From assembly GCF_965208475.1 (NCBI RefSeq), contig NZ_OZ242338.1, positions 630,760 to 694,759 on the forward strand: a DNA stretch of 64,000 bases, written 5' to 3'. The notes beneath the pieces were generated by a model. The model did no database searches and was not told where the DNA came from. It saw nothing but the letters and a program-made list of their open reading frames with translations. The translations under genes were made by a program, and so were the position numbers. Source of the stretch: Candidatus Poriferisocius sp. GTDB lineage: Bacteria; Actinomycetota; Acidimicrobiia; Acidimicrobiales; Bin134. The number at the start of each line of letters is the position of its first letter. The first letter of the stretch is position 1. This document shows, piece after piece, positions 1-64,000 of the stretch.

Positions 1-540
1 CATGACTCCCTTCGGCTTGCCGGTGGTGCCGCCGGTGTACAGGATCCACAGATCATCGGCGCTGCGGACGATGGGCGGGGCCGGATCGTGCCCGGTGATG
101 AGCCTCTCGTAGTCCAGCGCCCAATCGGGCACCTGGTCGCCCGGCTCGCCTACCTGGATGGCCGCCCGCAGCAAGGGCAGGTCGGCCCGGGCCTCGTCCA
201 CCTGGTCGGCCAATTCGGGGGAGAAGAACACCGCTTTGGCGTCGGCGTCGTCGAGCAGGTGGCGCAGCTCTCCGGCCAGGTACCGGTAGTTCACGTTGCA
301 GGGGGCGGCCCGGGCCTTGAACGCCCCGAAGGTGACCTCGCTGTAGGGGTTGCCGTTGTACAAGTACAGGCCCACGTTGTCGCCCGCCCCGATGCCCAAC
401 TCACCCAGCGCAGCGGCCAGCCGAGCAGCCCGGTCCTCGAACTCTCGCCATGTCCGGCTGACCGGATGGCACACCACGGCATCGGCGTCGGGCACCGTCT
501 CCGCAGCCGCTTCCCACACAGTGGCCAGATTCAAGGGCAC
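1..540 (-). CDS. AMP-dependent acyl-CoA synthetase/ligase, N-terminal part (gene continues past left edge)
   Basis: Absent from the ORF track because it runs off the window. My reverse-strand translation reads (V)PLNLATVWEAAAETVPDADAVVCHPVSRTWREFEDRAARLAAALGELGIGAGDNVGLYLYNGNPYSEVTFGAFKARAAPCNVNYRY...SADDLWILYTGGTTGKPKGVM. The AMP-binding motif YTGGTTGKPKG lies at nt 1-45. GTG at 538-540 is the first plausible start. Confidence 0.8.
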   Translation of the reverse strand, partial: MPLNLATVWEAAAETVPDADAVVCHPVSRTWREFEDRAARLAAALGELGIGAGDNVGLYLYNGNPYSEVTFGAFKARAAPCNVNYRYLAGELRHLLDDADAKAVFFSPELADQVDEARADLPLLRAAIQVGEPGDQVPDWALDYERLITGHDPAPPIVRSADDLWILYTGGTTGKPKGVM

Positions 541-792
541 GAGGGAAGAGGCTAGCCGTCTCGTATATCCATGACGATCAGCTGGCCCTGAGGTTCGGCT
601 ACCAGAAAGACAACAAGCGTCTGATCAATCATGACCCAACGCCCTCGGCAGCCAAGAATGCCTCGTCGTAAACCGAGAAATCGAAACCGTGTTCGGCGGG
701 ATCGGTTATGGGTACGGGCATTAGGGGCATGATATCGCTGGGTCACGACAACAACAACGGCCTATACCGAGATGCTGTGACATGATCGCCAG

Positions 793-2295
793 ATGAATGC
801 GGTGGGACGAGCCGATGCTGTGCACTTTTCTGAGGGAGTTGATCCCAGATCGGTGGACCTGACTGCTGAGGTCAGCCTGCCCGCGGCTTGGAGCAATCGC
901 TGGGCTACGCAGCCAACCAAGCCGACGCTGTGGGACGAGGGCACCGGGTGGATCACGCGAGGCGATTTGGCCCGGCGCACGAAGGCCGCCGCTGGACGGC
1001 TCTTTGGTGCGGGGCTGCGCAAGGGCGACCGGATCATCCTCTCTGCCGCCGCATCGGTCGACTTGGTGGTGGCCCACGTGGCTGCGCTGCGGCTTGGGCT
1101 GATCGTGGTGCCTGTCAACGGGGCCTATCAGCAAGTCGAGCTGGCCCACATCGTCGGCGACGCCGGGCCTCGGGCGGCCGTGGTGGACAAGCCCGAATGG
1201 GTGCGATGGCTGGCTGAGCAGGCCCCTGAGATGACGGTGGTTTCGCCTCGACTCGACCTCGACGACGCCGCTGCTCCCAGTCTCGATCAGCTTGACAGCC
1301 GCGACCCTGCGCTGCTGGGCTACACCTCGGGCACCACTGGCGTTCCCAAAGGGGCGGTGCTGACCCACGGCAACCTGCTGGCCGGGGCCGAGTCGGTGCG
1401 CATCGCCTGGCGGTGGACCCCGGAGGATCGCCTGGTGCTCGCGCTTCCCTTGTTCCACATGCACGGGCTGGGCGTGGGGCTGCACGGCACACTGCTGTCG
1501 GGGGCGTCTGCTGTGCTGCTGGACGGGTTCTCCCCCGATGCGGTGTTGGATGCGGCCGAGGCCCACGACGCCACCTTGTTCTTCGGAGTGCCCACTATGT
1601 ACACCCGCCTGTCCCAGTCAGACCGGGTGGGTGAGCTTTCTAGGTTGCGGCTGTGCGTGGCCGGCTCTGCTCCCCTGTCCGCTGATCTGCACCGCCGCCT
1701 TGAGGAGGGCGCCGGGGTGCGGGTGCTGGAGCGCTACGGCATGACCGAGACCATCATGCTCGTCTCCAACCCCTACGACGGCGAGCGCCGGGCAGGCACA
1801 GTGGGGTTCCCCCTGCCCGGCGTGGAACTGAGGCTTGCCCCCGACACCGGTGAGGTATTGGTGCGAGGTCCCAACCTGTTCGCCGGCTACTGGCGACGAC
1901 CCGAAGCCACTGCCGAGGCATTCGACGAAAACGGCTGGTTCCGCACCGGCGACCTCGGTGAAATCGACGGGAACGGCTACCTGCGACTCCGGGGCCGGGC
2001 CAAGGAGTTGGTGATCTCCGGCGGGTACAACGTCTACCCCCGCGAGGTGGAAGACGCCCTGCGCACCCACCCCGACATCGAGGACGTCGCCGTCACCGGC
2101 ACTCCCGACCGGGAATGGGGCGAGGTGGTCACTGCCTGGGTGGTCGCTGCCTCCGGCAAGGCGCCCGAACTGGACGACCTGCGCTCCCACCTTGAAGGAG
2201 TGTGCGCCCCCTTCAAACACCCCCGTCTCCTCCACCTCGTAGACGACCTCCCCCGCAACGCCTTGGGCAAGGTACAAAAGCACCTGTTGAGCTAG
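793..2295 (+). CDS. AMP-dependent acyl-CoA synthetase (MatB/FadD-like)
   Basis: 500-aa ORF with GYTSGTTGVPKGAVLTHGNL, YGMTET, WFRTGDLG and GKVQK motifs typical of the adenylate-forming superfamily. Confidence 0.9.
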   Translation: MNAVGRADAVHFSEGVDPRSVDLTAEVSLPAAWSNRWATQPTKPTLWDEGTGWITRGDLARRTKAAAGRLFGAGLRKGDRIILSAAASVDLVVAHVAALRLGLIVVPVNGAYQQVELAHIVGDAGPRAAVVDKPEWVRWLAEQAPEMTVVSPRLDLDDAAAPSLDQLDSRDPALLGYTSGTTGVPKGAVLTHGNLLAGAESVRIAWRWTPEDRLVLALPLFHMHGLGVGLHGTLLSGASAVLLDGFSPDAVLDAAEAHDATLFFGVPTMYTRLSQSDRVGELSRLRLCVAGSAPLSADLHRRLEEGAGVRVLERYGMTETIMLVSNPYDGERRAGTVGFPLPGVELRLAPDTGEVLVRGPNLFAGYWRRPEATAEAFDENGWFRTGDLGEIDGNGYLRLRGRAKELVISGGYNVYPREVEDALRTHPDIEDVAVTGTPDREWGEVVTAWVVAASGKAPELDDLRSHLEGVCAPFKHPRLLHLVDDLPRNALGKVQKHLLS

Positions 2296-2693
2296 AGCGG
2301 CTTTAGGTGCTCACACAGCGGCCCGAGCAGGGCTTCGACAAAGGCGTCGTCGCAGTAGAGCTTCTCCCCGGCCAGGAGATCGCCGGCGGCGTGCATCATC
2401 GACATGACCATGTGGCGGGTCTTCCCGTCGAGTTCGATCCAGTACTCCTGGATGGCGCACTGGTCGTTGGTCCACTCCCCCAGCACTCCGTAGCCGCTGA
2501 CCCGCTGAGCGAACAGCGGGTACTGCTCCAAGTAGAACGTCCGGGCCAGATCGCCGCCGGTGAAGCCCTTGCCCATCGGCCAGAACTCGTAGGTGGGCTC
2601 GTCCACCAGCGTGGCCAGCGTCCGTTCCGCATCGTTCTCAGCTTCCGCGGCAGCATGTTCCCGGGCCAAGTCCAAGATCTCCTGTGGGGTCAT
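2292..2693 (-). CDS. small NTF2/SnoaL-like fold protein (tentative)
   Basis: 133-aa ORF. Its size and pattern (N-terminal helix, then W/Y-rich beta region) resemble SnoaL-like proteins. No catalytic motif recognised. Confidence 0.5.
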   Translation of the reverse strand: MTPQEILDLAREHAAAEAENDAERTLATLVDEPTYEFWPMGKGFTGGDLARTFYLEQYPLFAQRVSGYGVLGEWTNDQCAIQEYWIELDGKTRHMVMSMMHAAGDLLAGEKLYCDDAFVEALLGPLCEHLKPL

Positions 2694-2760
2694 GGGCTCA
2701 GCCTAGATCGCCGATGCTGGGGCTGGTTGTTGTGGGCCTTCTCTGCGGTACGTTGCCCGA

Positions 2761-3903
2761 ATGACCTCAGCCAAGCCGCTGGATGGCGTGCTGGTGGTTT
2801 CGGTCGAACAGGCCGTGGCCGGGCCGCTGGCATCCTGTCGGCTGGCCGACGCCGGTGCGCGGGTCATCAAGATCGAGCGGGCCGAGGGCGATTTCTCCCG
2901 AGGCTACGACGCCGCCGCCGATGGACTGTCCAGCTACTTCGCCTGGCTGAACCGGGGCAAGGAGTCGATCGTCCTCGACCTCAAGGACAGCGGCGAAGCG
3001 GCGCTGCTGAGCCGCATGGTCGCCCAAGCCGATGTGTTCATCCAGAATCTGGCCGTGGGAGCGGCAAACCGGTTGGGATTCGGCTCGGAATCCCTCTGCA
3101 AACGGCATCCCCGGCTGGTGGCTTGCGACATCTCGGGCTACGGCCCGACCGGGCCCTATGCCCACATGAAGGCCTACGACCTGCTGGTACAGGCTGAAAG
3201 CGGCTTGGTCTCTGTGTCGGGTGCGCCCGGACCGCTGGGCCGAATCGGGGTGTCGGTGGCCGACATCGCCACCGGCGAGGCCGCCGCCCGGGCCATCAGC
3301 CAGGCGCTGGTCGGCCAAGCCCGCACCGGAGAAGGGGCCGCCATCGAGGTATCGCTGTTCTCCACCATGGCCGAATGGATGACCGTCCCCCTGCTCCACC
3401 ACGACTACCTCGGCAAGGGCCCTGAGCGTGTGGGCCTGGCCCACCCGTCCATCGCCCCCTACGGCGCCTTCACCACCGCCGACGGCGCCACCCTTCTCAT
3501 CGCTGTGCAGTCCGATCGGGAATGGGTCACCCTGTGCCAAACAGTGCTTGACAAGGCTGAGCTGGCCCATCACCCCCGCTTCGCCACCAACAAGGCCCGA
3601 GTCGCGAATCGGGCTGCAACCGACACCGCCGTAGCCGAAGTCTTTGCCCGCATGACAACCGACGATCTCCGCCGCAAGCTCACTGACAGCCGGATGGCCT
3701 TCGGCACCGTCAACGACGTGGCCGGTCTCTCGTCACACCCCCAGATCAATCGCATCACCGTTGCCCACGCCGAAGGCACCGTAGAACTCCCCGCCCCCGC
3801 CACCACCGCCGACTGGGACCTAGCCACCACCGCCGACGCCCTCTCCCTCCCCGCCCTCAATCAACACGGCCCCCAAATCCGAGCCGAATTCGCCGACCAC
3901 TAG
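2761..3903 (+). CDS. family III CoA transferase (CaiB/BaiF type)
   Basis: 380 aa. The N-terminus LDGVLVVSVEQAVAGPLASCRLADAGARVIKIER is the characteristic CoA-transferase III start. Confidence 0.9.
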   Translation: MTSAKPLDGVLVVSVEQAVAGPLASCRLADAGARVIKIERAEGDFSRGYDAAADGLSSYFAWLNRGKESIVLDLKDSGEAALLSRMVAQADVFIQNLAVGAANRLGFGSESLCKRHPRLVACDISGYGPTGPYAHMKAYDLLVQAESGLVSVSGAPGPLGRIGVSVADIATGEAAARAISQALVGQARTGEGAAIEVSLFSTMAEWMTVPLLHHDYLGKGPERVGLAHPSIAPYGAFTTADGATLLIAVQSDREWVTLCQTVLDKAELAHHPRFATNKARVANRAATDTAVAEVFARMTTDDLRRKLTDSRMAFGTVNDVAGLSSHPQINRITVAHAEGTVELPAPATTADWDLATTADALSLPALNQHGPQIRAEFADH

Positions 3904-3954
3904 GAAAAGTACCGTTTGGGGGCAACGGCGGCGAGGGCTTCTGGCCAGACAAAC

Positions 3955-3976
3955 TGTCGCACCCTGTTTGTAGAGT
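3955..3976 (+). promoter_or_regulatory. RecA-NDp-like (PafBC-type) DNA-damage promoter driving a leaderless transcript
   Basis: TGTCGCAC (3955-3962), then N8, then TAGAGT (3971-3976), then 6 nt, then ATG at 3983. This fits the remembered mycobacterial consensus tTGTCRgtg-N8-TAnnnT. The -10 to ATG spacing fits a leaderless mRNA. Confidence 0.4.
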
Positions 3977-3982
3977 GCGCTC

Positions 3983-5113
3983 ATGGTCAAATTCCTACAC
4001 ACAGCCGACTGGCAGCTTGGCATGACCCGGCATTTCTTGGCTGGCGAAGCCCAAGCCCGCTTCGACGGCGCCCGGATCGATGTCATCCGCAGGATCGGCG
4101 CTCTGGCAGTAGACGAAGGGTGCGGTTTCGTCGTGGTCTGCGGCGATGTCTTTGAGTCCAACCAAGTGAACCGCCAGGTGATCTTGCGGGCCTTCGAGGC
4201 GATGGGCGCCACCCTGCAGGTCACGTTCTACCTCTTGCCCGGCAACCACGACCCACTGGACGCTTCGTCGGTGTACATGTCTCCTACCTTCACAGAACAC
4301 AAGCCGGACAATGTGGTGGTTCTTGGAGATCCGAGTCCAGTAGAAGCCGCTTCCGGCGTCGAGTTGGTCCCAGCGCCCTGGTTCACGAAGCGTCCCCTAA
4401 CAGACCTGGTTGCCGATGTCTGCGACCTGCTGGAAGACGGTGACGCAGCGCGGATCGTCGTCGGCCACGGTGCAATCGACACGCTGTCGCCTGATAAGTC
4501 CAACCCCGCCCTCATCTCACTGTCGACACTGGAGGAGAGAATCGAAAGGGGTCAGATCCACTATGTGGCCCTTGGTGACCGCCACTCGACTACCGATGAG
4601 GGGCCAACCGGGCGAGTCTGGTATTCGGGAGCGCCGGAACCCACCGACTACGACGAGGTCCGTCCGGGCAACGTTCTTGTCGTGGAACTCGAGACCGATC
4701 ACATTCAGGTGCAAGAGCGGCCCATAGGCGATTGGCGGTTCCTCAGTGATGAGCGGGAGCTGACCAGCGAAGAAGATCTCGACAACCTAGAAGAGTGGTT
4801 AGACAGCGTGGACAGCAAGGAGCGGACAATCGTCAAGCTCGCGCTTATTGGCCAGATCTCACTGGCACAAAAGGCCAGACTCGACCGACTTCTAGAGCAC
4901 CACTCCGAGCTGCTGGCCGCTCTGGAGACATGGGAGCGGCGCAGTGAGTTGGTGGTTGTTCCTGACGACACCGACCTGGACAAGCTCGAATTGTCGGGTT
5001 TCGCTCGTGAAGCAGCGGAGGATTTGAGCGGGCTAGCCGAATCCGGCGAGCAGGCGGTGGTCGCCCGTGATGCCCTGGCGCTACTACATCGGCTGGCGGG
5101 GGCAGACTCATGA
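3983..5113 (+). CDS. SbcD/Mre11-like metallophosphoesterase (DNA repair exonuclease family)
   Basis: Calcineurin-like motifs are present in order: FLHTADWQLG, VVVCGDVFES, LPGNHD, VVGHG, ALGDRHS. There is a 4-bp ATGA overlap with the next gene. Confidence 0.85.
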   Translation: MVKFLHTADWQLGMTRHFLAGEAQARFDGARIDVIRRIGALAVDEGCGFVVVCGDVFESNQVNRQVILRAFEAMGATLQVTFYLLPGNHDPLDASSVYMSPTFTEHKPDNVVVLGDPSPVEAASGVELVPAPWFTKRPLTDLVADVCDLLEDGDAARIVVGHGAIDTLSPDKSNPALISLSTLEERIERGQIHYVALGDRHSTTDEGPTGRVWYSGAPEPTDYDEVRPGNVLVVELETDHIQVQERPIGDWRFLSDERELTSEEDLDNLEEWLDSVDSKERTIVKLALIGQISLAQKARLDRLLEHHSELLAALETWERRSELVVVPDDTDLDKLELSGFAREAAEDLSGLAESGEQAVVARDALALLHRLAGADS

Positions 5114-7746
5114 GGCTCCACAGAGTGAGGTTGAAGAATTACCGAGGAGTGGTCGACTGTGACGTGGAATTCCCCGCTGAGGGAGTCATCGTCGTCGAGG
5201 GCGACAACGAAGTGGGCAAGAGTTGCATTCCCGAGGCCCTCGACATGATCTTGAACCGCCTGGATTCGTCCAGCAAACAACCCTTGAAGGCCATCCGACC
5301 GGTTCATCACGATGCGGGCCCTGAAGTAGAGGTCGAGATCTCTTCGGGTAGTTACCGCTTCAAGTATTTCAAGCGCTGGCATCGCCAACCAGAGACGACG
5401 CTCGAGGTCATCGCCCCACGGCGAGAACAGCTTACCGGGCGAGAAGCTCACGAGCGGGTAGAGGCGATACTCGCAGAGACACTGGACCAAGATCTGTGGA
5501 AGGCGTTGACTATCGAGCAGGGCACCGAGCCTGGGCTGCCAGAATTCGGCGTGCCCTCACTGGGTCTGGCGCTCGACCTGGCCGCTGGTGGCACGCAGGC
5601 AGCCAACAGCGATGACGCCTTGTGGGAGCGCATTTGTACCGAGCGGCTCAGATACTGGACAGGCACTGGCAGAGAGTCGCAGGAGAGGAAGTTGCTCGCC
5701 AACGGAGTCGACCAGGCTCACGGGAGAATCGACGACCTCAATGCCCAACTCAGCGCTATCGAAGACGACGCCGCTGAAGCAGCCCGGTTGGCCGGTCAGG
5801 AGGGCGACCTCGCTGTCCGCCTCGACGAGGCTGGCAAGGCTGTGACCATACTCAGTGAACAGTGGGAAGCGACCGAGAGCCTGCGCAACCAGATCGAGCG
5901 CTTAGCCTCCGATCACACCACCGCCCAAGCCCAGCTAAAGGTGATCGATGGCAATATGCAACGTCGGCGCGACTTGGTCGACGCAGTGAGGGATCAAGGT
6001 CGAGAACTGGCCTCACTCGAAGAAGAGGTAGAGCAGGCTGCTCCAGGGCTTGCTCTGGCCGTGCAGCAAAGCGAAGAAGCAACCATGGCCCTCCGCGCAG
6101 CCCAGGATGCTCTGCGACTTGCGCGGGACAAGCTGCGTCTGGCCAACGACGACCGCGACTACCGTCGGAATCAGATCGAGAAGGACCAGCTCTACGAGCG
6201 CCACGAGCGAGTGCTTGGTGCTCAGAAGGGCTTAAGCATCGCCGAGGCTGTTCTGGACTCTTCACAAGTAGATGATGAGTTAGTTGACCAAATCGAACAG
6301 GCCAGAGATGAAGAGACCCGAGCCAAGATCGCTCTACAAGCCTCGGCGGCCTCTGTAGAGGCCACCGCTCTATCAGACCTCTCCGTGTTGATCGACGGTC
6401 AAGATTTCACGATGGATACCAATGCCGTCCAGCGGGCCCATGTCACCGACGATTGGGAGCTGGTTGTTCCCGACATTGTTCAGGTGCGGGTTCTAGCCGG
6501 CCACGAGTCTCAGGACTTGGCCACTGACTTCGAAACAGCACAACAAGAACACGCCCGTTTGTGTGCCCTGGGAGGAGTTGGCAACCTTGCCGAAGCCAAA
6601 CATAAGGTCGACGAACGCCGGGAGGCTGAGCGAAGCCGTGATGAATCCGTCAAGACGATCCAGGAGAACCTCCGGGATCTCACCCTCGAAGGCTTGGTTC
6701 AAAAGCTAGACGGGCTCATCAAGCGGGTCTCCTCATATCCAGCTGACCGGCAACAAGCCCCTCCTCTTCCGGAAGACCTAGATGAAGCCAAGAAGGTCGT
6801 CTCCAGCGCAGAAAACGATGCCGCGGAGTGCCAGGACGAAGTTGATCGCTGCGAAAGCACCGCGGAGACAGCCGCTGAAGCGAGAAAGCAGGCTGAAGTC
6901 GGCGCTGCGCTTCAGGCCGGAAAACTCAAGAGTGCCCGCGACACGAAGAAACTAGCCGAGCAGAAGCTGGAAGAAGCACGGCACGTGCAACCCGACCGTG
7001 ATCTCGAAGAGGCCCTAAGCGCTAAGGAAACGGTTGTCCAAGAAGCGGCTACCGCTCGACAACAGGCAGAAAGCGAACTGCGAGCCCAAGACCCCGATAG
7101 CCTGAAAGCCAAGCTCGACAATGCCCGCGACGTCAAGGTAAAGGCGGAAGACGCCCTTAGGACCAACCAAGACAGGCGGCGGGATCTGAAGGGCAGACTC
7201 GAAGCCCACGGCGAATCTGGTCTGCACTCTCGGCTCAACGTTGCAATAAGCGAGCACCAGCACCTGACACGGGATTATCAACGAATTGAGTCGCGAGCAC
7301 AGGCTGTTCACCTGCTCCATCAGACTTTCGAGCGGCACCGCCAAGATGCCCGCCAACGCTATATCGCACCGTTCAAAGAGCAGATCGAGCAGCTGGGACG
7401 AATCGTGTTCGGACCCACATTTGAGGTGGAACTAGACGGCGACTTACGTGTGGCCCAACGGACGCTGGACGGAAAGACCCTCGACATTGAGCAGCTCAGC
7501 GTGGGCGCTCGCGAGCAGATCGGCGTAATCAGCAGGCTGGCCTGTGCGGCCATCGTCAGTCCTGACGGCGGGGGCGCCCCAGTGGTGATCGACGATGCCC
7601 TGGGCTGGAGCGATCCGTCCCGCCTTCAGGCCATGGGTGCGGCCATTGCCGCCGCTGGCCGGGACTGCCAAGTCATTGTGCTGACTTGCACACCGGGTCG
7701 ATACGCCCATGTTGGCAACGCAAAAGTAGTTCGCTTGCCAGCTTGA
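5110..7746 (+). CDS. SbcC/Rad50-like coiled-coil ABC-type ATPase (no CxxC zinc hook seen)
   Basis: 878 aa. N-terminal Walker A GDNEVGKS. About 600 aa of E/A/R/L/Q-rich coiled coil. C-terminal signature LSVGAREQ and Walker B VVIDDALG. From memory it resembles the mycobacterial Rv1277/Rv1278-type pair. Confidence 0.8.
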   Translation: MRLHRVRLKNYRGVVDCDVEFPAEGVIVVEGDNEVGKSCIPEALDMILNRLDSSSKQPLKAIRPVHHDAGPEVEVEISSGSYRFKYFKRWHRQPETTLEVIAPRREQLTGREAHERVEAILAETLDQDLWKALTIEQGTEPGLPEFGVPSLGLALDLAAGGTQAANSDDALWERICTERLRYWTGTGRESQERKLLANGVDQAHGRIDDLNAQLSAIEDDAAEAARLAGQEGDLAVRLDEAGKAVTILSEQWEATESLRNQIERLASDHTTAQAQLKVIDGNMQRRRDLVDAVRDQGRELASLEEEVEQAAPGLALAVQQSEEATMALRAAQDALRLARDKLRLANDDRDYRRNQIEKDQLYERHERVLGAQKGLSIAEAVLDSSQVDDELVDQIEQARDEETRAKIALQASAASVEATALSDLSVLIDGQDFTMDTNAVQRAHVTDDWELVVPDIVQVRVLAGHESQDLATDFETAQQEHARLCALGGVGNLAEAKHKVDERREAERSRDESVKTIQENLRDLTLEGLVQKLDGLIKRVSSYPADRQQAPPLPEDLDEAKKVVSSAENDAAECQDEVDRCESTAETAAEARKQAEVGAALQAGKLKSARDTKKLAEQKLEEARHVQPDRDLEEALSAKETVVQEAATARQQAESELRAQDPDSLKAKLDNARDVKVKAEDALRTNQDRRRDLKGRLEAHGESGLHSRLNVAISEHQHLTRDYQRIESRAQAVHLLHQTFERHRQDARQRYIAPFKEQIEQLGRIVFGPTFEVELDGDLRVAQRTLDGKTLDIEQLSVGAREQIGVISRLACAAIVSPDGGGAPVVIDDALGWSDPSRLQAMGAAIAAAGRDCQVIVLTCTPGRYAHVGNAKVVRLPA

Positions 7747-7753
7747 GGGCGGG

Positions 7754-9004
7754 CTAGCTCCACAGTGTGCAGATTGGGATGGCGTAGATACTGTCGCTGA
7801 GTCGGAACTTGGCTGGACCGGTATGCAGCACGGCTCCTGCCTTGAACTGGTCGCCGAGTTGGTCGCGCAGCCAGATCAAGTGTCGGGCGTCTCTCGCCGT
7901 GGGCGCGCTGTGGGCTTTGACCTCAATGCCGACAAGTCCACGTGCCCCTAGGTCGGCGACCAGGTCCACCTCGTGGCGGCCTTCACGGTCGCGTATGTGG
8001 TGATATAGGGGCCTGGTTGGGTCCACGACTGCTTCGGACCGAAGCTGGCTGGTGACGAAAGTGTCGATGAGGCGACCCAGTAGATTGCCGTCGTTCATGA
8101 CTACGTCGATGTCCGCACCGATAGCCGCACCCCATAGCCCTGCATCGGCGATGTACCGCTTCGGCCCGCGTGTGAGGCGCTTGAGGCGGTTTGTGCTCCA
8201 TGCTGGGAGTTCGGCGATTACCCCAATATCGGCTAGCAATTTCACATAGGAGCGGGACGTTCTCCGATTGATGCCCGCAGCCTCATCGAGAGTCGTGTCG
8301 TTGACGATTCCCGCAGAGTTCACGGCATAGGCTCGAAAGAACGCATTCATCCTCGCGAAATCGGGTCCGTTGCGCTGTCCAGGCTGACCGTGCGTGAACT
8401 GCTCGATGTAGCTGGCCAGCCAGCCGTCGCGAACTCTGCCTTGCAACTTTGTCGCCGGCTCTGGAAATCCACCGCGCAAGGCGATTTCTGCGTAGCCGCG
8501 CAAATCGGGAGGATCTAGCTCCGGTACGGGTAAATCCTCGGCCAGAAGACGCTCCAAAAAGGTGGGTCCATGGCGGGCAAGCTGCTCACGCACTGTCAAA
8601 GGATGCATGGCGACTCTGATCATCCGTCCCGTACCCGGCCACAGAGCCGGATCGATATCGGAGCGCACCGAGCCGGTCAGGATGAACCGACCAGGACGGC
8701 GCTCGCCGTCGATAGCCCGTTTGACCGCGCCGAGCACTCCGGGGCACTCCTGCCATTCGTCGAGCAGCACCGGCTCTGGCCGGTTGCGCAAAGCGGCGTC
8801 AGGATCAGCATTGAACGGCGCTGCCTCGCGATCCTTGTCAAGGCTCACAACGCTCGCAGCGTGCCGTAGCGCGGTCGTAGTCTTGCCAGTGGCCCGCGCC
8901 CCGGTGATCATTACTGCTGGTGCTGTGGCCAGCACTTCAGCGATCCATGGATCCACCAGGCGGGTCAGATAGCTGGCCTCAATCATTGAGTACCAGTCTT
9001 GCAC
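7754..9004 (-). CDS. AAA+ ATPase with C-terminal DUF4143 (PD-(D/E)xK-like) domain, COG1373 type
   Basis: Walker A ITGARATGKTT and Walker B VLLDEWQ. The C-terminal motif HEVDLVADLGARGLVGIEVKA follows the D...ExK pattern. The start may be M7 (8986). Its stop is 7 bp from the convergent SbcC-like stop. Confidence 0.85.
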   Translation of the reverse strand: MQDWYSMIEASYLTRLVDPWIAEVLATAPAVMITGARATGKTTTALRHAASVVSLDKDREAAPFNADPDAALRNRPEPVLLDEWQECPGVLGAVKRAIDGERRPGRFILTGSVRSDIDPALWPGTGRMIRVAMHPLTVREQLARHGPTFLERLLAEDLPVPELDPPDLRGYAEIALRGGFPEPATKLQGRVRDGWLASYIEQFTHGQPGQRNGPDFARMNAFFRAYAVNSAGIVNDTTLDEAAGINRRTSRSYVKLLADIGVIAELPAWSTNRLKRLTRGPKRYIADAGLWGAAIGADIDVVMNDGNLLGRLIDTFVTSQLRSEAVVDPTRPLYHHIRDREGRHEVDLVADLGARGLVGIEVKAHSAPTARDARHLIWLRDQLGDQFKAGAVLHTGPAKFRLSDSIYAIPICTLWS

Positions 9005-9104
9005 GCCTGTTACTGCTACTCATGCACACTTACCACTACCACTCCCGCACGGCCCTAATTGCTAAGTCTGCACATCGCAGGCAGTTGACTTGGAGCGGGC
9101 CGGA

Positions 9105-10622
9105 TCAGCCTAAGCGCTGGCGGAGGCGGAACTTCTCCACTTTGCCGTTACCGGTTCTAGGGAGTTCATCTATTGGCTCGATGGTGGTGGGCACCTTGTA
9201 GGGGGCCAGGGTGCCGTCGGTGTGGGTTCGCAGATCATCCTCAGTGGGGAGATCGCAGCCGTCGGCTACCACGATGAAGGCGGCCACCGTCTCGCCCAAC
9301 ACGGGGTCGGGGCGGGCTACCACGGCGATGTCGGCCACTGCGGGGTGGGTGCGGAGCGCGGTCTCCACCTCTATGGTGGACAAATTCTCTCCGCCTCGGC
9401 GGACGATGTCCTTTTGGCGGTCCACGAAATAGAGGTAGCCGTCGTCGTCCACGTAACCCAGGTCGCCGGTGCGGAACCAGTCGCCCGAGGTGGCCGCCTG
9501 GGTGGCTTCGGGATCTTCGATATAGCCGCTGAAGCCGATGGTGGACCGCAGGAAACAGATCTCCCCCGTCTCACCCGTCGGGGCCTCTGAGCCGTCGGGC
9601 AGGAAGATCCTCAGCACCGATCCCTCGAACGGCTTGCCCACCGAGCCAGGTCGGCGGGGCTCGTCCAGGCGGGTATAGGTGCCCGATCCGGCTTCGGTCA
9701 TTCCGTACCAGTCCATGCACGGCACCCCGTAGCGCTCTTCGATCTGCTCGATGATCGGAGCACAGCCCAGCGGGATCATCACCCGCAGCGAGTGTGATCT
9801 CTCGTGGGGACCGGGTGGCTGGGCCATCAAGATGTTGATGATGGGCACCAGGGTGAGGAAGTAGGTGGGGCGGTAGAGATCGACCAAGGCCCAGAAGCGC
9901 GACGCGGAGAATGTGCGCTGCATGACCACGCTGGCCCCCCGGCTGAGCGCCGACATGGCCCCGCCCATGGCGTTGCCGTGGAACAGCGGGGTCACCACCA
10001 GCGACCGGTCGGTATGGCTCAGGCCGAACATCTCCTCATAAGGCACCGCTCCCCCGGCGAACAGCTCCGGGCTCATCGGCACCGCCTTGGGCCTTCCGGT
10101 GGTGGTGCCCGAGGTGTAGAGCACGTTGCCCTCCACGAACCCGTCCACCGGGGGCAGATCCAGACCAGCGCCCTCCGGCGCCTCGCCGATGAGGTCGGCC
10201 AGCAGCAATGCCCCGTCCACCGGCTCGTCCACGCTCACCACCGCCTCGACCGCGTCCATACCCGCGGTCAGGGCGATGGCCCGCTCGGCCCGCTCAGCCT
10301 CGGCGAACACCAGACGGCATCGGGAGTGGTTGAGCACGAACTCCAACTCTGGATCGGTCCACTCCGGGTTGATGGGCACCCCGGCCAAGCCGATGGCCTG
10401 CATTCCCAGTTGGCACTCGATGTATTCGGGGCGGTTTTGCATCCAGATACAGGCTCGATCGCCCAAGCCCAGACCAAATCGGGTATGGAACTGGTGGGCC
10501 AGGGCCCCGCCGTGGGCAGCCAGCTCGCGGTAGGTGCGGTGACCGTCCTGCTCGGTGAGCACGGCCAGCTTGTCGGGCCAGGTGCGGCTGAAGTCCCGGA
10601 CGACGTCGTACAAGGTCGGCAT
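9105..10622 (-). CDS. AMP-dependent acyl-CoA synthetase/ligase
   Basis: 505 aa with LYTSGTTTGRPKAV, YGMTEAG, WFRTGDLG and GKVEK motifs. Confidence 0.9.
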   Translation of the reverse strand: MPTLYDVVRDFSRTWPDKLAVLTEQDGHRTYRELAAHGGALAHQFHTRFGLGLGDRACIWMQNRPEYIECQLGMQAIGLAGVPINPEWTDPELEFVLNHSRCRLVFAEAERAERAIALTAGMDAVEAVVSVDEPVDGALLLADLIGEAPEGAGLDLPPVDGFVEGNVLYTSGTTTGRPKAVPMSPELFAGGAVPYEEMFGLSHTDRSLVVTPLFHGNAMGGAMSALSRGASVVMQRTFSASRFWALVDLYRPTYFLTLVPIINILMAQPPGPHERSHSLRVMIPLGCAPIIEQIEERYGVPCMDWYGMTEAGSGTYTRLDEPRRPGSVGKPFEGSVLRIFLPDGSEAPTGETGEICFLRSTIGFSGYIEDPEATQAATSGDWFRTGDLGYVDDDGYLYFVDRQKDIVRRGGENLSTIEVETALRTHPAVADIAVVARPDPVLGETVAAFIVVADGCDLPTEDDLRTHTDGTLAPYKVPTTIEPIDELPRTGNGKVEKFRLRQRLG

Positions 10623-10662
10623 CGCCGGGCAGCCTAGTGATGCCGGCGCCGCGAGCGCTGCT

Positions 10663-11445
10663 TCACGTCACCACGTCGGCCGCGCCTCCGTCGATCCGCA
10701 GATGGGCGCCGTGGATCTGGCGGGCTCGGTCGCTGCACACGAACGCCACCAACTCCCCCACGTCGGACACGGTGGCGATGCGCCCGGTCGGCGTGGGCAT
10801 TGCCTCGGTGGTCACATGGCGCTCAATGTCGGCCCAATCCGTGGAGCGGCCCGCCCTCGCGGCCTGACGAGTCCACATCTCCACCAACTCGGGGGTGGCA
10901 ATCGCACCGGGGCTAACGCAGTTCACCGTCACGCCGGTGCCGGCCAGTTCCCGGGCCAGGCTGACTGTCATGGCCGGCAGCGATCCTTTGGCCGCGTAGT
11001 AGCCCGGGATGCGATCACCAGGGCGGGTAGCTCCCACCGTGGACACCAGCACGATCCGGCCCCAACCCTGATCCCTCATCGCCGGCACCATGAGCCGGGT
11101 CATCCGCACCGCGGTGAGCACGTTGCGGTTGTAGGCGTCGATCCACACCTTGGCGTCATCGTCACCCCAGGTGCCGCCAACCGCCACCCCGTAGTTGTTG
11201 ACCAGGATGTCCGCCGGGCCGCACTGCTCGGCCACCGCCTCAGCTCCTGCGTCGGTGCAAATGTCCCCCCACACCGCCCGAGCCGGCGGCCCCAACTCGT
11301 CAGCCAGCCAGTCGGCCTGCCCTTCCTCGAACCCGTGGACCACCACCTCGGCGCCCTCGTCGGCCAGCACCCAAGCCATCCCACTACCCGTCCCCCGGTA
11401 GCTTCCCGTTACCAGCGCCACCCGTCCTGCAAGACCTAGATCCAT
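10663..11445 (-). CDS. short-chain dehydrogenase/reductase (SDR)
   Basis: LAGRVALVTGSYRGTGSG Rossmann motif, YYAAK catalytic motif and NCVSPG. The start is placed at MDLGL (11445) rather than the upstream alternative start at 11493. Confidence 0.9.
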   Translation of the reverse strand: MDLGLAGRVALVTGSYRGTGSGMAWVLADEGAEVVVHGFEEGQADWLADELGPPARAVWGDICTDAGAEAVAEQCGPADILVNNYGVAVGGTWGDDDAKVWIDAYNRNVLTAVRMTRLMVPAMRDQGWGRIVLVSTVGATRPGDRIPGYYAAKGSLPAMTVSLARELAGTGVTVNCVSPGAIATPELVEMWTRQAARAGRSTDWADIERHVTTEAMPTPTGRIATVSDVGELVAFVCSDRARQIHGAHLRIDGGAADVVT

Positions 11446-11550
11446 ATCCCGACACTGCCACAACAGCGCCAAGCCAGACATGATCGACACCACGCTCAGC
11501 TCTATATGACCCCCAAACCATCACATCCCGGTAAGTAGTGTTGAGAGGCA

Positions 11551-12648
11551 ATGAGCAGTTCGACGGGGCGGTTGTTCCGGGTCACGACGTTTGGGGAATC
11601 CCATGGCGGCGGCATCGGCGCGGTGGTGGACGGGTGCCCGCCCCGGCTTCCGCTGACCGCAGAGATGATCCAGCACGATTTGGACCGTCGGCGGCCCGGT
11701 CAGAGCCGGCTCACCACCCTGCGGGACGAGGCCGACGGGGTGGAGTTCCTCTCGGGGGTGTTCGAGGGCCACACGCTGGGATCGCCCATTGCCATGGTGA
11801 TGGGCAACACCGATGCCCGGCCCAGCGCCTATGAGGACTTCAAGGACGTCTACCGTCCCTCCCATGCCGACTACACCACAGAGGCCAAGTACGGCATCCG
11901 CAACTGGCAGGGAGGGGGGCGGGCCAGCGCCCGGGAGACCATCGGCCGGGTGGCGGCTGGGGCCATCGCCCGCCAGCTCTTGAAGACCGCAGCCAACATC
12001 GAGGTTCTGGGTTGGGTCCGCCAGGTGGGCGCTATTGCCGCTGATGTCGATCTGGATGCGGTGACTCTGGCCGATGTGGAGGCCGATGCCACCCGATGCC
12101 CGTCTCCCGAGCACGCCGAGGCCATGACCGAGGCCATCGAAGCGGCCCGTCGTGACGGCAACTCGCTGGGCGGGATTGTCGAATGCGTGGCCCGAAGGGT
12201 GCCCCCCGGCCTGGGCGAACCGGTGTTCGACAAGTTGGAGGCCGATTTGGCCAAGGCTGCCCTGTCGTTGCCCGCGGCCAAGGGCTTCGAGATCGGCTCG
12301 GGCTTCGCGGGGGTGACCATGACCGGCCGGGAGCACAACGACCCGTTCATCCCCGGCCCCGACGGCCAGCCCCGCACCGCATCCAATCGCTCCGGTGGAG
12401 TGCAGGGCGGCATCAGCAACGGCGAGGACATCGTGATCCGGGTGGCCTTCAAGCCCACCGCCACCATTGCATCGGCCCAGGACACCGTCGACCGCGACAA
12501 CAACCCGGTGACACTGGCTGCCCGTGGTCGCCACGACCCCTGCGTTCTACCCCGGGCCGTGCCGATGGTCGAAGCCCAAGTGCTGCTGGTTTTGGCCGAC
12601 CACTGGCTACGCCAGCAAGCCGTCGATGTGATCGACTGCGGCGGCTGA
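11551..12648 (+). CDS. aroC: chorismate synthase
   Basis: [34 protein letters not shown] and RHDPCV motifs. 365 aa. A GAGAGG Shine-Dalgarno sits upstream. Confidence 0.95.
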
Positions 12649-12652
12649 TTCC

Positions 12653-13438
12653 ATGACCGAAGCCCCCCGCAATCCCGTCACCCCCGAAGACCAGCGCCTC
12701 CTAGTCGAGGTCGACGACCGTATCGCCGCCATCACGCTGAACCGGCCCGAAGCCCGCAACGCCATGTCTAAGCGGATGCGCAACGACATACACGCCGCGC
12801 TGAAGGCGTGCGATGCCAACGACGGGGTGGACGCCATCATTCTTACCGGGGCTGACCCCGCGTTCACCGGCGGGGTAGACCTCCGGGAGGTGGCCGCCGA
12901 GGGGCCGCCGGGACCGGGCGGCGACAGGCGGCAGGCCAAGGATCCCGCCCGGGCATGCCGGGAAACATCCAAGCCATTGATCTGCGCGGTGAACGGCACC
13001 TGCGTTACCGGGGGCTTGGAGATCGCCTTGAGCTGCGACTTCATCGTGGCCTCTGAGCGGGCCCGGTTTGCCGACACCCACGCCAAGGTCGGGGTGATCC
13101 CGGCATGGGGAATGACCGCCCTACTTCCCCGGGCGGTGGGCAAGCGCATGGCCAAGGAGATGACCGCCACCGCCCGCTTCGTTGAGGCCGAGGAAGCCCT
13201 CCGCATCGGCCTGGTCAACCATGTCGTCCCCCACAGCCGGCTAATGGCCCACGCGAGGAGGCTGGCCGGTCAAATAGCCGCTGCCACCACCCCGGCGACA
13301 CCGGCCACCCTGCGAATCTACGATGCCGCCGACGGCATGAGCTTCTCCGAGGCCAAGGCATTGGAGGAGGAGCTCATGCGCAACTGGAAAGTGGACACCG
13401 ACTACATGGAGCGCCGCGGCCTGGGAAAGGGCGGCTGA
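12653..13438 (+). CDS. enoyl-CoA hydratase/isomerase (crotonase) family
   Basis: ITLNRPEARNAM and GADPAFTGGVDLRE oxyanion-hole motif. 261 aa. Confidence 0.9.
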   Translation: MTEAPRNPVTPEDQRLLVEVDDRIAAITLNRPEARNAMSKRMRNDIHAALKACDANDGVDAIILTGADPAFTGGVDLREVAAEGPPGPGGDRRQAKDPARACRETSKPLICAVNGTCVTGGLEIALSCDFIVASERARFADTHAKVGVIPAWGMTALLPRAVGKRMAKEMTATARFVEAEEALRIGLVNHVVPHSRLMAHARRLAGQIAAATTPATPATLRIYDAADGMSFSEAKALEEELMRNWKVDTDYMERRGLGKGG

Positions 13439-13439
13439 T

Positions 13440-14324
13440 TTGCTCAGCCCCGCGCAGTTCAGCCTGTTCATGCCCCAGATGCGTATGGACATGGCCACCA
13501 TTGAAGAGCGGGTGCGAACCGCAGAGGCCTGCGGATTCCACAAGATCGACCTCATGGATCATCTGAATCCACCCCTGCTACCCGCTTCGCCCATGTACGA
13601 CGCCTTTGTGGTGGCGACCGCGGTAGCGGCCTGGACCGAGCGGGTGCGGATCGGACACATGGTGCTGTGCGGGCAGTTCCGCCATCCGGCGCTGCTGGCC
13701 AAGATGGCCGTCAGCCTCGACCACTTCAGCGGAGGCCGTTTCGATTTGGGCATCGGCTGGGGTTCGGTTCCCGATGAGCTGGGCCGGTTCGGCCTCGGCG
13801 ACGAACCGCCGGCGGTGCGGGCCGCTCGCCTGCGGGAGACCCTTGAGGTGGTTCAGGCCCTGCTCACCGGTGAGCCCATCGACTACCAGGGCCGTTTTTT
13901 CCAGCTGGAAAACGCCCAGCAGCAGCCCACCCCGGTGAACGGTCACATTCCGATCTTGATCGGCGGGGCCGGCCGCAAACTCACCATGCCGCTGGTGCGG
14001 GACTTCGCCGACTGGTGGAACTGCCCGGTCTACGGCATGGCCGAGCTAGACGAACTTATCCCGCTGGCCGGCGATGCCCGCCTGTCGGTGCAGCGAGCCA
14101 TCGGCTTGGCCCCTTCGTCGGCAGCCCGAGACGAGGTAGTGGCCACCGCTCAGCGCCGTTTCGGAGATTGGTCCCTAGTGGCGGGAACCCCCGACGAGGT
14201 GGCTGGGGCCCTGAACGCCGACCGGGCCATGGGCGCCGAGCAGTTCGTGCTTCAGTTCACCGACTTCGCCTCCCCAGAGACGCTCAGTCTGTTCGCCGCT
14301 GAAGTCATGCCCGCGGTGGCTTAG
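13440..14324 (+). CDS. luciferase-like (LLM class) flavin/F420-dependent oxidoreductase
   Basis: FSLFMPQ start, GRFDLGIGWG motif and LLTGEPIDYQGRFFQL. TTG start 1 nt after the upstream stop. Confidence 0.8.
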   Translation: MLSPAQFSLFMPQMRMDMATIEERVRTAEACGFHKIDLMDHLNPPLLPASPMYDAFVVATAVAAWTERVRIGHMVLCGQFRHPALLAKMAVSLDHFSGGRFDLGIGWGSVPDELGRFGLGDEPPAVRAARLRETLEVVQALLTGEPIDYQGRFFQLENAQQQPTPVNGHIPILIGGAGRKLTMPLVRDFADWWNCPVYGMAELDELIPLAGDARLSVQRAIGLAPSSAARDEVVATAQRRFGDWSLVAGTPDEVAGALNADRAMGAEQFVLQFTDFASPETLSLFAAEVMPAVA

Positions 14325-14377
14325 ATCGCGCTAACCGCCTTCTCCCAGAGCAGGGCACCACCATATGATGCCGACGC

Positions 14378-15088
14378 ATGGAAGCTGATGCGCGGGGCCG
14401 CCGAGCAGGCCGATTCAAGCAGGCTCTCTTGGCCGGCGAAGACGTGGCCATCATCGCCGAGATCAAACGTCGGTCGCCGTCCAGAGGCAATCTGAACGCC
14501 GGCCTCGATCCGGCCGATCTGGCGGCGGCCTACCGCGACGGCGGAGCGGCTTGCCTGTCGGTGCTCACCAACGAGGAAATGTTCGGCGGCAGCGGTGATG
14601 ATCTGGCTGCCGCGGCCGAGGCCTCCGGACTGCCGGTACTCCGCAAGGACTTCATTACCACCGACGAAGACGTCCACGAGTCCCATCAGATGGGCGCCGA
14701 TGCCCTGCTGTTGATAGTCGCCGATCTCGACGCGGCGCAATTGGCCGAGTTGCACGAACTGGCCCTGTCGTTGGGCATGGACGTGCTCACCGAGGTCAAG
14801 TCGGAAGCCGAGCTGGAAGCCGCAATCGAAGCCGGTGCCGACATCATCGGGGTCAATCAGCGGGAGAAGCCCAAGAGTGCGGCGTTCACCATGGACTACC
14901 AGCGGGCCAAGCGCATGGCGCCGCTGTTCCCAGCCCATGCGGTGAAGGTGGCTGAGTCCGGCATCGCTGTTCCCGGCGGCACCACCATGGCCGAGGTGCG
15001 AGATGCAGGCTACGACGCCGCCCTCATAGGCGAGGCCCTAGTGACGTCCGGCGACCCGGTGAAGCGCCTCAGAGAATTGCTGGCTTAA
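14378..15088 (+). CDS. trpC: indole-3-glycerol-phosphate synthase
   Basis: IAEIKRRSPSRG, CLSVLTNEEMFGGS, LRKDFI, IGVNQR and ESGI motifs. Confidence 0.9.
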   Translation: MEADARGRRAGRFKQALLAGEDVAIIAEIKRRSPSRGNLNAGLDPADLAAAYRDGGAACLSVLTNEEMFGGSGDDLAAAAEASGLPVLRKDFITTDEDVHESHQMGADALLLIVADLDAAQLAELHELALSLGMDVLTEVKSEAELEAAIEAGADIIGVNQREKPKSAAFTMDYQRAKRMAPLFPAHAVKVAESGIAVPGGTTMAEVRDAGYDAALIGEALVTSGDPVKRLRELLA

Positions 15089-15312
15089 TCTGAGGCAAGC
15101 CTTCCAGCAGCCGTGCCCCGCAACACCAGGGTGCCGTGCTGATCGGTGGTGGAGATGTCCACTTCCACCGAGCCGTCGAAATTGACCGCGGTCACCGTCA
15201 GCTCAGCGGTCAGGGTGTCCCCCGGCCACACCGGCTTGAGGAAATCAGCCCCATAGCGCTGCAAGCCCTCATCGCCGAACACCGCGGCGATGGGAAACTC
15301 GAATGAGCGCAT
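15085..15312 (-). CDS. short hotdog/MaoC-like fold protein (C-terminal-half-like, 75 aa)
   Basis: FLKPVWPGDTLTAELTVTAV resembles the central-helix/beta region of MaoC dehydratases. It has its own GGAGG 10 nt upstream of the ATG. The usual N-terminal half is absent. Confidence 0.45.
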   Translation of the reverse strand: MRSFEFPIAAVFGDEGLQRYGADFLKPVWPGDTLTAELTVTAVNFDGSVEVDISTTDQHGTLVLRGTAAGRLASD

Positions 15313-15326
15313 GAACTAGCAGCCTC

Positions 15327-16286
15327 CTAGGGAGTGAGCACGATCTTGCCAAAGAACTCTGAGCTCTCCATCAGCCGGTGGGCCTCGGCGATCTCCTCCA
15401 AGCCAAATACCGCGGCGATCGCCGGCGCTACCTGACCTTGGTCGATCATGCCCAGCAGACCCCGCATGGTGGCCGCGATCCGCTGATTGTCGGGACGGCC
15501 CACTCCCATGAGGGTGATGCCCTTCACGAAGAGTTGGCCCAAATGCAGTTCGCCGATATGCCCGGCGGTCACTCCACAGGTCACGAATCGCCCCTCGGCG
15601 GCCAGCGACCGCACCGCGGCAGCGAACACCGGGGTGCCCACATGATCGAGTACCACGTCGACCCCTCTGCCGTCGGTGGCTCCCCGCACCGCAGCGACGA
15701 TGTCGTCGTGGTAGTGGTTGATGGCCAGCTCTGCGCCTAGCTCCATCGCTCGAGCCCGCTTCTCGGCAGTGCCCGCCGTGGCGATGACCCGACAGCCCAT
15801 GGCCCGGGCGATCTGTATCCCGAAGCTGCCCACCCCTGATCCTGCCGCCATTACCAGCACGGTCTCACCTGACTGGATCTGGGCCTTCTCGATGAGGGCC
15901 TGATGGGCGGAGCGGCCTGCGGTGGGGGTGGCTCCGCCAGCCTCAAAGCTGACCCCCCCAGGCAGGGGAAAAACCAATTCTTCGGGCGCCAGCGCCAAAG
16001 TGGCGTGGGTCCGCTCCCCCGATGCCACCACCCGGTCGCCCACGGCCACCGTCGTCACCTGCGACCCCACCGACTCCACCACTCCGGCGATGTCCCGCCC
16101 GCCCACGTGCTGAGGCCAGCGCAGCTTCATGCCATGGGATCCCTCCCGCCAGTACACGTCCACCCGGTCCATCGAGGTGGCCTTCACGCGGATCAGCACA
16201 TCGCCGAGGCCGGGATCGGGGTCGGGCAACTCCCCCACCCGCAGCACATCCAGTGCGCCCTGGGATTCGTGGTATGCGGCCCGCAC
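15327..16286 (-). CDS. zinc-type alcohol dehydrogenase / quinone oxidoreductase (MDR family)
   Basis: GETVLVMAAGSGVGSFGIQIARAMG nucleotide-binding motif and a GKIVL C-terminus. I prefer the GTG start at 16286 (VRAAYHE) to the ORF-track start at 16325, because it abuts the upstream stop. Confidence 0.85.
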   Translation of the reverse strand: MRAAYHESQGALDVLRVGELPDPDPGLGDVLIRVKATSMDRVDVYWREGSHGMKLRWPQHVGGRDIAGVVESVGSQVTTVAVGDRVVASGERTHATLALAPEELVFPLPGGVSFEAGGATPTAGRSAHQALIEKAQIQSGETVLVMAAGSGVGSFGIQIARAMGCRVIATAGTAEKRARAMELGAELAINHYHDDIVAAVRGATDGRGVDVVLDHVGTPVFAAAVRSLAAEGRFVTCGVTAGHIGELHLGQLFVKGITLMGVGRPDNQRIAATMRGLLGMIDQGQVAPAIAAVFGLEEIAEAHRLMESSEFFGKIVLTP

Positions 16287-16287
16287 G

Positions 16288-16701
16288 TCAGCGCACCCGC
16301 ACACTGGGCAGTTCTTCGCCCCCATCTCGCAGCCAGGTCAAGAACTCACCGACTGGGGCAGGCTCGGCCACATCGGATGTCTCTTCAAGGCGAGACTCCC
16401 AAAAATCCCGATAGGTGGGCCAGAACTGGTGCCACGCCCCCTCATAGGGCTCCTCGTCGGGCCAGCGCATCTTGTTCTCCCCGACCGGCGGGGCATTCAG
16501 GTCGGCGGCATACCAGTACAGGGGCAGCCGCCGCCGGAAATACCAGCGGCCGTCGATGCGCTCGTAGTCGTCCCAGTACATCATGGTCATGATCACCCAC
16601 TCGTCGCCGGTCTCATGCTCGTTGCGGGAATACACCACCCCGCGGGCCCGATCAGTTACCCCCAGAATGCGGGTCGCCTCATCTCGCTCTGGCTGCAACA
16701 A
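16288..16701 (-). pseudogene. NTF2/SnoaL_4-like protein, apparently 5'-truncated
   Basis: The translation begins mid-domain (DEATRILGV...YWDDYERIDGRWYFRRR). An in-frame TAG lies at 16714-16716. The only start is TTG, and its 5' end overlaps the hicB 3' end. Confidence 0.4.
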
Positions 16702-16999
16702 GCGTCTCGACGTCTACCGCAACCATGCTCACCGTGGTAGGCCACTTGGATGCGGGGTCACCGCACTCTTCTAGAAGACTGGTGTGGCTAAGCATGGCCC
16801 CTCGGAGCGACATGGGATTCTCAGGCACAGGGTCGCCGTTTTCTAAGAGCCCCTGAATATGGAACTCGATGGCTTCCCGGGCAACTTTCTGAACTTCTGC
16901 CCATGTGCTTGCAGTGATCACACAGCCGGGAAGGTCAGGTGCATAGGCAGAGTAGTTACTTGGGCCTTCGGCATAGACGACCGCATATTCACGCATCAT
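16679..16999 (-). CDS. hicB: HicB-family antitoxin
   Basis: MMREYAVVYAEGPSNYSAYAPDLPGCVITASTWAEVQKVAREAIEFHIQGLLENGDPVPE is the typical HicB/UPF0150 N-domain. There is a 4-bp overlap with hicA. Confidence 0.8.
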   Translation of the reverse strand: MMREYAVVYAEGPSNYSAYAPDLPGCVITASTWAEVQKVAREAIEFHIQGLLENGDPVPENPMSLRGAMLSHTSLLEECGDPASKWPTTVSMVAVDVETLVAARAR

Positions 17000-17196
17000 C
17001 GCTTGTCCCTTCTGAGGCCAGCCTGCTTCATGATGCTGGACCAAATCCATGGCGCCACATCATCGCTGGGCTTCCCCGCAATCGTAACAGTGCCAGGTTT
17101 GGTCGGATGTTGGTACTGGTGATGACTGCCTCGAGTGCGCACGCGTCGCCATCCGTCCTGTGCCACCAGACGGACTACGTCTCGGACCTTAGGCAT
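16996..17196 (-). CDS. hicA: HicA-family mRNA interferase toxin
   Basis: 66 aa. MPKVRDVVRLVAQDGWRRVRTRGSHHQYQHPTKPGTVTIAG is the canonical HicA dsRBD-like motif (GSHxxxxHP). Confidence 0.85.
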   Translation of the reverse strand: MPKVRDVVRLVAQDGWRRVRTRGSHHQYQHPTKPGTVTIAGKPSDDVAPWIWSSIMKQAGLRRDKR

Positions 17197-17280
17197 CTTG
17201 TGTCGCTCTAGCGGCTCAGACGCTCACCGGTTCCTGCATATTCCGCAGAGTATCTTTTAATATATCCTATGTAAATACCC

Positions 17281-17296
17281 TGTATTTCTGAATACA
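17281..17296. promoter_or_regulatory. perfect inverted repeat TGTATT-N4-AATACA in AT-rich hicA upstream region (possible operator)
   Basis: tgtatttctgaataca lies within the 158-bp AT-rich spacer 17197-17354, between hicA and the divergent hydrolase gene. Confidence 0.3.
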
Positions 17297-17354
17297 AGTC
17301 TTTGTGGACCTCACCAAGGCCACCCTGATGTGACACGAGCTAAAGTGCGGCTCC

Positions 17355-18053
17355 ATGACCGCAGGAGTTGTTTTGGCCCACGGGGCGTTTCACGGACCAT
17401 GGTGTTGGGAGCGGGTGCAGGAGTGCTTGGGGGACATGGGCATCGCCGTCCACGCCTCTGATCTCTGCCGTCCGACCACCGCGGAGGACATCGCCGCCTT
17501 CCAAGCCGATGTGAACGGCATGAGAGACCATTTGGGCGGTCAAGGGCCGGTGGTGGCCGTGGGCCATTCGCTCGGCGGCCTGTCCATCTCCGGGCTCGAC
17601 CCGGCCACGGTGGACCATCTGGTGTACCTGGCCGCCATCCTGCCCGGCGACGAGAGCGGCGAGGCGAATCCGCCTGATGTGGCAGAGGCGGTGATCGCCG
17701 AGAACTTCTTCCCCGCTCTCGAGCACGGCGAAGACGGCTACAGCTCGGTGAAGCCTGGGGCCGCGGGCGACCTCTTCTACCACGACTGCACTCCTGAGGA
17801 CATCGCCTGGGCCGAGTCGCTGCTCCGCCCTCAGCGGCTGGGCCAAGCGCCGTACAGCTTTGCCCGGGCGGCGTGGCGGGATGTGGAGTCCACCTACATC
17901 GTGTGCGCCGACGACCGCACCCTGACTGCCGAGTTCCAGCGCACATGCGCGGGCCTGGTCGGCAGCTCAGTCGTGATGGAGGGCAGCCACTCTCCGATGC
18001 TGGCCCAGCCTGAGGCGGTCGCCGCGGTGATCGCCAGGGCCGCAGGCCAATAG
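17355..18053 (+). CDS. alpha/beta-fold hydrolase (esterase-like)
   Basis: VLAHGAFHGPWCW N-terminus and the GHSLGG nucleophile elbow. 232 aa. Confidence 0.85.
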   Translation: MTAGVVLAHGAFHGPWCWERVQECLGDMGIAVHASDLCRPTTAEDIAAFQADVNGMRDHLGGQGPVVAVGHSLGGLSISGLDPATVDHLVYLAAILPGDESGEANPPDVAEAVIAENFFPALEHGEDGYSSVKPGAAGDLFYHDCTPEDIAWAESLLRPQRLGQAPYSFARAAWRDVESTYIVCADDRTLTAEFQRTCAGLVGSSVVMEGSHSPMLAQPEAVAAVIARAAGQ

Positions 18054-18088
18054 GCCCATCTTCGTCGAATCATCGGAAAGGAAGGGCA

Positions 18089-19123
18089 ATGGAATATCGC
18101 ACCCTGGGGGGCTCTGGGGTCCAGGTGAGCACCCTGTGCCTCGGCGCCATGATGTACGGCCCCGCGGGCAACAACGATGAGGCCGAGTGCGCGGCCATGA
18201 CCCACGAGGCGCTGGACGCCGGGATCAACTTCATCGACACCGCCGACCGCTACAGCATGGGCATCTCTGAGGAGATCGTCGGGCGGGCCATCAAGGGGCG
18301 GCGCGACAGCGTCGTGGTGGCCACCAAGTTCTACGGCCCGATGGGCGACGACATCAACATGCAGGGCGGCTCCCGCCGCTGGGTGACCCAGGCCGTCGAA
18401 GACAGCCTGCGCCGCCTCGACACCGACTACATCGACCTCTACCAGATGCACCGCCCCGACCCCCGCACCGACTTCGGCGACACCCTGGCCGCGCTCACCG
18501 ATCTGGTGCAAGCCGGCAAGATCCGCATGATCGGAACCTCCACCTTCCCAGCCGAGCTCATCGTGGAGGGCCAGTGGGCCGCCGAGCGCCGCAGCCTGGA
18601 GCGAGTCCGCTGCGAGCAGCCCCCCTACTCCGTATTCACCCGGGAGATCGAGCGGTCGGTGCTGCCCACCTGTCAGGCCTACGACATGGGAGTGATCGTG
18701 TGGAGCCCGCTGAACGGCGGCTGGCTCACCGGCAAGTACCGCAAAGACGCCGACTGGCCGGAGAACTCAAGAGCAACCCGCAACCTGGTCAGTGCCAAGC
18801 GCTGGGATCGGGACAACCCCGTAGTGGCCCACAAGCTCGACCTGGTAGAGGAACTCGACGCCCTGGCCAACGATGTCGGCTGCTCCATGGCCACCCTGGC
18901 CTACGCCTTCACCCTGGCCCACCCCGCAGTTACCTCCACCATCATCGGCCCCCGCACCCCCCAACAACTCGACGCTGCCCTCGAAGACCCCGACCTCCGC
19001 CTCACCGAGGATGCCCTCGACCGGATCGACGAATTAGTACTCCCCGGAACCGACCTAAACCCCGACGACGCCTTCTACATCCCCCTAGCCGTCTCAAATC
19101 CCGCTATACGACGAAGAAAGTAA
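18089..19123 (+). CDS. aldo/keto reductase
   Basis: MEYRTLGGSGVQVSTLCLGAMMYG, INFIDTADRY and YIDLYQMHRPD motifs. Confidence 0.9.
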   Translation: MEYRTLGGSGVQVSTLCLGAMMYGPAGNNDEAECAAMTHEALDAGINFIDTADRYSMGISEEIVGRAIKGRRDSVVVATKFYGPMGDDINMQGGSRRWVTQAVEDSLRRLDTDYIDLYQMHRPDPRTDFGDTLAALTDLVQAGKIRMIGTSTFPAELIVEGQWAAERRSLERVRCEQPPYSVFTREIERSVLPTCQAYDMGVIVWSPLNGGWLTGKYRKDADWPENSRATRNLVSAKRWDRDNPVVAHKLDLVEELDALANDVGCSMATLAYAFTLAHPAVTSTIIGPRTPQQLDAALEDPDLRLTEDALDRIDELVLPGTDLNPDDAFYIPLAVSNPAIRRRK

Positions 19124-19157
19124 AACCCCCCCACCCGCAGCCTCGCCGGTGGATGGT

Positions 19158-22016
19158 TTAACTTGTCCGCTCCCCCGAGCGCTCAATAGCCCGCACATCC
19201 GTCCCCAAGTAAGAAGCAATCACCAAAGGGTCGTTCCGCACCTCCTCCGGCGACCCCTCAGAGATCACCGACCCTGCCTCCAGGCAGTAGACCCGGTCGC
19301 TGATGCTCATGACCAGCGGCATATCGTGCTCGATCACCACCACCGCCGCGCCCAGCTCGGCCTGGATGCGCCGGATAAGCGGCCCGAAGGCCTCGCTCTC
19401 CCGCTGGGCCACCCCGCCGGTGGGCTCGTCCAGCAGAAGCACTTTGGCGTCCACCGCCAACAGGCTGGCCAACTCCACAATGCGCCTAGTGCCGGTGGAC
19501 AGGTTGGAGATGAAGTGGTCGGCATAGCGGCCCAGGCCCACGAAGTCCATGAGTCCGTCCACATCGGCCCGCTTGCGCCGCTCCATTCCCGGCGACGGCG
19601 GCACTCCCAGCAGCGACGGAACCAGAAGCGAGCGGTCCCGGGCCTCCATCGAAACCATCAGCGCCTCTCGCACCGTGAGGTCGGGATACAGCTTGGCGTG
19701 CTGGAACCCCCGGCCCAGGCCGCCCCGGTGGCGGCGATATGAGGGCAGATGGGCGATATCCCGCCCCAGCACTTCCACTTCGCCTCGGAACGGCACGAAG
19801 CCGCTGATGGCGTTCATGAGGGTGGACTTGCCCGCTCCGTTGGAGCCGATCAACCCAACTAGCTCTCCTTGGTAGACATCGATGGAAACATCGTCCACCG
19901 CCACCTTGCCCCCAAAATGCACGTGAACATCCCGCACCGACAGCCACGGGTGCCCCTCCTCCACCGCCACAATGCGCTCGCTGGTGATGGGCACCGGCTT
20001 GTCCATCGCCGAGACCGGCACGGGTATGTCCCGGGCCGCCATTCGCTCATCGGCCAACCCCAGCAAGAAGTCGCGCAACTTGTAGATGAGCTGCATGATC
20101 CCGCCGGGGAAGTACATCAGCAACAACAGCAGCCCCACCCCGGACGTGAGCAATCGCACTTCGTCGCTGGCCCCGAAGATGGCCGGGATGCCCTTCACCC
20201 ACAGCACCCCCAGCAGAGGGCCGGCAATCGATCCCAATCCCCCGATGATGGCGATGGCAATGACGTTGATCGACTCGTTGGCGTTGAACAGCACTTGAGG
20301 ATTGATGGTGGGCTCGCCGGTGATGATCAGGCCCCCGCCCAGCGCGGCCAGCCCCCCGGCCAGGGTGAACGAGATGAGCTTGATGCGGCTGCTCGACACG
20401 GTGGACGCGGCTGCCATGTCCTCGTTGTCGCGCACCGCGATCATCATCCGCCCGATCCCGGTCTTCCGCAGGTGGGCCACCATCCACACGGCTAGGGCCA
20501 AGAGCACCAGAACCAGGAAGAAGAACGACTTGCGGGAGGCGGTGAAATCGAACGGGCCCCACACCGGTGGGATGACCTTGGGCGAGTTCGTGGCCCCTTG
20601 GGTGAACACGTCCTGCACAAAGATCCACGACATGGCGGCGATGGCGAACGCCAGCGTGGTCACCGCCAGCATCAGGCCCTTGACCCGCAGCGCGGGCACG
20701 CCGATGATGAAGGCGGTGATCATGCCCGCGGCCACTGCGATCACCATGGCCACTCCCCAGGGCAGGTCGAACGACCAGTCCCACCAGTCGAACGGAATGG
20801 GGATGTCGCTGTTCTCGGTCAGTGCCACCACGGTGAGACCGCCAACGCCGGCGAAGGCGAACTGGCCCAAGGAGAGCTGGCCCGCCCAGCCGGTGAGCAT
20901 CGACACCGACAAAGCGATCAGCGCGAAGCCCAGAATCCGGGTCCAGGTGTAGAGGTTGGAGTTCTTGTTGAGAAACAGCCCGAGCAGCACAAGGCCGCCG
21001 AAGAGGGCCCCGAAGCCGAACCGGGTCAGGTTGCGGATGTACCAAAGGTTGCGGAGCCGCTCGGGAACGGCCTTCACCTTGGGCGACAGCGACCACTCCC
21101 CCTCGTCCTCGCTGCCCCGGCGGGCGAACAGCACTGTGATCACCAAGATGGCAATGAAGAAGATCACATCCACGGCCTCGCGGATATCCCGGTCCACGTT
21201 CCCCTGGAACAGCCGCTGGAAGATGCCCAGGCCGATGCCGGCGATCAGCGTGACCCACAGCGAGCGCATTCGGGCAATCAGCGCCACCAGCAGCACCCGC
21301 AAGAGCAGGCCAGGCCCGAGGCTGGCGGTTCCCGCGGCGGCCGCGCTCACCCGAAACGGCGCCAGCAGGATCAGGGTCACCCCGGCTAGCCCCCCCCCGA
21401 TGGTCCACACCATGGTGGACACCCGACGCACGCTGATGCCGAACAGCCGCCCGGTGTCGGCGTTCTCCGCCGAGGCCCGGATGGCCAGCCCGTAGCGGGT
21501 GCGGCCCAAGAACAGCGCCAAGATCACGATCACCAGCGGCACCACGATCACCACCAGCAGCTCGCGCCCCCCGATGCGGAGATGATCGGTGACCTCCCAC
21601 CGGAAATCCTGGGCGGTGAGCTTCGGGGGCAGGGGGAACGGCCCCGGCCGCGACACGTCGGGCAACTCGATGGAGGCGAAGATGGCCAGTTGCGCCACCC
21701 CCAAGGTGGCGATGAACAGCACCAGGCGCGGCGAGTTGAACAGCCGACGCACCACCACCAGCTCGGTGACCATGGCGAAACCGGCCGCGGCCCCGATCGA
21801 CAGGAAGAACGCCACCCAGTAGGGCACGTCGTAGCGGAACGTAAGCATGGCCATGAGCGCCACGCCGAAGCTGCCGATCTCGGCGTGGGCAAAGTTCAGC
21901 ACCCCGGTCGACCGGTAGATCAGCACGAACCCTGCCGCCAGAGCCGCCACGATCAACCCCTGAACGCTGCCCGAGAACAAGTCCTGCTGGGAGATCTCCC
22001 AGCCGATGTCGATCAT
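19158..22016 (-). CDS. fused LIV-type ABC transporter: LivH-like permease + LivM-like permease + LivG-like ATPase
   Basis: A single 952-aa ORF. Two successive polytopic permease regions are followed by a C-terminal NBD (GLIGSNGAGKSTLMN encoded at 19812-19850, LSTGTRR signature, LLLDEPTGG Walker B). Confidence 0.85.
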   Translation of the reverse strand: MIDIGWEISQQDLFSGSVQGLIVAALAAGFVLIYRSTGVLNFAHAEIGSFGVALMAMLTFRYDVPYWVAFFLSIGAAAGFAMVTELVVVRRLFNSPRLVLFIATLGVAQLAIFASIELPDVSRPGPFPLPPKLTAQDFRWEVTDHLRIGGRELLVVIVVPLVIVILALFLGRTRYGLAIRASAENADTGRLFGISVRRVSTMVWTIGGGLAGVTLILLAPFRVSAAAAGTASLGPGLLLRVLLVALIARMRSLWVTLIAGIGLGIFQRLFQGNVDRDIREAVDVIFFIAILVITVLFARRGSEDEGEWSLSPKVKAVPERLRNLWYIRNLTRFGFGALFGGLVLLGLFLNKNSNLYTWTRILGFALIALSVSMLTGWAGQLSLGQFAFAGVGGLTVVALTENSDIPIPFDWWDWSFDLPWGVAMVIAVAAGMITAFIIGVPALRVKGLMLAVTTLAFAIAAMSWIFVQDVFTQGATNSPKVIPPVWGPFDFTASRKSFFFLVLVLLALAVWMVAHLRKTGIGRMMIAVRDNEDMAAASTVSSSRIKLISFTLAGGLAALGGGLIITGEPTINPQVLFNANESINVIAIAIIGGLGSIAGPLLGVLWVKGIPAIFGASDEVRLLTSGVGLLLLLMYFPGGIMQLIYKLRDFLLGLADERMAARDIPVPVSAMDKPVPITSERIVAVEEGHPWLSVRDVHVHFGGKVAVDDVSIDVYQGELVGLIGSNGAGKSTLMNAISGFVPFRGEVEVLGRDIAHLPSYRRHRGGLGRGFQHAKLYPDLTVREALMVSMEARDRSLLVPSLLGVPPSPGMERRKRADVDGLMDFVGLGRYADHFISNLSTGTRRIVELASLLAVDAKVLLLDEPTGGVAQRESEAFGPLIRRIQAELGAAVVVIEHDMPLVMSISDRVYCLEAGSVISEGSPEEVRNDPLVIASYLGTDVRAIERSGERTS

Positions 22017-22065
22017 TGCCCCCCCGCCCTGCGATGGCGCGGTCTAGCGTCAACCCCGCCCACGC

Positions 22066-24306
22066 TCAACCGCCCTCGGCGCCCAGGAACACCGCCCGCA
22101 CCAGGTCGTCCCGCTCGGCCAGCTCTTGGGCCGGACCCTCGAAGCGAACCCGCCCCTTCTCCATGAACACCGCCCGCTCGGCCACGCTGAGCGCCACGTT
22201 CAGCGACTGCTCCACGATGATCATGGTCAGCCCGGTTGCCTTCAGCTGCTCTACCACTTCCAGCAGCTCCTGCACCACCACTGGTGCCAGGCCCAGCGAC
22301 AGCTCGTCGATGAGCAGAATCTCGGGCTCGTGCATCAAGCCCATCCCGAAGGCCAGCATCTGCTGCTGGCCTCCCGACAGGTCGCTGGCCGCCTGGCCGC
22401 GCTTTTCCCGCAACGCGCCGAACACGTCGTACACCCGCTCGACCCTCCGGAATACCTCGTCCTTCTCTGCTTTTGTGGACAGCATGGTGGCTAGGAGGTT
22501 CTCCTCCACCGTGAGGCCGGGGAACACCCCGGCACCGCCCCGCACCTGCACGATGCCCTGCTTGAAGCGCAGTTCGGCGTCGGCGTAGGTGATGGTGCGC
22601 CCGTTGAGACGGATGGCCCCACGGTCGGGCGCCCCCAGCCCGCTGACCGCCCGCAGAAGGGTGGACTTGCCCGCCCCGTTGGTTCCCAGCAGGGCCAGCG
22701 TCTCGCCCCGGCGCACTTCCAGGCCGCAGTCGAACAGCACCTGCACCGGGCCGTAGCTGTAGTCCAGCCCCCGCACCTGGAGCACCGGGATGTCGTCGGG
22801 ATGCTCCGACATTCGCCGCATCTCCTCCTGCTCCTCCACCAGCTCGCTCACCGCCAAGGAGATGTCGCGCTTGATGTAGCGGGAGCCGTAGGCCACCAGC
22901 AGGCCGCCGATGATCGAGGCCGGCGGGGCCACCACGCTGATGGCCAGCCTCTCTCCATGGGCATCGCTGATGGACCCGGCGATGATGCTGCCCATGAACC
23001 CGCCCATCAAGAAGATGAACACCGGCAGCAGGGCGAAGGCCTGGGCCCGCATCCGGTAGGGCGCCACCGCGCCGATGGTGGGCGCGGCGGCCACGAAGGA
23101 GGCCGACGTACACCCGTTGGCCAAGCTGATGCCGAAGATCATGAGGGCGGGCTGGTGGAACCTCATGGCGATGAGCACCAAAACGCCCGACATGATGATG
23201 AGCATGCCCGCAGTCCGCACCATCTTGGAGGGGTCCTCCCGGAACATTCCATCGAACTTGAATCCCGAGATGGGAATGGCCACCAGGCTGGCCAACCACA
23301 CCAGCGACGTCACCCAGCCCCGCTGGAAGGCGTCATAGCCGTACTCGTCTTTCAGCATCAGGTTTAGCTGGCTGGGAAGCGTCACAAGTGCGAAACCCAG
23401 GGTGCCCACGCCCACGGCGAGGAAATAGAAGGTCTTGACCTTTTTGAGCCGGGCGAAGGCGGTGGACATCGACACCGGCAGGTCCGAGCCAATGGGCGGC
23501 ATCTCATACTGCTCGCCCAAAATGGCCTGCTGCTCGTTGCCTGCTCGGGGTGGCTCCTTCAGGATCAGCGACAACAGCGCCAGGCCAATCGGAGGGATGG
23601 CGAAGATGTAGAACGCCCAGCGCCAGCCGTCATCTCCGCCGGCGATGGATGCAATCGCTCCGGCCAAGACCGGGCCGATTAGCAGGCCGATGGGCCGGCC
23701 CATGCCCTCGAAGGCGAAAATCCGAGCTCGGGCGGGAATGGGGTATGTGTCAGTGAGCAGCGAAGAATGCACCGGCAAGCGATTGGCCTGGCCCGCACCG
23801 GTGAGAACTCTGGTCCAAAAGTACTGGAACGGGTTCTTCACCAATCCGGTGAGGAACACGCTCACCGCCCACCCCGCAGTGGCCACGGGCACGATGAGGG
23901 TGCGCTTGACCCGGTCGGCCAGCCAGGCCAGCGGCACCGCCCCCAGCACCAGGGCCACACCGCCGAACGAGGAGATGCCCAGGATCACCGTGTCGGACAC
24001 GCCGAAGGCGTCTTGGAGGTCGGGCAGGAGCACGGCGATCGCCACCCTGTCGAACTCGTCGATCACATTGAGCAAGAAGAGCACAACGAGCATGCTGGCC
24101 CCGCCGGCCCGTATCCCCTGCCGGAGGGTCATCGGCTCTTCGCCCACCCCGGGCAGCAGGTCGTCGGGCAGCACCACCACCTCCGACTTGGCCGCCTGCT
24201 CGGCTAAGCGCTTGGACTCCTCTTCGAATACCGCAGAGGCCAGGTTGGCCGGGTCGTCCAAGGCTGGCTCGCCTGGAGCAGACTCCCCGTCCACAGGCTT
24301 ATCCAT
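22066..24306 (-). CDS. MFS-type polytopic domain fused to LivF-like ABC ATPase
   Basis: A single 746-aa ORF. The N-terminal ~480 aa are multi-TM with MFS motif-A-like LAWLADRVKRTLIV. An acidic linker ELVEEQEEMRRMSEHPDD follows. The NBD has GTNGAGKSTLLRAVSG, LSGGQQQML and LLIDELSLGLAP. Confidence 0.85.
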   Translation of the reverse strand: MDKPVDGESAPGEPALDDPANLASAVFEEESKRLAEQAAKSEVVVLPDDLLPGVGEEPMTLRQGIRAGGASMLVVLFLLNVIDEFDRVAIAVLLPDLQDAFGVSDTVILGISSFGGVALVLGAVPLAWLADRVKRTLIVPVATAGWAVSVFLTGLVKNPFQYFWTRVLTGAGQANRLPVHSSLLTDTYPIPARARIFAFEGMGRPIGLLIGPVLAGAIASIAGGDDGWRWAFYIFAIPPIGLALLSLILKEPPRAGNEQQAILGEQYEMPPIGSDLPVSMSTAFARLKKVKTFYFLAVGVGTLGFALVTLPSQLNLMLKDEYGYDAFQRGWVTSLVWLASLVAIPISGFKFDGMFREDPSKMVRTAGMLIIMSGVLVLIAMRFHQPALMIFGISLANGCTSASFVAAAPTIGAVAPYRMRAQAFALLPVFIFLMGGFMGSIIAGSISDAHGERLAISVVAPPASIIGGLLVAYGSRYIKRDISLAVSELVEEQEEMRRMSEHPDDIPVLQVRGLDYSYGPVQVLFDCGLEVRRGETLALLGTNGAGKSTLLRAVSGLGAPDRGAIRLNGRTITYADAELRFKQGIVQVRGGAGVFPGLTVEENLLATMLSTKAEKDEVFRRVERVYDVFGALREKRGQAASDLSGGQQQMLAFGMGLMHEPEILLIDELSLGLAPVVVQELLEVVEQLKATGLTMIIVEQSLNVALSVAERAVFMEKGRVRFEGPAQELAERDDLVRAVFLGAEGG

Positions 24307-24428
24307 AGCTGCCCCTCATCGGGGCAAGACACTAGGCCATCGGCTCTACGCCGCGCACGACAGCGGCTGTTCACAGCGGACGACTTCATCGGCTACTGTT
24401 CAACGCCAAGCTACGGAGAGGGGTAACC

Positions 24429-26126
24429 GTGTCTCGAAGGATGCTGAAGTTGTGGGGTGCGCTGCTTGTGCTCGCGCTGGTCGCCGCCGCCTGTGGAGGC
24501 GGAAACGACGATGACGGCGGAGGCGCGGCGCCCGCCCCTTCGGAGCCCACCGCCGCTCCGGCCCCCGACGGGCCCGATGCCCCCGACGACGCCGGCGATG
24601 GCGACGAACCCGCCCCCGACACACCCGATGCCCCCGACGAGCCCGCTCCCGACGACCCGTCGGGTGAATCCGGCGAGCCATCCGAACCGGCCCCCGATGA
24701 ACCGGTGGACATCGGCTTCGACGAGCCCCGAGGCGAGCTGTTCACCGAGTTCCACAGGACATTCGACCGCGCGCACCCGTTCCAGCCCCTAGACGTGTTC
24801 TGCACAGCCACGCCTGATCCAGACTCACCGCCTCAGGCCACCGATGCGGGCATCACCGAGGACTCCATCACCATCGTCCACCTCCGCACCAAGCTCGAGG
24901 AGCTGGAGGGCATAGGTTTCGCCGTTCCGGTGGGCGATCCCAAGGACATGTTCGAAGCGTTTACCAAGGCCATCAACGACGACTGCAATGGGATCTGGGG
25001 TCGCCAAATCAACCTCCGCCTTGTGGAAGTATCGGCATTGGGCGGCGGCGGCGAGGACATCGACACCTTGCGCAACCAAGCCTGCATCGAGGCCACCGAG
25101 GATCACAACGCGGTGATCGTGACCAACACCACCGGCTTCCAGGGCACGGCCATCTTGTGCATAACCGCCGACCACGACACCCTGTTCCTTACCACCCAGG
25201 GCAACCCCGGCCACTTCCATGAACAGGCCAGCGGCCTGCTGTACTCGCTCAGCCCTGTCGCCGAGGACTCGGTGGTCAACATGACCCAGGCGGTCATCGA
25301 CACCGGCGGCCTGGACGGCAAGACAATCGCGGTGATCTGGCCCGACACCCCCGGGCAACCCGAGACCGTGCAAACCGGGATCATCGAGGTTTTGGAGGCC
25401 GCAGGCTACGACATCGCCGTAGCCGAGCAGATCGGCTGCGGCGGGGAAACCACCTGCCGCGACGGCAACGACATCGCAGTGGAGCGAATGCTCGAGGAGG
25501 GCGTTGACGTGGTCTTCCCCGCCCTCAACGTGCTCAGCCTGCCCCAGTTCATCAACGAGATGATCAACCAGGGATTCGCCCCCGGCGACGTTCAGTTCTA
25601 CAACTCTGACTTCAACAGCCAGGCCGGCGACTTGGTGTCGGGCAAGGTGGCCCAGTTCGGAGGAAACGCGGCCGCTGAGCTCTACAACGGCACGATCATC
25701 ATTGATGACGCCCCCACCGGGAACTTCCGCTCCGAGGATCCTGTGCTCAGCTTCAACGCGCCTCTGAACATCATGTGCAACGAGACATACGCGGCCAACA
25801 GCGCCATCGGCGCCCGGCACATACGTGACGTGTACGGGAGCTACGACAGCGCCTACGGCATGACCTCCACGGTGTGTACCGAGATGCGCATGGTGGCCCG
25901 GGCCATCTACGACGCCGGTCCCAACCCCACCCGCCAAGACATCTACAACGCTTTTGCCAACCTGGGTTCGGTGGACATCCAGCACCAGCTTCCCGCCACA
26001 TTCGGCCCCGACAAGTTCGGCGCCCCCGACGTGGTGACCGAGTTGGTGTTCAACTTCCCGTGTCCCGCCGATCCCGACATTCCCACCTGCGTCCAGCAGA
26101 CTGCCCCCTACCGAAGCCTCGGGTAG
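24429..26126 (+). CDS. lipoprotein, type I periplasmic-binding-protein (LivK-like) ABC substrate-binding protein with acidic Pro-rich linker
   Basis: Signal plus lipobox LVLALVAAAC. About 90 aa of A/P/D/E/G low complexity precede a ~450-aa binding-protein-like domain. It is divergent from the LIV ABC genes. Confidence 0.75.
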   Translation: MSRRMLKLWGALLVLALVAAACGGGNDDDGGGAAPAPSEPTAAPAPDGPDAPDDAGDGDEPAPDTPDAPDEPAPDDPSGESGEPSEPAPDEPVDIGFDEPRGELFTEFHRTFDRAHPFQPLDVFCTATPDPDSPPQATDAGITEDSITIVHLRTKLEELEGIGFAVPVGDPKDMFEAFTKAINDDCNGIWGRQINLRLVEVSALGGGGEDIDTLRNQACIEATEDHNAVIVTNTTGFQGTAILCITADHDTLFLTTQGNPGHFHEQASGLLYSLSPVAEDSVVNMTQAVIDTGGLDGKTIAVIWPDTPGQPETVQTGIIEVLEAAGYDIAVAEQIGCGGETTCRDGNDIAVERMLEEGVDVVFPALNVLSLPQFINEMINQGFAPGDVQFYNSDFNSQAGDLVSGKVAQFGGNAAAELYNGTIIIDDAPTGNFRSEDPVLSFNAPLNIMCNETYAANSAIGARHIRDVYGSYDSAYGMTSTVCTEMRMVARAIYDAGPNPTRQDIYNAFANLGSVDIQHQLPATFGPDKFGAPDVVTELVFNFPCPADPDIPTCVQQTAPYRSLG

Positions 26127-26195
26127 TGATTCCTGCGGCCCTCCCGAGCGCCGTCGCCGTCTCGCTTTCCATGGGGCGGCGGTAGCATCGGGAGG

Positions 26196-27056
26196 GTGAA
26201 TAGTCTGAGGCGCCGCCGGGGCCGGCGATCGTTGGGGTTTGCCGCCGCGGGCCTAGCCCTAGCTCTGGCCCTCCTCGCGGCGGCCTGCGGAGACACCGAG
26301 ACATCGACGATCGACAGCGCCGGGTTGGAAACGGCGCCCACTGCCGCATCAAGCAGTACACAAGCCCCTGATCGGCCCGAAGGCGAACCCGCCCCTGCCT
26401 CCGAGTCGGGCTCCACCCAAGAATCCGCCTCCACCCCTTCGCCTGCTGCCACCCAAGCCCCACTGCCAACCCCTGTCTCGACACCGCTGCCCACCACCGA
26501 CCCCGCAACGGAGCCGACACCGCTACCCGCCCCTGAGTCCCCGGCGGAACCGGCGCCGGAGCCCCCGCCGCCCCCCACCCCAGAACCGCCACCGCCACCC
26601 CCGCCGCCTCCCACCCCGGAACCGCCACCGGTCCCCGATTCAGATCTGCCCTCGGTGGAGGTGGTGAATGTGGCCACTGGGGCCACGGTGAACCTGGCCG
26701 GTTTCGCGCCGGCTGATCGTCCCATAGTGCTGTGGTTCTGGGCCCCCCATTGATCCACCTGCAACCGGGAAGCCCCCGGCGTCGAGCAGTTCGCTCGACA
26801 AAACGCCGACAAGCTCACCGTCGTCGGAGTGGGAACCCAGGACTCCCTGGGACAGGCCGAAGATTTCGTGAGCCGCCACGGAACCACATTCACCATGCTG
26901 TGGGACCGGACATTCCAATCCTGGAACCAGCTGGGCATAACCGGCCAGCCCGCTGGGATGCTCATGAACCGCTACGGTCAGATCATCGACCAGTGGAGGG
27001 GCGACATCCCCCGCGGCCAGGTTCTGGACGCCGTAGCAGAATTGAGCTCAACCTGA
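26196..27056 (+). CDS. TlpA/ResA-like thioredoxin-fold lipoprotein, probable selenoprotein (UGA at 26751-26753 read as Sec)
   Basis: The ORF track splits it into 26196-26753 and 26829-27056, which are in the same frame. Lipobox LLAAAC and a Pro-rich linker. VLWFWAPH-TGA-STCNREAP aligns to WAxWCxxCxxEAP. Clear thioredoxin-fold sequence continues after the TGA. Confidence 0.7.
26759..26789 (+). promoter_or_regulatory. SECIS-like hairpin downstream of in-frame UGA (copy 1)
   Basis: Stem CCGGG (26765-69), loop AAGCC, stem CCCGG (26775-79), with an outer CTGC/GCAG pairing. The stem begins 14 nt after the U of UGA. Confidence 0.45.
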
Positions 27057-27057
27057 C

Positions 27058-27645
27058 ATGAATCTGCCCCGAGCACCCAGAACCCGGCTCATAGCGCTTG
27101 CCATCGCCGTGGCCCTTGGGGCCGCGGCTTGCGGCGACAGCACCGCCCCTCCCACCGCCACACCGGCAACCACAGCCCCGACCGAGGCCCCGGCCCCGGC
27201 AGCCGAATCGGCGCCGCAGACCGAGGCCCCGGCCCCGGCGTCAGATCTGCCGTCGGTGGATGTGGTGGATTTGGCCACTGGTGACACGGTGAACCTGGCT
27301 GGTTTCGCGCCGTCTGATCGTCCCATAGTGCTGTGGTTCTGGGCGCCCCATTGATCCACCTGCCGCCGGGAAGCCCCCGGCGTCGAGCAGTTCGCTCGAA
27401 AGAATGCCGACAAGGTCACCGTCATCGGAGTGGGTGCCCAAGACAGCCTTGGGCTGGCCCAAGCCTTCGTTCAGTCCACCGGAACCACCTTCACCATGCT
27501 CTGGGATTCGACATTTGAATCTTGGCGACAGCTGGGTATTTTCGGTCAGCCCGCAGGGATACTGCTGGACCGCAACGGCGCAATCCTCAGCTCATGGCGA
27601 GGCGGTATACCACAGAGCCGGGTGCTGGAAGCCGTCGGCGCCTAG
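27058..27645 (+). CDS. TlpA/ResA-like thioredoxin-fold lipoprotein, probable selenoprotein (UGA at 27352-27354 read as Sec), tandem paralog
   Basis: The ORF track splits it into 27058-27354 and 27430-27645, which are in the same frame. Lipobox ALGAAAC. VLWFWAPH-TGA-STCRREAP. The start is 1 nt after the upstream stop. Confidence 0.7.
27360..27390 (+). promoter_or_regulatory. SECIS-like hairpin downstream of in-frame UGA (copy 2)
   Basis: 7-bp stem CGCCGGG (27364-70), loop AAGCC, stem CCCGGCG (27376-82), with an outer CTGC/GCAG pairing. The stem begins 12 nt after the U of UGA. Confidence 0.5.
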
Positions 27646-27652
27646 CGGCCGG

Positions 27653-28720
27653 CTACACGAAGGGCAGCTTGACCACGGTGGCCGTTATGGGGGTGCCCCT
27701 CATGTCCACGGCCAGCTCATCGCCGAAGTCCACGTCGGGGGGAACGAAGGCCAACGCGATGCCGGTTTCCAGCATGGGCGAGAAGTTGCCCGAGGTGACC
27801 TCACCCACCGCCTCGCCGTCCTGAAGCACAGCCTGGCCCTCCCGGGGCGGGCGTCGACCCTCGACCCGCAATCCCCGCAGCCGCCGGTGGATGCCCCGAT
27901 CCCGCTCGGCGGCCAGCGCTTCCCGCCCCCGGAAAGAGGGCTTGTCCCAGCGCACCACCCAGCCCAGCCCTGCTTGCAGCGGGGTGATGCCCGGACCCAG
28001 TTCGTGGCCGTGCAGGGGCAAACCGGCCTCCAGGCGCAGTGTGTCCCTGGCCCCCAAACCGGCCGGGACTATCCCGGCTTCAGCGACTGCATCCCAGAGA
28101 CGCTCGGCGGCCTCGGCGGGCACCGCAACCTCAACGCCGTCCTCGCCGGTGTAGCCGGTGCCGGCCACCGTCAACGGGGTCGCCTCCCACTCCACGGCGG
28201 CCACGCAGTTGCGGGGTACCGCCGACGCTTCGGGCGATACCGCGGCCAGTCGTTTTCGGGCCTCGGGACCCTGCACCGCCAAAACCGCCCGGCTGCCGGT
28301 CACATCTACTGCCCGGAATCCGGCCCCGGCACCAGAGCCGCCCAGGGCGTCGCGCACCCGATCGGTGTTGGACGCATTCGGCATCACATCAAACCTGTCA
28401 TCGCCGAGCCACCACACGATGATGTCGTCCACAACCGATCCATCGTCGTCCAGCAAGTGGGTGTACTGGGTGCGACCGGGGCCAATACGGGCCAGATCGT
28501 TGGTGAACGCCTTCTGAAGCCGGTCATAGGCATCGGGTCCGGTTGCCCGGAGCGTGCCCAGATGGCTCACATCGAAAACCACCGCCCCGGCTCGACACGA
28601 CCGGTGTTCGGCCAGCGTTCCCGAGGGATACGACAGCGGCATCTCCCAGCCGCCGAAGGGGACCATCTTGGCGCCCAGTGCTCGATGCCTGCCCTCCAGC
28701 GGAGAGGAGCGCATGTCCAC
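27653..28720 (-). CDS. gcvT: glycine cleavage system aminomethyltransferase (T protein)
   Basis: LGAKMVPFGGWEMPLSY, AVVFDVSHLG and GYTGEDG motifs. 355 aa. Confidence 0.95.
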   Translation of the reverse strand: MDMRSSPLEGRHRALGAKMVPFGGWEMPLSYPSGTLAEHRSCRAGAVVFDVSHLGTLRATGPDAYDRLQKAFTNDLARIGPGRTQYTHLLDDDGSVVDDIIVWWLGDDRFDVMPNASNTDRVRDALGGSGAGAGFRAVDVTGSRAVLAVQGPEARKRLAAVSPEASAVPRNCVAAVEWEATPLTVAGTGYTGEDGVEVAVPAEAAERLWDAVAEAGIVPAGLGARDTLRLEAGLPLHGHELGPGITPLQAGLGWVVRWDKPSFRGREALAAERDRGIHRRLRGLRVEGRRPPREGQAVLQDGEAVGEVTSGNFSPMLETGIALAFVPPDVDFGDELAVDMRGTPITATVVKLPFV

Positions 28721-28734
28721 CTCCCGACCCTCGG

Positions 28735-29100
28735 CTAGGCGGAACCGGCCGCCGCGCCGGCGTGAGTCAGGTCGCCGCCAATCCCGGAGGCATCGTCAAA
28801 GCCGTACTTGCTCAGCAGGTTGCGATAGTCCCGCTGGCACAGCACCACCACGTCGATGGCGGGATAGAGCTCCCGCAGCCGGCGGACCTTCCCGTTCTTG
28901 CGGGATATGTACTTCTGGCGCGCCGTAGTGACCTCCACGTAGCGGTCGAACCCGGGAAGATAGAAGTCAGGGGTGAACGCCTCGGTCACCTCGCCGGAAT
29001 CGTTGCGGGAGAGCACGAAAGTCTCGGGCTCGTAGTGCCACTCGATGCCGTAGAAGTCGAGCAGCTCGGCGAACTGCCGCTCAGAATCGTGGGCGAACAC
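28735..29100 (-). CDS. conserved hypothetical protein (possible small PD-(D/E)xK-like fold)
   Basis: 121 aa with good codon usage. The FTPDFYLP...RYVEVTT pattern is reminiscent of an endonuclease-like core. It occupies the slot between a glycine-cleavage gene and a MerR regulator. Confidence 0.5.
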   Translation of the reverse strand: MFAHDSERQFAELLDFYGIEWHYEPETFVLSRNDSGEVTEAFTPDFYLPGFDRYVEVTTARQKYISRKNGKVRRLRELYPAIDVVVLCQRDYRNLLSKYGFDDASGIGGDLTHAGAAAGSA

Positions 29101-29126
29101 TCTGCCTCGAGCCCCTTCAACCGCTC

Positions 29127-29624
29127 CTAGGAGCCGGTCTGAGCAACGCCCATGCCCGTTTGAATCAAGGACGCTTCCACTGGCGGGGCCTCTTCGATGG
29201 GCAGCTCCCGCACCGCGGCGTCGACCTCTTCGACAAGGCCTTCCATCCGGAGGTAAAGCGCTCCCTGGCCTTGGCGCAGCGCATCCAGGATCTGCTCGTC
29301 GGTGCGAACCAGCAGCGACTGGTTGCCGTTGATGACCAGGTCAGCGCTGGCCACATTCTCGCCCAGCTCGTCGCGCAGGTACTCGAACACGTCGCGCACC
29401 CGCTGAAGGGCGATGCCCTCGTCCAACAGCCGCTTGATCAGCTTCAACTCCAGCAAGTCGCTGTAGGAATACCGGCGGCGGCTTCCGCTCCCCACAGCCC
29501 TTTGAGCGGTCGAGCGCACCAGCCCGGTGCGGGTCCAGTAGTCCAGCTGGCGGTAGGTGATACCGATGATCTCAATGGTCTGAGGCGAGCTGAAGTCGCC
29601 CGCTATCTGTCCCTGGTCGCTCAT
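29127..29624 (-). CDS. MerR-family transcriptional regulator
   Basis: IGITYRQLDYWTRTGLV helix-turn-helix and RRYSYSDLLELKLIKRLL. Confidence 0.85.
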   Translation of the reverse strand: MSDQGQIAGDFSSPQTIEIIGITYRQLDYWTRTGLVRSTAQRAVGSGSRRRYSYSDLLELKLIKRLLDEGIALQRVRDVFEYLRDELGENVASADLVINGNQSLLVRTDEQILDALRQGQGALYLRMEGLVEEVDAAVRELPIEEAPPVEASLIQTGMGVAQTGS

Positions 29625-29743
29625 CGCACTCTCCGGTTTCGGGGCGCGCCCCCAGGTGGGCTGGTTACACCGGGGAAACTACGCCAATGGATTTCCACAG
29701 GGTAAACCTCTCCCTGTGGATTGTCAAGGACGCCGGAGGGGCC

Positions 29744-30259
29744 TCAGCCGTTGAAATCCTCGGGAGTCACCTGGTCTAGGAACTCTCGGAACTGGTCCAA
29801 CACCTCTTCGGGCGGCGGCTCGTCGCCTTCGGCATTCTCGGGATCCACCGTATGGCCGGCGGCCTCCAGCACCGATTCGGCGGCGAAGATCGGCGCTCCG
29901 GTCCGCACGGCCAGAGCCACTGCATCCGATGGGCGGCTGGAGATGCGCCGGGCCCCGTTGCCGTTGCCCCCCGCCAGCTCCAGCTCGGCATAGAAGGTCC
30001 GATCCCGCAGCTCGGTAACCACGATGCGCTCAAGTCGCACGCCCAGTTGATCGAGCACGTCCTTGAACAGGTCGTGGGTCATGGGGCGGGGGGTTTCCAC
30101 CTCCTCCATGGCCAAGGCGATGGCCTGGGCTTCTGCCCCCCCGATGAAGATGGGCAGCAGCCGACCCTCGCCGTCAGTCTCCCGCAGCAGCACGATCGGG
30201 GCGTTGGACGGCAGCTCGATCCGCACCCCGACCAGCTCCATCTCCTTCATCGCCCCCAC
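29744..30259 (-). CDS. bifunctional nuclease (BFN/DUF151) family protein
   Basis: MELVGVRIELPSNAPIVLLRETDGEGRLLPIFIGGAEAQAIALAMEEVETPRPMTHDL is the canonical DUF151 N-terminus. Confidence 0.85.
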   Translation of the reverse strand: MGAMKEMELVGVRIELPSNAPIVLLRETDGEGRLLPIFIGGAEAQAIALAMEEVETPRPMTHDLFKDVLDQLGVRLERIVVTELRDRTFYAELELAGGNGNGARRISSRPSDAVALAVRTGAPIFAAESVLEAAGHTVDPENAEGDEPPPEEVLDQFREFLDQVTPEDFNG

Positions 30260-30260
30260 G

Positions 30261-30818
30261 TTAGTAGAGGAACGAGACGTAAGCGTCGGGATCGTCGGCC
30301 AGAAGATCAGGGTCGCCGATGATCAGCTTGTCCAGATTGCGATACCGGCCGGCCCAGTCCAGCCCGTAGCCCAAGAAGAACTCGTCGGGGGCCTCGAACC
30401 CCACAATGTCGGGCTCGACCGGCAGGATGCGGCGAGCACTGCGGTTCAACAGCGCGGCCACTGCCACCGAGGCTGCCGAGCGGCGGTCCAGCTCCCCTTT
30501 CAGGTAGCCCAGACTGAGCCCGGTGTCCACGATGTCCTCCACCAGCACCACCTGGCGTCCGGTCACGTCGCAGTCCAGATCCTTGACCAGTCGAACCCGT
30601 CCCGAATCGGGCGCGAACCGGGACATGGCCATGAAGTCCACCTCCACGGCTATGTCCACCGCCCGGACCAGATCGGCGAGAAACGGCAGGCTCCCCTTCA
30701 ACACCGACACCAGCACTGCCCCGTCCGAGCACTGCTCGGAGATCTGGGCCGCGACCCGCCTCACCGCCTGCTCGATGGCTCCTCGGCTCGCGAACAGCTC
30801 GGGCCCGCCGCCCACCAC
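30261..30818 (-). CDS. hpt: hypoxanthine phosphoribosyltransferase
   Basis: VLKGSLPFLADL and the PRPP-binding motif VVLVEDIVDTGLSL. 185 aa. Confidence 0.9.
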   Translation of the reverse strand: MVGGGPELFASRGAIEQAVRRVAAQISEQCSDGAVLVSVLKGSLPFLADLVRAVDIAVEVDFMAMSRFAPDSGRVRLVKDLDCDVTGRQVVLVEDIVDTGLSLGYLKGELDRRSAASVAVAALLNRSARRILPVEPDIVGFEAPDEFFLGYGLDWAGRYRNLDKLIIGDPDLLADDPDAYVSFLY

Positions 30819-30833
30819 TGCTTCGCTGCTCCG

Positions 30834-31580
30834 CTACCGGTTCCGAGTGTGGTTGGCCAAGGCCTCCCGAAGCAGCGACAGCCTCAGCTCCGACCCCAGG
30901 TTGATCAGTTCGGCCAACACGTCGAGCGACTGCTTGCGGGCATGGGCGGTGCGCTGCATCACCAATGGCATGATCCTCTGCTCGAGCAGCCCTGCCTCCC
31001 GCTCGGCGGCCGACTTGTAGGCCCGCAGGTGGCGAGGCTCCAATCCATGGGCCAGGAATCCTGCCGCCACCTTGGCCACGACGACCGCCTCGGCCCCGTA
31101 TTGGGTTGGTGCGCCACCGCCCAAGGGCTCGATGAGGCCGAACTTCTCCAACTCCAAGATCTTCGACTGGCTGAGCCCGCTGGCCGCCGCCACCTCGTCC
31201 ACGGTCAGCGACACCGAGACTGTCCCCGCCCCCAACGGGTTGGGCCGCCCCGGGCCTGAGATGCTGGAGGCTGCTCCATCCCCAACGCCGTCCCCGGTCC
31301 TGCCCCGCCCTCCGTTGGATGCGGGACCGTCGAAGTCCTGGCGGGCGATGCGATCCTTGATGACTTTGAGGGGCAGGAAGTGGTCTCGCTGCTGCTCCAA
31401 GATCCACCGCAGGCGGTCGACATCGGCTTCGGCGAATTTCCGGTAGCCGGATTGGCTTCGCTCGGGGTCGATCAAGCCCTGGCTTTCCAGGAATCGGATC
31501 TTGGAGATGGTTATGTCGGCGAATTCGCCCTTCAGCAGGTCCAAGACCTGTCCGATAGACCGGTGCTGGTCTCTCACCAA
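30834..31580 (-). CDS. MerR-family transcriptional regulator (long, two-domain type)
   Basis: ISKIRFLESQGLIDPERSQSGYRKFAEADVDRLRWIL, plus a second HTH-like segment LTVDEVAAASGLSQSKILELEKFGLI. Confidence 0.85.
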   Translation of the reverse strand: MVRDQHRSIGQVLDLLKGEFADITISKIRFLESQGLIDPERSQSGYRKFAEADVDRLRWILEQQRDHFLPLKVIKDRIARQDFDGPASNGGRGRTGDGVGDGAASSISGPGRPNPLGAGTVSVSLTVDEVAAASGLSQSKILELEKFGLIEPLGGGAPTQYGAEAVVVAKVAAGFLAHGLEPRHLRAYKSAAEREAGLLEQRIMPLVMQRTAHARKQSLDVLAELINLGSELRLSLLREALANHTRNR

Positions 31581-32059
31581 CCGATCCGATCGTGGAACAC
31601 CAGCTTGAAGCGCCCGATTTGCAGCTCGTCTCCGTCTTTCAGCCCGGCTTCTTCCACCCGGCGGCTGTTGAGATAGGTCCCGTTCAGCGAACCCATGTCC
31701 TTGACATGGGGCACCAAGCCGTCCCGATAGATCTCCGCGTGGGTCCGCGAAACCGTGATGTCGTCTAGGAAGATGTCGGAGTCGGGGTGGCGGCCCAGGC
31801 TGACCCGGGATTCCGCCAGCTCGAAGCGGCTGCCCGCGGCCGCCCCTTGGGTCACCACCAGCACCGCCGGCTGGCGGATCAGGTCCACTTCAAGGGCCAT
31901 CTCCGTGGTGGGCTCTTCGGACGAGTGGGCCGCGCCGCCGTCGCCGGTCGAGGTGAGGCGATTACCGCACGCTGCGCAGAAGTTCGCGCCCACCCCGCTG
32001 CGGTAGCCGCACATCGGGCAATAGGCCTCGGAACCACCGACAGAGGAGGCAGCGCTCAA
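31574..32059 (-). CDS. FHA-domain protein with N-terminal zinc ribbon
   Basis: CPMC...CAAC ribbon. The FHA core is LGRHPDSDIFLDDITVSRTHAEI...SLNGTYLN. I place the start at TTG 32059 (GGAGAG 6 nt upstream), overlapping the gcvH stop. The ORF-track 275-aa version has an Arg/Gly-rich, noncoding-looking N-terminus. Confidence 0.8.
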   Translation of the reverse strand: MSAASSVGGSEAYCPMCGYRSGVGANFCAACGNRLTSTGDGGAAHSSEEPTTEMALEVDLIRQPAVLVVTQGAAAGSRFELAESRVSLGRHPDSDIFLDDITVSRTHAEIYRDGLVPHVKDMGSLNGTYLNSRRVEEAGLKDGDELQIGRFKLVFHDRIGW

Positions 32060-32442
32060 TTGATGCTCTCCGTCAGATCGGTGTAGGCTGCCGCGTCCAG
32101 CAGGCCGTCCAACTCGGAGAGGTCGGATGCCTCGATCACGCAGATCCACCCTTCGCCGTAAGGGTCCTCGTTCAACCGCTCGGGGTGGTCGATCAAATCG
32201 GCGTTCACGTCGACCACCGTGCCCGATACCGGCGCATAGATCTCTGAGACCGACTTGGTGGACTCGATCTCGCTGAAGGAGTCGCCGCAGGCCGCCTCGG
32301 TTCCCACCGCGGGCAGATCGATGAAGACGACATCGCCGAGGGCGTCTTGGGCGTAGTCGGTGATGCCCAGGCATACTCGGCTGCCATCGACCCTGGCCCA
32401 TTCGTGATCTTCGGTGTAGAGCAGTTCGACCGGTACATTCAT
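32056..32442 (-). CDS. gcvH: glycine cleavage system H protein
   Basis: YTEDHEWARVDG and the lipoyl-lysine motif ESTKSVSEIYAPVSG. Start taken at MNVPVELLY. Confidence 0.95.
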   Translation of the reverse strand: MNVPVELLYTEDHEWARVDGSRVCLGITDYAQDALGDVVFIDLPAVGTEAACGDSFSEIESTKSVSEIYAPVSGTVVDVNADLIDHPERLNEDPYGEGWICVIEASDLSELDGLLDAAAYTDLTESIN

Positions 32443-32480
32443 TGGCGACACCGTACTGGCAATCGCGAAAACTCTCAACC

Positions 32481-33137
32481 TCAGCTTGAGGCTGCGGCCC
32501 GTCCTGCCCGCCCCTCAGCGAGCGCCCGGCGAACTCGGGGCACGTATTCCACCGCCGCGTAATAGCTGAGGGCCAGCGACGGAATGCCCACGCCCCATCC
32601 GACGCCGCGCAGGGCTGCCCCCCCGCCCACGCTCGAATCTCCCAGCAACAGGAGCGGTAGGGCGAACATGAGGCCGAATGTGGCCGTCTTGCCGGTCCAG
32701 GTCACGTCGATCCGGCGGGCCCCCATAGCCCCCAGCACCACGGTGGCCAGCGATACCACTGCCTCTCTGGCCAGCATGGTCAACCCGAATGCCGCATGGA
32801 GAGAGCCGTCCACCATCATCGCCACCGCCGCGGCCAGAAACATCAACCGGTCGGCGGTGGGGTCCAGGATCTTGCCCAACTCCGAACCCTGGTCGAACCG
32901 ACGGGCGATGTAGCCGTCCACCCAGTCGGTGGCGCCGAGCACGCTGAGCAACGCCGCGGCCCCCGCCCGATTGCCCATCCCCAGCAGCAGCACGCAAAAC
33001 ACCGGCGCGCACCCCAACCGCACCACCGACACCAAGTTGGGAACCGTCAGGATCCGCCACTCAGTATTCCCCACCTTCACGATGGCCAATGCTACAGAGG
33101 CCGGCCGGTGGGTGGCTCCGACAGGTCCCGCCGACAC
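32481..33137 (-). CDS. CDP-alcohol phosphatidyltransferase (PgsA-like)
   Basis: The DWVDGYIARRFDQGSELGKILDPTADRL motif matches D-G-x2-A-R-x8-G-x3-D-x3-D. Multi-TM. The exact start is uncertain. Confidence 0.85.
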   Translation of the reverse strand: MSAGPVGATHRPASVALAIVKVGNTEWRILTVPNLVSVVRLGCAPVFCVLLLGMGNRAGAAALLSVLGATDWVDGYIARRFDQGSELGKILDPTADRLMFLAAAVAMMVDGSLHAAFGLTMLAREAVVSLATVVLGAMGARRIDVTWTGKTATFGLMFALPLLLLGDSSVGGGAALRGVGWGVGIPSLALSYYAAVEYVPRVRRALAEGRAGRAAASS

Positions 33138-33192
33138 TGTCCGCCGGGCCGCCTCGGAGGCAGGTCCCGCCGGTGGGTCGTACTATGTCCGA

Positions 33193-33597
33193 ATGCCCAG
33201 CGTCTTCTCCATGATCATCAACCGCGACCTGCCCGGGCATTTTGTATGGGAAGACGACCACTGCGCAGCCATCTTGTCCATCAACCCCATCCAGACCGGC
33301 CACGCCCTCGTCGTCCCCCGAGCCGAGATCGACCACTGGCTGGACGTTCCCCCGGAGCTGGCCGCCCACCTCATGGTGGTGTCGCAGGTGGTGGGCACCG
33401 CCCAGATGGCCGCTTTCGGACCGCCCCGGGTGGGCCTCGTCATCGCCGGCCACGAGGTGCCCCACACCCATCTGCACGTGATCCCGATGTTCGAGATCGG
33501 CGACCTGAGCTTTGCCAACGCCCGAGCCTCGGTTCCCCCCGAAGAACTGGCCAGGGCCGCTGAGCGACTTCGCTCCCACCTCCCCTCCGGCGGCTAG
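33193..33597 (+). CDS. HIT-family (histidine triad) hydrolase
   Basis: SVFSMIINRDLPGHFVWEDDHCAAILSINP and the triad HTHLHVIP. TACTAT sits 6 nt upstream of the ATG, which suggests a leaderless transcript. Confidence 0.9.
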   Translation: MPSVFSMIINRDLPGHFVWEDDHCAAILSINPIQTGHALVVPRAEIDHWLDVPPELAAHLMVVSQVVGTAQMAAFGPPRVGLVIAGHEVPHTHLHVIPMFEIGDLSFANARASVPPEELARAAERLRSHLPSGG

Positions 33598-35127
33598 TCA
33601 GCTCCGGACCACGTTGCGGAGCCGGTAGACCCGCAGGCCGTTTGCCCCCTCTTCCAAATCCAGCCGCTCAAAGCCGGTTCGCCGGATGTCCAAGTCGAAG
33701 CTCTCGACGTCCAGGGGCCTCCAGTCGGGCGCGGCGGACGGATCGAACACGATCCACTCCACCTTGGGGGTGGCCGCTGATGCCGCGCTGTCGGGGTCGC
33801 CCGCGGTGTCCAGCACGTACAGCCGGGTGCGGTCCGACAACAGGGGAAGAATCTGCTCCGAGGCCCGCACCGAGGCATCGGACGGAATCAGGTCAGCGGC
33901 CTCCTGACGGGCGATGTCCATCGTGTCGCGCCGACCCCAGTCCCATGGCTCGTGGTACAGGGAGCTCGGGGCGTCGCGCAGAAAGAAGAGTCCGGCGGTG
34001 AGCACCAGCGCTGTGAGCAGGCGGCGGTCCACGTTCACCCGCTCCACCAGAACCCGCCCGGAACGGGCCAGAGCGAACACTGTGGCCGCGAAGACGAACG
34101 GGATCATCGGCACGGTCTGGGATGCCTCCGCCAACTGCCCGGGCGCCACGTCGGCCACCAGGTACACCGCGAACAGGGGCACCACCGGGAGCAGATAGCG
34201 GGGCGCCACCAAAGGCAGCAGCATCACCGGGGCCAACAGGAACACGATCATCTGGAAGTTGGCCTGCGACACCGCGTCGGCCACCACTTGATGGGGAGCG
34301 GAGATGAAGCCCCACAGCACCGATCCCGGATGCCCGCTGCCGAAGTCTGAGAACTCCTCGATGTGGGGAAACTTCCCGCCGTTGAACCGGGGTTGGATGG
34401 CGGTCATCGACACCAGCCCATAGGCCAGGCCGCTCAGGGCGATGGTCGCACCGGGGCGGCGACGGCCCTCCAGCAGCACCAGCAGCCCCAATCCCGAGAG
34501 CGCGAAGGCCAGATCAGCCCGGCAGGTCACTACCAGCAGAGCGAACACCGCGAACCAGTTCCACCGCCCCCTCAGCGCGGTGAGCACCGCGGCGAACAGC
34601 GCGGGCACGGCCAGAGCCTCGGTGTGGAAGTCCGACAGGTTCACCGTGTGGACCGCCGGGTAGGCGCAGTAGGCGAACACCACTGCCATCGCCGCCCCCG
34701 ATTTGAGTCCGCCCACATCGCGGGCGATCCGCCACAGCGGCACCACGGCCAAGGCCAGCACCGAGGCTTGCAGGGCCAACAGCGTGGGCTGATCGGGGAA
34801 CAAAGCGGTGAGGCCGGCCACCGGGTAGAGGATGAACGCGGCCTGCTCCCACAACAGGTTGTGGCCCGCCACGCTGGAGAGCGGCTCGTATCCCTCCCCG
34901 ATCAGCCACACCCCCTGGAGATGAGAGGACAGGTCGGCGCCGGCATCCAGCGAACGGGCTCGGGCCAAAGACAGGCCCGACAGGATCCCGCCGAGCAGTA
35001 TCGCGATAACCCAGGGGACGGCCCGGTCCACCTGCCTGGTGTCGAGGCGGGCCTGCCAGCGCAGCGAGAAGATCTCCTGCCGCCGCCGGAACTGGGCCAG
35101 CGTGACCCTGTTCTGCTTCAAGTCCAC
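33598..35127 (-). CDS. polytopic membrane protein, DUF2079-like (possible glycosyltransferase-C fold)
   Basis: About 12 TM segments followed by a C-terminal soluble domain. The start is set at GTG 35127, overlapping the upstream stop. The first 124 aa of the ORF-track version are Arg/Pro/Gly-rich and overlap the amidohydrolase gene. Confidence 0.65.
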   Translation of the reverse strand: MDLKQNRVTLAQFRRRQEIFSLRWQARLDTRQVDRAVPWVIAILLGGILSGLSLARARSLDAGADLSSHLQGVWLIGEGYEPLSSVAGHNLLWEQAAFILYPVAGLTALFPDQPTLLALQASVLALAVVPLWRIARDVGGLKSGAAMAVVFAYCAYPAVHTVNLSDFHTEALAVPALFAAVLTALRGRWNWFAVFALLVVTCRADLAFALSGLGLLVLLEGRRRPGATIALSGLAYGLVSMTAIQPRFNGGKFPHIEEFSDFGSGHPGSVLWGFISAPHQVVADAVSQANFQMIVFLLAPVMLLPLVAPRYLLPVVPLFAVYLVADVAPGQLAEASQTVPMIPFVFAATVFALARSGRVLVERVNVDRRLLTALVLTAGLFFLRDAPSSLYHEPWDWGRRDTMDIARQEAADLIPSDASVRASEQILPLLSDRTRLYVLDTAGDPDSAASAATPKVEWIVFDPSAAPDWRPLDVESFDLDIRRTGFERLDLEEGANGLRVYRLRNVVRS

Positions 35128-36848
35128 TACCCCACCAGAACGGTGTCGGTGTCGCGCCCTGATCGAAGCAGGGTGCCGGGCCGGGAGTCGGTTGCCCGGC
35201 CGCCGGTCACGATGGGCTGGCCGTTCACCAGCACGTGGTCCACTCCCACCGCGTCGGCGAACAGCCGCGCCGAGCCGCCCGGCAGGTCCCCCACCATGCG
35301 CATGGCGCCCGAGTCGATAGCGTCGGGGTCGAACACCACCAGGTCGGCGTGCCAGCCCTGCTCGATGCGGCCCCGCTCCCGCAGGCCGAACAGCCGGGCC
35401 GGGGCGTCGGTCAGCATGTGAATGGCCGACTCCAGCGAGGCCAGCCGCCGGCCTCTGAGGCAGTCGCCCAGAAATGCGGTGGTGTAGGGGGCGCCGCACA
35501 TGCGGTCGAGGTGGGCCCCGGCGTCGGATCCGCCCAACAGGGTGTGCTCGCTCTGCCAGGCCTCAGCCCGAAGCCTCCAACTCTCATCGTCGTCATCGGT
35601 GGGGGCCGGCCACAGCACGGTTCGCAGCTCGTCGGCCAGCACCACGTCCACCAGGGTGTCGAAGTGCCCAGCACCCCGCTCGGCCGCGATGTCGGCCACA
35701 GTGCGCCCCGTCAGCCCTTCGTTGGCCGAACTGAAGGTGTCGCCTATCCGATAGCCGCCCCACCCGGTGAGACGGCTGAACACCCCGGCATCGGGCGACG
35801 CCGCCCGCTCGGCCAGGTGCGCCCTGGTCTGGGGATCGGCAAGGCGGGCCATCCGCTCGGGCGCCGGCAAACCGAGCACCTCCCCCCAGTCGGGAAGCAT
35901 GTTGAGGGCGCAGTAGTTCAAAAAGCTCATGTTCATGCCCACCAGCACCGGCATGGTCAGCGCCACCACCCGGGCGCCGCGCTCGGCCGCCCGCTCCGAG
36001 GCGCCCAGTTGGGCCCGGTAGCGGTCGGGGTCGGCCGAGTCGATGGTGAGCACATTCCAGTTGAGCGGCCGCCGGGCCGCTCGGGACATCGCCACCATCA
36101 AGTCGAGCTCCTCGTCGGTGAATCCCTGCATGCAGCCGTCGGTCACGTACTCCAGGGTGGTGCCCTCGTGCTCGGTCACCACCGAGCAGAGTGCAACCAC
36201 CTCGTCGTTGTCGGCGAAGCGGGAGGCCACCGGGGCGCCGTCGCCGTCGTTGTGGGTGTACGACAGCGAGGTGGAAAAGCCCAGACCCCCGGCGGCGATG
36301 CCGTCGGCCAACAGGGACTTCATCGTCTCGAGCTGGCTGGGACTGGCCTTGTTGCCGGTGGCGTCGACCCCCATGACCGCCCGGCGGATGGCGCAGTGGC
36401 CCACCAGGAAACCGGCGTTCACCCCCAGGTTCCCGTCCAGGCGCGCCAGATAGTCGTCGAAAGTGCGCCACGACCAGTCCAGCCCCGACTCCAGCGCGGC
36501 CAGCGGCATGCCCTCCACCTTGGCCATCATGCGCTGGAGGTAAGGGGCGTCGCCGGGGTTGAGCGGGGCCAGGGTGAAGCCGCAGTTGCCGCCGATGACG
36601 GTGGTCACCCCGTGAAGGCTGGAGGGAGAGGCGGACGGATCCCAGAACAGCTGGGCGTCGTAGTGGGTATGGGGGTCGACGAAGCCGGGGCACACCACCC
36701 GGCCGCCGGCGTCGATCTCGGTGTGCCCCGGGCCGGCGACCGCCCCGATCGCCGCGATCCGACCGCCGCTCACCCCGATGTCGCCGGGGAACCCTGGGCT
36801 TCCCGAGCCGTCGACGATCATGCCGCCGCGGATTACCAGGTCCAACAC
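35127..36848 (-). CDS. D-aminoacylase / N-acyl-D-amino-acid deacylase family amidohydrolase
   Basis: LDLVIRGGMIVDGSG...GDIGVSGGRIAAIG, GFVDPHTHYD and GGSDAGAHLD. GTG start at 36848 with AGGA 8 nt upstream. The alternative is 36893. Confidence 0.85.
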   Translation of the reverse strand: MLDLVIRGGMIVDGSGSPGFPGDIGVSGGRIAAIGAVAGPGHTEIDAGGRVVCPGFVDPHTHYDAQLFWDPSASPSSLHGVTTVIGGNCGFTLAPLNPGDAPYLQRMMAKVEGMPLAALESGLDWSWRTFDDYLARLDGNLGVNAGFLVGHCAIRRAVMGVDATGNKASPSQLETMKSLLADGIAAGGLGFSTSLSYTHNDGDGAPVASRFADNDEVVALCSVVTEHEGTTLEYVTDGCMQGFTDEELDLMVAMSRAARRPLNWNVLTIDSADPDRYRAQLGASERAAERGARVVALTMPVLVGMNMSFLNYCALNMLPDWGEVLGLPAPERMARLADPQTRAHLAERAASPDAGVFSRLTGWGGYRIGDTFSSANEGLTGRTVADIAAERGAGHFDTLVDVVLADELRTVLWPAPTDDDDESWRLRAEAWQSEHTLLGGSDAGAHLDRMCGAPYTTAFLGDCLRGRRLASLESAIHMLTDAPARLFGLRERGRIEQGWHADLVVFDPDAIDSGAMRMVGDLPGGSARLFADAVGVDHVLVNGQPIVTGGRATDSRPGTLLRSGRDTDTVLVG

Positions 36849-36911
36849 AGCCCCAATCCTACTTATCCGTATGGGGCACCCCCACCCTGCCACACTATGC
36901 TCGCTGCCTTA

Positions 36912-36989
36912 CGGGCTGTGGCGCAGCTTGGTTAGCGCGTCGGTCTGGGGGACCGAAGGTCCCGGGTTCAAATCCCGGCAGCCCGACCA
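36912..36989 (+). tRNA. tRNA-Pro (anticodon GGG), CCA encoded
   Basis: Hand-folded cloverleaf. Acceptor CGGGCTG/CAGCCCG. D arm GCGC-AGCTTGGTTA-GCGC. Anticodon arm TCGGT-CTGGGGG-ACCGA. Variable loop AGGTC. T arm CCGGG-TTCAAAT-CCCGG. Discriminator A plus CCA. Confidence 0.9.
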
Positions 36990-37057
36990 CTAGTGGCAGG
37001 ATCAGCCTCGGCACCGATGGTGTCCGCTGATTTGATTATTCACTTGAGTAATTTCGA

Positions 37058-37085
37058 TTGAGTGAGTAAATCAACCTGGTATCCT
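37058..37085 (+). promoter_or_regulatory. sigma-70-like promoter giving a leaderless island operon transcript
   Basis: TTGAGT (37058-63), N16, TATCCT (37080-85), 6 nt, then ATG at 37092. It lies in an AT-rich 100-bp spacer right after the tRNA. Confidence 0.35.
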
Positions 37086-37091
37086 ACCGCT

Positions 37092-38369
37092 ATGGCCGAA
37101 TTTCGCCGGGCGCAGGTCGCCACTCTCATCGAGAGGCTGGCAGAGCAACCGAATGTCCTGATAGCGATTTTCGGCCCCCGCCAGAGCGGCAAGACGACGG
37201 CGGTGCGCCAAGCGCTTGCTTCTATCGACCAGGAATCCTGGTACGTGTCAATCGAACCGCAAATGGAGGCCTTGGAGCGCTCGCCGCCCGGAGAGAGCCT
37301 TCCGTCGTCGACAGGACAAACGGAGAGCGTGACCTCCGAGGCGCCTCAGGCTGATGAGCGGCAGCTCATCGAGGCCTGGGAGCACTGTCGCCAACAGGCC
37401 GAGCACTCGCCTGCCGGGTTCGTCCTCGTCTTGGATGAGGTTCAGCGGATCGACCGCTGGTCGAGCCTTGTCAAGAAACTCTGGGATGAAGACCGCTGGA
37501 ATGGCTGCCCTCTTCACGTGGTGCTCCTCGGTTCGGCTCCGCTCTTGATGCAGGCCGGTTTGACCGAGAGCCTGGCCGGGCGATTCGAACCCATCCGGTT
37601 CACCCACTGGTCATACTCGGAGATGTCAGCGGCATTCGACCTCAGCTTGGACGAGTACATCTACTTCGGCGGCTACCCCGGGGCCGCGGCCAGGATCGCC
37701 GAGACCAACCGTTGGTGCGACTACGTACGAAGCGCATTCATCGGACCCAACATTGAGCGCGACGTTCTTTCCATGGTCAGGGTGGACAAGCCGGAGTTGC
37801 TCAAGCGGCTGTTCGAACTCGGAGCGCGCTACTCGGGCCAGGAGGTGTCGTATACCAAGCTGATGGGCCACCTTCAAGAAGCAGGCAACACCACCACCCT
37901 CACGCGGTACCTCGACTTGCTGTCTCGCGTCGGCATGCTCGCGGGGCTGCCCAAACATGCCAACCGCCTGACATCGGCCAAATCCCCGACGCCCAAGCTC
38001 AACGTATTCAACACCGCACTGATGTCCGCGGTCTGCGGCCTCAGCTTCGACGAAGCCCAGGCTGATCGCACCTACTGGGGTCGACTGGTGGAGAGCAGCG
38101 TCGGTGCCCATCTCCTGAACGCCGCCTCGACGAGGACCGAGGTCAAGTATTGGCGAGACCAGAATTTCGAGGTCGACTTCGTTTTAGAGCGCGGATCCAA
38201 TCTCGTCGGCATCGAGGTCAAGAGCGGCCAAGCCTTTGCTGAAACCAGAGGTCTGACTGAGTTCCAACGCCGGTTCCAGCCCAAGAACGCCATCGTCGTC
38301 GGAGATGCCGGCGTGCCCCTCCACGAGTTCCTGTCTGTGCCCCCCGACCATTGGTTCGATTCGACATGA
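37092..38369 (+). CDS. AAA+ ATPase with C-terminal DUF4143 (PD-(D/E)xK-like) domain, COG1373 type
   Basis: Walker A IFGPRQSGKTT (~37171-37199) and Walker B FVLVLDEVQ. C-terminal FEVDFVLERGSNLVGIEVKSG, with D at 38175 and ExK at 38214-38222. The ORF-track alternative start is GTG 37062. Confidence 0.85.
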   Translation: MAEFRRAQVATLIERLAEQPNVLIAIFGPRQSGKTTAVRQALASIDQESWYVSIEPQMEALERSPPGESLPSSTGQTESVTSEAPQADERQLIEAWEHCRQQAEHSPAGFVLVLDEVQRIDRWSSLVKKLWDEDRWNGCPLHVVLLGSAPLLMQAGLTESLAGRFEPIRFTHWSYSEMSAAFDLSLDEYIYFGGYPGAAARIAETNRWCDYVRSAFIGPNIERDVLSMVRVDKPELLKRLFELGARYSGQEVSYTKLMGHLQEAGNTTTLTRYLDLLSRVGMLAGLPKHANRLTSAKSPTPKLNVFNTALMSAVCGLSFDEAQADRTYWGRLVESSVGAHLLNAASTRTEVKYWRDQNFEVDFVLERGSNLVGIEVKSGQAFAETRGLTEFQRRFQPKNAIVVGDAGVPLHEFLSVPPDHWFDST

Positions 38370-41300
38370 GCACCTACGTCGCCCGTACTTGCACCGAAGT
38401 GGGCCTGGCCGATTCGGCCGAAGCCTCACAACCGATCAGCACGTTCAGAGACAGAGACGCCTATGTGCTGCTCGGCGATCCCGGCTCAGGCAAAACCACC
38501 GAGTTCAAAGAGGAAGCTGAGCGCCTCGGCGAAGCCGCTGAGTATTTGAGCGCCAGGAAGTTCATCAGAGACCCACTGGAGGCGCATCCCGAGTGGCTGG
38601 GAAAGACCCTGTTTGTCGACGGACTCGATGAGAGGCGCGCTGGCACCACCGACTTGCGGACTCCTGTTGACCAGATCATCGGCAAACTGGGCCTGCTAAA
38701 GAGACCCAAATTCCGCATCTCCTGCCGCGAAGCAGACTGGCTCGGATTGAATGACCGCCAGAACCTGGAAGACGTTAGTCCTGACTCGCAGATCACTGTG
38801 CTTCGCCTTGACCCGTTGAGCGACGAAGTAGCAGCCGACCTTCTGCGGTCGCGTGGACTCGGCAACAGCAGGGCTGAGGAATTCATCGAAGAGGCCAGGG
38901 ATCAAGGACTAGGAGCGCTGCTGGGCAACCCGCTGACGCTAAAGCTGCTTGCCGATGCAGTTGACCTGGGCAACGCTTGGCCGAAGAGCCGGACGGACAC
39001 GTTTGAGTTGGCGTGCCAAAAGATGGCCGAAGAACAGAACCCGGAACACCTCGTTGGCGCTGGCTCTGTACAAACAGAGTCTGTTCTGGACGGCGCCGGG
39101 TACCTGTCTGCCTTGTACCTTTTGGCCGATGTAGCAGGCTTTTCGTCGGTCCCTATCGCCGAACTCGACCCTTGTGTGCATCTCGACAGACTCAGCGGCC
39201 CCCCTGCTCCACTGACCCGGGAATGCTTGGAGCGAGCGCTCAAGACGACGATGTTCACTGGTGGGGATGGACAGTGCCTCAGCCCACTCCACCGTCACGT
39301 TGCTGAGTACTTGGCAGGCCGGCATCTGGCCAAGCTCGTCACCGACGGACTGCCAGCTTCAAGGGTGGTGGCGCTGATGACCAGCCCCAGTGATGGCCGA
39401 GTGGTAACCCCGCTGAGGGGTCTGTCCGCTTGGCTCGCGGCCCACTCCCCCGGCGCACGCCAATTGCTCATCGACGCCGATCCCGTGGGTGTCGGCCTCT
39501 ACGGGGACATTGGGATTTTCTCCACTGGCGAGAGAGAGTCCCTGCTGGAGTCACTGGCTACCTTCGCCGCGCAAGGGTCCCTGTTCGGTCACGAAGGGCG
39601 AGACGGAAGAGTCGAGGGATTTGGGGACAACACTGCTTCGGCTTTCCGGTCGTTGGCCTCAGCCGACATGGCTAACTCCATTGGCGAGCTCATCAGTGGC
39701 CTAGAGTCTGGGTACCAACAAGACCGCATCATGGAATTCATCCTGCGGGTGCTCTCGGAGGCTGATGGCCCGGAATTGCCGTTTCTGGCTGATCTGGAGC
39801 CCGTCCTAATGGCGATCCTGAGAAATCCCACATGGCCGCCACACGTCAGGGAATCCGCCCTGAAGGCTTATCTCCGCATCACTCCCGAAGGAGATGCCAA
39901 GGCAGATGTCCTACTTGGCCTTCTTGAAGAAGTCCACAATCGACAGATATCAGACCCAGATGACGGCCTTCGGGGTTACCTGCTACGGCATCTCTACCCC
40001 ACCTGGGTACCCCCTTCTGAAGTATGGAGGTACGTCACACCCCGAAATCGGCCTAACTACTTCGGCTACTTCGCCCGATTTTGGCGCTTCGACCTCTTGG
40101 AGCAGTCCTCCGACCGCCACATCGCCGAATTGCTTGGTTCCTTTTGCGAAAACAGTTCTCAACTGTTGGCTGCGTTGGAGCGGTCCCGTTTCGAGGATCT
40201 TTGCTTCTTGCTGCTGGACCGGGGCCTGGAGACGTGGGGTGATGGTCTTGACTCCTCGCAACTCTACGACTGGCTTTACGCCCCAAGGCGCTCTCAGAGA
40301 CTGCGAGCTGTTGGCGAGGAGGCGGTTCAGCGGATAAGGACTTGGTTGGAGGCTCGCCCTCAAGTCCAGAAGTCGGTCTTCTTGACTTGGATAAAGCGAC
40401 ATGAGTCAAACGAGCGCTTCGAAATCTACGAATACTGGAACTGCAATGCCCTGCATCGGAGCAAGCCTCCTGCCGATTTTGGGGTGTGGTGCTTGGAGAA
40501 GGCGGTGGAGCTCGTTGATGCTGAACCGCTTGCGGCCCAAGAACTTCTCAGGCAGTCTTACCGTTCGTTGGATGATCCATCGATCAGCGAGGGTCTGACA
40601 CTTGAATTCTTGGATGGCCGAACCAAAGAATTCGACATCTTGGCAGACCGATTCGACCAGCTTTGCAATCCGCCACCACCAGTCGACGAGGCCAGCGAGT
40701 GGAAGCGCGAACTAGATGATCGGTTGGCCGAGCACGGCGCTGAGAAGCGCCAACAGGTAGCAGATTGGCAAGCTCACCTGCGCTCCATCGAAGTCGAATT
40801 GCGCGAGAACCGGGCCGCCCCACGCATCCTGGACACTTTGGCCAAGGTCTATTTCGCCCTGTTCATCAATGTTGAAGAGCGAGCGTTGCCTCAGGAACGC
40901 ATAAGCAAGTTTGTCGGCGGCGATGCCTCGCTAGTGGTTGCTGTCCTAGAGGCACTTCGGACGGCGGTGTTCAGGGAAGACTTGCCCGACGTCGACAGGA
41001 CAATCTCGCTTCACTCCGAGTCCCGGCACCACTATCTGGCCTTTCCCGTTCTTGCCAGCATGGATCTGTTTCAAGCCGACGGTCCACCTCGCCTAGAAGC
41101 CCTCAGCGATGCCCAAAAGCGTAAGGCCTTGGCCATCCGCTACTGCGTAGCTGATACGTCCAGACAGCAGGCTACTAGCCAGTGCCACGACGTCTGGCTG
41201 CACCAGAGTCCCGATCTGGTTCTCGATGTTCTCTACGAATGCGCCGTCGCGACGCTGAGAGCGGGAGAGGTCTACCCGTCCGGCCTTGTGGACCTCGACA

Positions 41301-42520
41301 GAGTTGCCGGTCTGGACAGCCGAGTCCACAGCATAAGGATCAGATTGCTGAGAGCGCTTTCGGTTCGAGCCCATAGCAAACAGCATCCCTTGCTTGATCA
41401 GCTGTTGGGACAAGCACTGCTACACCCTGACACCGCCGCGCTGTCCGCACTGGTCGACAAAAAGCTCGGTGCCAAGAGCACAACCGAAGCCCAGCGGGTC
41501 CGTTGGCTAACAGTGGGTGCCTTGCTTTCTCCTGAGGAGCACCGACAGCCACTTCGAGAATTCGTAGGTGACGACTACGACCGAACCAGACACCTGGCTG
41601 AGTTCTTGCGTGGTGCCTCTGAAGATTACCGTCCTGGCTCCTCGGTCATGGGCCAGTGCTCTGAACCGTCCTTGCTGCAAGACGTCATCGAAATGCTGGG
41701 CCGGCTATATCCCCCGCTCATGGTGAACGGGTTCGTAACCCTGGAAATGGACGCATCCGATCGCATAGCAAGTTTGATCTCGTTGCTGGGGTCCATGCCG
41801 GGCAACGAGGCCCAACAGGCATTGAGCATCCTGGTGGACAATCCCCAGCTAGCGGCGTGGCACAACCTCCTTCGGCGAACAATGGAATGCCAAAGAACTC
41901 TCCTGGGAGATGCCTCCTACGTTCATCCCAGCATCGAGCAGGTGCAGCACACTCTCAGCAACGGCCTGCCTGCAAACGCGGCTGATCTGGCCGCACTGGT
42001 TAGGGAGCATCTCTGCAAAATTGCCATTAAATTGCGAGGCGATAACAGCAATCTATGGCGTCAGTTCTGGAACGAAGATCCCCACGGCTATCCGACGAGA
42101 TCGAAATCAGAAGAATCCTGCCGAGATGCAATCCTCACAGTATTGGGGGTACTACTTCCTTCCGGTGTCAGGGCCGAGCCAGAGCGAAACTACGCCGCGA
42201 GCAAACGTGCTGACATCACCGTGACCTGTGGCGATCTCAACATTCCCATCGAACTCAAGAAGGACGACAGCAACCGGCTGTGGAGCGGACTTCGGGATCA
42301 GCTCATCGACCAGTACACCACCGATCCGGCAACTGACGGGCACGGCATCTATGTGCCGTTATGGTTCGGCCGTGAAGACCGCAAACCCACTCCTCCCTCC
42401 CAAGGCCGCCGCCCTACAACTGCCGCGGAGCTAGAGAAACGGCTCGAACAAGTCCTCACCGCCGATGAAGCCCGCAAGATCTCCGTCCTCGTCCTCGATG
42501 TCACCAAGCCCGGCGATTAA
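38366..42520 (+). CDS. NACHT-like STAND NTPase (1384 aa) with long helical-repeat region and C-terminal PD-(D/E)xK nuclease-like domain
   Basis: Walker A LLGDPGSGKTT (38474-38500), Walker B TLFVDGLDE (~38609-38632), ISCR and GNPLTLKLL, all NACHT-type motifs. About 950 aa of helical, Leu-rich sequence follows. The C-terminus has SEESCRDAIL...KRADITVTCGDLNIPIELKKD, an E...D...ExK pattern. ATG 38366 overlaps the upstream stop as ATGA. Confidence 0.75.
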   Translation: MSTYVARTCTEVGLADSAEASQPISTFRDRDAYVLLGDPGSGKTTEFKEEAERLGEAAEYLSARKFIRDPLEAHPEWLGKTLFVDGLDERRAGTTDLRTPVDQIIGKLGLLKRPKFRISCREADWLGLNDRQNLEDVSPDSQITVLRLDPLSDEVAADLLRSRGLGNSRAEEFIEEARDQGLGALLGNPLTLKLLADAVDLGNAWPKSRTDTFELACQKMAEEQNPEHLVGAGSVQTESVLDGAGYLSALYLLADVAGFSSVPIAELDPCVHLDRLSGPPAPLTRECLERALKTTMFTGGDGQCLSPLHRHVAEYLAGRHLAKLVTDGLPASRVVALMTSPSDGRVVTPLRGLSAWLAAHSPGARQLLIDADPVGVGLYGDIGIFSTGERESLLESLATFAAQGSLFGHEGRDGRVEGFGDNTASAFRSLASADMANSIGELISGLESGYQQDRIMEFILRVLSEADGPELPFLADLEPVLMAILRNPTWPPHVRESALKAYLRITPEGDAKADVLLGLLEEVHNRQISDPDDGLRGYLLRHLYPTWVPPSEVWRYVTPRNRPNYFGYFARFWRFDLLEQSSDRHIAELLGSFCENSSQLLAALERSRFEDLCFLLLDRGLETWGDGLDSSQLYDWLYAPRRSQRLRAVGEEAVQRIRTWLEARPQVQKSVFLTWIKRHESNERFEIYEYWNCNALHRSKPPADFGVWCLEKAVELVDAEPLAAQELLRQSYRSLDDPSISEGLTLEFLDGRTKEFDILADRFDQLCNPPPPVDEASEWKRELDDRLAEHGAEKRQQVADWQAHLRSIEVELRENRAAPRILDTLAKVYFALFINVEERALPQERISKFVGGDASLVVAVLEALRTAVFREDLPDVDRTISLHSESRHHYLAFPVLASMDLFQADGPPRLEALSDAQKRKALAIRYCVADTSRQQATSQCHDVWLHQSPDLVLDVLYECAVATLRAGEVYPSGLVDLDRVAGLDSRVHSIRIRLLRALSVRAHSKQHPLLDQLLGQALLHPDTAALSALVDKKLGAKSTTEAQRVRWLTVGALLSPEEHRQPLREFVGDDYDRTRHLAEFLRGASEDYRPGSSVMGQCSEPSLLQDVIEMLGRLYPPLMVNGFVTLEMDASDRIASLISLLGSMPGNEAQQALSILVDNPQLAAWHNLLRRTMECQRTLLGDASYVHPSIEQVQHTLSNGLPANAADLAALVREHLCKIAIKLRGDNSNLWRQFWNEDPHGYPTRSKSEESCRDAILTVLGVLLPSGVRAEPERNYAASKRADITVTCGDLNIPIELKKDDSNRLWSGLRDQLIDQYTTDPATDGHGIYVPLWFGREDRKPTPPSQGRRPTTAAELEKRLEQVLTADEARKISVLVLDVTKPGD

Positions 42521-42529
42521 TCAGATTTC

Positions 42530-42748
42530 TCAAAACAGCAGGGCGATGCCTTGGATGGCGCGCCAGCCCAGGTAGATGGCGGCGGCGGCTAGGGCCACCC
42601 AGAAGTGCCAGGGGACTTTTTGGCGGGCGTGGGTGTCTTGGCCAGTAGGGGCTTTCACCGCTTCGCCGCAGGTCGGGCAGGCACCGTCGGCGGTTATCGA
42701 GCCGGGATTCCAGAAGCGGTCGCAGGGCTCGCACCAGGGCACGGCCAT
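42530..42748 (-). CDS. small zinc-ribbon protein with C-terminal TM helix
   Basis: 72 aa. CEPC...CPTC, then WHFWVALAAAAIYLGWRAIQGIALLF. GC content is like the core genome. Confidence 0.55.
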   Translation of the reverse strand: MAVPWCEPCDRFWNPGSITADGACPTCGEAVKAPTGQDTHARQKVPWHFWVALAAAAIYLGWRAIQGIALLF

Positions 42749-42996
42749 AGCTTGCCACCGCGAGGTGCCGAGGTCGTCGCCGTCGGCCGGGTACCCCGGG
42801 CGTTGCGGAAAGATGAGGGTTTTGCCGGAGGCGGTGGTAGCCTGTGCCTACTTGGCCGAAGATTTCTGCCAAGCGGGCCGCCTCCGAGTCTCTCTTCCGA
42901 TACCGGGCAAGCTGCCCGAAGATGGGTTGCGCCCCGCTAACGACTTCCGGCGCCAACCATTGCCTGAGTGCCCGCAACAGGCGGGCGAGGAGCCCC

Positions 42997-44319
42997 ATGC
43001 CCCCCACATTCGCCCAGTTGGGCGTGCCCGAATCCATCTGCCGCGCGCTGGAGCGCAGCGGCATCCACAAGCCGTTCGAGATCCAATCCGCCGTCATCGC
43101 CGACGCCATGGAAGGCCGCGACATCTGCGGTCGAGCCCCCACCGGGTCGGGCAAGACGCTCGCCTTCGGCATCCCGCTTATCGCCAACGTCGGCCAAGCC
43201 CGGCCCCGGCGGCCGCGGGCGCTGATCCTGTCTCCCACCCGCGAGCTCGCCGAGCAGATCGCATCAGAGCTGCGCTCGATCTCCGGTCCGGTCACCGTGG
43301 CCGCGGTGTACGGGGGCGTTGGCTACACCAATCAGCGCAAGCAGCTTCAGCGGGGGGTCGACATCTTGGTGGCCTGCCCCGGCCGGCTTGAAGACTTGAT
43401 CGATCAACAGTCGGTGAGCCTCCACGAGGCCGACCAGGTGGTTATCGACGAGGCCGACCGGATGGCCGACATGGGGTTTCTCCCCGCAGTTCGCCGCATC
43501 CTCGACCAAACCGCAGCCCAGCGCCAGACGGTCATGTTCTCAGCCACCCTCGACGATGATGTGGCCAAGCTCACCCGCCACTACCAGGATCGCCCGATCA
43601 CCCATGAGGTGGGCGACGCCACGCCCGACATCCTCTCAGCCGATCACCGGTTCTGGACGGTGGAGAAGTCCGAGAGGGTCGCCGCGTGCGTCGATGTGAT
43701 CGCAGCCGCGGGGTCGGCGATCGTGTTCTGCCGGACCCGCCACGGATCCGATCGGCTGGCTCGCCAACTCTCCCAGCGCGGGGTTAACGCCGCCGCCATC
43801 CACGGCGGCCACGCGCAGAATCGCCGCACACGAACGCTCAAGGAGTTCACCGACGGCCGGGTCGAAGCCCTCGTCGCCACCGACGTCGCCGCTCGGGGGA
43901 TCCACGTGGACTCGGTGGCATGCGTCATCCACTTCGACCCACCGGAGGACCACAAGGCGTATCTGCACCGTTCGGGTCGCACCGCCCGCGCCGGCCAAAC
44001 CGGGCTGGTGGTGTCGCTGGTCCAAACCGGCCAGCACGCCGACGCCCAGAAGATCCAACGACAGCTCGGCCTGAACCAGCCCATCACCAGTCCCGATTCC
44101 ATCGACGGGAACACCGCGCCGCCCCGTCGTCGCAGGCCATCGCAGCCTCCCGCAGCCGACCGCGCCGACAGGAAGCCGAACGGCAGCCATCAAGCGCGCC
44201 ACGACCGGCCCGACCGACAAACCAACAACCGCGGCGGAAAGAAATCCAACCGCAAGCCGCAGGGCCGGAATCAACATCGATCCCGGCGCAAGCCCCGAAG
44301 CGGCGCCTCCTCCCGATAG
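42997..44319 (+). CDS. DEAD-box ATP-dependent RNA helicase with basic C-terminal tail
   Basis: Q-motif FAQLGV...PFEIQ, APTGSGKT, PTRELA, DEAD (VIDEADRM), SAT and HRSGRTARAG. ATG 42997 has GAGGAG upstream. The ORF-track start at 42844 adds an unlikely leader. Confidence 0.9.
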   Translation: MPPTFAQLGVPESICRALERSGIHKPFEIQSAVIADAMEGRDICGRAPTGSGKTLAFGIPLIANVGQARPRRPRALILSPTRELAEQIASELRSISGPVTVAAVYGGVGYTNQRKQLQRGVDILVACPGRLEDLIDQQSVSLHEADQVVIDEADRMADMGFLPAVRRILDQTAAQRQTVMFSATLDDDVAKLTRHYQDRPITHEVGDATPDILSADHRFWTVEKSERVAACVDVIAAAGSAIVFCRTRHGSDRLARQLSQRGVNAAAIHGGHAQNRRTRTLKEFTDGRVEALVATDVAARGIHVDSVACVIHFDPPEDHKAYLHRSGRTARAGQTGLVVSLVQTGQHADAQKIQRQLGLNQPITSPDSIDGNTAPPRRRRPSQPPAADRADRKPNGSHQARHDRPDRQTNNRGGKKSNRKPQGRNQHRSRRKPRSGASSR

Positions 44320-44419
44320 CGGAACCGAATCGGAACCGACCTATTGGCGACCACGCCCAAAGGGGCGTTAGCGTGTTGTTTTCCAGCAATTGCTTGCTTA
44401 TTCGGAGGGAATCCCAGAA

Positions 44420-45799
44420 ATGAAACTCAAACCAAGACTGCTCGCGCTGTTCGCCGTGCTGTTCGCTATGGCCCTGGTAGCCGCAGCGTGCGGCAACGAC
44501 GACGATGCTCCGGCTGCTTCCACGCCTGCTCCCACCGCGGCTCCCGCGGAAGAGCCCGAAGAAGAGCCGATGCCCACCGAAGAGGCGCCTGAAGAGGAGA
44601 TGAGCCTGGCCGGCACCGTGGTCAACATCCTCGGCCCGGAAACCGGCCCAGAGGCCGAGGGCTTCTTGGCCGGCTTCGAGCCGTTCGAGGCCCGCACCGG
44701 CATCAGCGTGGAGTACTCCGGCACTCGCGACGCCACCACCGAGCTGAACCTGTCCCTGGAGGGCGGCAACCCGCCCGACATCGTGATCATCCCCCAGCCG
44801 GGGCGGATCATCCAGTTCGGGGAATCGGGCGACGCCGTGGCACTGCCCCCGTCGCTGCTCGACAACATCAGCGGCGCCTACGACCCGTTCTGGTTCGACC
44901 TGGCCACCACCGGCGGACAGGTGTACGGCGTTCCCAACAAGGGCGATGTGAAGAGCCTGGTGTGGTACAGCCCGCCGCTGTTCGCCGAGAACGGCTACGA
45001 GATCCCCTCGACGTGGGCCGAGCTTGAGGCGCTGACCGAGCAGATCAAAGCCGACGGCCTGGCCCCCTGGTGCATCGGCATCGGGTCGGGCGACGCCACC
45101 GGCTGGGTGTTCACCGACTGGATGGAGGACATGATGCTCCGCCTCCAGGGTCCGGATGTCTATGACCAATGGGTGTCCCACGAGATCCCGTTCAATGATC
45201 CTCGAGTGGTCGAAGTGGCCGAGTTCGTGGGCGACATCTGGTTCGAAGAGGGCAACGTGCTCGGAGGACGCGACCTGATCGCGGCCACCGGCTTCAAGGA
45301 GTCCTCCTTGCCGATCGCCGACGGCGACTGCGTGCTGCACCGCCAGGCAAGCTTCGCCGGAGCCTTCTACACCGAAATCGGCGCTTCGCTCGGCCCCAAC
45401 GGTGACATCAACGTGTTCTACCTGCCGACGGTCAGCGATGAGTTCGGCACCGTCGTGCTCGGTGCGGGCACCCACGCGGTGGCTTTCACCGACAAGCCCG
45501 AGACCCTGGCAGTAATGGAGTACATCGGCACCGCCGAATACGCCAACGCCCGGATCAGCGCTGACAAGGGCGGGTTCTTGTCGCCCAACCGCGAGCACGA
45601 CACCTCGCTGTACAGCTCGGACTTCGACCGCGGTCTGGCCAACATCTTGGTGAGCGCCAATCCCTTCCGGTTCGACGCTTCCGACCTCATGCCCGGTGAA
45701 GTCGGCGCCGGTGAGTTCTGGCGCTCCGGCACCGACTACGTGTCGGGATCCAAGACCGCCCAGGAGTTCGCCGACGACACTGAGAACGCCTGGCCATAG
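44420..45799 (+). CDS. ABC sugar transporter substrate-binding lipoprotein (family 1 / CUT1)
   Basis: MKLKPRLLALFAVLFAMALVAAAC lipobox with GGAGGGA upstream, followed by a typical ~420-aa solute-binding domain. Confidence 0.9.
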   Translation: MKLKPRLLALFAVLFAMALVAAACGNDDDAPAASTPAPTAAPAEEPEEEPMPTEEAPEEEMSLAGTVVNILGPETGPEAEGFLAGFEPFEARTGISVEYSGTRDATTELNLSLEGGNPPDIVIIPQPGRIIQFGESGDAVALPPSLLDNISGAYDPFWFDLATTGGQVYGVPNKGDVKSLVWYSPPLFAENGYEIPSTWAELEALTEQIKADGLAPWCIGIGSGDATGWVFTDWMEDMMLRLQGPDVYDQWVSHEIPFNDPRVVEVAEFVGDIWFEEGNVLGGRDLIAATGFKESSLPIADGDCVLHRQASFAGAFYTEIGASLGPNGDINVFYLPTVSDEFGTVVLGAGTHAVAFTDKPETLAVMEYIGTAEYANARISADKGGFLSPNREHDTSLYSSDFDRGLANILVSANPFRFDASDLMPGEVGAGEFWRSGTDYVSGSKTAQEFADDTENAWP

Positions 45800-45845
45800 C
45801 CTCAGGCAAACGCATCAGCCCCTAGCGGCTGACCAACTCCGACCG

Positions 45846-45876
45846 TGGCCGGGGGCGACCTATTCGCCCCCGGCCA
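45846..45876 (+). terminator. GC-rich hairpin after the binding-protein gene (possible terminator/attenuator, no U tract)
   Basis: TGGCCGGGGG (45846-55), 11-nt loop, CCCCCGGCCA (45867-76). Confidence 0.3.
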
Positions 45877-45930
45877 TGTCGCGCCCACGCGGCGTCATTT
45901 GACCCCCGGCCATGTCGCGCCCACGCGGCG
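45867..45930. repeat. 28-bp perfect direct repeat x2 in the sugar-operon intergenic region
   Basis: cccccggccatgtcgcgcccacgcggcg occurs at 45867-45894 and again at 45903-45930. Confidence 0.8.
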
Positions 45931-45961
45931 GTGCTGGTCAACCGCCTAGGGTGTAGAAACC

Positions 45962-47584
45962 ATGGGTCAGATCGTCACCATGCTGCTCAGTGTCGCCGGG
46001 GCGCTGGCTGTCACCGCGGTGCTTTTCATCGGCGCCGACCGCACTGTCGACTCTGCTCTGACCAGGTGGCCCGCCTTCATGGCCTGCGTCGGGGCTGTGG
46101 TGGGCCTGATCGCCGGCGCCGTGCTCCAGCACAATGGATGGGTTCCCCGGGGCCCCGCCATCGGTGGGCCGTTTTCTGAAGGCTGGCTGGCGATCGTCAT
46201 CGGCGGAATCGCCGGTGCGGCGCTGGGCATGGCAACGGGGCGCGGCTTGGTCCCCGGCCCGGATCGCCGCATCGGTTTGGAGGCCCGGCTGAGACCGTGG
46301 GTCTTCGTGGGCCCGGCCCTGTTGTTCGTCACCGGCGGCTTGGTGATCCCCGGCTTTCGAACCCTGTTTCTGTCGTTCAAGAACGGGACTCGGGGCCAAG
46401 AAGCCGGGTTCACCTTTCGGTACTACGAGGAGATCTTCACCGACCGGACGTTCTTCTCCGTCCACGGATGGAGCTCGATCTTCACCAGCCGCCTCTTCAT
46501 CGTCGCCTTGGCCGCTGCCGCGGTAGCCGGCATTGCCGCCTGGGCCAGCGCATCGCGAATCGTGGGCGGGCCGCTGCGGGGGAAGCTGGCCCAAAGAACC
46601 ATGCGCGTCCTCGGCCTCGCCGCGGCCCTGCTCGGAGTCGCGGCCCTGCTCGGCTTCGTCGAATCGCTGGTCCGCGAGCCGAACCGGTCGGAGATCGTCG
46701 ACGTGCTCACCGTTTTGGTGTCGAGCCGGGTCACGCTGGTGATTGTCGGGGCAGTGGCCGCCGTGCTCTTGGGGGGGTGGTTGTCGGTCCGGCTGCGCCG
46801 CGGCGACCTGGAGCTCGACTGGGGGTCGCCGACGTCTTCGCTGATGCTGGCCCTGGCCATCGGGGCCGGCATTTTCGGCGTGCTCTCCACCCTTCAAGGG
46901 GTGGTGTGGAACAACATCTGGTGGGTGGTCACCGTGGCCGGGCTGTCCACCGTGCTCGGGCTGCTCTTGGCCATTCTGGCCGAGCGGGCCCGGGGCGAGC
47001 GGGTGGCCAAGACCCTGATCTTCATGCCCATGGCCATCTCCATGGTGGGCGCCGCGGTGATCTGGGACTTCATCTACGAAGTCCAGCCCACCGGCAACCA
47101 GACCGGTCTGCTCAACGCCATCCTCCAGGGGCTCGGCTTCCAATCCCGGGGCTTCTTCATCAACTCGTCGATGATCCCGTGGAACAACTTCTGGATCATG
47201 TTCATCATGGTGTGGATCCAAACCGGGTTTGCCATGGTCGTTCTGTCGGCTGCCATCCGAGCCGTTCCCGAGGAGCTCACCGAGGCCGCCCGAGTGGACG
47301 GGGCCAATGAGATCCAGGTTTTCTGGCGGGTGGTCATCCCCCAGATCCGGCCCACCATCATCGTGGTGGTCACCACCCTCATGGTCATCGTCACCAAGGT
47401 GTTCGACCTGGTCAAGGCCACCACCAACGGCGCCAACCGCACCAACGTGCTGGCCAACGAGATGTTCGACCAGCTCCGCGACCGCAACTTCACCTCCAGC
47501 AGCGCGTTCGCCGTGGTGCTTTTGGCCCTCGTTCTGCCGGTGATGATCTACAACATCCGCCGCCTGCAATCGGAGCTGAAGTGA
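45962..47584 (+). CDS. ABC sugar transporter permease (MalF-like) with extra N-terminal TM segments
   Basis: 540 aa. EAA-loop-like TEAARVDGANEIQVFWRVVIPQIRP. The ~110-aa N-terminal extension adds hydrophobic helices. Confidence 0.85.
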   Translation: MGQIVTMLLSVAGALAVTAVLFIGADRTVDSALTRWPAFMACVGAVVGLIAGAVLQHNGWVPRGPAIGGPFSEGWLAIVIGGIAGAALGMATGRGLVPGPDRRIGLEARLRPWVFVGPALLFVTGGLVIPGFRTLFLSFKNGTRGQEAGFTFRYYEEIFTDRTFFSVHGWSSIFTSRLFIVALAAAAVAGIAAWASASRIVGGPLRGKLAQRTMRVLGLAAALLGVAALLGFVESLVREPNRSEIVDVLTVLVSSRVTLVIVGAVAAVLLGGWLSVRLRRGDLELDWGSPTSSLMLALAIGAGIFGVLSTLQGVVWNNIWWVVTVAGLSTVLGLLLAILAERARGERVAKTLIFMPMAISMVGAAVIWDFIYEVQPTGNQTGLLNAILQGLGFQSRGFFINSSMIPWNNFWIMFIMVWIQTGFAMVVLSAAIRAVPEELTEAARVDGANEIQVFWRVVIPQIRPTIIVVVTTLMVIVTKVFDLVKATTNGANRTNVLANEMFDQLRDRNFTSSSAFAVVLLALVLPVMIYNIRRLQSELK

Positions 47585-47593
47585 TGCGGGCTG

Positions 47594-48586
47594 ATGAAGC
47601 GAAGCAGGATCTCAAGTGAGGCCGGCCAACAGGCGGCGCCGGGAGTCCAAGTGAGCCCGGCCGACACTGCGCTCATGCCCACCGGCCAGCGTGTCCGCCG
47701 GCTGGCGGCCAGCGCGCCAAGCTGGGTGATGTGGCTCATCGTGGCGGTCTGGACGGTGCCCACCTTCGGGCTGTTCATCTCGTCGTTCCGCAAAGTGCCC
47801 GACATAAACAGCACGGGCTGGTGGACGTCGTGGAACGATCTCGACAACCTGACCCTCCAGAACTACCGCGACGTCTTCCGGGACAGCGCCGCGCAGCCGT
47901 CCATGTGGGAGTTCGCCCTCAACTCCCTGGCCATCGTGGTGCCGGCCACCATCATCCCCATCGCCATCGCCGCCTTCGCCGCCTACGGGTTCGCCTGGAT
48001 CGACTTCAGGGGCCGCAACTGGCTGTTCATCGCCCTGGTCTCCATGATCGCCCTGCCCAACCAGATGGCCTTCGTGCCGCTGCTCCAGATGTTCAACAAC
48101 GGGGCCCGGCTCACCATTCCGGGAGTGGATTGGACATTCGTGCTGATCCCCGACGTGGGCGTGGCCAACACCGCGGCCGCGGTCTGGATAACCCACACCG
48201 CCTTCGGCCTGCCGCTGGCCGTTCTGCTGCTGCACAATTTCGTCAGCCAGCTCCCCCGCGAGGTGTTCGAGGCCGCCCGCATCGACGGCGCCGGCCACCT
48301 CACCATCTTCTGGCGCCTCGTCGTGCCCCTCGCCCGGCCCGCCCTGGCGGCCTTCGCCGTGTTCCAGTTCCTGTGGACGTGGAACGACTACCTGATCGCC
48401 GCGGTGTTCCTCACCGACAACGAGCCGATGACGGTGGCACTGGTCAACCTGGTGGGCGAGCGAGGCTCGAACTTCCAGCTTCGCTTCGCCTCTGCTTTCG
48501 TCATCATGGTCGTCCCGCTGATCGTGTTCTTCAGCCTTCAGCGCCACTTCGTCCGAGGACTGCTCGCCGGCTCCGTCAAGGGCTGA
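47594..48586 (+). CDS. ABC sugar transporter permease (MalG-like)
   Basis: FEAARIDGAGHLTIFWRLVVPLARPAL EAA loop. Six TM-like segments. The start could be further downstream. Confidence 0.85.
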   Translation: MKRSRISSEAGQQAAPGVQVSPADTALMPTGQRVRRLAASAPSWVMWLIVAVWTVPTFGLFISSFRKVPDINSTGWWTSWNDLDNLTLQNYRDVFRDSAAQPSMWEFALNSLAIVVPATIIPIAIAAFAAYGFAWIDFRGRNWLFIALVSMIALPNQMAFVPLLQMFNNGARLTIPGVDWTFVLIPDVGVANTAAAVWITHTAFGLPLAVLLLHNFVSQLPREVFEAARIDGAGHLTIFWRLVVPLARPALAAFAVFQFLWTWNDYLIAAVFLTDNEPMTVALVNLVGERGSNFQLRFASAFVIMVVPLIVFFSLQRHFVRGLLAGSVKG

Positions 48587-49655
48587 TGTCGGCGATGGCT
48601 ACGGGCAGCCCGGTCGCCATCGACTGCTGCCCCGCAACACCCATGGCCACGCACAACAGGGCCGCTTCGAGCGCCTGAATCGATCGGGCCCTCGAATCGG
48701 CGCAGTCGCCCGCTTCGACGGCCTCCAGAAATCGCTGGTGCTCCACGAAGCTCGACCCGTGGTGAAACCCCCTATAGGGCGCCTCGACCGGCGTCTTCAC
48801 CACCTCGACATCGCCGATCGAGTGCCGGCCCCGCCGCCCGATTCGCACGATGTGCTCGGGCACAAGCGCCTCGGCCTTGCCGGCATCGCCGACCACCGCG
48901 AACTCCTGCTGGTTGTGGGTGGCCTCGGCGAACATGCACAGATCGAGCATCGCCCGGGCGCCGTCGTCGTAGTCGACCACCACATAGGCGTTGTCGTCGA
49001 TGTCGGGGACGCGGTCGCCGAAGCGCTCGTCGAGATGGTTGACCGCCTGGCCCCCCGAGGCGAACACCCGCTCGGGCCGCCCAGGCATGACCAGGTTCAT
49101 GAGGTCGAAGAAGTGGCAGCACTTCTCCACCAGCGTCCCGCCGGTGTTCTCGCCAAACCGGTTCCAGTCGCCCACCTTGGAGAGGAACGGGAACCGGTGC
49201 TCGCGCATCGAGACCATCCGCACCCGGCCCACCGCGCCCGCCTGCACCTCGTCTATGAGCCGGGCGAACGGCGCCATGTACCGGTACTCCAAACCCACCC
49301 GGATCACCCCGCGATGGCCGGCGGCCGCGTCGATCACCCGCCGGCAGTCGGCCACGGTGGTGCAGAGCGGCTTCTCCACCAGCACGTGGAGATCGGTGCC
49401 CAACACGTCGCCCAGCACATCGACATGGGTCATGTTGGGAGTGCATATGACCACCGCGTCGCAGGCGTCGGCGGCCAGCAGGTCGCGGCAGTGGGAAAAA
49501 CGGCGGGCGCCGGGCGCCAGGGACTCGGCCGCTTCGAGCGATGGGGGGTGGGGATCGGCCAGCGCGGTCACTTCCGCGCCGGGCAGACGGGAGAGGTTGG
49601 CGATGTGCTCCCGGCCCATCATGCCGGTCCCAATCACACCGTAACGGATCACCAC
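48576..49655 (-). CDS. Gfo/Idh/MocA-family NAD(P)-dependent oxidoreductase
   Basis: IRYGVIGTGMMGREH Rossmann start and the EKP motif (VLVEKPL). Confidence 0.9.
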   Translation of the reverse strand: MVIRYGVIGTGMMGREHIANLSRLPGAEVTALADPHPPSLEAAESLAPGARRFSHCRDLLAADACDAVVICTPNMTHVDVLGDVLGTDLHVLVEKPLCTTVADCRRVIDAAAGHRGVIRVGLEYRYMAPFARLIDEVQAGAVGRVRMVSMREHRFPFLSKVGDWNRFGENTGGTLVEKCCHFFDLMNLVMPGRPERVFASGGQAVNHLDERFGDRVPDIDDNAYVVVDYDDGARAMLDLCMFAEATHNQQEFAVVGDAGKAEALVPEHIVRIGRRGRHSIGDVEVVKTPVEAPYRGFHHGSSFVEHQRFLEAVEAGDCADSRARSIQALEAALLCVAMGVAGQQSMATGLPVAIADISP

Positions 49656-49703
49656 ATCCCCTCGAACGACACTGCCGGAGGCTCGACACGATAGCTTGAT
49701 CCG

Positions 49704-50609
49704 GTGCCCGACAGCCTCATCAACCCTGATCCCGTTGCCCTGGGCGCCGACTTGCGCGTCGGGCGCCTGGCGTTCGGATGCTGGCGCCTGGTGGGGCGCC
49801 CGGAATCCCAGTACCAGGAGCTGTTGGAGACCGCCCTGGGCTTGGGGATGAACCTGGTGGACACCGCCGACGTGTACGGACTCGACTGGGGCGGGGCCTC
49901 CTTCGGCGAGGCCGAGGCCAACCTCGGCCGGGTTCTGGCCTCAGCGCCCCAGTTGCGGGAGCAGATGGTGCTGGCCACCAAGGGAGGGATCATCCCGCCC
50001 ACCCCCTACGACTCAAGCCCTTCGGCCATCACCGCGGCCTGCGAGGCATCGCTCGCCCGCCTCGGGGCCGACGTAATCGACCTGTACCAGATCCACCGCC
50101 CCGACCTGTTCGTCCATCCAGCAGATTTGGCCGAGGCCCTCACCGCGCTGCGCGACCAGGGGAAGATCCGCGAGGTGGGCGTCTCCAACTTCACTCCCCG
50201 CCAGCACGAGGCCCTCGCCGCCCACCTGCCGTTCCCGCTGGTGTCCACCCAGCCCGAGTACTCCGCCGCCGAACTGGGAGCGCTGCGCGACGGCACGCTG
50301 GACCTCTGCCTGCGCGACTCAGTGGTGCCCCTGGCCTGGAGCCCGCTGGCCGGTGGCCGGCTGGCCAGCGGAAACGACGTGCGCCCCGAGCTGATAGCCG
50401 CGCTCGACCGGCTGGCCCATCACCACGGCACCAGCCGGACCACCCTGGCCATCGCCTTCGTGCTGGCCCACCCGTCCCGCCCCGTCGCCATCTTGGGGTC
50501 GCAGAATCCCGAGCGCCTGGCCGACGCGGCTGAAGCACTGTCTGTGGCCCTCGACCGGGCCGAGGCCTATGCGATCATCGAGGCCTCCGAGGGGGTGCCG
50601 CTGCCGTGA
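49704..50609 (+). CDS. aldo/keto reductase
   Basis: MNLVDTADVYG, VIDLYQIHRPD and VGVSNF motifs. Confidence 0.85.
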   Translation: MPDSLINPDPVALGADLRVGRLAFGCWRLVGRPESQYQELLETALGLGMNLVDTADVYGLDWGGASFGEAEANLGRVLASAPQLREQMVLATKGGIIPPTPYDSSPSAITAACEASLARLGADVIDLYQIHRPDLFVHPADLAEALTALRDQGKIREVGVSNFTPRQHEALAAHLPFPLVSTQPEYSAAELGALRDGTLDLCLRDSVVPLAWSPLAGGRLASGNDVRPELIAALDRLAHHHGTSRTTLAIAFVLAHPSRPVAILGSQNPERLADAAEALSVALDRAEAYAIIEASEGVPLP

Positions 50610-51679
50610 GCGGGTCTTCGCCGGTCGAAGTGGCGTGGTTTGCCGCCCTGTGCGACGACGATTACGAGTTCCTCGGCGTCGCCGACCCTGCACTGGCCAG
50701 CAGCTGGGAGCACTGCCGAGACATCACGCTGGCCGCCGACCGCCATGGATTCGACAACATCCTCTTGCCGTCGGGCTACACGCTGGGCATCGACTCCGCC
50801 GCATTCGCCGCCGCGGTGGCCCCGCTAACCGACCAGATCCAACTCCTGCTGGCCGTGAGGATGGGCGAGATGTGGCTCCCCCAGCTCGCTCGCCAGTTGG
50901 CCACAATCGACCAGATGCTGCACGGACGCCTGACCATAAACATCATCTCCAGCGACATCCCCGGCGAAACCCTCGACTCCGGCCCCCGCTACCGGAGAAC
51001 GCTGGAGTGGATGCAGGTGCTGCGAGCCCTGCTGAACGGCCAGCCGGTGGATTTCCACGGCGAATTCGTCGACCTGGCCTTGGACCCTCCCCGAGCCTCC
51101 ACCCTGTCGGGCCGCTGCCCGCCGTTCTACTTCGGAGGATTCTCAGAGGCCGCCAAGGAGACCGCGGCGGCCGCGGCCGATGTGTTCCTCACCTGGCCCG
51201 ACACGGTGGCGGCCGTGGGCGACACGGTGGCCGATATGCGGCGTCGAGCCAGCCGCCACGGGCGCTCGCTGCGCTTCGGGCTGCGCAGCCACGTAATCGT
51301 GCGTCCCACCGCGGCCGAGGCCAAAACGGCGGCCGCCCGATTGGTCAGCCGCTTGGACGACGAGGCGGGTGCCGCCATTCGGCGCCGTTCGCTCGACTCG
51401 GCCTCGGTGGGGGTCAGCCGCCAAGCCGAGCTGCGCGACACCAGCGACGAGCACGGCTATGCGGAGGAGAACCTCTGGACCGGGATCGGCCGGGCCCGCT
51501 CAGGGGCGGGGGCGGCCATCGTCGGCTCCCCCGAAGAGGTGCTGGCCAAACTGGAGGACTACCGCCAGGCGGGCATCGACGCCTTCATCCTCTCGGGCTA
51601 CCCGCACCTCCCGGAGTGCGAGCGGATCGGGCGCACCGTGCTGCCCGGCCTAAACCACGCCCCCCTGGCCTGGAGCTGA
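50606..51679 (+). CDS. LLM-class flavin-dependent monooxygenase (SsuD-like)
   Basis: FDNILLPSGY, GRLTINIISS, FYFGGFSEAA and AFILSGYPH motifs. 4-bp overlap with the upstream gene. Confidence 0.85.
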   Translation: MSGSSPVEVAWFAALCDDDYEFLGVADPALASSWEHCRDITLAADRHGFDNILLPSGYTLGIDSAAFAAAVAPLTDQIQLLLAVRMGEMWLPQLARQLATIDQMLHGRLTINIISSDIPGETLDSGPRYRRTLEWMQVLRALLNGQPVDFHGEFVDLALDPPRASTLSGRCPPFYFGGFSEAAKETAAAAADVFLTWPDTVAAVGDTVADMRRRASRHGRSLRFGLRSHVIVRPTAAEAKTAAARLVSRLDDEAGAAIRRRSLDSASVGVSRQAELRDTSDEHGYAEENLWTGIGRARSGAGAAIVGSPEEVLAKLEDYRQAGIDAFILSGYPHLPECERIGRTVLPGLNHAPLAWS

Positions 51680-51710
51680 CCCGGCCGCCAAATGCAGGCG
51701 GCTTCGGCGT

Positions 51711-52895
51711 TCAGCCCCGAATCGCCAGCCCGGTCTCCAGGTCGAAGAAGTGGGCATTCTCCATCGAAACGGCAACCTCGATCGCCTCGTTGGGCCGAAC
51801 CGTGGATGTGGGGTGGAACCGAGCGTGGGCCCGGGAAACCCTATGCTCTGCTCCTGCCACCTGTTCTTCGGTCAGCTCCAAGGCCTCTAGCGAGATGACC
51901 GGCTTGGCATCTATCCCGAAGTACGCGATCACCTCATACCCTAGGGCCTCGATGTGGGAGACATGGGCCCGTATCCGCTGGTCGACAGGATGGTCGGTGG
52001 CGATGGCGGCATCCTCGAAGTCCTTGGGCCGCAAGCCCACCGCCACCGTCGAGCCCAGATAGCGCTCCAAGCCCGGCCGCTGGGCCAGAATCGAATCGGG
52101 AACCGCCAATGTCTGGCTCCCGAGTTGCATCGACAACCCCGAGTCCAGGCGGTGGACAACGGCCTCCATGAGGTTCATCGACGGAGAGCCGATGAACGCG
52201 GCCACGAAGATGTTGTCGGGCTCGTTGAACAGCTTCATCGGGCTGTCCACCTGCTGGAGGATCCCTCCGCTGATCACCGCAACCCGGTCGGCCATGGTCA
52301 TGGCCTCAACCTGATCGTGGGTTACGTAGAAGGTGGTTACGCCCACCTCGCGTTGCAGCTCGGTGATCTCGGCCCGCATCTGCACCCGAAGCTTGGCGTC
52401 GAGATTCGACAGGGGCTCGTCTAGCAAGAACACCCGGGGCCGGCGCACGATGGCCCGGCCCATCGCCACCCGCTGCCGCTGGCCGCCCGAAAGCTGGGCC
52501 GGACGCTTGTCGAGCTGGCTCTCCAATTCGAGGATGCGGGCCGCTTCGTGTACCCGCTCTTTGATCTCCGCTTTGGGCCGCTGGGCCAGCTTCAGCGAGA
52601 ACGCGATGTTGTCGAACACGTTCATGTGCGGGTAGAGCGCGTAGTTCTGGAACACCATGGCGATGTCGCGGTCCTTGGGCGCCAGGGAGTTGACCACCCG
52701 GCCGCCGATCTTCAGCGTCCCGGCGGTGATGTCCTCTAGGCCGGCGATCATCCGCAGCGTGGTCGACTTGCCGCATCCCGACGGGCCGACCATCACCAAG
52801 AACTCGCCCTCGTTGATCTCGAGGTTCAGGTCGGCCACCGCCTTGAAGCCGTTGTCGTACTCCTTGTTGACATCCTCGAGCACTACATCGGCCAT
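51711..52895 (-). CDS. ABC sugar transporter ATP-binding protein (MalK/MsiK/UgpC type)
   Basis: GPSGCGKSTTLRMIAGLE, LSGGQRQRVAMGRA and FLLDEPLSNLD, plus a C-terminal regulatory (TOBE-like) domain. Confidence 0.9.
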   Translation of the reverse strand: MADVVLEDVNKEYDNGFKAVADLNLEINEGEFLVMVGPSGCGKSTTLRMIAGLEDITAGTLKIGGRVVNSLAPKDRDIAMVFQNYALYPHMNVFDNIAFSLKLAQRPKAEIKERVHEAARILELESQLDKRPAQLSGGQRQRVAMGRAIVRRPRVFLLDEPLSNLDAKLRVQMRAEITELQREVGVTTFYVTHDQVEAMTMADRVAVISGGILQQVDSPMKLFNEPDNIFVAAFIGSPSMNLMEAVVHRLDSGLSMQLGSQTLAVPDSILAQRPGLERYLGSTVAVGLRPKDFEDAAIATDHPVDQRIRAHVSHIEALGYEVIAYFGIDAKPVISLEALELTEEQVAGAEHRVSRAHARFHPTSTVRPNEAIEVAVSMENAHFFDLETGLAIRG

Positions 52896-52947
52896 GCGAC
52901 CTCCCATCGGTTGTGGACCCGCCGAGGCGCCATCCTAACTGGCATTC

Positions 52948-54057
52948 TCAGGCCCGGCGGACGGCGAGGATGGCCACGTCGTCGCTGATGGTGCCGTCGG
53001 CAAAATCCCGGGCGGCCTCCAGCAGCGACTTGCACAGCACGTCGGGCGACACCGTGGGATCGCGTCGGAGGTGCATGGCGATGCGGTCCTCGCCGAACTG
53101 GGCGTCGCCGTAGCGCACCTCGGCCAGGCCGTCGGTGTACATGAGCACCATGTCGCCGGTGTCGAGGGGGATCTCCTTGCTGAAGTAGGAGCTGCCGGGG
53201 TCGAGCATCAAAAGGGCACCGGTGGCCCGCAGCGGCTGCACCTCCCGCTCATGCCACAGCCAGGCCGCCGGGTGGCCCGCCGATGCGTATCGCATGGTCT
53301 GGGCCTCGGTGTCGAACACCACGACCACCACCGAGATGAACTCCTCGGCCCTCTCGATAGACGACATCTGTGCGTTCAGCTCCTCCAATGCCTGGGCCGG
53401 GTCGCGGAACTGGCGCAGGAACACCCGGAGAAGGTACTTGGCCTGGAAGGCGGTGATCGACGACTCGATGCCCCGGCCGGCCACATCGCCGATCACCGCA
53501 GCCACTCGGGAAGGGCCCACCCGGAACACGTCGAAGAAGTCGCCGGCCATCACCCCCTCGCCCGCCTGGTACACCCGGCCCATCTCATAGCCGGCGAAGT
53601 CGGGCAGGTCGTCGGGGGCGAGCCGGCCCGCCCAGGCCAGCGGCGCGAGGTCGCCCTGGCTCAGCGTCTCCTCGGCTCGGCGCTCCATCTCGAATCGCTC
53701 TTGGGTTAGCCGGGCCTCGGCCAGCGAGCGCCGCCCCCACCACAGCGGGAACAGGGCCGGCACCACCACCAGAGCCAAAACGGCGGCCACCACTCGGGAT
53801 TCCGCTGCCGCCATTACCGCGGCCACCACCGTCAACGCGGCGTACAGCAGGGCGGCGTGGGCGTCGCGGCGGAAGCTGGACTGGGCCAGCGTGTAGGCCG
53901 CCTCATAGGCGTCCTCGCCCTCTTCGTCGTACCCTACGCCGGCATGGGTGTGCTCAACCCGCAGCAGGAACCGATAGCGGTGCCGGGCCGAGCGGGTGAA
54001 CACGCCGGAGGCCACCGCGCACACCCCCGCGGTTATGGCGAGGAGGAGGTTCTCCAT
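52948..54057 (-). CDS. membrane-anchored PP2C/SpoIIE-family serine phosphatase
   Basis: N-terminal TM helices, then GDFFDVF...VIGDVAGRGI...VLMYTDGLAE...DDVAILAVR. Confidence 0.8.
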   Translation of the reverse strand: MENLLLAITAGVCAVASGVFTRSARHRYRFLLRVEHTHAGVGYDEEGEDAYEAAYTLAQSSFRRDAHAALLYAALTVVAAVMAAAESRVVAAVLALVVVPALFPLWWGRRSLAEARLTQERFEMERRAEETLSQGDLAPLAWAGRLAPDDLPDFAGYEMGRVYQAGEGVMAGDFFDVFRVGPSRVAAVIGDVAGRGIESSITAFQAKYLLRVFLRQFRDPAQALEELNAQMSSIERAEEFISVVVVVFDTEAQTMRYASAGHPAAWLWHEREVQPLRATGALLMLDPGSSYFSKEIPLDTGDMVLMYTDGLAEVRYGDAQFGEDRIAMHLRRDPTVSPDVLCKSLLEAARDFADGTISDDVAILAVRRA

Positions 54058-54108
54058 TGTCGAAGGCTACTCCGCCGCTTGGGGGAGTTCCCGCCGCATT
54101 TGCGGCAA

Positions 54109-55479
54109 CTACTCTCCCGACCGCCGGCGAACTCGGAGCTTGACCGGAACCGACCCCAGCGCGAACGACTCCCGGAGGCGGCGCTCCAGATAGCGCAGAT
54201 AGGTGCGGGGCAGGGTCCGGTTGGCGAACAGCGTGAAGGTGGGGGGGTCGGTAGCCCCCTGGGTGGCGTACAGCACCCGGGCGCCGTCGGGGGCGGGATG
54301 GGCGGCCTGGGCGTCGCGCAGCACCCGGTTCACCGCCTGGGTGGGAATGCGCCGCCGGTACTCGGAGATAACCCCTCCCAACTCCGGCAGCAGCCGCTTC
54401 AAGCCCTTGCCCGAAAGGGCGCTCACCCGCAGCACGGCCGCCTCGCCCAAAAAGTGCAGCCGCCGGTCGATGTCGGCGGCAATGGCCCCCCGGGCCACGG
54501 TGTCGAGCAGGTCCCACTTGTTGAGCAGCACCACAATCGGGCAGCCGGCCGCGTCGACGCGCTCGGCTAGGCGCTGGTCCTGATGGGTCACCCCCACGGT
54601 GGCGTCCACCACCAGCAGGGCGATGTCGGAGCGGTCGACCGCGGCCAGCGCCCGCAGCAGCGAGTAGTACTCGGCGGCCTGGTCGATGCGGGCGCGGCGG
54701 CGCATGCCCGCGGTGTCCACGAACCGGATCGGCCCCAGCTCGGTTTCCACCACGGTGTCGATGGCGTCGCGGGTGGTGCCCGGCTGGTCGTGGACCACCG
54801 ACCGGTCGTCGCCGATGAGTCGGTTGAACAAGGTGGACTTGCCCGCGTTGGGCCGCCCCACGATAGCCACCGACACCGTGGCGGGATCAGGCGCCGCCTC
54901 AGCGTCAGCCCCGAGCTCTTCGGCCAGCTCCTCTGGAAAGGCGGCTGTCGCCGCGTCCAGCAGATCGCCCACTCCCCGGCCGTGGAGGGCGCTCACCGGG
55001 AACGGCTCGCCCAACCCGAGCCGGATGAACTCCCAGATGAGGTGTTCGTGGGCCTCGTCGTCCACCTTGTTGACCGCCACCAGAACCGGGCCCTCCCGGC
55101 CCCGCAGTCGCCCCGCCACCCCTTCGTCGTCGCCGGTGACCCCGGCATGGGTGTCCACCACCATCACCACCACATCGGCGTCTTGCATGGACTTCTCGCT
55201 CTGGGCCGACACTTTGGCGTCCATCGAGGCGCTGTCTCCCGCCCCCTGGGGCAGCCACCCGCCGGTGTCCACCACGGTGAACTCCCGCCCCTGCCAGCGG
55301 GCGGGCATCTCCTTCCGGTCGCGGGTGATGCCGGGCTGCTCGGCCACGATGGCCTCGCGGCGGCCCAAGATGCGGTTCATCAGCGTGGACTTGCCCACAT
55401 TGGGCCGCCCCACGATCGCCACCGAGGGCAAGGGGCGCGACACCGCCGGAGAGGCGGCCGCGGGGCTCGGCCTACCCAT
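54109..55479 (-). CDS. der: ribosome-associated GTPase Der (EngA), tandem G domains
   Basis: Two GRPNVGKST/GRPNAGKST P-loops, DTGG/DTAG and NKVD/NKWD motifs, and a KH-like C-terminus. Confidence 0.95.
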   Translation of the reverse strand: MGRPSPAAASPAVSRPLPSVAIVGRPNVGKSTLMNRILGRREAIVAEQPGITRDRKEMPARWQGREFTVVDTGGWLPQGAGDSASMDAKVSAQSEKSMQDADVVVMVVDTHAGVTGDDEGVAGRLRGREGPVLVAVNKVDDEAHEHLIWEFIRLGLGEPFPVSALHGRGVGDLLDAATAAFPEELAEELGADAEAAPDPATVSVAIVGRPNAGKSTLFNRLIGDDRSVVHDQPGTTRDAIDTVVETELGPIRFVDTAGMRRRARIDQAAEYYSLLRALAAVDRSDIALLVVDATVGVTHQDQRLAERVDAAGCPIVVLLNKWDLLDTVARGAIAADIDRRLHFLGEAAVLRVSALSGKGLKRLLPELGGVISEYRRRIPTQAVNRVLRDAQAAHPAPDGARVLYATQGATDPPTFTLFANRTLPRTYLRYLERRLRESFALGSVPVKLRVRRRSGE

Positions 55480-56869
55480 CGATCGCCCGCCTCAGCGCGG
55501 CCCCGTCGGTGGCAACCACCTCCACCGGACGGGGAAGGTCCCCGGGCCGGGTGCCGTCCAAGAACATCCCCTGTGAGAGGCACACGTCGGGCAGCAGGTA
55601 GCGGTGGCCCTCCGGCTGGTCGGCCAGCGTGCGGGCGATGTCGGCGCCCACCAGCAGCCCGGCCACCGCGGTGGTCCCGCCGAAGAACCGGTTCTCCACC
55701 GGCACCACCCTCACATCGCCGCGACCCGAAGAGTTCACCAGCGGGGCCAAAACCGCAGCCCCGTACTCCCCGGTGACCACCGCCACCGGAGTGCCCGGGC
55801 GGGGCCGAAGGCCGACGGGAACCGTCCCATCTCCCCTCGGGGCCCCGCAGGCCCCTCCATCCCCATCTCCCCTAGGGGCCCGGTAGCCGGCGGCCGGCGC
55901 CCCTTCAACCCAGGCGAAGAAGCCGGGCCGGGTCCCGGTCGTCTCCTGGGCCTGGCCCGAGAACTCCATTCGAAGGGTGGTCGCCATGCCCACCCCGTCC
56001 TCGTGCATGGAGAATCCCTCGTAGGCCTCGGGGCCGGGGAAGTCGACGCCGGCCAGCAGGTAGTACTCGTCGGCGGCGAACACCAGGCGGCGGCCCAGCA
56101 TCCCCTGGTTGATCCCCTGCCACTCGTGCACCGCCTCCACCACCGCCGCAGCCTCGGCCTCGGTGTGGGGCCTCAGCCGGGGCTCAGAGGTGTGGCGCGA
56201 CACCCCCAGCGGCACCACGCACACGCTGGCCAGCTCGGGGTACTCGTCGGCCACCCCGGCCAGGGTGTCCTCCAGCACGCCGCCGTCGTTCACGCCGGGG
56301 CACACCACCACCTGTCCGTTCACCTCGATGCCGTGGTCGAGCAGCGCCCGCAGCCAGCGCAGGCTGGTGGCTCCCCGTCGATTGCGGAGCATGGCGGCCC
56401 GCACATCGGGGTCGGTGGCGTGGATGCTCACGTTGAGCGGCGACAGCCGCTCGGCCACCACCCGCTCCAGGTCGGCTTCGGTGAAGCGGGTCAGGGTGGT
56501 GAAGTTCCCGTACAGAAACGAGAGCCGGTAGTCGTCGTCCTTCATGTACAAGCTGGGCCGCAGCCCCGGCGGAAGCTGGTAGATGAAGCAGAACTCGCAG
56601 TGGTTGTCGCAGGTGCGAACCCGGTCGAACAGCGCCGAGTCCACCTGCGCGCCCAGCGGCGCCCCGGCCTGTTTGTGTACCTCGAGCTCCAGCACCACCC
56701 CGTCGCGCCGCACGTCGAGGCTCAGCTCCGGCTCGTCCACCAGCATCTGGTACTCGATCACGTCGGTGGGAATGCGGCCGTTCACGGCCAAGAGCTCGTC
56801 GCCGGTCCGCAGGCCGAACCGCTCTGCCACCGACCCGACGGCGACAGCGGTGATCCGGGGAGCGGGCAT
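55472..56869 (-). CDS. PDZ + DUF512 radical-SAM-like protein
   Basis: N-terminal PDZ-like GLRTGDELLAVNG and a CDNHCEFCF cysteine cluster. Its position next to der is typical. Confidence 0.7.
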   Translation of the reverse strand: MPAPRITAVAVGSVAERFGLRTGDELLAVNGRIPTDVIEYQMLVDEPELSLDVRRDGVVLELEVHKQAGAPLGAQVDSALFDRVRTCDNHCEFCFIYQLPPGLRPSLYMKDDDYRLSFLYGNFTTLTRFTEADLERVVAERLSPLNVSIHATDPDVRAAMLRNRRGATSLRWLRALLDHGIEVNGQVVVCPGVNDGGVLEDTLAGVADEYPELASVCVVPLGVSRHTSEPRLRPHTEAEAAAVVEAVHEWQGINQGMLGRRLVFAADEYYLLAGVDFPGPEAYEGFSMHEDGVGMATTLRMEFSGQAQETTGTRPGFFAWVEGAPAAGYRAPRGDGDGGACGAPRGDGTVPVGLRPRPGTPVAVVTGEYGAAVLAPLVNSSGRGDVRVVPVENRFFGGTTAVAGLLVGADIARTLADQPEGHRYLLPDVCLSQGMFLDGTRPGDLPRPVEVVATDGAALRRAIDG

Positions 56870-56881
56870 GACAGGAATGAT

Positions 56882-56902
56882 ACGAGGCTGAGAAAGCCTC
56901 GT
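56882..56902. promoter_or_regulatory. inverted repeat ACGAGGCT-N5-AGCCTCGT in the divergent DUF512/ispH promoter region
   Basis: acgaggct gagaa agcctcgt. It is followed by TAAATT (56911-16), 6 nt, then the ispH ATG (56923), a leaderless arrangement. Confidence 0.3.
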
Positions 56903-56922
56903 CCGACCGCTAAATTGGCCTG

Positions 56923-57960
56923 ATGCACGTGGAGAAGGTGATCTTGGCCGCGCCCCGTGGATTCTGCGCCGGCGTGGAGATGGCCATCAAGGCGCTGGCC
57001 TGGCTGGTCCGCACCTTCGGCGGGCCGGTGTACTGCTACCACGAGATCGTCCACAACAAGCTGGTGGTCCGCCGCTTCGAGCAGCTCGGCGTGGTGTTCG
57101 TAGACGACATCTCCGAGGTGCCCCCCGGCTACCCGATCATGCTTTCGGCCCACGGCTCGGCCCCCGAGGTGGTGGCCGCCGCCACCGAGCAGGCCAGCTA
57201 CATGGTCGACGCGGTGTGCCCGCTGGTCACCAAGGTGCATCACGAGGTCAAGGTTCGGGCCAACAAGGGCTATCGCATCATCTATGTAGGCCACGAGGAC
57301 CACGAGGAGGCGGTGGGCACCATGGCCGTTGCGCCCAAGTCCATCCATCCGGTGGAGTGCACCGACGATGTGGAGGCGCTGCCCGATTTCGCCGAACCGG
57401 TGGCCCTTTTGGCCCAGACCACGCTGTCGCACCGCGACTGGGAAGGGGTGCTGTACGCGGCCCAAGACCGGTTTCCCGAGATGTGGACGCCGGGTCGCAG
57501 CGATCTGTGCTTCGCCACCACCAACCGTCAGGCCGCGCTGACTGCCATCGTCGGGCGGTGCAGCACGTTCGTGGTCGTCGGCTCGGCCAATTCCTCCAAC
57601 ACCCAGGCACTGGAGAAGCTGGCCCGAGAGCTGGGCTGCGAGAACGTGTACCGGGTGAACTGTGCCTCAGAGCTGCCCGACGACATCACCGGGGTGGTTG
57701 GGGTCACCGCGGGGGCGTCGGCCCCCGAGGAGCTGATCAACGAGGTGTTGGAGCGCCTGGCGCCGGAGCAGGGAATCGAGGAGGTCTCGGTCACCGGAGA
57801 AGACGAGTACTTCCCCCCGCCCCGAAACCTACGAGAGCTCATCGAGGCCTCCGGCTCGCTGGCCTCCTTCAGCCTGGGGGGAGCACCGTCGCCCGCCTCG
57901 ATGGTGGACCGCCATGTGGCGGCCAGCGACGTCCTCGACGTACTGATCGCCGGCCACTGA
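56923..57960 (+). CDS. ispH: 4-hydroxy-3-methylbut-2-enyl diphosphate reductase
   Basis: VILAAPRGFCAGVEMAI, SAHG, VCPLVTKVH, VGHEDHEE and SSNT motifs. Confidence 0.95.
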   Translation: MHVEKVILAAPRGFCAGVEMAIKALAWLVRTFGGPVYCYHEIVHNKLVVRRFEQLGVVFVDDISEVPPGYPIMLSAHGSAPEVVAAATEQASYMVDAVCPLVTKVHHEVKVRANKGYRIIYVGHEDHEEAVGTMAVAPKSIHPVECTDDVEALPDFAEPVALLAQTTLSHRDWEGVLYAAQDRFPEMWTPGRSDLCFATTNRQAALTAIVGRCSTFVVVGSANSSNTQALEKLARELGCENVYRVNCASELPDDITGVVGVTAGASAPEELINEVLERLAPEQGIEEVSVTGEDEYFPPPRNLRELIEASGSLASFSLGGAPSPASMVDRHVAASDVLDVLIAGH

Positions 57961-58018
57961 GCAGATCCCGAGCCCGATCCCATCACTGTCGAGTCCCCTT
58001 CCTGAGCCAAGGGGCTGT

Positions 58019-58771
58019 TCAGGCCTGCGGGCTGTCTCCGGGCCGCTCGACGGGGATGCCCAATTCTTGTTGCAGGTCGTCGAACATGCTCTGGAGAACC
58101 TCCCGCAGCTCCGCGGAGTACGCGATCAACGACTCCCGGCTCTGTCGACCCCGATCGTCAACCTCAGGTGGTGCAAGCGGCTCCCCCCACACAATCCGAA
58201 CAGTCCGGGGCCGAGGCATTCGCACGCCGATGCCCATGGCCCGCTCAGTGCCGCCGACGGCCACCGGCATCACCGGCACTTGGGCCTTGGCCGCCAGCCA
58301 GGCCACCCCGTCCAGCAGCGGATGGATGTGGACACCCGACTTGCGCTCACCCTCCGGGAACACCACCAGCGCCCTTTCGGCTTCCAGCACCGTCAGTGCG
58401 GCCTTCAGCGCGCTGCGGTCCACCATCTCCCGCCGCACGGGAAAAGCGCCCATGGTCACCAAGAACCGCGTGGTGATCGGGCCCCGGAACAGTCCGCTCT
58501 TGGCGAAATAGCGCAGCGGGCGACCGGCCGACGCCCCCACCAGCAGGGTGTCCAGGTTGGAGCGGTGGGTGGGGGCGATGATCACCCCGCCAGCCCGGGG
58601 CAGGTTGCGGCGTCCTCGGGCGTAGCACCGGAAGTACGCACCGAACACCGCTCGGGCCAGTCGCTGCACGAAGAAGTGAAACACCACTCCCGCCACCCGG
58701 CCCCTGACCTCTAGATCCTCAGGACGAAGCTCGACTCGCCTCATGCCACCCAGGCGATCATCGGGCGCCAC
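58019..58771 (-). CDS. plsC: 1-acyl-sn-glycerol-3-phosphate acyltransferase
   Basis: The HRSNLD (HX4D) motif and FPEGER motif. Confidence 0.85.
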   Translation of the reverse strand: MAPDDRLGGMRRVELRPEDLEVRGRVAGVVFHFFVQRLARAVFGAYFRCYARGRRNLPRAGGVIIAPTHRSNLDTLLVGASAGRPLRYFAKSGLFRGPITTRFLVTMGAFPVRREMVDRSALKAALTVLEAERALVVFPEGERKSGVHIHPLLDGVAWLAAKAQVPVMPVAVGGTERAMGIGVRMPRPRTVRIVWGEPLAPPEVDDRGRQSRESLIAYSAELREVLQSMFDDLQQELGIPVERPGDSPQA

Positions 58772-58778
58772 AGCAGCC

Positions 58779-59411
58779 TCATGCCAGCCAGGCGAGCAGC
58801 TTGTCCACCACCTCGTCTATGGCGAGGCGGGTGGTGTCGATGTGAACCGCGTCGGGAGCTTGGGCCAGCGGGTCGTGCTGGCGGGTGGAGTCGGCCGCGT
58901 CGCGGGCGGCCAGGTCGGCGGCCACCGTCTCGTAGTCGAGAGCGCTGACCTCGCCCGCCCGGCGCTCGGCCCTGACCTCGGCCGAGGCGCTCAAATACAC
59001 CTTCAGCTCGGCGTCGGGGAACACCACCGTGCCGATGTCCCGGCCCTCCAGCACGCCGCCGCCCCTCTCCACCGCCCAGGCCCGCTGGCGCACCCGCAGC
59101 ACCTCCCGCACCCCGGAGATGGCCGCCACCGTGCTCACCGACCGGGTCACCTCCGGGCCTCGGATCTGGGTGGTGGCATCCACTCCGTCCACGATGACCG
59201 CCGCGTCGTCGATGCGGATGTCGCTGGTTCGGGCCACCTCCACAATGGCCTCGGGATCCGCCAGGTCCACCTCTCGGGCCATCGCCGCGAACGCCACTGC
59301 CCGGTACATCGCCCCGGTGTCCAGGTACTCCAGCCCCAGCCGCTCGGCCAGCCGCCGGGCTACCGTGGATTTGCCCGACCCCGCCGGCCCGTCGATGGCA
59401 ATGACTCTCAT
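58779..59411 (-). CDS. cmk: cytidylate kinase
   Basis: MRVIAIDGPAGSGKSTVARRLAERLGLEYLDTGAMYRA. The alternative start at 59435 adds 8 aa. Confidence 0.9.
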   Translation of the reverse strand: MRVIAIDGPAGSGKSTVARRLAERLGLEYLDTGAMYRAVAFAAMAREVDLADPEAIVEVARTSDIRIDDAAVIVDGVDATTQIRGPEVTRSVSTVAAISGVREVLRVRQRAWAVERGGGVLEGRDIGTVVFPDAELKVYLSASAEVRAERRAGEVSALDYETVAADLAARDAADSTRQHDPLAQAPDAVHIDTTRLAIDEVVDKLLAWLA

Positions 59412-59457
59412 CTGGCCGTCCTCCCGCTCGCTCACCCGCGTCCCATCCCGATCACAC

Positions 59458-60738
59458 TCACGGCGCCCATCCTGTGGCGCGGCTCAGGTCGCGGGCAAAG
59501 CCCGGGTAGCTGGTGGCCGTTGCCTCGAATCCCTCTATGGTCACCGATCCGCAGCCCGCGGCCCCGGCAATGGCGGCGGACATGGCCATCCGGTGGTCTC
59601 CGCGAGCGTGTACCGTTCCGCCGCCCAGCCCTTGGGCCCGGCCCCCCCCGGCGATCACCAGCGTTTGGCCGTCTATCCGGCAATGTGCCCCCAACCCGGT
59701 GAGCATCTCGACGATGGCCGCGGCCCGGTCGCTCTCTTTCACCCGCAGCTCGCCGATGGCCTCGAACACGGTGACCCCGTCGGCCACCGCCGCGGCCACC
59801 GCCAACACGGGCACCTCGTCGATGCACCCCGGCAGTTCCTCGGCGGTCACCCGGGTGCCTTCTAGCTCGCTGGAACGGGCCTCGATATTGCCGGTGTCCG
59901 AGTCAACGGTGATGTCGGCCCCCATGCGGGCCAGCACCTCGAGGAACCCTCCCCGGGCCGGGCCGAGGTACACATTCTCCACAACGAGGTGGCTGGCTGG
60001 GGCCATGCACGCCCCAGCGAGCCAGAACGCGGCCTGCGACGGGTCGCCGGGTATGCCTATCGAGTTGGGCGGCGCCACCTCGCCGGGCCACACCGTCACC
60101 GATCCGCCCTCGCGCTCAACCCTCACCCCGGCGGCGGCCAGCATCTCCTCGGTGTGGGCCCGGGTGGGCGCCGGCTCGTGAACGGTTGTGGATCCTGTGG
60201 CCCGCAGGCCAGCCAGAAGCACCGCGCTCTTCACCTGGGCCGAGGCCACCGGAAGGGCGTATTCGATGCCCCGCAGCGGCCTGCCCTCCACGGTCAGCGG
60301 CGCCAGGGCGCCGCTCGCCCCGCGGCCCCGCACCGAAGCCCCCATAGCCGACAGCGGCTCGATGATCCGGCCCATGGGCCGTCGCCGGATGGAGGCGTCG
60401 CCGTCCAGGGTGGTGGTGAAGTCGTATCCGGCCACCAAACCGGCCAGCAGGCGGATGCCGGTGCCGGAGTTCCCGAGGTCGATGGGGTTGGGCGCCCCGT
60501 CCAGCCCGCCGGTAACGGTGACATCCCCCGATGCGTGGTCTTCGACCCGGGCGCCCAGAGCCTCCAGGGCGCTGCGGGTGCGGGTCACATCGTCGCCATC
60601 CGACAGGCCCCCGATGGTGCACGGCTGTCGGCCGAGCGCGGCGATCATCAGCGCCCGGTGCGAGATCGACTTGTCGCCGGGCACCCGCAGCCGGCCCGAA
60701 AAGCGCCGCGGCCCGCTCACGGTGATGGCGCTCACCAC
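59458..60738 (-). CDS. aroA: 3-phosphoshikimate 1-carboxyvinyltransferase (EPSP synthase)
   Basis: VPGDKSISHRALM, LGNSGTGIRLL and DHRMAMS motifs. 426 aa. Confidence 0.95.
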   Translation of the reverse strand: MVSAITVSGPRRFSGRLRVPGDKSISHRALMIAALGRQPCTIGGLSDGDDVTRTRSALEALGARVEDHASGDVTVTGGLDGAPNPIDLGNSGTGIRLLAGLVAGYDFTTTLDGDASIRRRPMGRIIEPLSAMGASVRGRGASGALAPLTVEGRPLRGIEYALPVASAQVKSAVLLAGLRATGSTTVHEPAPTRAHTEEMLAAAGVRVEREGGSVTVWPGEVAPPNSIGIPGDPSQAAFWLAGACMAPASHLVVENVYLGPARGGFLEVLARMGADITVDSDTGNIEARSSELEGTRVTAEELPGCIDEVPVLAVAAAVADGVTVFEAIGELRVKESDRAAAIVEMLTGLGAHCRIDGQTLVIAGGGRAQGLGGGTVHARGDHRMAMSAAIAGAAGCGSVTIEGFEATATSYPGFARDLSRATGWAP

Positions 60739-60805
60739 CGAACCCCCTCACCCCGGCAATTCCGGGACCTCCCGCTCCGACAAGCCGGCCAACCCCACCG
60801 CACCC

Positions 60806-61882
60806 TCACGACAAAACGCCCACCGTCGGGTTGTAGCCCTGCCGGCCCAGGGCCTCAGCCAGGCTGTCGGCCATCTCCTCGTTCACCACCAAAATGGCCA
60901 CGCCCTCGCCCCCCTCCACCGAGTGGGCGATCTCCAGGTCGTAGATGTTGGCCCCGACGTCGGTGGTCAGGCTGGTGATGCGGGCCAGCTCGCCGGGACG
61001 GTCGAAAACCCGCACCCGCACCTCGGCCAGCGTCACGTCCCGGTCCAAGCCCGACGGCAGATGCAGCCGGGCCGCCCGGGCCTGCTCCAACAGAGCCAGC
61101 AGCCCGCCCCGGTCGCCGCTGGACACCAGCGAGCGCACCTCGCCCAACGCGTCGATGAACCGGTCGAGCACCGAGCAGATGGCCTCGGCGTTCTCCTGGC
61201 AGATGTCGGGCCATATGCCGGGGTTACCGGAGGCGATGCGGGTCATGTCCCGGAATCCGCCTGCGGCCAGCCGCAGCATCGCCCGGTGCTCCTCGGAGCG
61301 TTCGTCGGCCATCGCCATGAGCGTGGCCGCGGTCAGGTGGGGAACGTGCGACACCACCGCCACCAGTGCGTCGTGGCGCTCGGGAGCCAGCGACACCACG
61401 TCGGCCCCCAGCGACGCCACCACCGAGCGGATCTGCACCAGGGCGCCGTCGTCGGTCTCCTCGGTGGGGGTGAGCACCCACACCGCGTTGGCGAACAGGT
61501 TGGCCCGGGCGCCGGCCACGCCCTCCTGCTCGCTGCCGGCCATGGGGTGACCGCCCACGAAACGGCGGTCGTCCACCGCGCCCACGATGGGCGCCTTCAC
61601 ACTGCCCACATCGGTTACCAGCCCCGCGCCCGCGTCCAGCGCCTTGCGGGCTTCGGCGGCGGCCGCCCCCACCGGGGTGGCCACAAACACGATGTCGGCA
61701 CCGGTCGGCGGCCCCACCGCGTCGAGAGCCCTTCGGCTCAATGCCTCGGCGGCCACCGACTCGTCCTGGTCGGTTCCCACCACCTGCCAGCCCCGCTCCC
61801 GCAGGGCCAGGCCTATGGAGGCCCCGATGAGCCCGGTGCCCACGATGGCGGCCCGCCGAGGGGCGTCGCCTCCTAGCGCCAC
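60806..61882 (-). CDS. tyrA: prephenate dehydrogenase with C-terminal ACT domain
   Basis: IVGTGLIGASIGLAL Rossmann motif, GGHPMAGSE, and a C-terminal ACT-like segment. Confidence 0.9.
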   Translation of the reverse strand: MALGGDAPRRAAIVGTGLIGASIGLALRERGWQVVGTDQDESVAAEALSRRALDAVGPPTGADIVFVATPVGAAAAEARKALDAGAGLVTDVGSVKAPIVGAVDDRRFVGGHPMAGSEQEGVAGARANLFANAVWVLTPTEETDDGALVQIRSVVASLGADVVSLAPERHDALVAVVSHVPHLTAATLMAMADERSEEHRAMLRLAAGGFRDMTRIASGNPGIWPDICQENAEAICSVLDRFIDALGEVRSLVSSGDRGGLLALLEQARAARLHLPSGLDRDVTLAEVRVRVFDRPGELARITSLTTDVGANIYDLEIAHSVEGGEGVAILVVNEEMADSLAEALGRQGYNPTVGVLS

Positions 61883-61928
61883 AGCCGCCCAGCCTCACGC
61901 CGCGCCATGGCCGCCCTGTTCGCCGGCA

Positions 61929-62297
61929 TCACTCGGGAAGGTCGTCGCGCAGGCCCTGGGCGCCTTCCAGGTAGATGTGGTGCAGCTCGTCGCGCCCCCG
62001 CGGGGTGGTGAGATGGATGAGCACCCGCAGACACCGCGGGGTTCCGCCGTCGATGTCCAGCTCCTGGGCGCACAGCAGCGGCACGTCGCCCAGGCCGAAC
62101 GCCCGGGCCGCGGCGGCCGGGAAGGCCGAGTTGATGTCTGAGGTGGCGGTGAACACGATGCTGATCAAGTCGTCGTGGGCGATTTCGTTGCGGTCGAAGA
62201 GCTCGGTCAAAAGAGCGATCATCCGCTTCTCGATCTGCTCGGCGGTGTCGACGTCGATGGTGGTGGCGCCCCGCAGGGCCCGCACGGCGCGGCTCAC
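61929..62297 (-). CDS. aroH: chorismate mutase, AroH class
   Basis: VRALRGATT...ISIVFTATSDINSAFPAAAAR...PRCLRVLIH. GTG at 62297 is preceded by TAGAAT and 7 nt. The ORF-track start at 62345 is less likely. Confidence 0.85.
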   Translation of the reverse strand: MSRAVRALRGATTIDVDTAEQIEKRMIALLTELFDRNEIAHDDLISIVFTATSDINSAFPAAAARAFGLGDVPLLCAQELDIDGGTPRCLRVLIHLTTPRGRDELHHIYLEGAQGLRDDLPE

Positions 62298-62387
62298 GCC
62301 CCAGATTCTACCGACCCCCGCCCCCGGCCCCGAACTCTGTTTCAACAGAGCCGCTGCTGGGGGCCCAGCACCGCATTTCGCCGGGGC

Positions 62388-63107
62388 TCAGCCCCCTTCG
62401 CGGCAGGCCCGCTCCAAAGTCCGCACTTCGCCGGGGTGCAGCTCCCGCCATTGGCCGGGGGGGAGCTTGCGGTCGGCCAGCGGGCCGATGCGGGTGCGCA
62501 CCAGGCGCAGCACCGGGTGGCCCACCGCCTCGCACATGCGGCGCACCAGGCGGTTGCGGCCCTCGTGGACCACGATGCGCACCACCGACGGCTCCGGCAG
62601 CGACACCGCGGCTGCCCGGGCAACCCCGTCGTCCAACTCCACACCCTCGCGCAGCCGCCTCAGCGCCCCCCGGCGGGGCCGGCCCTCCACCTGGGCCAGG
62701 TATTCCTTGTCCACCCCGAACGAGGGGTGGGCCAGCCGGTGGGCCAGCTCGCCGTCGTTGGTCAGCACCAGCAGGCCCTCGCTGTCGGCGTCGAGGCGCC
62801 CCACCGGGAAAACCCGGGGCTCCCCGGGCACCATCTCCACCACCGTGGGCCGCCCCTCGGGGTCCGACGCAGTGGTCACCACGCCCCGCGGCTTGTTCAA
62901 CAGGTAGTAAACCAGATCGGACGACAGCCCCACCGTTGCACCGTCCACCGCCACCGAATCGCGCTCTGGGTCGATCCGCTGGCCGAGGCGGGCCGGCTGC
63001 CCGTTCACGGTGATGCGGCCTTCGGCCACCATCTCCTCCACCGCTCGCCTGCTGGCCACCCCCGCCCGGGCCAGTACCTTCTGTATCCGCTCAGAGTCGC
63101 CCTCCAT
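62388..63107 (-). CDS. rluB: pseudouridine synthase (RsuA/RluB family) with S4 domain
   Basis: RIQKVLARAGVASRR S4 motif and the catalytic VGRLDADSEGLLVLTNDGELAHRL. Confidence 0.9.
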   Translation of the reverse strand: MEGDSERIQKVLARAGVASRRAVEEMVAEGRITVNGQPARLGQRIDPERDSVAVDGATVGLSSDLVYYLLNKPRGVVTTASDPEGRPTVVEMVPGEPRVFPVGRLDADSEGLLVLTNDGELAHRLAHPSFGVDKEYLAQVEGRPRRGALRRLREGVELDDGVARAAAVSLPEPSVVRIVVHEGRNRLVRRMCEAVGHPVLRLVRTRIGPLADRKLPPGQWRELHPGEVRTLERACREGG

Positions 63108-63167
63108 ACGGGGCTACCATGGCACGCACACCCGGATGCCGCCGAAGCATTTGGGCCAGACGAGCAT

Positions 63168-64000
63168 ATGGCTATGCAACCTTTCGCCGTATCCAGCCCC
63201 CGGATTTGGGCCGCACTGGGCGCCTTGGCGCTGTTGGCCGGGCTGTTAGCCCCGCCACCCGTCGCCAGGGCCCAGCCGAGTGTGCCCGCTGAGCCTGTGG
63301 GTGTGACGGCGACGCCGGGCGACCGGCAGGTCGCGCTGGCCTGGACCCCGGGCGACGACGGCGGCAGCACGATCATCCGGTACGAGTACACATTTGATGA
63401 GAACGGCGTGGCTGTGAACGTGTGGTACCCCGTTCCCGGGAGCAATCGCCGCACCACCAGCCACACCGTCACCGGCTTGACCAACGGCACCGCCTACCGG
63501 TTCCGCCTGCGAGCCGTCAACTACGAGGGCAACGGGGCCGTGGCCACCGCGGTGCTGCTGCCCGCCATACCGGCCACAACCCCGGCCCAGCCCATCGGAT
63601 TGAAGGCCACTCCGGGCAACTCCCAAGCCACGCTGACCTGGACTCCCGGATTTGACGGCGGTTCGCCGATCCTGCACTACGAAATCCGCCAGAGGGTCGG
63701 CGCCGGCGCCTACACCCCTTGGACCATCATCGTCGATTCCACTGCCGCCACCACCAGCCACACCGTTACCGGATTGACCAACGGCGTTACCTACCAATTC
63801 CAAGTCCGCGCGGTGAACGCCCAAGGGCCGGGAACTACCCAGCCGGAATCCTCCGAGCCGGAAGTCGCTGAGCCCGAAACGACTGGGCCGGAGACCGCCG
63901 AACCCGACACCGCCGAACCCGACACCGCCGAACCCGACACTGCCGACTCCGAAACGACTGGGCGAGAGACCGCCGAGCCCGACACTGCCGACTCCGAAAC
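63168..64000 (+). CDS. secreted protein with two fibronectin type III domains and an acidic tandem-repeat tail (runs off right edge)
   Basis: Absent from the ORF track because there is no stop in the window. My translation reads MAMQPFAVSSPRIWAALGALALLAGLLAPPPVARA (signal). Then two Fn3-like units: TATPGDRQVALAWTPGDDGGSTIIRYEY...TVTGLTNGTAYRFRLRAVN and KATPGNSQATLTWTPGFDGGSPILHYEI...TVTGLTNGVTYQFQVRAVN. Then PETAEPDTAEPDTAEPDTADSET repeats. Confidence 0.75.
   Translation, partial: MAMQPFAVSSPRIWAALGALALLAGLLAPPPVARAQPSVPAEPVGVTATPGDRQVALAWTPGDDGGSTIIRYEYTFDENGVAVNVWYPVPGSNRRTTSHTVTGLTNGTAYRFRLRAVNYEGNGAVATAVLLPAIPATTPAQPIGLKATPGNSQATLTWTPGFDGGSPILHYEIRQRVGAGAYTPWTIIVDSTAATTSHTVTGLTNGVTYQFQVRAVNAQGPGTTQPESSEPEVAEPETTGPETAEPDTAEPDTAEPDTADSETTGRETAEPDTADSE
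63860..64000 (+). repeat. in-frame 15-bp tandem repeats nested in a longer repeat, coding for an acidic E/P/D/T/A tail
   Basis: gccgaacccgacacc occurs x3 at 63897-63941. The longer unit ccgaaacgactgggc.gagaccgccga.cccgacac recurs at ~63873 and ~63949. Confidence 0.8.

Follow-up and report, generated by a model that had tools for sequence, protein, structure and literature searches.

The window analysed here, the whole stretch of 64,000 nucleotides of Candidatus Poriferisocius sp. DNA, carries a cassette of three genes. In the central one, an MFS-like permease with 12 transmembrane (TM) helices and a LivF-type ABC ATPase are encoded by a single open reading frame (ORF). The features of the cassette are as follows.

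22066-24306, minus strand: MFS-LivF fusion ORF, 746 aa, ATG start, no interruption, stop codon TGA at 22066-22068
24100-24306, minus strand: cytosolic N-terminal extension, aa 1-69 (alignment and AlphaFold2, of low confidence there)
22873-24099, minus strand: 12-TM MFS domain, Spinster/ACS-like, aa 70-478 (Pfam, AlphaFold2, PDB sequence matches)
22783-22872, minus strand: conserved helical linker KRDISLAVSELVEEQEEMRRMSEHPDDIPV, aa 479-508, a continuation of TM12 (AlphaFold2, alignment A1)
22069-22782, minus strand: LivF-type ABC nucleotide-binding domain (NBD), aa 509-746 (Pfam ABC_tran, NCBIfam LivF/UrtE, Foldseek)
19158-22016, minus strand: LivH-LivM-LivG fusion, 952 aa, with two BPD_transp_2 domains, ABC_tran and the LivG-specific BCA_ABC_TP_C (Pfam)
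about 21057-22016, about 19977-21026 and about 19161-19961, minus strand: LivH, LivM and LivG parts of this 952-aa fusion, respectively
24307-24428, no strand: divergent intergenic region, 122 bp, between the fusion and binding-protein genes
24429-26126, plus strand: substrate-binding lipoprotein of LivJ fold, 565 aa, divergent to the fusion gene (Pfam, AlphaFold2, Foldseek)

Long ORFs occur by chance at 66% G+C, and several overlapping ones are present in the window. Despite this, the fusion ORF can be regarded as coding because it has at least 120 full-length homolog clusters, at 59-95% identity, and both Pfam domains are found in all of the best 120. In the window, MFS_1 matches aa 76-352 (E 6e-36, 124.5 bits against a cut-off of 33.4), with the match extending to about aa 452, and ABC_tran matches aa 527-668 (E 6e-26). 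The AlphaFold2 model of the protein (pLDDT 80, pTM 0.75) contains 12 TM helices. The initial annotation had described this frame as uninterrupted and its N-terminal half as a 12-TM permease of MFS type, and both descriptions were borne out; it had also allowed that the N-terminal domain might prove not to be MFS-like, which is contradicted by the Pfam MFS_1 match and by sequence matches to Spinster and DgoT, its nearest relatives.

A frameshift or a lost stop codon, introduced by sequencing or assembly, could in principle merge two genes, and a check at about position 22800 had been suggested for this reason. Such an artefact can be practically dismissed. The reading frame runs through the junction, from MFS into LivF, at 81 of 81 testable loci, each from an independent assembly; 79 of these loci come from species-representative Acidimicrobiia genomes, many lie on complete chromosomes, long-read ones among them, and no fission was seen. 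The fusion also occurs, as WP_166657336.1, in an assembly of Ilumatobacter fluminis, which we take to be a cultured isolate, and in thousands of metagenomic copies, while orthologs are found in metagenome-assembled genomes of Ilumatobacter and Candidatus Microthrix. Our analysis confirmed that 22066-24306 encodes a genuine single-chain MFS-LivF fusion.

The genome scan for fusion loci, which used alignment A3, recovered the order binding protein, MFS-LivF, LivHMG in 80 loci, labelled as Acidimicrobiia or unresolved Actinomycetota. With a profile of the MFS part only, we obtained 1,429 clusters (90% identity) at E<=1e-20, and ABC_tran was also present in all of the top 120; 183 representatives at 50% identity reach E<=1e-30, and members with about 30% identity in the MFS domain are still MFS plus ABC proteins. 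Domain order was checked in 12 full-length members, distant or paralogous, and MFS preceded LivF in all 12. The paralogs occur in other architectures, namely MFS-F-G with HM, or MFS-F with separate HM and G, and the binding-protein gene lies between the others in one arrangement. The MFS-to-LivF junction is the sole one constant among paralogs, and the other junctions are reshuffled. Altogether, comparison across genomes indicates that the fusion is real, ancient and conserved across the class Acidimicrobiia. It seems to have gone unstudied so far: our literature searches turned up no account of a fusion between MFS and LivF or between MFS and an ABC protein, and PMC3924187 mentions neither. 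The proteins currently bear annotation names such as "ATP-binding protein", "MFS transporter" or "branched-chain amino acid transport ATPase".

The gene next to the fusion begins 49 nt past the MFS-LivF stop codon, with a G-rich ribosome-binding site upstream. Its two BPD_transp_2 domains, ABC_tran and BCA_ABC_TP_C agree with the earlier proposal that this gene supplies LivH, LivM and LivG. It forms a single frame in 70 of 74 related loci, and the paralog architectures indicate that the LivHMG triple fusion is the usual partner of MFS-LivF, not a universal one. The binding protein, whose gene is adjacent in 80 of 82 loci, has a signal peptide with lipobox Cys22, a disordered tether rich in P, D and E (aa ~23-95) and a two-lobed domain of LivJ type in which 10 cysteines are invariant (alignment A4; AlphaFold2 pLDDT 79). 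Peripla_BP_6 scored 31.3 bits on the copy in the window, 0.4 short of the 31.7 cut-off, and homologs carry PF13458. The component set of the hydrophobic-amino-acid/urea (HAAT) family, that is, two BPD_transp_2 domains, a LivG-type NBD and Peripla_BP_6, is thus encoded together and kept in 70-80 of 82 loci. This domain content identifies the three genes as a six-module ABC importer of the HAAT (LivFGHMJ-type) family.

We could not derive a substrate from the binding protein, as Foldseek returned generic fold matches at 10-17% identity, to LivJ-type binders of Leu/Ile/Val, aromatic acids and urea, and the search of its sequence against the PDB gave no sequence match. The neighbouring genes (aldo-keto reductase, GcvT, thioredoxin-like) were set aside as a guide because this context varies across orthologous loci. 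The cassettes of paralogs lie in the company of genes for the breakdown of sugar acids, carbohydrates and nucleosides, which suggests that the family probably reaches beyond branched-chain amino acids. The 122-bp region at 24307-24428 is presumed to be the promoter/operator region. A riboswitch or other known RNA was considered there and rejected, as the Rfam search of the window placed no family in this region; its sole match was a tRNA.

The C-terminal ATPase had been described as a complete LivF-like NBD, and all of its motifs were found. Walker A (GTNGAGKST, aa 541-549, nt 22660-22686), the signature (LSGGQQQ, 643-649), Walker B (ILLIDE, 663-668, including the catalytic Glu) and the D-loop (SLGL, 670-673) are each invariant in alignment A1. 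The H-loop position reads VEQS; we presume that VEQ(N/S) likewise stands in place of the H-loop His in E. coli LivF. The best NCBIfam matches of aa 509-745 are UrtE (3e-53, 180.5 bits) and LivF (2e-51, 174.5 bits), followed by LptB at 134 bits, and both lie under their equivalog cut-offs (285.8 and 441 bits, respectively). The top Foldseek match is 1ji0 (39% identity, TMt 0.91), a T. maritima ABC-transporter ATPase by its entry title and, presumably, a LivF/TM1139-type protein. These matches place the domain in the LivF/UrtE subtype of the HAAT family (TC 3.A.1.4).

In the N-terminal extension, an amphipathic helix (aa 19-41) is followed by the motif LPDDLLPGVG (aa 46-55, nt 24142-24171), of which L50, L51, P52, G53, V54 and G55 are invariant in alignment A1. 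We considered LPGVG as a universal mark of the fused proteins and rejected it: the motif is present in 120/120 close members and in 9/25 distant fused members, and is confined to the ortholog group and the nearest paralogs. At the other end of the permease, the initial annotation had noted an acidic linker around nt 22800-22860. The linker, ELVEEQEEMRRMSEHPDD, is indeed present, and its position is close to the one given, at nt 22795-22848 (aa 487-504). In the AlphaFold2 model, TM12 and the linker form a single helix (460-501) that runs into the ATPase domain, the inter-domain geometry being a prediction for a single chain. Residues D481, I482, E488, E491, E492 and E495 are invariant in alignment A1, D481 is kept in 26 of 27 distant fused members (the remaining one has a gap), and the mean conservation of the linker, 0.78, is on par with that of the TM helices. 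The model and the alignment therefore portray the acidic linker as a conserved helix rather than a loose spacer, and its conservation appears unlike that of the variable spacers of incidental fusions.

The linker also bears on whether the fused chain is the main product at all. Its DNA, GGAGGAGCAGGAGGAGATG, contains a strong Shine-Dalgarno-like run just upstream of Met497, followed by Met500, and a product started at either residue would bear a normal LivF N-terminus. Free LivF might thus be made as well, or even chiefly, from an internal translation start, in which case an ordinary stand-alone LivF would be the working ATPase and the fusion protein would be secondary. We consider this very unlikely, as Met497 (M/L/T/H/A) and Met500 (M/I/T/A) vary among orthologs, the GAG-rich DNA follows inevitably from the invariant Glu residues, the frame is kept through the junction in 81/81 loci and the entire MFS is under purifying selection.

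The MFS domain has its 12 TM helices in a 6+6 layout with a long central loop (249-290), and both termini are placed in the cytoplasm by AlphaFold2, hydropathy and loop charges. The motif quoted in the initial annotation, LAWLADRVKRTLIV, turned out to be MFS motif A (aa 126-139), with LADRVKR at aa 129-135 (nt 23902-23922); the consensus of this motif, which lies in the TM2-TM3 loop, is G-x-x-x-D-R-x-G-R-R/K. Within PLAWLADRVKR, D131, R132 and R135 are invariant, as is D186, the Asp partner of the motif in TM4. The triad D131/R135/D186, which aligns with D87/R91/D142 of HnSpns, is unchanged in 120 close members and kept in 24/27, 27/27 and 25/27 distant fused members, respectively; the C-half counterpart of this relay (SD...GER) is also retained. 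The domain therefore keeps the apparatus for rocking between inward- and outward-facing states. The other key residues are D86-R87 in TM1 and R166 and Q173 in TM4. The motif-B residue Arg166 is kept in all family members checked, and the cavity residue Arg87 is invariant among orthologs and varies among paralogs.

The best sequence matches to solved structures are HnSpns (6e8j), SPNS1/SPNS2 and DgoT (6e9n/6e9o), with E values of 6e-20, 4e-15 and 1.5e-13, the human SPNS match covering the N-half only. Like Spinster proteins (HnSpns, SPNS1/SPNS2; TC 2.A.1.49) and DgoT, the MFS domain has the RxxxG motif B in TM4, and the motif-A D..R and TM4-end Asp of the charge relay; the copy in the window also shows the D-R pair in TM1. 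D41/R42 and R122 of HnSpns correspond there to D86/R87 and R166. Position 86 is D, E or P even in close relatives, and R87 is invariant in the ortholog group and not fixed in paralogs. Unlike in Spinster and DgoT, which also bear no ATPase, the TM1 Asp is variable and the TM4 Glu is replaced by Gln173. This column is Q in 110 of the 120 close members and Lys, Arg or Gln elsewhere, and never Glu. The glutamate changed to Gln in the DgoT structure 6e9o, which is numbered E133, falls in this column as well. In HnSpns the residue is Glu129, an intracellular TM4 site described as the "protonation master switch" (PMC9440201). We discarded the idea that its loss resulted from the fusion, since stand-alone MFS relatives also have Q, K or R; across these sequences, absence of the TM4 Glu looks to be a trait of the MFS subfamily. 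Membership in the Spns or ACS families was rejected as well, given the missing Glu and the score of TIGR00893 (D-galactonate transporter subfamily, ACS), which reaches 97.1 bits against a cut-off of 395.

Among orthologs, identity is about 54-57% in the MFS domain versus 50-52% in LivH/LivM, which suggests that the MFS domain evolves about as fast as these permeases. Mean conservation is 0.76 and 0.80 in the inner and gating helices versus 0.67 in the outer ones, with TM2, TM7 and TM11 at the top. Positions that are invariant in orthologs and variable in paralogs number 22:1 between inner and outer helices (245 inner and 86 outer positions), a count that comes from 23 distant sequences and is biased, since inner helices are more conserved to begin with. 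They include the TM1 Arg equivalent to the substrate-binding Arg42 of HnSpns, and the skew has the pattern expected of a specificity-determining cavity.

These patterns have to be weighed against the view that the MFS domain is a passive anchor or assembly scaffold, which neither transports nor binds a solute and holds LivF at the membrane or stabilizes the complex, much as the TMD0 domains of some eukaryotic ABC proteins. As LivH, LivM and LivG are joined in a single polypeptide, LivF alone among the subunits would otherwise be soluble; moreover, the proton-switch residue is missing and the TM1 Asp position tolerates E or P. We nevertheless judge such a role quite improbable. Twelve TM helices are excessive for anchoring, and a docking scaffold would predict the opposite of what is seen, namely that conservation peaks in the motif-A relay and the gating helices and is lowest in the lipid-facing outer helices. 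In addition, cavity residues are invariant in an ortholog-specific manner, and the MFS-LivF-LivG variant still has its MFS domain even with LivF already tethered. Its persistence where LivF is fused to LivG argues that it is not just a membrane tether for a soluble subunit.

A stronger competitor, possible in our view though still rather unlikely, is that two independent transporters share one chain. The MFS domain would be an ordinary secondary carrier, a uniporter or one coupled through other residues, for a metabolically related solute; it might, for example, export a product or overflow metabolite or take up the same solute with low affinity. It would have no conformational coupling to LivF, and the fusion would ensure only co-expression, 1:1 stoichiometry and co-localization. 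Proteins linked in function are commonly found fused, as in the Rosetta-stone cases. The domain shows all the hallmarks of a functioning carrier, its cavity positions differ among paralogs as expected of a real substrate site, and stand-alone relatives exist at about 33-37% identity whose neighbours are not ABC genes. However, independent carriers would fit poorly with a linker that is short, helical and conserved across paralogs down to D481, with zero fissions in 81 loci, and with an MFS-LivF junction that stays constant while all others vary. Lack of the canonical proton-coupling Glu would also leave the energy source of an active carrier unexplained.

We tentatively favour, at a little under an even chance, a third reading: the MFS domain is more than a relic or an anchor and acts as a ligand-binding, conformationally active sixth module whose state is linked to the ATPase cycle. 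In the importer, the lipoprotein captures a solute outside the cell, and the LivH-LivM-LivG chain contributes the two permease domains together with one ATPase. The other ATPase, LivF, exists solely at the C-terminal end of a chain, behind a portion of about 480 residues that contains the complete 12-TM MFS domain. Since the predicted topology puts both MFS termini in the cytoplasm, LivF could pair with LivG beneath LivH/LivM; the MFS domain would then lie beside LivH/LivM in the membrane, with the stiff and conserved continuation of TM12 as its connection to LivF. The LivF-LivG dimer, as it opens and closes, may drive the MFS domain between its inward and outward states, or the MFS domain may gate that dimer. 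Coupling of this kind is consistent with a real and ancient fusion whose modules lie in one conserved cassette, with the conserved helical linker, with transporter-like constraint on the MFS domain and paralog-specific positions in its inner helices, and with a Glu129 position that is never Glu in the family. Against it, the TM4 Glu is missing in the stand-alone relatives too, these relatives are presumably ordinary carriers, and a fusion, once formed, can last without mechanical coupling.

The coupled module could take two forms. In the first, by analogy with other importers, the MFS domain would sense a solute or the state of the membrane and switch ATP hydrolysis on or off. MetN, ModC and MalK carry C-terminal regulatory domains, which LivF and LivG do not have. 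An extra domain on the NBD chain (C2 in MetN) could sense a solute and hold the dimer open, a trans-inhibition; the domains of MetN, ModC and MalK are small, soluble and C-terminal, whereas the extra domain here has 12 TM helices and is N-terminal. In the second form, the MFS domain would itself translocate, along a second path energised by the one ATPase pair. More specifically, the LivF-LivG cycle would drive, through the rigid TM12-linker helix, the rocker-switch of an MFS domain devoid of the proton-coupling Glu known from Spns and DgoT, so that one ATPase pair serves two pathways, LivHM and MFS; we hold an ATP-coupled MFS of this sort to be improbable.

Several known systems resemble the cassette in part. 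LivJ/K-LivHMGF and UrtABCDE (TC 3.A.1.4) share with it two BPD_transp_2 domains, a LivG with the BCA_ABC_TP_C tail, a Peripla_BP_6 binder and a LivF-type ATPase in which VEQ(N/S) replaces the H-loop His. They differ in that here LivF has an N-terminal 12-TM MFS domain, LivH, LivM and LivG form one polypeptide, and the binding protein exceeds theirs by about 150-200 aa, is rich in Cys and is highly divergent, at 10-17% identity to solved relatives. Because scores fall below the cut-offs of the LivF, LivG and Urt equivalogs, the substrate is not assignable from them. ABC half-transporters (type IV exporters) likewise have the membrane domain N-terminal to the NBD, and their last TM helix extends into the cytoplasm and leads into NBD strand 1, as in the AlphaFold2 model here. 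Yet the membrane domain of our protein has the MFS fold, full-length Foldseek alignments to exporters are poor (TM 0.27 and rmsd >20 A), and its NBD is of the importer (LivF) type with canonical TMD partners of its own.

Other likenesses are in concept. In the ArsAB arsenite pump, and for the membrane domain of LmrA, a secondary-type carrier is associated with an ATPase that energises or modulates it. However, ArsB does not belong to the MFS, nor ArsA to the ABC ATPases, there is no covalent fusion, and no binding-protein-dependent pathway runs in parallel. In LplT-Aas, an MFS lysophospholipid flippase is fused or coupled to an acyltransferase/acyl-ACP synthetase of the same pathway; that partner is an enzyme, not a transport ATPase, and a second permease is lacking.

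The ABC and MFS superfamilies, the largest two among transporters, are the textbook contrast between ATP-driven and gradient-driven transport. The fusion described here joins two transport machineries that are normally held separate. That the two are welded at one junction through deep paralog divergence and reshuffling implies a functional dependency between MFS and LivF, which fits no current model of either family. For annotation, the finding is relevant because these importers probably do not all take up amino acids. The system is accessible to experiment, as the entire machine consists of three genes and a family member is present in the Ilumatobacter fluminis assembly. If the MFS domain gates the ATPase, it would represent a new kind of regulatory domain in ABC importers. 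If instead the MFS domain is driven by the ATPase, ATP can power an MFS rocker-switch, and an ATP-coupled MFS would, if true, be the first hybrid of a primary (ABC) and a "secondary" (MFS) transporter.

The initial annotation described a single uninterrupted ORF joining an MFS-like domain to a complete LivF-type ATPase through an acidic linker, beside a gene supplying both LIV permeases and LivG, and our analysis bears out this description. The genes concerned are:

19158..22016, minus strand: LivH-LivM-LivG fusion (LivHMG), 952 aa, with two BPD_transp_2 domains, ABC_tran and the LivG-specific BCA_ABC_TP_C tail
22066..24306, minus strand: MFS-LivF fusion gene, uninterrupted, 746 codons
24429..26126, plus strand: lipoprotein binding protein of LivJ-type fold, 565 aa, divergent and upstream of MFS-LivF

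In MFS-LivF, Pfam MFS_1 matches the first two thirds (E 6e-36, well over the gathering score) and ABC_tran the last third (E 6e-26). The sequence LAWLADRVKRTLIV (aa 126-139) is MFS motif A, and the acidic segment ELVEEQEEMRRMSEHPDD, first placed near nt 22800-22860, occupies nt 22795-22848 (aa 487-504). The LivF domain carries Walker A, the LSGGQ signature and Walker B with its catalytic Glu, all invariant among relatives. In NCBIfam, residues 509-745 are nearest to UrtE and LivF, under the equivalog cut-offs of both, and the ATPase part is thus an equivalog of neither. In two members of our alignment of close relatives, P0012 and P0040, the LivF domain has a Gly/Asn/Gln-rich insertion of 50-70 residues in its helical subdomain (columns about 683-752); in P0040, 36 residues are also inserted in the MFS domain, in the TM5-TM6 loop.

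Full-length homologs are well represented: both Pfam domains are present in all of the best 120 clusters (coverage 96-100%, identity 59-95%, length 718-847 aa). To keep ordinary LivF proteins from inflating the counts, we then queried with the MFS part alone: exhaustive phmmer against 1.84 billion representatives returned 183 at E<=1e-30, and full-length representatives with just 30-36% identity in the MFS part retained MFS_1 followed by ABC_tran. With an MFS-only profile, the number of 90%-identity clusters reaching E<=1e-20 was 1,429, and each of the top 120 has the ATPase domain. An MFS-only alignment scanned against GTDB, one genome for each species, revealed relatives in 254 species. The best 80 loci were mostly labelled Acidimicrobiia or a lower rank, including Poriferisocius, Hopanoidivorans, Aldehydirespiratoraceae, Microthrix and Ilumatobacter; about a dozen bore unresolved labels only (Actinomycetota, Actinomycetes, 'bacterium', marine group Sva0996), and none of the 80 was assigned to another class. 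We checked the frame by tblastn and stop-to-stop frame tracking on these 80 loci and two metagenome loci, many of the 82 being complete chromosomes. In all 81 loci that could be tested, MFS and LivF are read in one open frame; the 82nd ends at a contig edge. A frameshift at the junction, which the initial annotation proposed to check for, is thus absent, an assembly artefact is excluded to near certainty, and the fusion is real. A paralog-type member also occurs in Ilumatobacter fluminis (GCA_004364865.1), presumably a cultured strain. Public databases automatically name such proteins 'ATP-binding protein', 'MFS transporter' or 'ABC-type branched-chain amino acid transport ATPase component/sugar phosphate permease'. 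Full-text literature searches, which covered few subscription journals and not TCDB, found no description of the fusion and no experiment on it.

The fusion is part of a conserved three-gene cassette, and its LivF catalytic site is intact. The LivHMG gene lies 49 nt downstream, and LivH, LivM and LivG share a single frame in 70 of 74 related loci. The frame is broken in the other four (L002 and L042, at 10220-13082, L021 and L052), possibly by frameshifts, pseudogenization or assembly errors; in L002 the gene caller gave just a 513-aa C-terminal LivHMG piece and two small antisense ORFs. The binding-protein gene adjoins the fusion in 80 loci, divergently in 72 and upstream on the same strand in 8. 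Its lipobox Cys22 is followed by a disordered, Pro/Asp/Glu/Ala-rich tether of ~70 residues (24495-24704; AlphaFold2 pLDDT <50 over aa 19-92), and the mature domain has ten invariant cysteines. This family is narrow (381 clusters at E<=1e-5 among 8,000 candidates scored). The window's member has no sequence match in the PDB, and neither sequence nor fold comparison assigns it a ligand. By its architecture, the system belongs to the ABC importers of the HAAT family.

The plus strand also carries, at 26196-27056 and 27058-27645, a tandem pair of lipoprotein genes with a thioredoxin fold. In each, the exact position of the first redox-motif Cys is taken by an in-frame TGA (26751-26753 in one, 27352-27354 in the other), which gives WFWAPH-TGA-STC, a U-x-x-C pattern; beyond it, good sequence persists in frame. 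When the TGA of the second gene is read as Cys, its product gives matches to AhpC-TSA (7e-13) and Redoxin that span the TGA position, and in both genes a GC-rich hairpin, CCGGG-AAGCC-CCCGG, begins 12-14 nt past the TGA. Judged from sequence, both genes are selenoprotein candidates, each with a presumptive SECIS element of bacterial type. The sole RNA-family match in the window is a tRNA-Pro (anticodon GGG) at 36912-36989 (+).

The extra domain of the fusion, described as MFS-like in the initial annotation, is a true MFS domain. Its closest solved proteins by sequence are the bacterial Spinster homolog HnSpns (6e8j, E 6e-20), human SPNS1, the D-galactonate/H+ symporter DgoT and SPNS2. The top NCBIfam model is the D-galactonate-transporter subfamily, with a score far under the cut-off. 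The domain differs from the ACS subfamily, whose model cut-off it misses, and from Spns, whose defining TM4 Glu it lacks. HnSpns D41/R42, motif-A D87/R91, motif-B R122 and TM4-end D142 align with D86/R87, D131/R135, R166 and D186 of MFS-LivF, respectively, whereas HnSpns E129 aligns with Gln173. E129 of HnSpns acts as the master switch for protonation on the intracellular side, and replacing it by Gln locks the transporter in the inward-closed state (PMC9440201). The mutated Gln of the DgoT E-to-Q structure (6e9o) falls in the same column. Position 173 is Gln in 110 of 120 close relatives and Lys, Arg or Gln in distant fused and unfused ones; because it is never Glu among the relatives compared, the domain is without the proton-coupling Glu of its nearest characterised relatives. 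We do not claim fusion as the cause, since stand-alone relatives also lack this Glu. At position 86, relatives carry Asp, Glu or Pro. All 120 close members have D131, R135 and D186; of the 27 distant fused members, 24, 27 and 25 retain them, respectively. In MFS proteins, a charge relay latches the inward-closed state, and retention of these residues indicates that the fused domain keeps it.

The AlphaFold2 model (26 input sequences, pLDDT 80, pTM 0.75) predicts a cytosolic, poorly ordered N-extension containing a helix (aa 19-41), twelve TM helices within aa 70-478 with the usual long TM6-TM7 loop, a TM12 continuing into the cytoplasm as a single helix (460-501) and an ATPase domain beginning at residue 509. 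Hydropathy and loop charges are consistent with an N-in/C-in topology, a requirement for a cytoplasmic ATPase at the C-terminus. The ATPase domain resembles 1ji0, a T. maritima ABC-transporter ATPase that we take to be a LivF-type protein (TM 0.91, identity 39%); in a fold search, the combined architecture was absent among solved structures. Conservation is also striking in two short stretches that belong to neither canonical domain. The segment LPDDLLPGVG (aa 46-55) is found in all 120 close members and the nearest paralog groups. The linker RDISLAVEELLEEQ is a conserved helix, its mean conservation (0.78) equalling that of the TM helices. Of 27 distant fused members, whose MFS identity falls to ~27% in some cases, 26 retain Asp481. 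Alternatively, a free LivF might be made from an internal start in the linker. In the window, GGAGGAGCAGGAGGAGATG lies upstream of Met497; there the acidic-linker codons form a strong Shine-Dalgarno-like run, GGAGGAGCAGGAGGAG, directly before its in-frame ATG (22802-22820, minus strand), such that internal initiation could occur in this genome. Met497 is not conserved in orthologs, and we consider this explanation highly improbable.

Ortholog identity is 54-57% for the MFS domain, 50-52% for LivH and LivM, about 71% for both ATPases and about 45% for the binding protein. Mean conservation reaches 0.76 in the cavity helices (TM1/4/7/10) and 0.80 in the gating helices (TM2/5/8/11), peaks in TM2, TM7 and TM11 (0.85-0.89) and is lowest in the lipid-facing group (TM3/6/9/12, 0.67). 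This pattern argues against a docking scaffold, for which the opposite is expected. Moreover, positions invariant in the ortholog group and variable among 23 distant fused paralogs fall on inner helices in 22 cases and on outer helices in one. They include Arg87, equivalent to the substrate-contacting Arg of HnSpns and DgoT. Such a bias is the probable signature of a binding cavity changing with specificity. Altogether, three lines of evidence point to an MFS domain constrained like a working carrier.

Paralogous cassettes combine LivH-LivM (692-718 aa), MFS-LivF-LivG (999-1020 aa) and a binding protein; MFS-LivF, LivH-LivM, a separate LivG and a binding protein; or MFS-LivF, a binding protein and LivHMG. 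The window's own pattern recurs in I. fluminis and in a Poriferisocius-like genome, there as a second paralog. All six modules occur together in every cassette compared, and MFS-to-LivF is the sole unvarying junction. Hence, LivHMG is the usual but not the constant neighbour that the initial annotation had asked about. Even a LivF already joined to LivG retains its MFS domain; this speaks against a simple tether to the membrane and makes a passive anchor improbable. That the domain is an independent carrier merely tethered to LivF seems rather unlikely. We tentatively favour a ligand-binding MFS domain coupled to the ATPase cycle. LivF would pair with LivG below LivH/LivM, with the MFS domain alongside; the latter would bind ligand, and its inward or outward state would be coupled to the ATPase cycle via the TM12-linker helix. 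Such an integrated module may act as a sensor or gate of ATP hydrolysis, or as a second ATP-powered pathway.

Paralog cassettes lie beside sugar-acid, carbohydrate or nucleoside catabolic genes (L087 8001-14600, L088 8001-14671 and L090 1160-7760, in locus coordinates). Their neighbours are a GntR/FCD regulator, 2-hydroxyacid dehydrogenase (2-Hacid_dh), altronate/galactarate dehydratase (GD_AH) and PhyH in one group; glycoside hydrolase 4 (GH4), FGGY kinase, a DeoC-like aldolase and a LarA-like protein in another; and nucleoside hydrolase (IU_nuc_hydro) in a third. These neighbours hint that the family radiated over several solute classes, beyond branched-chain amino acids. The MFS-LivF architecture is conserved and lends itself to experiments in cultured strains; the function proposed for it is putative.

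Follow-up and report, generated by a model that had tools for sequence, protein, structure and literature searches.

Two tandem TlpA-like genes with an in-frame TGA in Candidatus Poriferisocius sp. as probable UxxC selenoproteins and putative lipoproteins

The "Thiol-disulfide isomerase-like protein" selenoproteins (cd02966 TlpA-like/PF13905; UxxC motif) form a catalogued family, as do the related UxxC families "Prx-like thiol:disulfide oxidoreductase" (PF00578) and "Redoxin family protein", all three having been predicted from Sargasso Sea and GOS metagenomes (PMC13188914, PMC9312934). In these families, a thioredoxin/TlpA-like fold carries selenocysteine (Sec, U) in place of the nucleophilic Cys, Cys homologs exist, and a hairpin of the bacterial SECIS type lies inside the coding region. 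The two adjacent genes described here, found in a 64,000-nt stretch of contig NZ_OZ242338.1 from Candidatus Poriferisocius sp. (the window), a sponge symbiont belonging to the Acidimicrobiia, resemble them in all these traits as predicted here and may belong to one of the families (references MGB1650493.1, MAK15852.1, and MBA3499694.1). They are a newly recognised, unannotated case of the TlpA-like UxxC type already catalogued, and their subfamily differs from the catalogued families in being a putative lipoprotein with the signature WFWAPH-U-xx-C-RREAPGVEQFAR, in being nearly fixed for the predicted Sec across the matching Acidimicrobiia genomes, and in standing in the protein database as fragments only.

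Bradyrhizobium TlpA, Bacillus ResA, and CcmG/DsbE constitute the reducing branch for the maturation of cytochrome c and cytochrome oxidase. The proteins studied here share with them a membrane-tethered extracytoplasmic thioredoxin fold (predicted in our case) and the CxxC motif followed by E-x-P; some of the orthologs adjoin CcdA and one adjoins SURF1, and no cytochrome c biogenesis genes were found near either copy in the window. Mycobacterium tuberculosis (Mtb) DsbF (Rv1677) and DsbE/MPT53 (Rv2878c) are actinobacterial secreted or lipoprotein TlpA-like proteins, having WFWAPWC-xx-C-xxEAP and the QPA cis-Pro loop region in common with ours, but they carry Cys rather than Sec, with about 35-40% identity over the aligned domain. 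Both are reported to act as oxidants in vitro; for the present proteins, the CcdA genes next to some orthologs suggest a reductive role instead. The WAxxUGC ResA-like selenoprotein family NF041054 is also TlpA/ResA-like with a WAxx-U motif; its motif, however, is U-G-C (UxC), as opposed to U-S-T-C (UxxC) here, and our proteins, scoring 23.6 and 19.3 bits where the cut-off is 300, are not members.

Both genes very probably encode exported, putatively lipid-anchored thioredoxin-fold thiol-disulfide oxidoreductases of the TlpA/ResA/DsbE type whose nucleophile is a selenocysteine (U-S-T-C) read from an in-frame UGA. A sequence-only reading of the window had proposed probable selenoproteins rather than pseudogenes, and the alignment with Cys homologs, the low dN/dS, the conserved stem-loop, and the retention of TGA bear that proposal out.

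Two adjacent genes, each crossing a TGA

The features of the two genes are as follows.

26196..27056, plus strand: copy 1, putative TlpA/DsbE-like prolipoprotein gene, 286 codons including the predicted Sec codon (from translation)
26286..26288, plus strand: putative lipobox Cys of copy 1 (..LLAAA-C-GD), from sequence inspection only
26751..26753, plus strand: in-frame TGA of copy 1, predicted Sec codon (U of U-S-T-C), from the frame and the homolog alignment
27058..27645, plus strand: copy 2, putative TlpA/DsbE-like prolipoprotein gene, 195 codons including the predicted Sec codon (from translation)
27130..27132, plus strand: putative lipobox Cys of copy 2 (..LGAAA-C-GD), from sequence inspection only
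27352..27354, plus strand: in-frame TGA of copy 2, predicted Sec codon, from the reading frame

Re-reading of the frames located the TGA of both paralogs within VLWFWAPH-TGA-STC(N/R)REAP, as the sequence-only reading had it, the surrounding sequence of both copies being ..DRPIVLWFWAPH-TGA-STC(N/R)REAPGVEQFAR... Copy 1 starts at GTG 26196 and ends with TGA 27054-27056, its resolving Cys codon being TGC 26760-26762; copy 2 starts at ATG 27058 and ends with TAG 27643-27645, with TGC 27361-27363 in the corresponding role. Since the ATG of copy 2 lies 1 nt past the stop of copy 1, the two genes probably form one operon; a promoter and terminator scan of the window gave nothing informative. Gene callers and PGAP split the genes into two fragments, as had been anticipated for standard callers, the pieces being a 98-aa "hypothetical protein" and a "TlpA family protein disulfide reductase" of about 95 aa. 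P0036 from Candidatus Poriferisocius sp. matches the N-terminal fragment of copy 2 with 100% identity.

In copy 1, a predicted signal peptide is followed by a long Pro/Thr-rich linker and then by the thioredoxin-fold domain that bears the UxxC motif. A bacterial lipoprotein is expected to have, at the end of its signal peptide, a lipobox with an invariant Cys. On visual comparison with the PROSITE-type rule, both copies show a putative lipobox (..AAA-C-GD, with Ala and not Leu at position -3) together with a basic n-region (RRRRGRR in copy 1) and a hydrophobic core.

The fold was assigned from Pfam and PDB sequence matches, and the profile searches were run on translations in which U had been replaced by C. 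Three Pfam families scored above their gathering thresholds in both copies, with the TGA inside each match: AhpC-TSA (PF00578; 44.8 bits in copy 1 and 49.1 in copy 2, cut-off 26; E values 1.4e-11 and 6.8e-13), Redoxin (PF08534; 43.2 and 46.9 bits, cut-off 26.6; E values 4.3e-11 and 3.3e-12), and Thioredoxin_8 (PF13905; 31.5 and 32.8 bits, cut-off 27). The AhpC-TSA and Redoxin matches in copy 1 cover residues 151-266 and extend across the TGA, in keeping with the earlier claim that the sequence beyond it encodes the rest of a thioredoxin fold. The W-C-x-x-C site followed by E-x-P and the cis-Pro loop are present, with the first Cys replaced by U. Alignment with eight Cys homologs, and with further full-length homologs, places U opposite the first Cys of CxxC, the correspondence that the earlier reading had proposed to check; full-length Cys homologs at 43-56% identity share WFWAPH-C-xx-C-RREAP. 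Among solved structures, the closest are Mtb DsbF (3IOS, 2.8e-16) and DsbE/MPT53 (1LU4, 1.3e-13), with U again opposite their CxxC; WAPH-U-STC-RR-E-A-P and GQPAG align with WAPWCPTCQGEAP and QQPAY of DsbF. On the other hand, the NCBIfam scores lie far below the cut-offs, excluding membership in TlpA (NF047696, 29.9 bits versus 230), ResA (NF002854, about 40-41.7 versus 170), and DsbE (TIGR00385, 37.5 versus 123; NF011941, 33.2 versus 359). The proteins appear to work like the TlpA, ResA, and DsbE families yet fall outside them.

Conservation of the TGA and of the sequence beyond it

The 207 family matches in the fetched loci carry TGA at this position in 189 cases and TGC/TGT in 18, and never TAA or TAG; for the window plus the first 86 of the fetched loci, the counts are 82 TGA and 17 TGC/TGT, and for GTDB species-representative genomes they are 107 TGA and a single TGC. 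The recurrence of the same in-frame TGA is not due to chance. Rather than ending at this position with a decayed frame, the relatives keep both the TGA and an intact frame beyond it, the downstream ORF running on without a stop for about 94-102 codons in almost every TGA-type match; in the window, the open frame of about 100 codons noted earlier amounts to 100 in copy 1 and 96 in copy 2. Since the motif EAPGVEQF was among the search patterns, its amino acid invariance in the metagenome matches was discounted as evidence, and reliance was placed on synonymous sites and on the genome scan, for which the upstream pattern had served as well. In 129 of 170 sequences UGA is followed by C, which makes a weak termination context. 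TGA ends 21 of the 37 confident long ORFs in the window and is the commonest ordinary stop, so recoding must be local.

Purifying selection acts on the sequence past the TGA. In codon-aligned Nei-Gojobori estimates, close ortholog pairs give a dN/dS of 0.18 downstream and 0.14 upstream of the TGA, and the two copies in the window give 0.32 downstream, values well below 1 and in agreement with the selection that had been proposed; these rest on a MAFFT-guided codon alignment, the values of 0.65-0.76 from ungapped fixed-length segments being inflated by indels that shift the register. After the TGA, the copies are 73.9% identical in nucleotides and about 68% in amino acids, and their 97 codons divide into 43 identical, 23 synonymous, and 31 non-synonymous, in good accord with the earlier description of about 70% identity with many synonymous differences.

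Hairpins downstream of the TGA

Folding of the sequence after each TGA gave two consecutive hairpins per copy.

26765..26779, plus strand: copy 1 hairpin 1, CCGGG-AAGCC-CCCGG, beginning 11 nt past the TGA (from folding)
26781..26799, plus strand: copy 1 hairpin 2, GUCGAGC-AGUUC-GCUCGAC, the best SECIS candidate (from folding)
27364..27382, plus strand: copy 2 hairpin 1, CGCCGGG-AAGCC-CCCGGCG, 7 bp (from folding)
27383..27399, plus strand: copy 2 hairpin 2, UCGAGC-AGUUC-GCUCGA, SECIS candidate (from folding and conservation)

By the bSECISearch criteria, a bacterial SECIS is a stem-loop a short way past the UGA whose apical loop has a conserved G, and hairpin 2 has both the position and the loop G. 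It spans +32 to +48 (U of UGA = 1) with the loop AGUUY, which carries G39 and U40, the spacing from UGA to the loop being 34 nt. The 65 nt after the TGA of copy 2 fold at -25.8 kcal/mol (z = -2.64), and none of 200 shuffles folds as well. At Rfam E <= 10, neither TGA region matched a family. The closest described element is the E. coli fdhF SECIS, which also lies within the ORF just past the UGA with G-U in its apical loop, and whose 17-nt minimal element hairpin 2 resembles in size. In fdhF, however, the loop G-U is at +23/+24, whereas here it is at +39/+40 and thus further from the UGA, the 28 nt in between are taken up by a separate hairpin, and the bulged U of fdhF is absent.

Across 170 distinct sequences, hairpin 2 (UCGAGC-AGUUY-GCUCGA) is frozen even at synonymous sites: codons +10 to +15 read GTC in 139/143, GAG in 162/162, CAG in 169/169, GCT in 168/170, and CGA in 139/166, as opposed to the mixed codons that these amino acids have in other parts of the gene, and pS in close pairs is 0.06 in these codons versus 0.20-0.25 in the flanks. 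The pairs from 32-48 to 37-43 are retained in 132-145 of 145 sequences, and compensatory changes occur at pair 33-47 (C-G to U-A) and at pair 31-49 (G-C to C-G), the latter, outermost pair being mismatched in about 60% of sequences; as hairpin 2 is almost invariant, classical covariation support for it is thin. Hairpin 1 shows a compensatory change from CCGGG/CCCGG to CCUGG/CCAGG among orthologs. When compared with synonymous-codon resamples, the orthologs have a mean z of -2.0 for hairpin 1 and -3.0 for hairpin 2, whereas control segments are near 0, as are Cys-type homologs, with the exception of two apparent recent Sec-to-Cys converts that keep hairpin remnants. Hairpin 2 is absent from the Cys-type homologs, and all 178 occurrences of the core 13-mer GAGCAGTTYGCTC in 1.81 Mb of fetched DNA lie within this gene family. 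The hairpins are under selection at the RNA level, in UGA-type genes only; the search for a SECIS suggested by the sequence-only reading has in this way yielded a conserved stem-loop after each TGA that Cys-type homologs lack.

Decoding of the UGA and proposed function

Of the alternatives to Sec insertion, the one that survives best, although it is itself unlikely, is a SECIS/SelB-dependent recoding of UGA to Cys, by tRNA(ReC) with CysRS or by Cys-tRNA(Sec) under Se shortage, giving an ordinary CxxC TlpA-like protein. All of the sequence evidence is equally compatible with insertion of Sec or Cys, and PMC13582414 offers a precedent, citing Vargas-Rodriguez et al. 2018 for tRNA(ReC) that decodes UGA as Cys given a downstream SECIS. 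The related MAG bin134 (90% complete; source of ortholog locus L095) is listed with SelD = 1, SelA = 0, and SelB = 0 (Slaby et al. 2017, PMC5649159 Table S4); the lack of SelA would suit recoding to Cys, but SelB, which tRNA(ReC) would need, is lacking too, and SelD is present. Further points tell against Cys: (i) mutation of TGA to TGY would suffice to obtain it, yet TGA stands in 107 of 108 species-representative matches; (ii) the few TGY converts lose the hairpins; and (iii) tRNA(ReC) was not seen in any of the fetched DNA.

The COG table for bin134 hints at the absence of canonical SelA and SelB from the Poriferisocius/Sva0996 lineage; that this lineage lacks both, has nonetheless retained the strictly conserved UGA and the family-specific hairpin, and decodes UGA by a non-canonical route, either tRNA(ReC)-like Cys recoding or a divergent system for Sec synthesis and delivery that escapes current models, seems to us improbable. 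ARAGORN and Rfam found no tRNA-Sec in the window, only tRNA-Pro, and neither SelA, SelB, SelD, nor tRNA-Sec was detected in the window or in 163 related loci, about 1.8 Mb of fetched DNA (tblastn with E. coli queries, ARAGORN). For two other members of the Acidimicrobiia, Actinomarina (bioRxiv 10.64898/2026.04.03.716425) and OM1 bin76 (PMC5649159 Table S4), a full set of Sec machinery is reported, and a literature search found nothing specific on selenocysteine in Poriferisocius or Hopanoidivorans. Two related MAG contigs carry one more candidate selenoprotein gene, which belongs to a known type, AhpC/TSA with W-U-P-Y-C, and a survey of the window for others gave only adjacent-gene artefacts, e.g., at 47582 and 62390.

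It is very unlikely that the TGAs genuinely terminate translation and that we are dealing with pseudogenes or decaying duplicates. Such a reading would fit the annotation of mere fragments by gene callers and PGAP, as well as the absence of Sec machinery from the DNA searched, but the comparative data already contradict it: the same-codon TGA with an intact downstream frame in 189 family matches, the downstream dN/dS of 0.18-0.32, the complete lack of TAA/TAG at the TGA position, and the Pfam domain running across the stop. Equally hard to sustain is the notion that UGA ends translation to leave a separate N-terminal lipoprotein stub and an internally started C-terminal fragment, the hairpins serving re-initiation or mRNA stability. 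In some orthologs an ATG or GTG stands two codons past the TGA, which explains the fragments called from "MCRREAPG" onwards, and a conserved RNA structure could in principle have another role; in the window and most orthologs, however, the post-TGA codons (TCC ACC, CCC ACC, and others) are non-start, the C-terminal piece would have neither a signal peptide nor the nucleophilic residue, leaving the thioredoxin fold split inside its active site, and loss of the hairpin coincides exactly with the change of TGA to TGY. General readthrough or reassignment of UGA, e.g., to Trp or Gly, with no special element needed, has precedent in some bacterial lineages but is scarcely credible here, being already contradicted by the 21 of 37 confident long ORFs that TGA terminates, by the lack of any other convincing in-frame TGA gene within the window, and by the homologous residue being Cys and not Trp or Gly.

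With selenocysteine as the preferred reading, the two proteins may be produced and act as follows: (i) a downstream mRNA element, made up of hairpin 1 and then the sequence-invariant hairpin 2 with its loop G-U, would recruit SelB-GTP-Sec-tRNA(Sec) at the UGA, with Sec inserted in place of termination; (ii) the full-length prolipoprotein would be exported and then acylated, on Cys31 in copy 1 and on Cys25 in copy 2, the Pro/Thr-rich linker presumably keeping the domain off the membrane; (iii) by analogy with TlpA and ResA, the extracytoplasmic selenolate would attack a substrate disulfide, and the Cys three residues on would resolve the intermediate, forming an intramolecular selenenylsulfide; and (iv) re-reduction would probably be carried out by a CcdA-type membrane electron carrier. 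The last step is suggested by operonic CcdA in distant orthologs rather than in the window, where no CcdA/DsbD partner adjoins copies 1 and 2: a CcdA/DsbD_TM gene lies directly downstream on the same strand in six of them (L125, L137, L149, L155, L164, and L165), the DsbD_TM score being above the Pfam cut-off in two and below it in four.

Because gene callers divide the gene in two in those Acidimicrobiia genomes and metagenome contigs that were fetched, a probable exported selenoenzyme has been hidden there, and the signature WFWAPH-U-xx-C plus UCGAGCAGUUYGCUCGA would permit a simple annotation-repair model. The near-fixation for predicted Sec (107 TGA versus 1 TGC) and frequent duplication imply that an extracytoplasmic thiol-disulfide enzyme truly benefits from selenium chemistry and that abundant sponge symbionts require selenium. 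The known principles of Sec decoding are left unchanged by these genes; the two rare Sec-to-Cys converts, with their decaying hairpins, offer a natural series for the study of SECIS loss. The subfamily is carried by Acidimicrobiia that live as symbionts in sponges or come from sediments, soils, lakes, and mats, represented by genomes and metagenome contigs. Its genes are often found duplicated in tandem and are sometimes even fused.

Gene layout and conservation of the in-frame TGA

The tandem TlpA-like genes of the window each carry one in-frame TGA:

26196 to 27056, + strand: copy 1, GTG at 26196 to the stop at 27054-27056, in-frame TGA at 26751-26753
27058 to 27645, + strand: copy 2, ATG at 27058 (1 base past the copy 1 stop) to TAG at 27643-27645, in-frame TGA at 27352-27354

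Both copies share the motif ..DRPIVLWFWAPH-TGA-STC(N/R)REAPGVEQFAR.., and the frame stays open past the TGA for 100 codons in copy 1 and 96 in copy 2, in agreement with the sequence-only reading, which had described these frames and taken the genes for probable selenoproteins rather than pseudogenes. With U replaced by C, the Pfam models AhpC-TSA, Redoxin and Thioredoxin_8 exceed their gathering scores in both copies with matches that cross the TGA, and in an alignment with Cys-containing homologs U coincides with the first Cys of CxxC, as proposed. About 70% identity with many synonymous differences had been estimated past the TGA; the measured identity between the copies is 74% for nucleotides and ~68% for amino acids, and 23 codons differ synonymously. 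Selection was evaluated by Nei-Gojobori counting after 164 distinct Sec-type genes (family members with TGA at the first Cys of CxxC) had been codon-aligned with MAFFT as guide, an earlier ungapped calculation having been discarded as distorted by indels. Downstream of the TGA, dN/dS was 0.32 for the window pair and 0.18 for close ortholog pairs (0.14 upstream), values well away from 1 that bear out the claimed purifying selection.

From 37 codons 5' to 20 codons 3' of the TGA, the window copies are ~92% identical in nucleotides (26640-26810 versus 27241-27411), and beyond this block identity falls to ~69%. Their dS is 0.15 upstream, 0.09 in the SECIS stretch and 0.85 downstream; the low upstream value is unexplained by the SECIS and suggests gene conversion between the two genes. 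The upstream copy has EAPGL(E/D)QLAR instead in most Poriferisocius relatives.

The TGA is retained, and the frame past it is intact rather than degraded, in three divergent orthologs (48-57% identity, exact-protein look-up). When the window is counted together with the first 86 loci fetched, TGA occupies the position in 82 matches and TGC/TGT in 17. A GTDB scan with one genome per species gave 324 relatives, and in the best 77 loci of these there were 107 TGA matches versus a single TGC; TAA or TAG was absent at this position from family matches in the window, the fetched loci and the GTDB species genomes. Almost all of these 77 loci are labelled Acidimicrobiia, Acidimicrobiales or Actinomycetota (among them Poriferisocius, Ilumatobacteraceae, Microthrixaceae and unnamed Acidimicrobiales), the others being two Acidobacteriota and a few labelled "bacterium" only. 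The Acidobacteriota-labelled MAG loci (L133:10112 and L145:10106) carry the variant WFWAPW-U-TIC-NREAPGVEQFAR; mis-binning, a wrong label or horizontal transfer might explain its occurrence there.

Among 170 Sec-type sequences, the His codon 5' of the UGA is CAT in 132 and CAC in 35, although codon choice elsewhere leans to high GC, and the base 3' of the UGA is C in 129 (window 26748-26756 and 27349-27357). This bias points to putative context selection around a recoded stop.

RNA structure downstream of the TGA

Folding gave two stem-loops 3' of each TGA:

Hairpin 1, CCGGG-AAGCC-CCCGG: begins 11 nt past the TGA in copy 1; in copy 2 it has two extra pairs and begins 9 nt past the TGA
Hairpin 2, UCGAGC-AGUUY-GCUCGA, the SECIS candidate: +32 to +48 (U of UGA = 1)

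In 170 distinct Sec-type sequences, synonymous positions within hairpin 2 are frozen (GTC 139/143, GAG 162/162, CAG 169/169, GCT 168/170 and CGA 139/166), while elsewhere in the gene these amino acids are encoded by a mixture of codons; since the amino-acid search patterns were back-translated degenerately, this freezing is not their artefact. Between close pairs, pS is 0.06 in the hairpin 2 stretch versus 0.20-0.25 in the flanks. Hairpin 2 rarely varies, and where it does, most changes are compensatory: C-G occupies pair 33-47 in 140 sequences, U-A in 4 and U-G in 1, and the outer pair 31-49 is G-C in 43, C-G in 10 and mismatched in most. Hairpin 1 shows a compensatory-type change across orthologs, from CCGGG/CCCGG to CCUGG/CCAGG. 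Relative to synonymous-codon resamples, the mean stability z was -2.0 for hairpin 1 and -3.0 for hairpin 2, with control segments at ~0, and Cys-type homologs (TGC or TGT in place of the TGA) had no excess structure except L012, with both hairpins retained, and L011, with one. In 1.81 Mb of fetched DNA the 13-mer core of hairpin 2 was counted 178 times, exclusively within this gene family, and a search of the window and TGA regions gave no Rfam match for the hairpin region. These patterns are evidence that both hairpins are under selection at the RNA level. The loop of hairpin 2 contains G-U at a UGA-to-loop spacing of 34 nt, which fits published bacterial SECIS search criteria; the suggested search for a SECIS did yield a candidate, which sits further from the UGA than the SECIS of E. 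coli fdhF.

The two exceptional Cys-type loci (L012:3106 and L011:3106) have TGT at the U position, retain EAPGVE(E/K)FA and give z of -4.0 and -1.9, respectively, against synonymous resamples; they appear to have changed recently from Sec to Cys and to carry a decaying SECIS. About 55 nt past each TGA (26806-26827 and 27407-27428) there is a third predicted stem-loop (CCGACAAG..CACCGTCGTCGG), which was picked up by a terminator scan on the opposite strand.

Decoding of the UGA codons

The conserved TGA, the low dN/dS and the conserved hairpins support the selenoprotein reading, and the UGAs of both window genes very probably encode selenocysteine. Insertion of cysteine at the UGA in a SECIS-dependent way, the main rival, is improbable. 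No tRNA-Sec, SelA, SelB or SelD homolog was found within the 64-kb window and the flanks of 163 related loci, and a protein search seeded with E. coli SelA returned enterobacteria only among the matches listed. In an Aplysina sponge study (PMC5649159), bin134, a Sva0996-group MAG (90% complete) that is the source of ortholog locus L095 and the one closest to the window's organism, is listed with SelD = 1, SelA = 0 and SelB = 0 (Table S4), which stands as evidence against selenocysteine; as several other bins in that table also have partial sets, incompleteness is the simplest reading of this listing. The same MAG encodes four COG0243 "typically selenocysteine-containing" dehydrogenases, and OM1 bin76 has SelA, SelB and SelD (PMC5649159). 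In another Acidimicrobiia order, selA, selB, selC and selD are reported for all 84 complete Actinomarina genomes (bioRxiv 10.64898/2026.04.03.716425).

A further candidate selenoprotein gene, with an AhpC/TSA domain and an in-frame TGA in W/S-U-P-Y-C, lies on two related MAG contigs that also bear the TlpA-like Sec gene:

L125:18795-20099, + strand: TGA at 19089, PAP2 domain fused
L136:2372-1458, - strand: TGA at 2033

With U replaced by C, both match Pfam AhpC-TSA across the TGA (4.2e-24 and 6.2e-11, respectively), and the gene is similar to the catalogued "Prx-like thiol:disulfide oxidoreductase" UxxC family. Its presence supports selenocysteine use in those genomes.

The remaining readings have next to no probability: (i) that the genes are pseudogenes is at odds with the constraint past the TGA; (ii) that each is a pair of separate genes, as gene callers have it, would divide the thioredoxin fold inside its active site; and (iii) general UGA read-through is countered by TGA being the commonest ordinary stop in the window, ending 21 of the 37 confident long ORFs, so that the codon is not reassigned genome-wide. 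Same-frame long ORFs split by a single TGA also occur at 47582 (+) and 62390 (-); these were rejected as selenoprotein candidates, since a Met soon follows the stop and a Cys-aligned motif is lacking, as in ordinary neighboring genes.

Protein family, annotation and genomic context

[quoted passage not shown] The window genes work like these families and are most likely members of one of them or of a sister subfamily. What is new is the lineage and how far the family extends: (i) the near-fixation of Sec across matching Acidimicrobiia genomes, (ii) tandem Sec-Sec pairs, plus apparent two-UGA fusions, and (iii) the invariant SECIS-candidate sequence, together with systematic mis-annotation.

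The anticipated splitting of the gene by gene callers is evident in public records. Candidatus Poriferisocius sp., a genus placed by NCBI taxonomy in Acidimicrobiia, Acidimicrobiales, Candidatus Hopanoidivoransaceae, has a 98-aa "hypothetical protein" (P0036) with 100% identity to the copy 2 N-terminal fragment. Dozens of clusters in the protein search are either N-terminal fragments stopping exactly at ...WFWAPH or C-terminal fragments beginning just past the TGA site, some named "TlpA family protein disulfide reductase"; the full-length relatives (43-56% identity) all have WFWAPH-C-xx-C. The search results held no full-length U-containing or selenoprotein-named entry, so Sec-type genes exist in public protein sets as fragments only.

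Of the relatives with solved structures, Mycobacterium tuberculosis DsbF (3IOS, 2.8e-16) and DsbE/MPT53 (1LU4, 1.3e-13) match best, and the alignment with them covers the W-C-xx-C-xx-E-A-P motif as well as the Q-P-A loop; all NCBIfam models, including TlpA, ResA, DsbE and the WAxxUGC selenoprotein, stayed below cut-off for both copies. By inspection, each copy opens with a signal sequence, basic and hydrophobic, that runs up to ..AAA-C-GD; in copy 1 a Pro/Thr-rich linker exceeding 100 residues comes next. These features suggest putative lipoproteins on the outward-facing side of the membrane. The window neighbors (a branched-chain amino-acid ABC transporter upstream and convergent gcvT downstream) are uninformative. 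Elsewhere, a CcdA/DsbD_TM gene lies directly 3' on the same strand in six distant orthologs, SURF1 (cytochrome oxidase assembly) directly 5' in one sediment lineage (L003:9204-9974) and an ECF sigma factor upstream in eight loci. These neighbors weakly favor a reducing, TlpA/ResA-like role fed by CcdA, with SURF1 and the sigma factor as possible clues to substrate or regulation.

In L147, L148, L151, L153 and L156, the ECF sigma factor is accompanied by a gene for a ~600-aa protein 5' of the Sec-type gene. L153 (TGAs at 10112 and 10880) has a 255-codon open frame past the first TGA that runs directly into the second, and its tandem domains appear to be fused into one putative protein with two UxxC motifs and a Pro-rich linker. 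Fusions or extensions were also noted in P0282, L033, L050, L061, L078, L079 and L085, with long C-terminal extensions in other orthologs, for example an extra ~120-aa domain in P0037, P0267 and P0276. In freshwater/mat lineages (L042, L045, L051, L053, L062 and L063), a Cys-type paralog (WFWAPW-C-VIC-RGEAP) lies 0.7-1.2 kb 3' of the Sec-type gene (e.g., L042:3106 and 3848), so that both versions coexist in a single locus.
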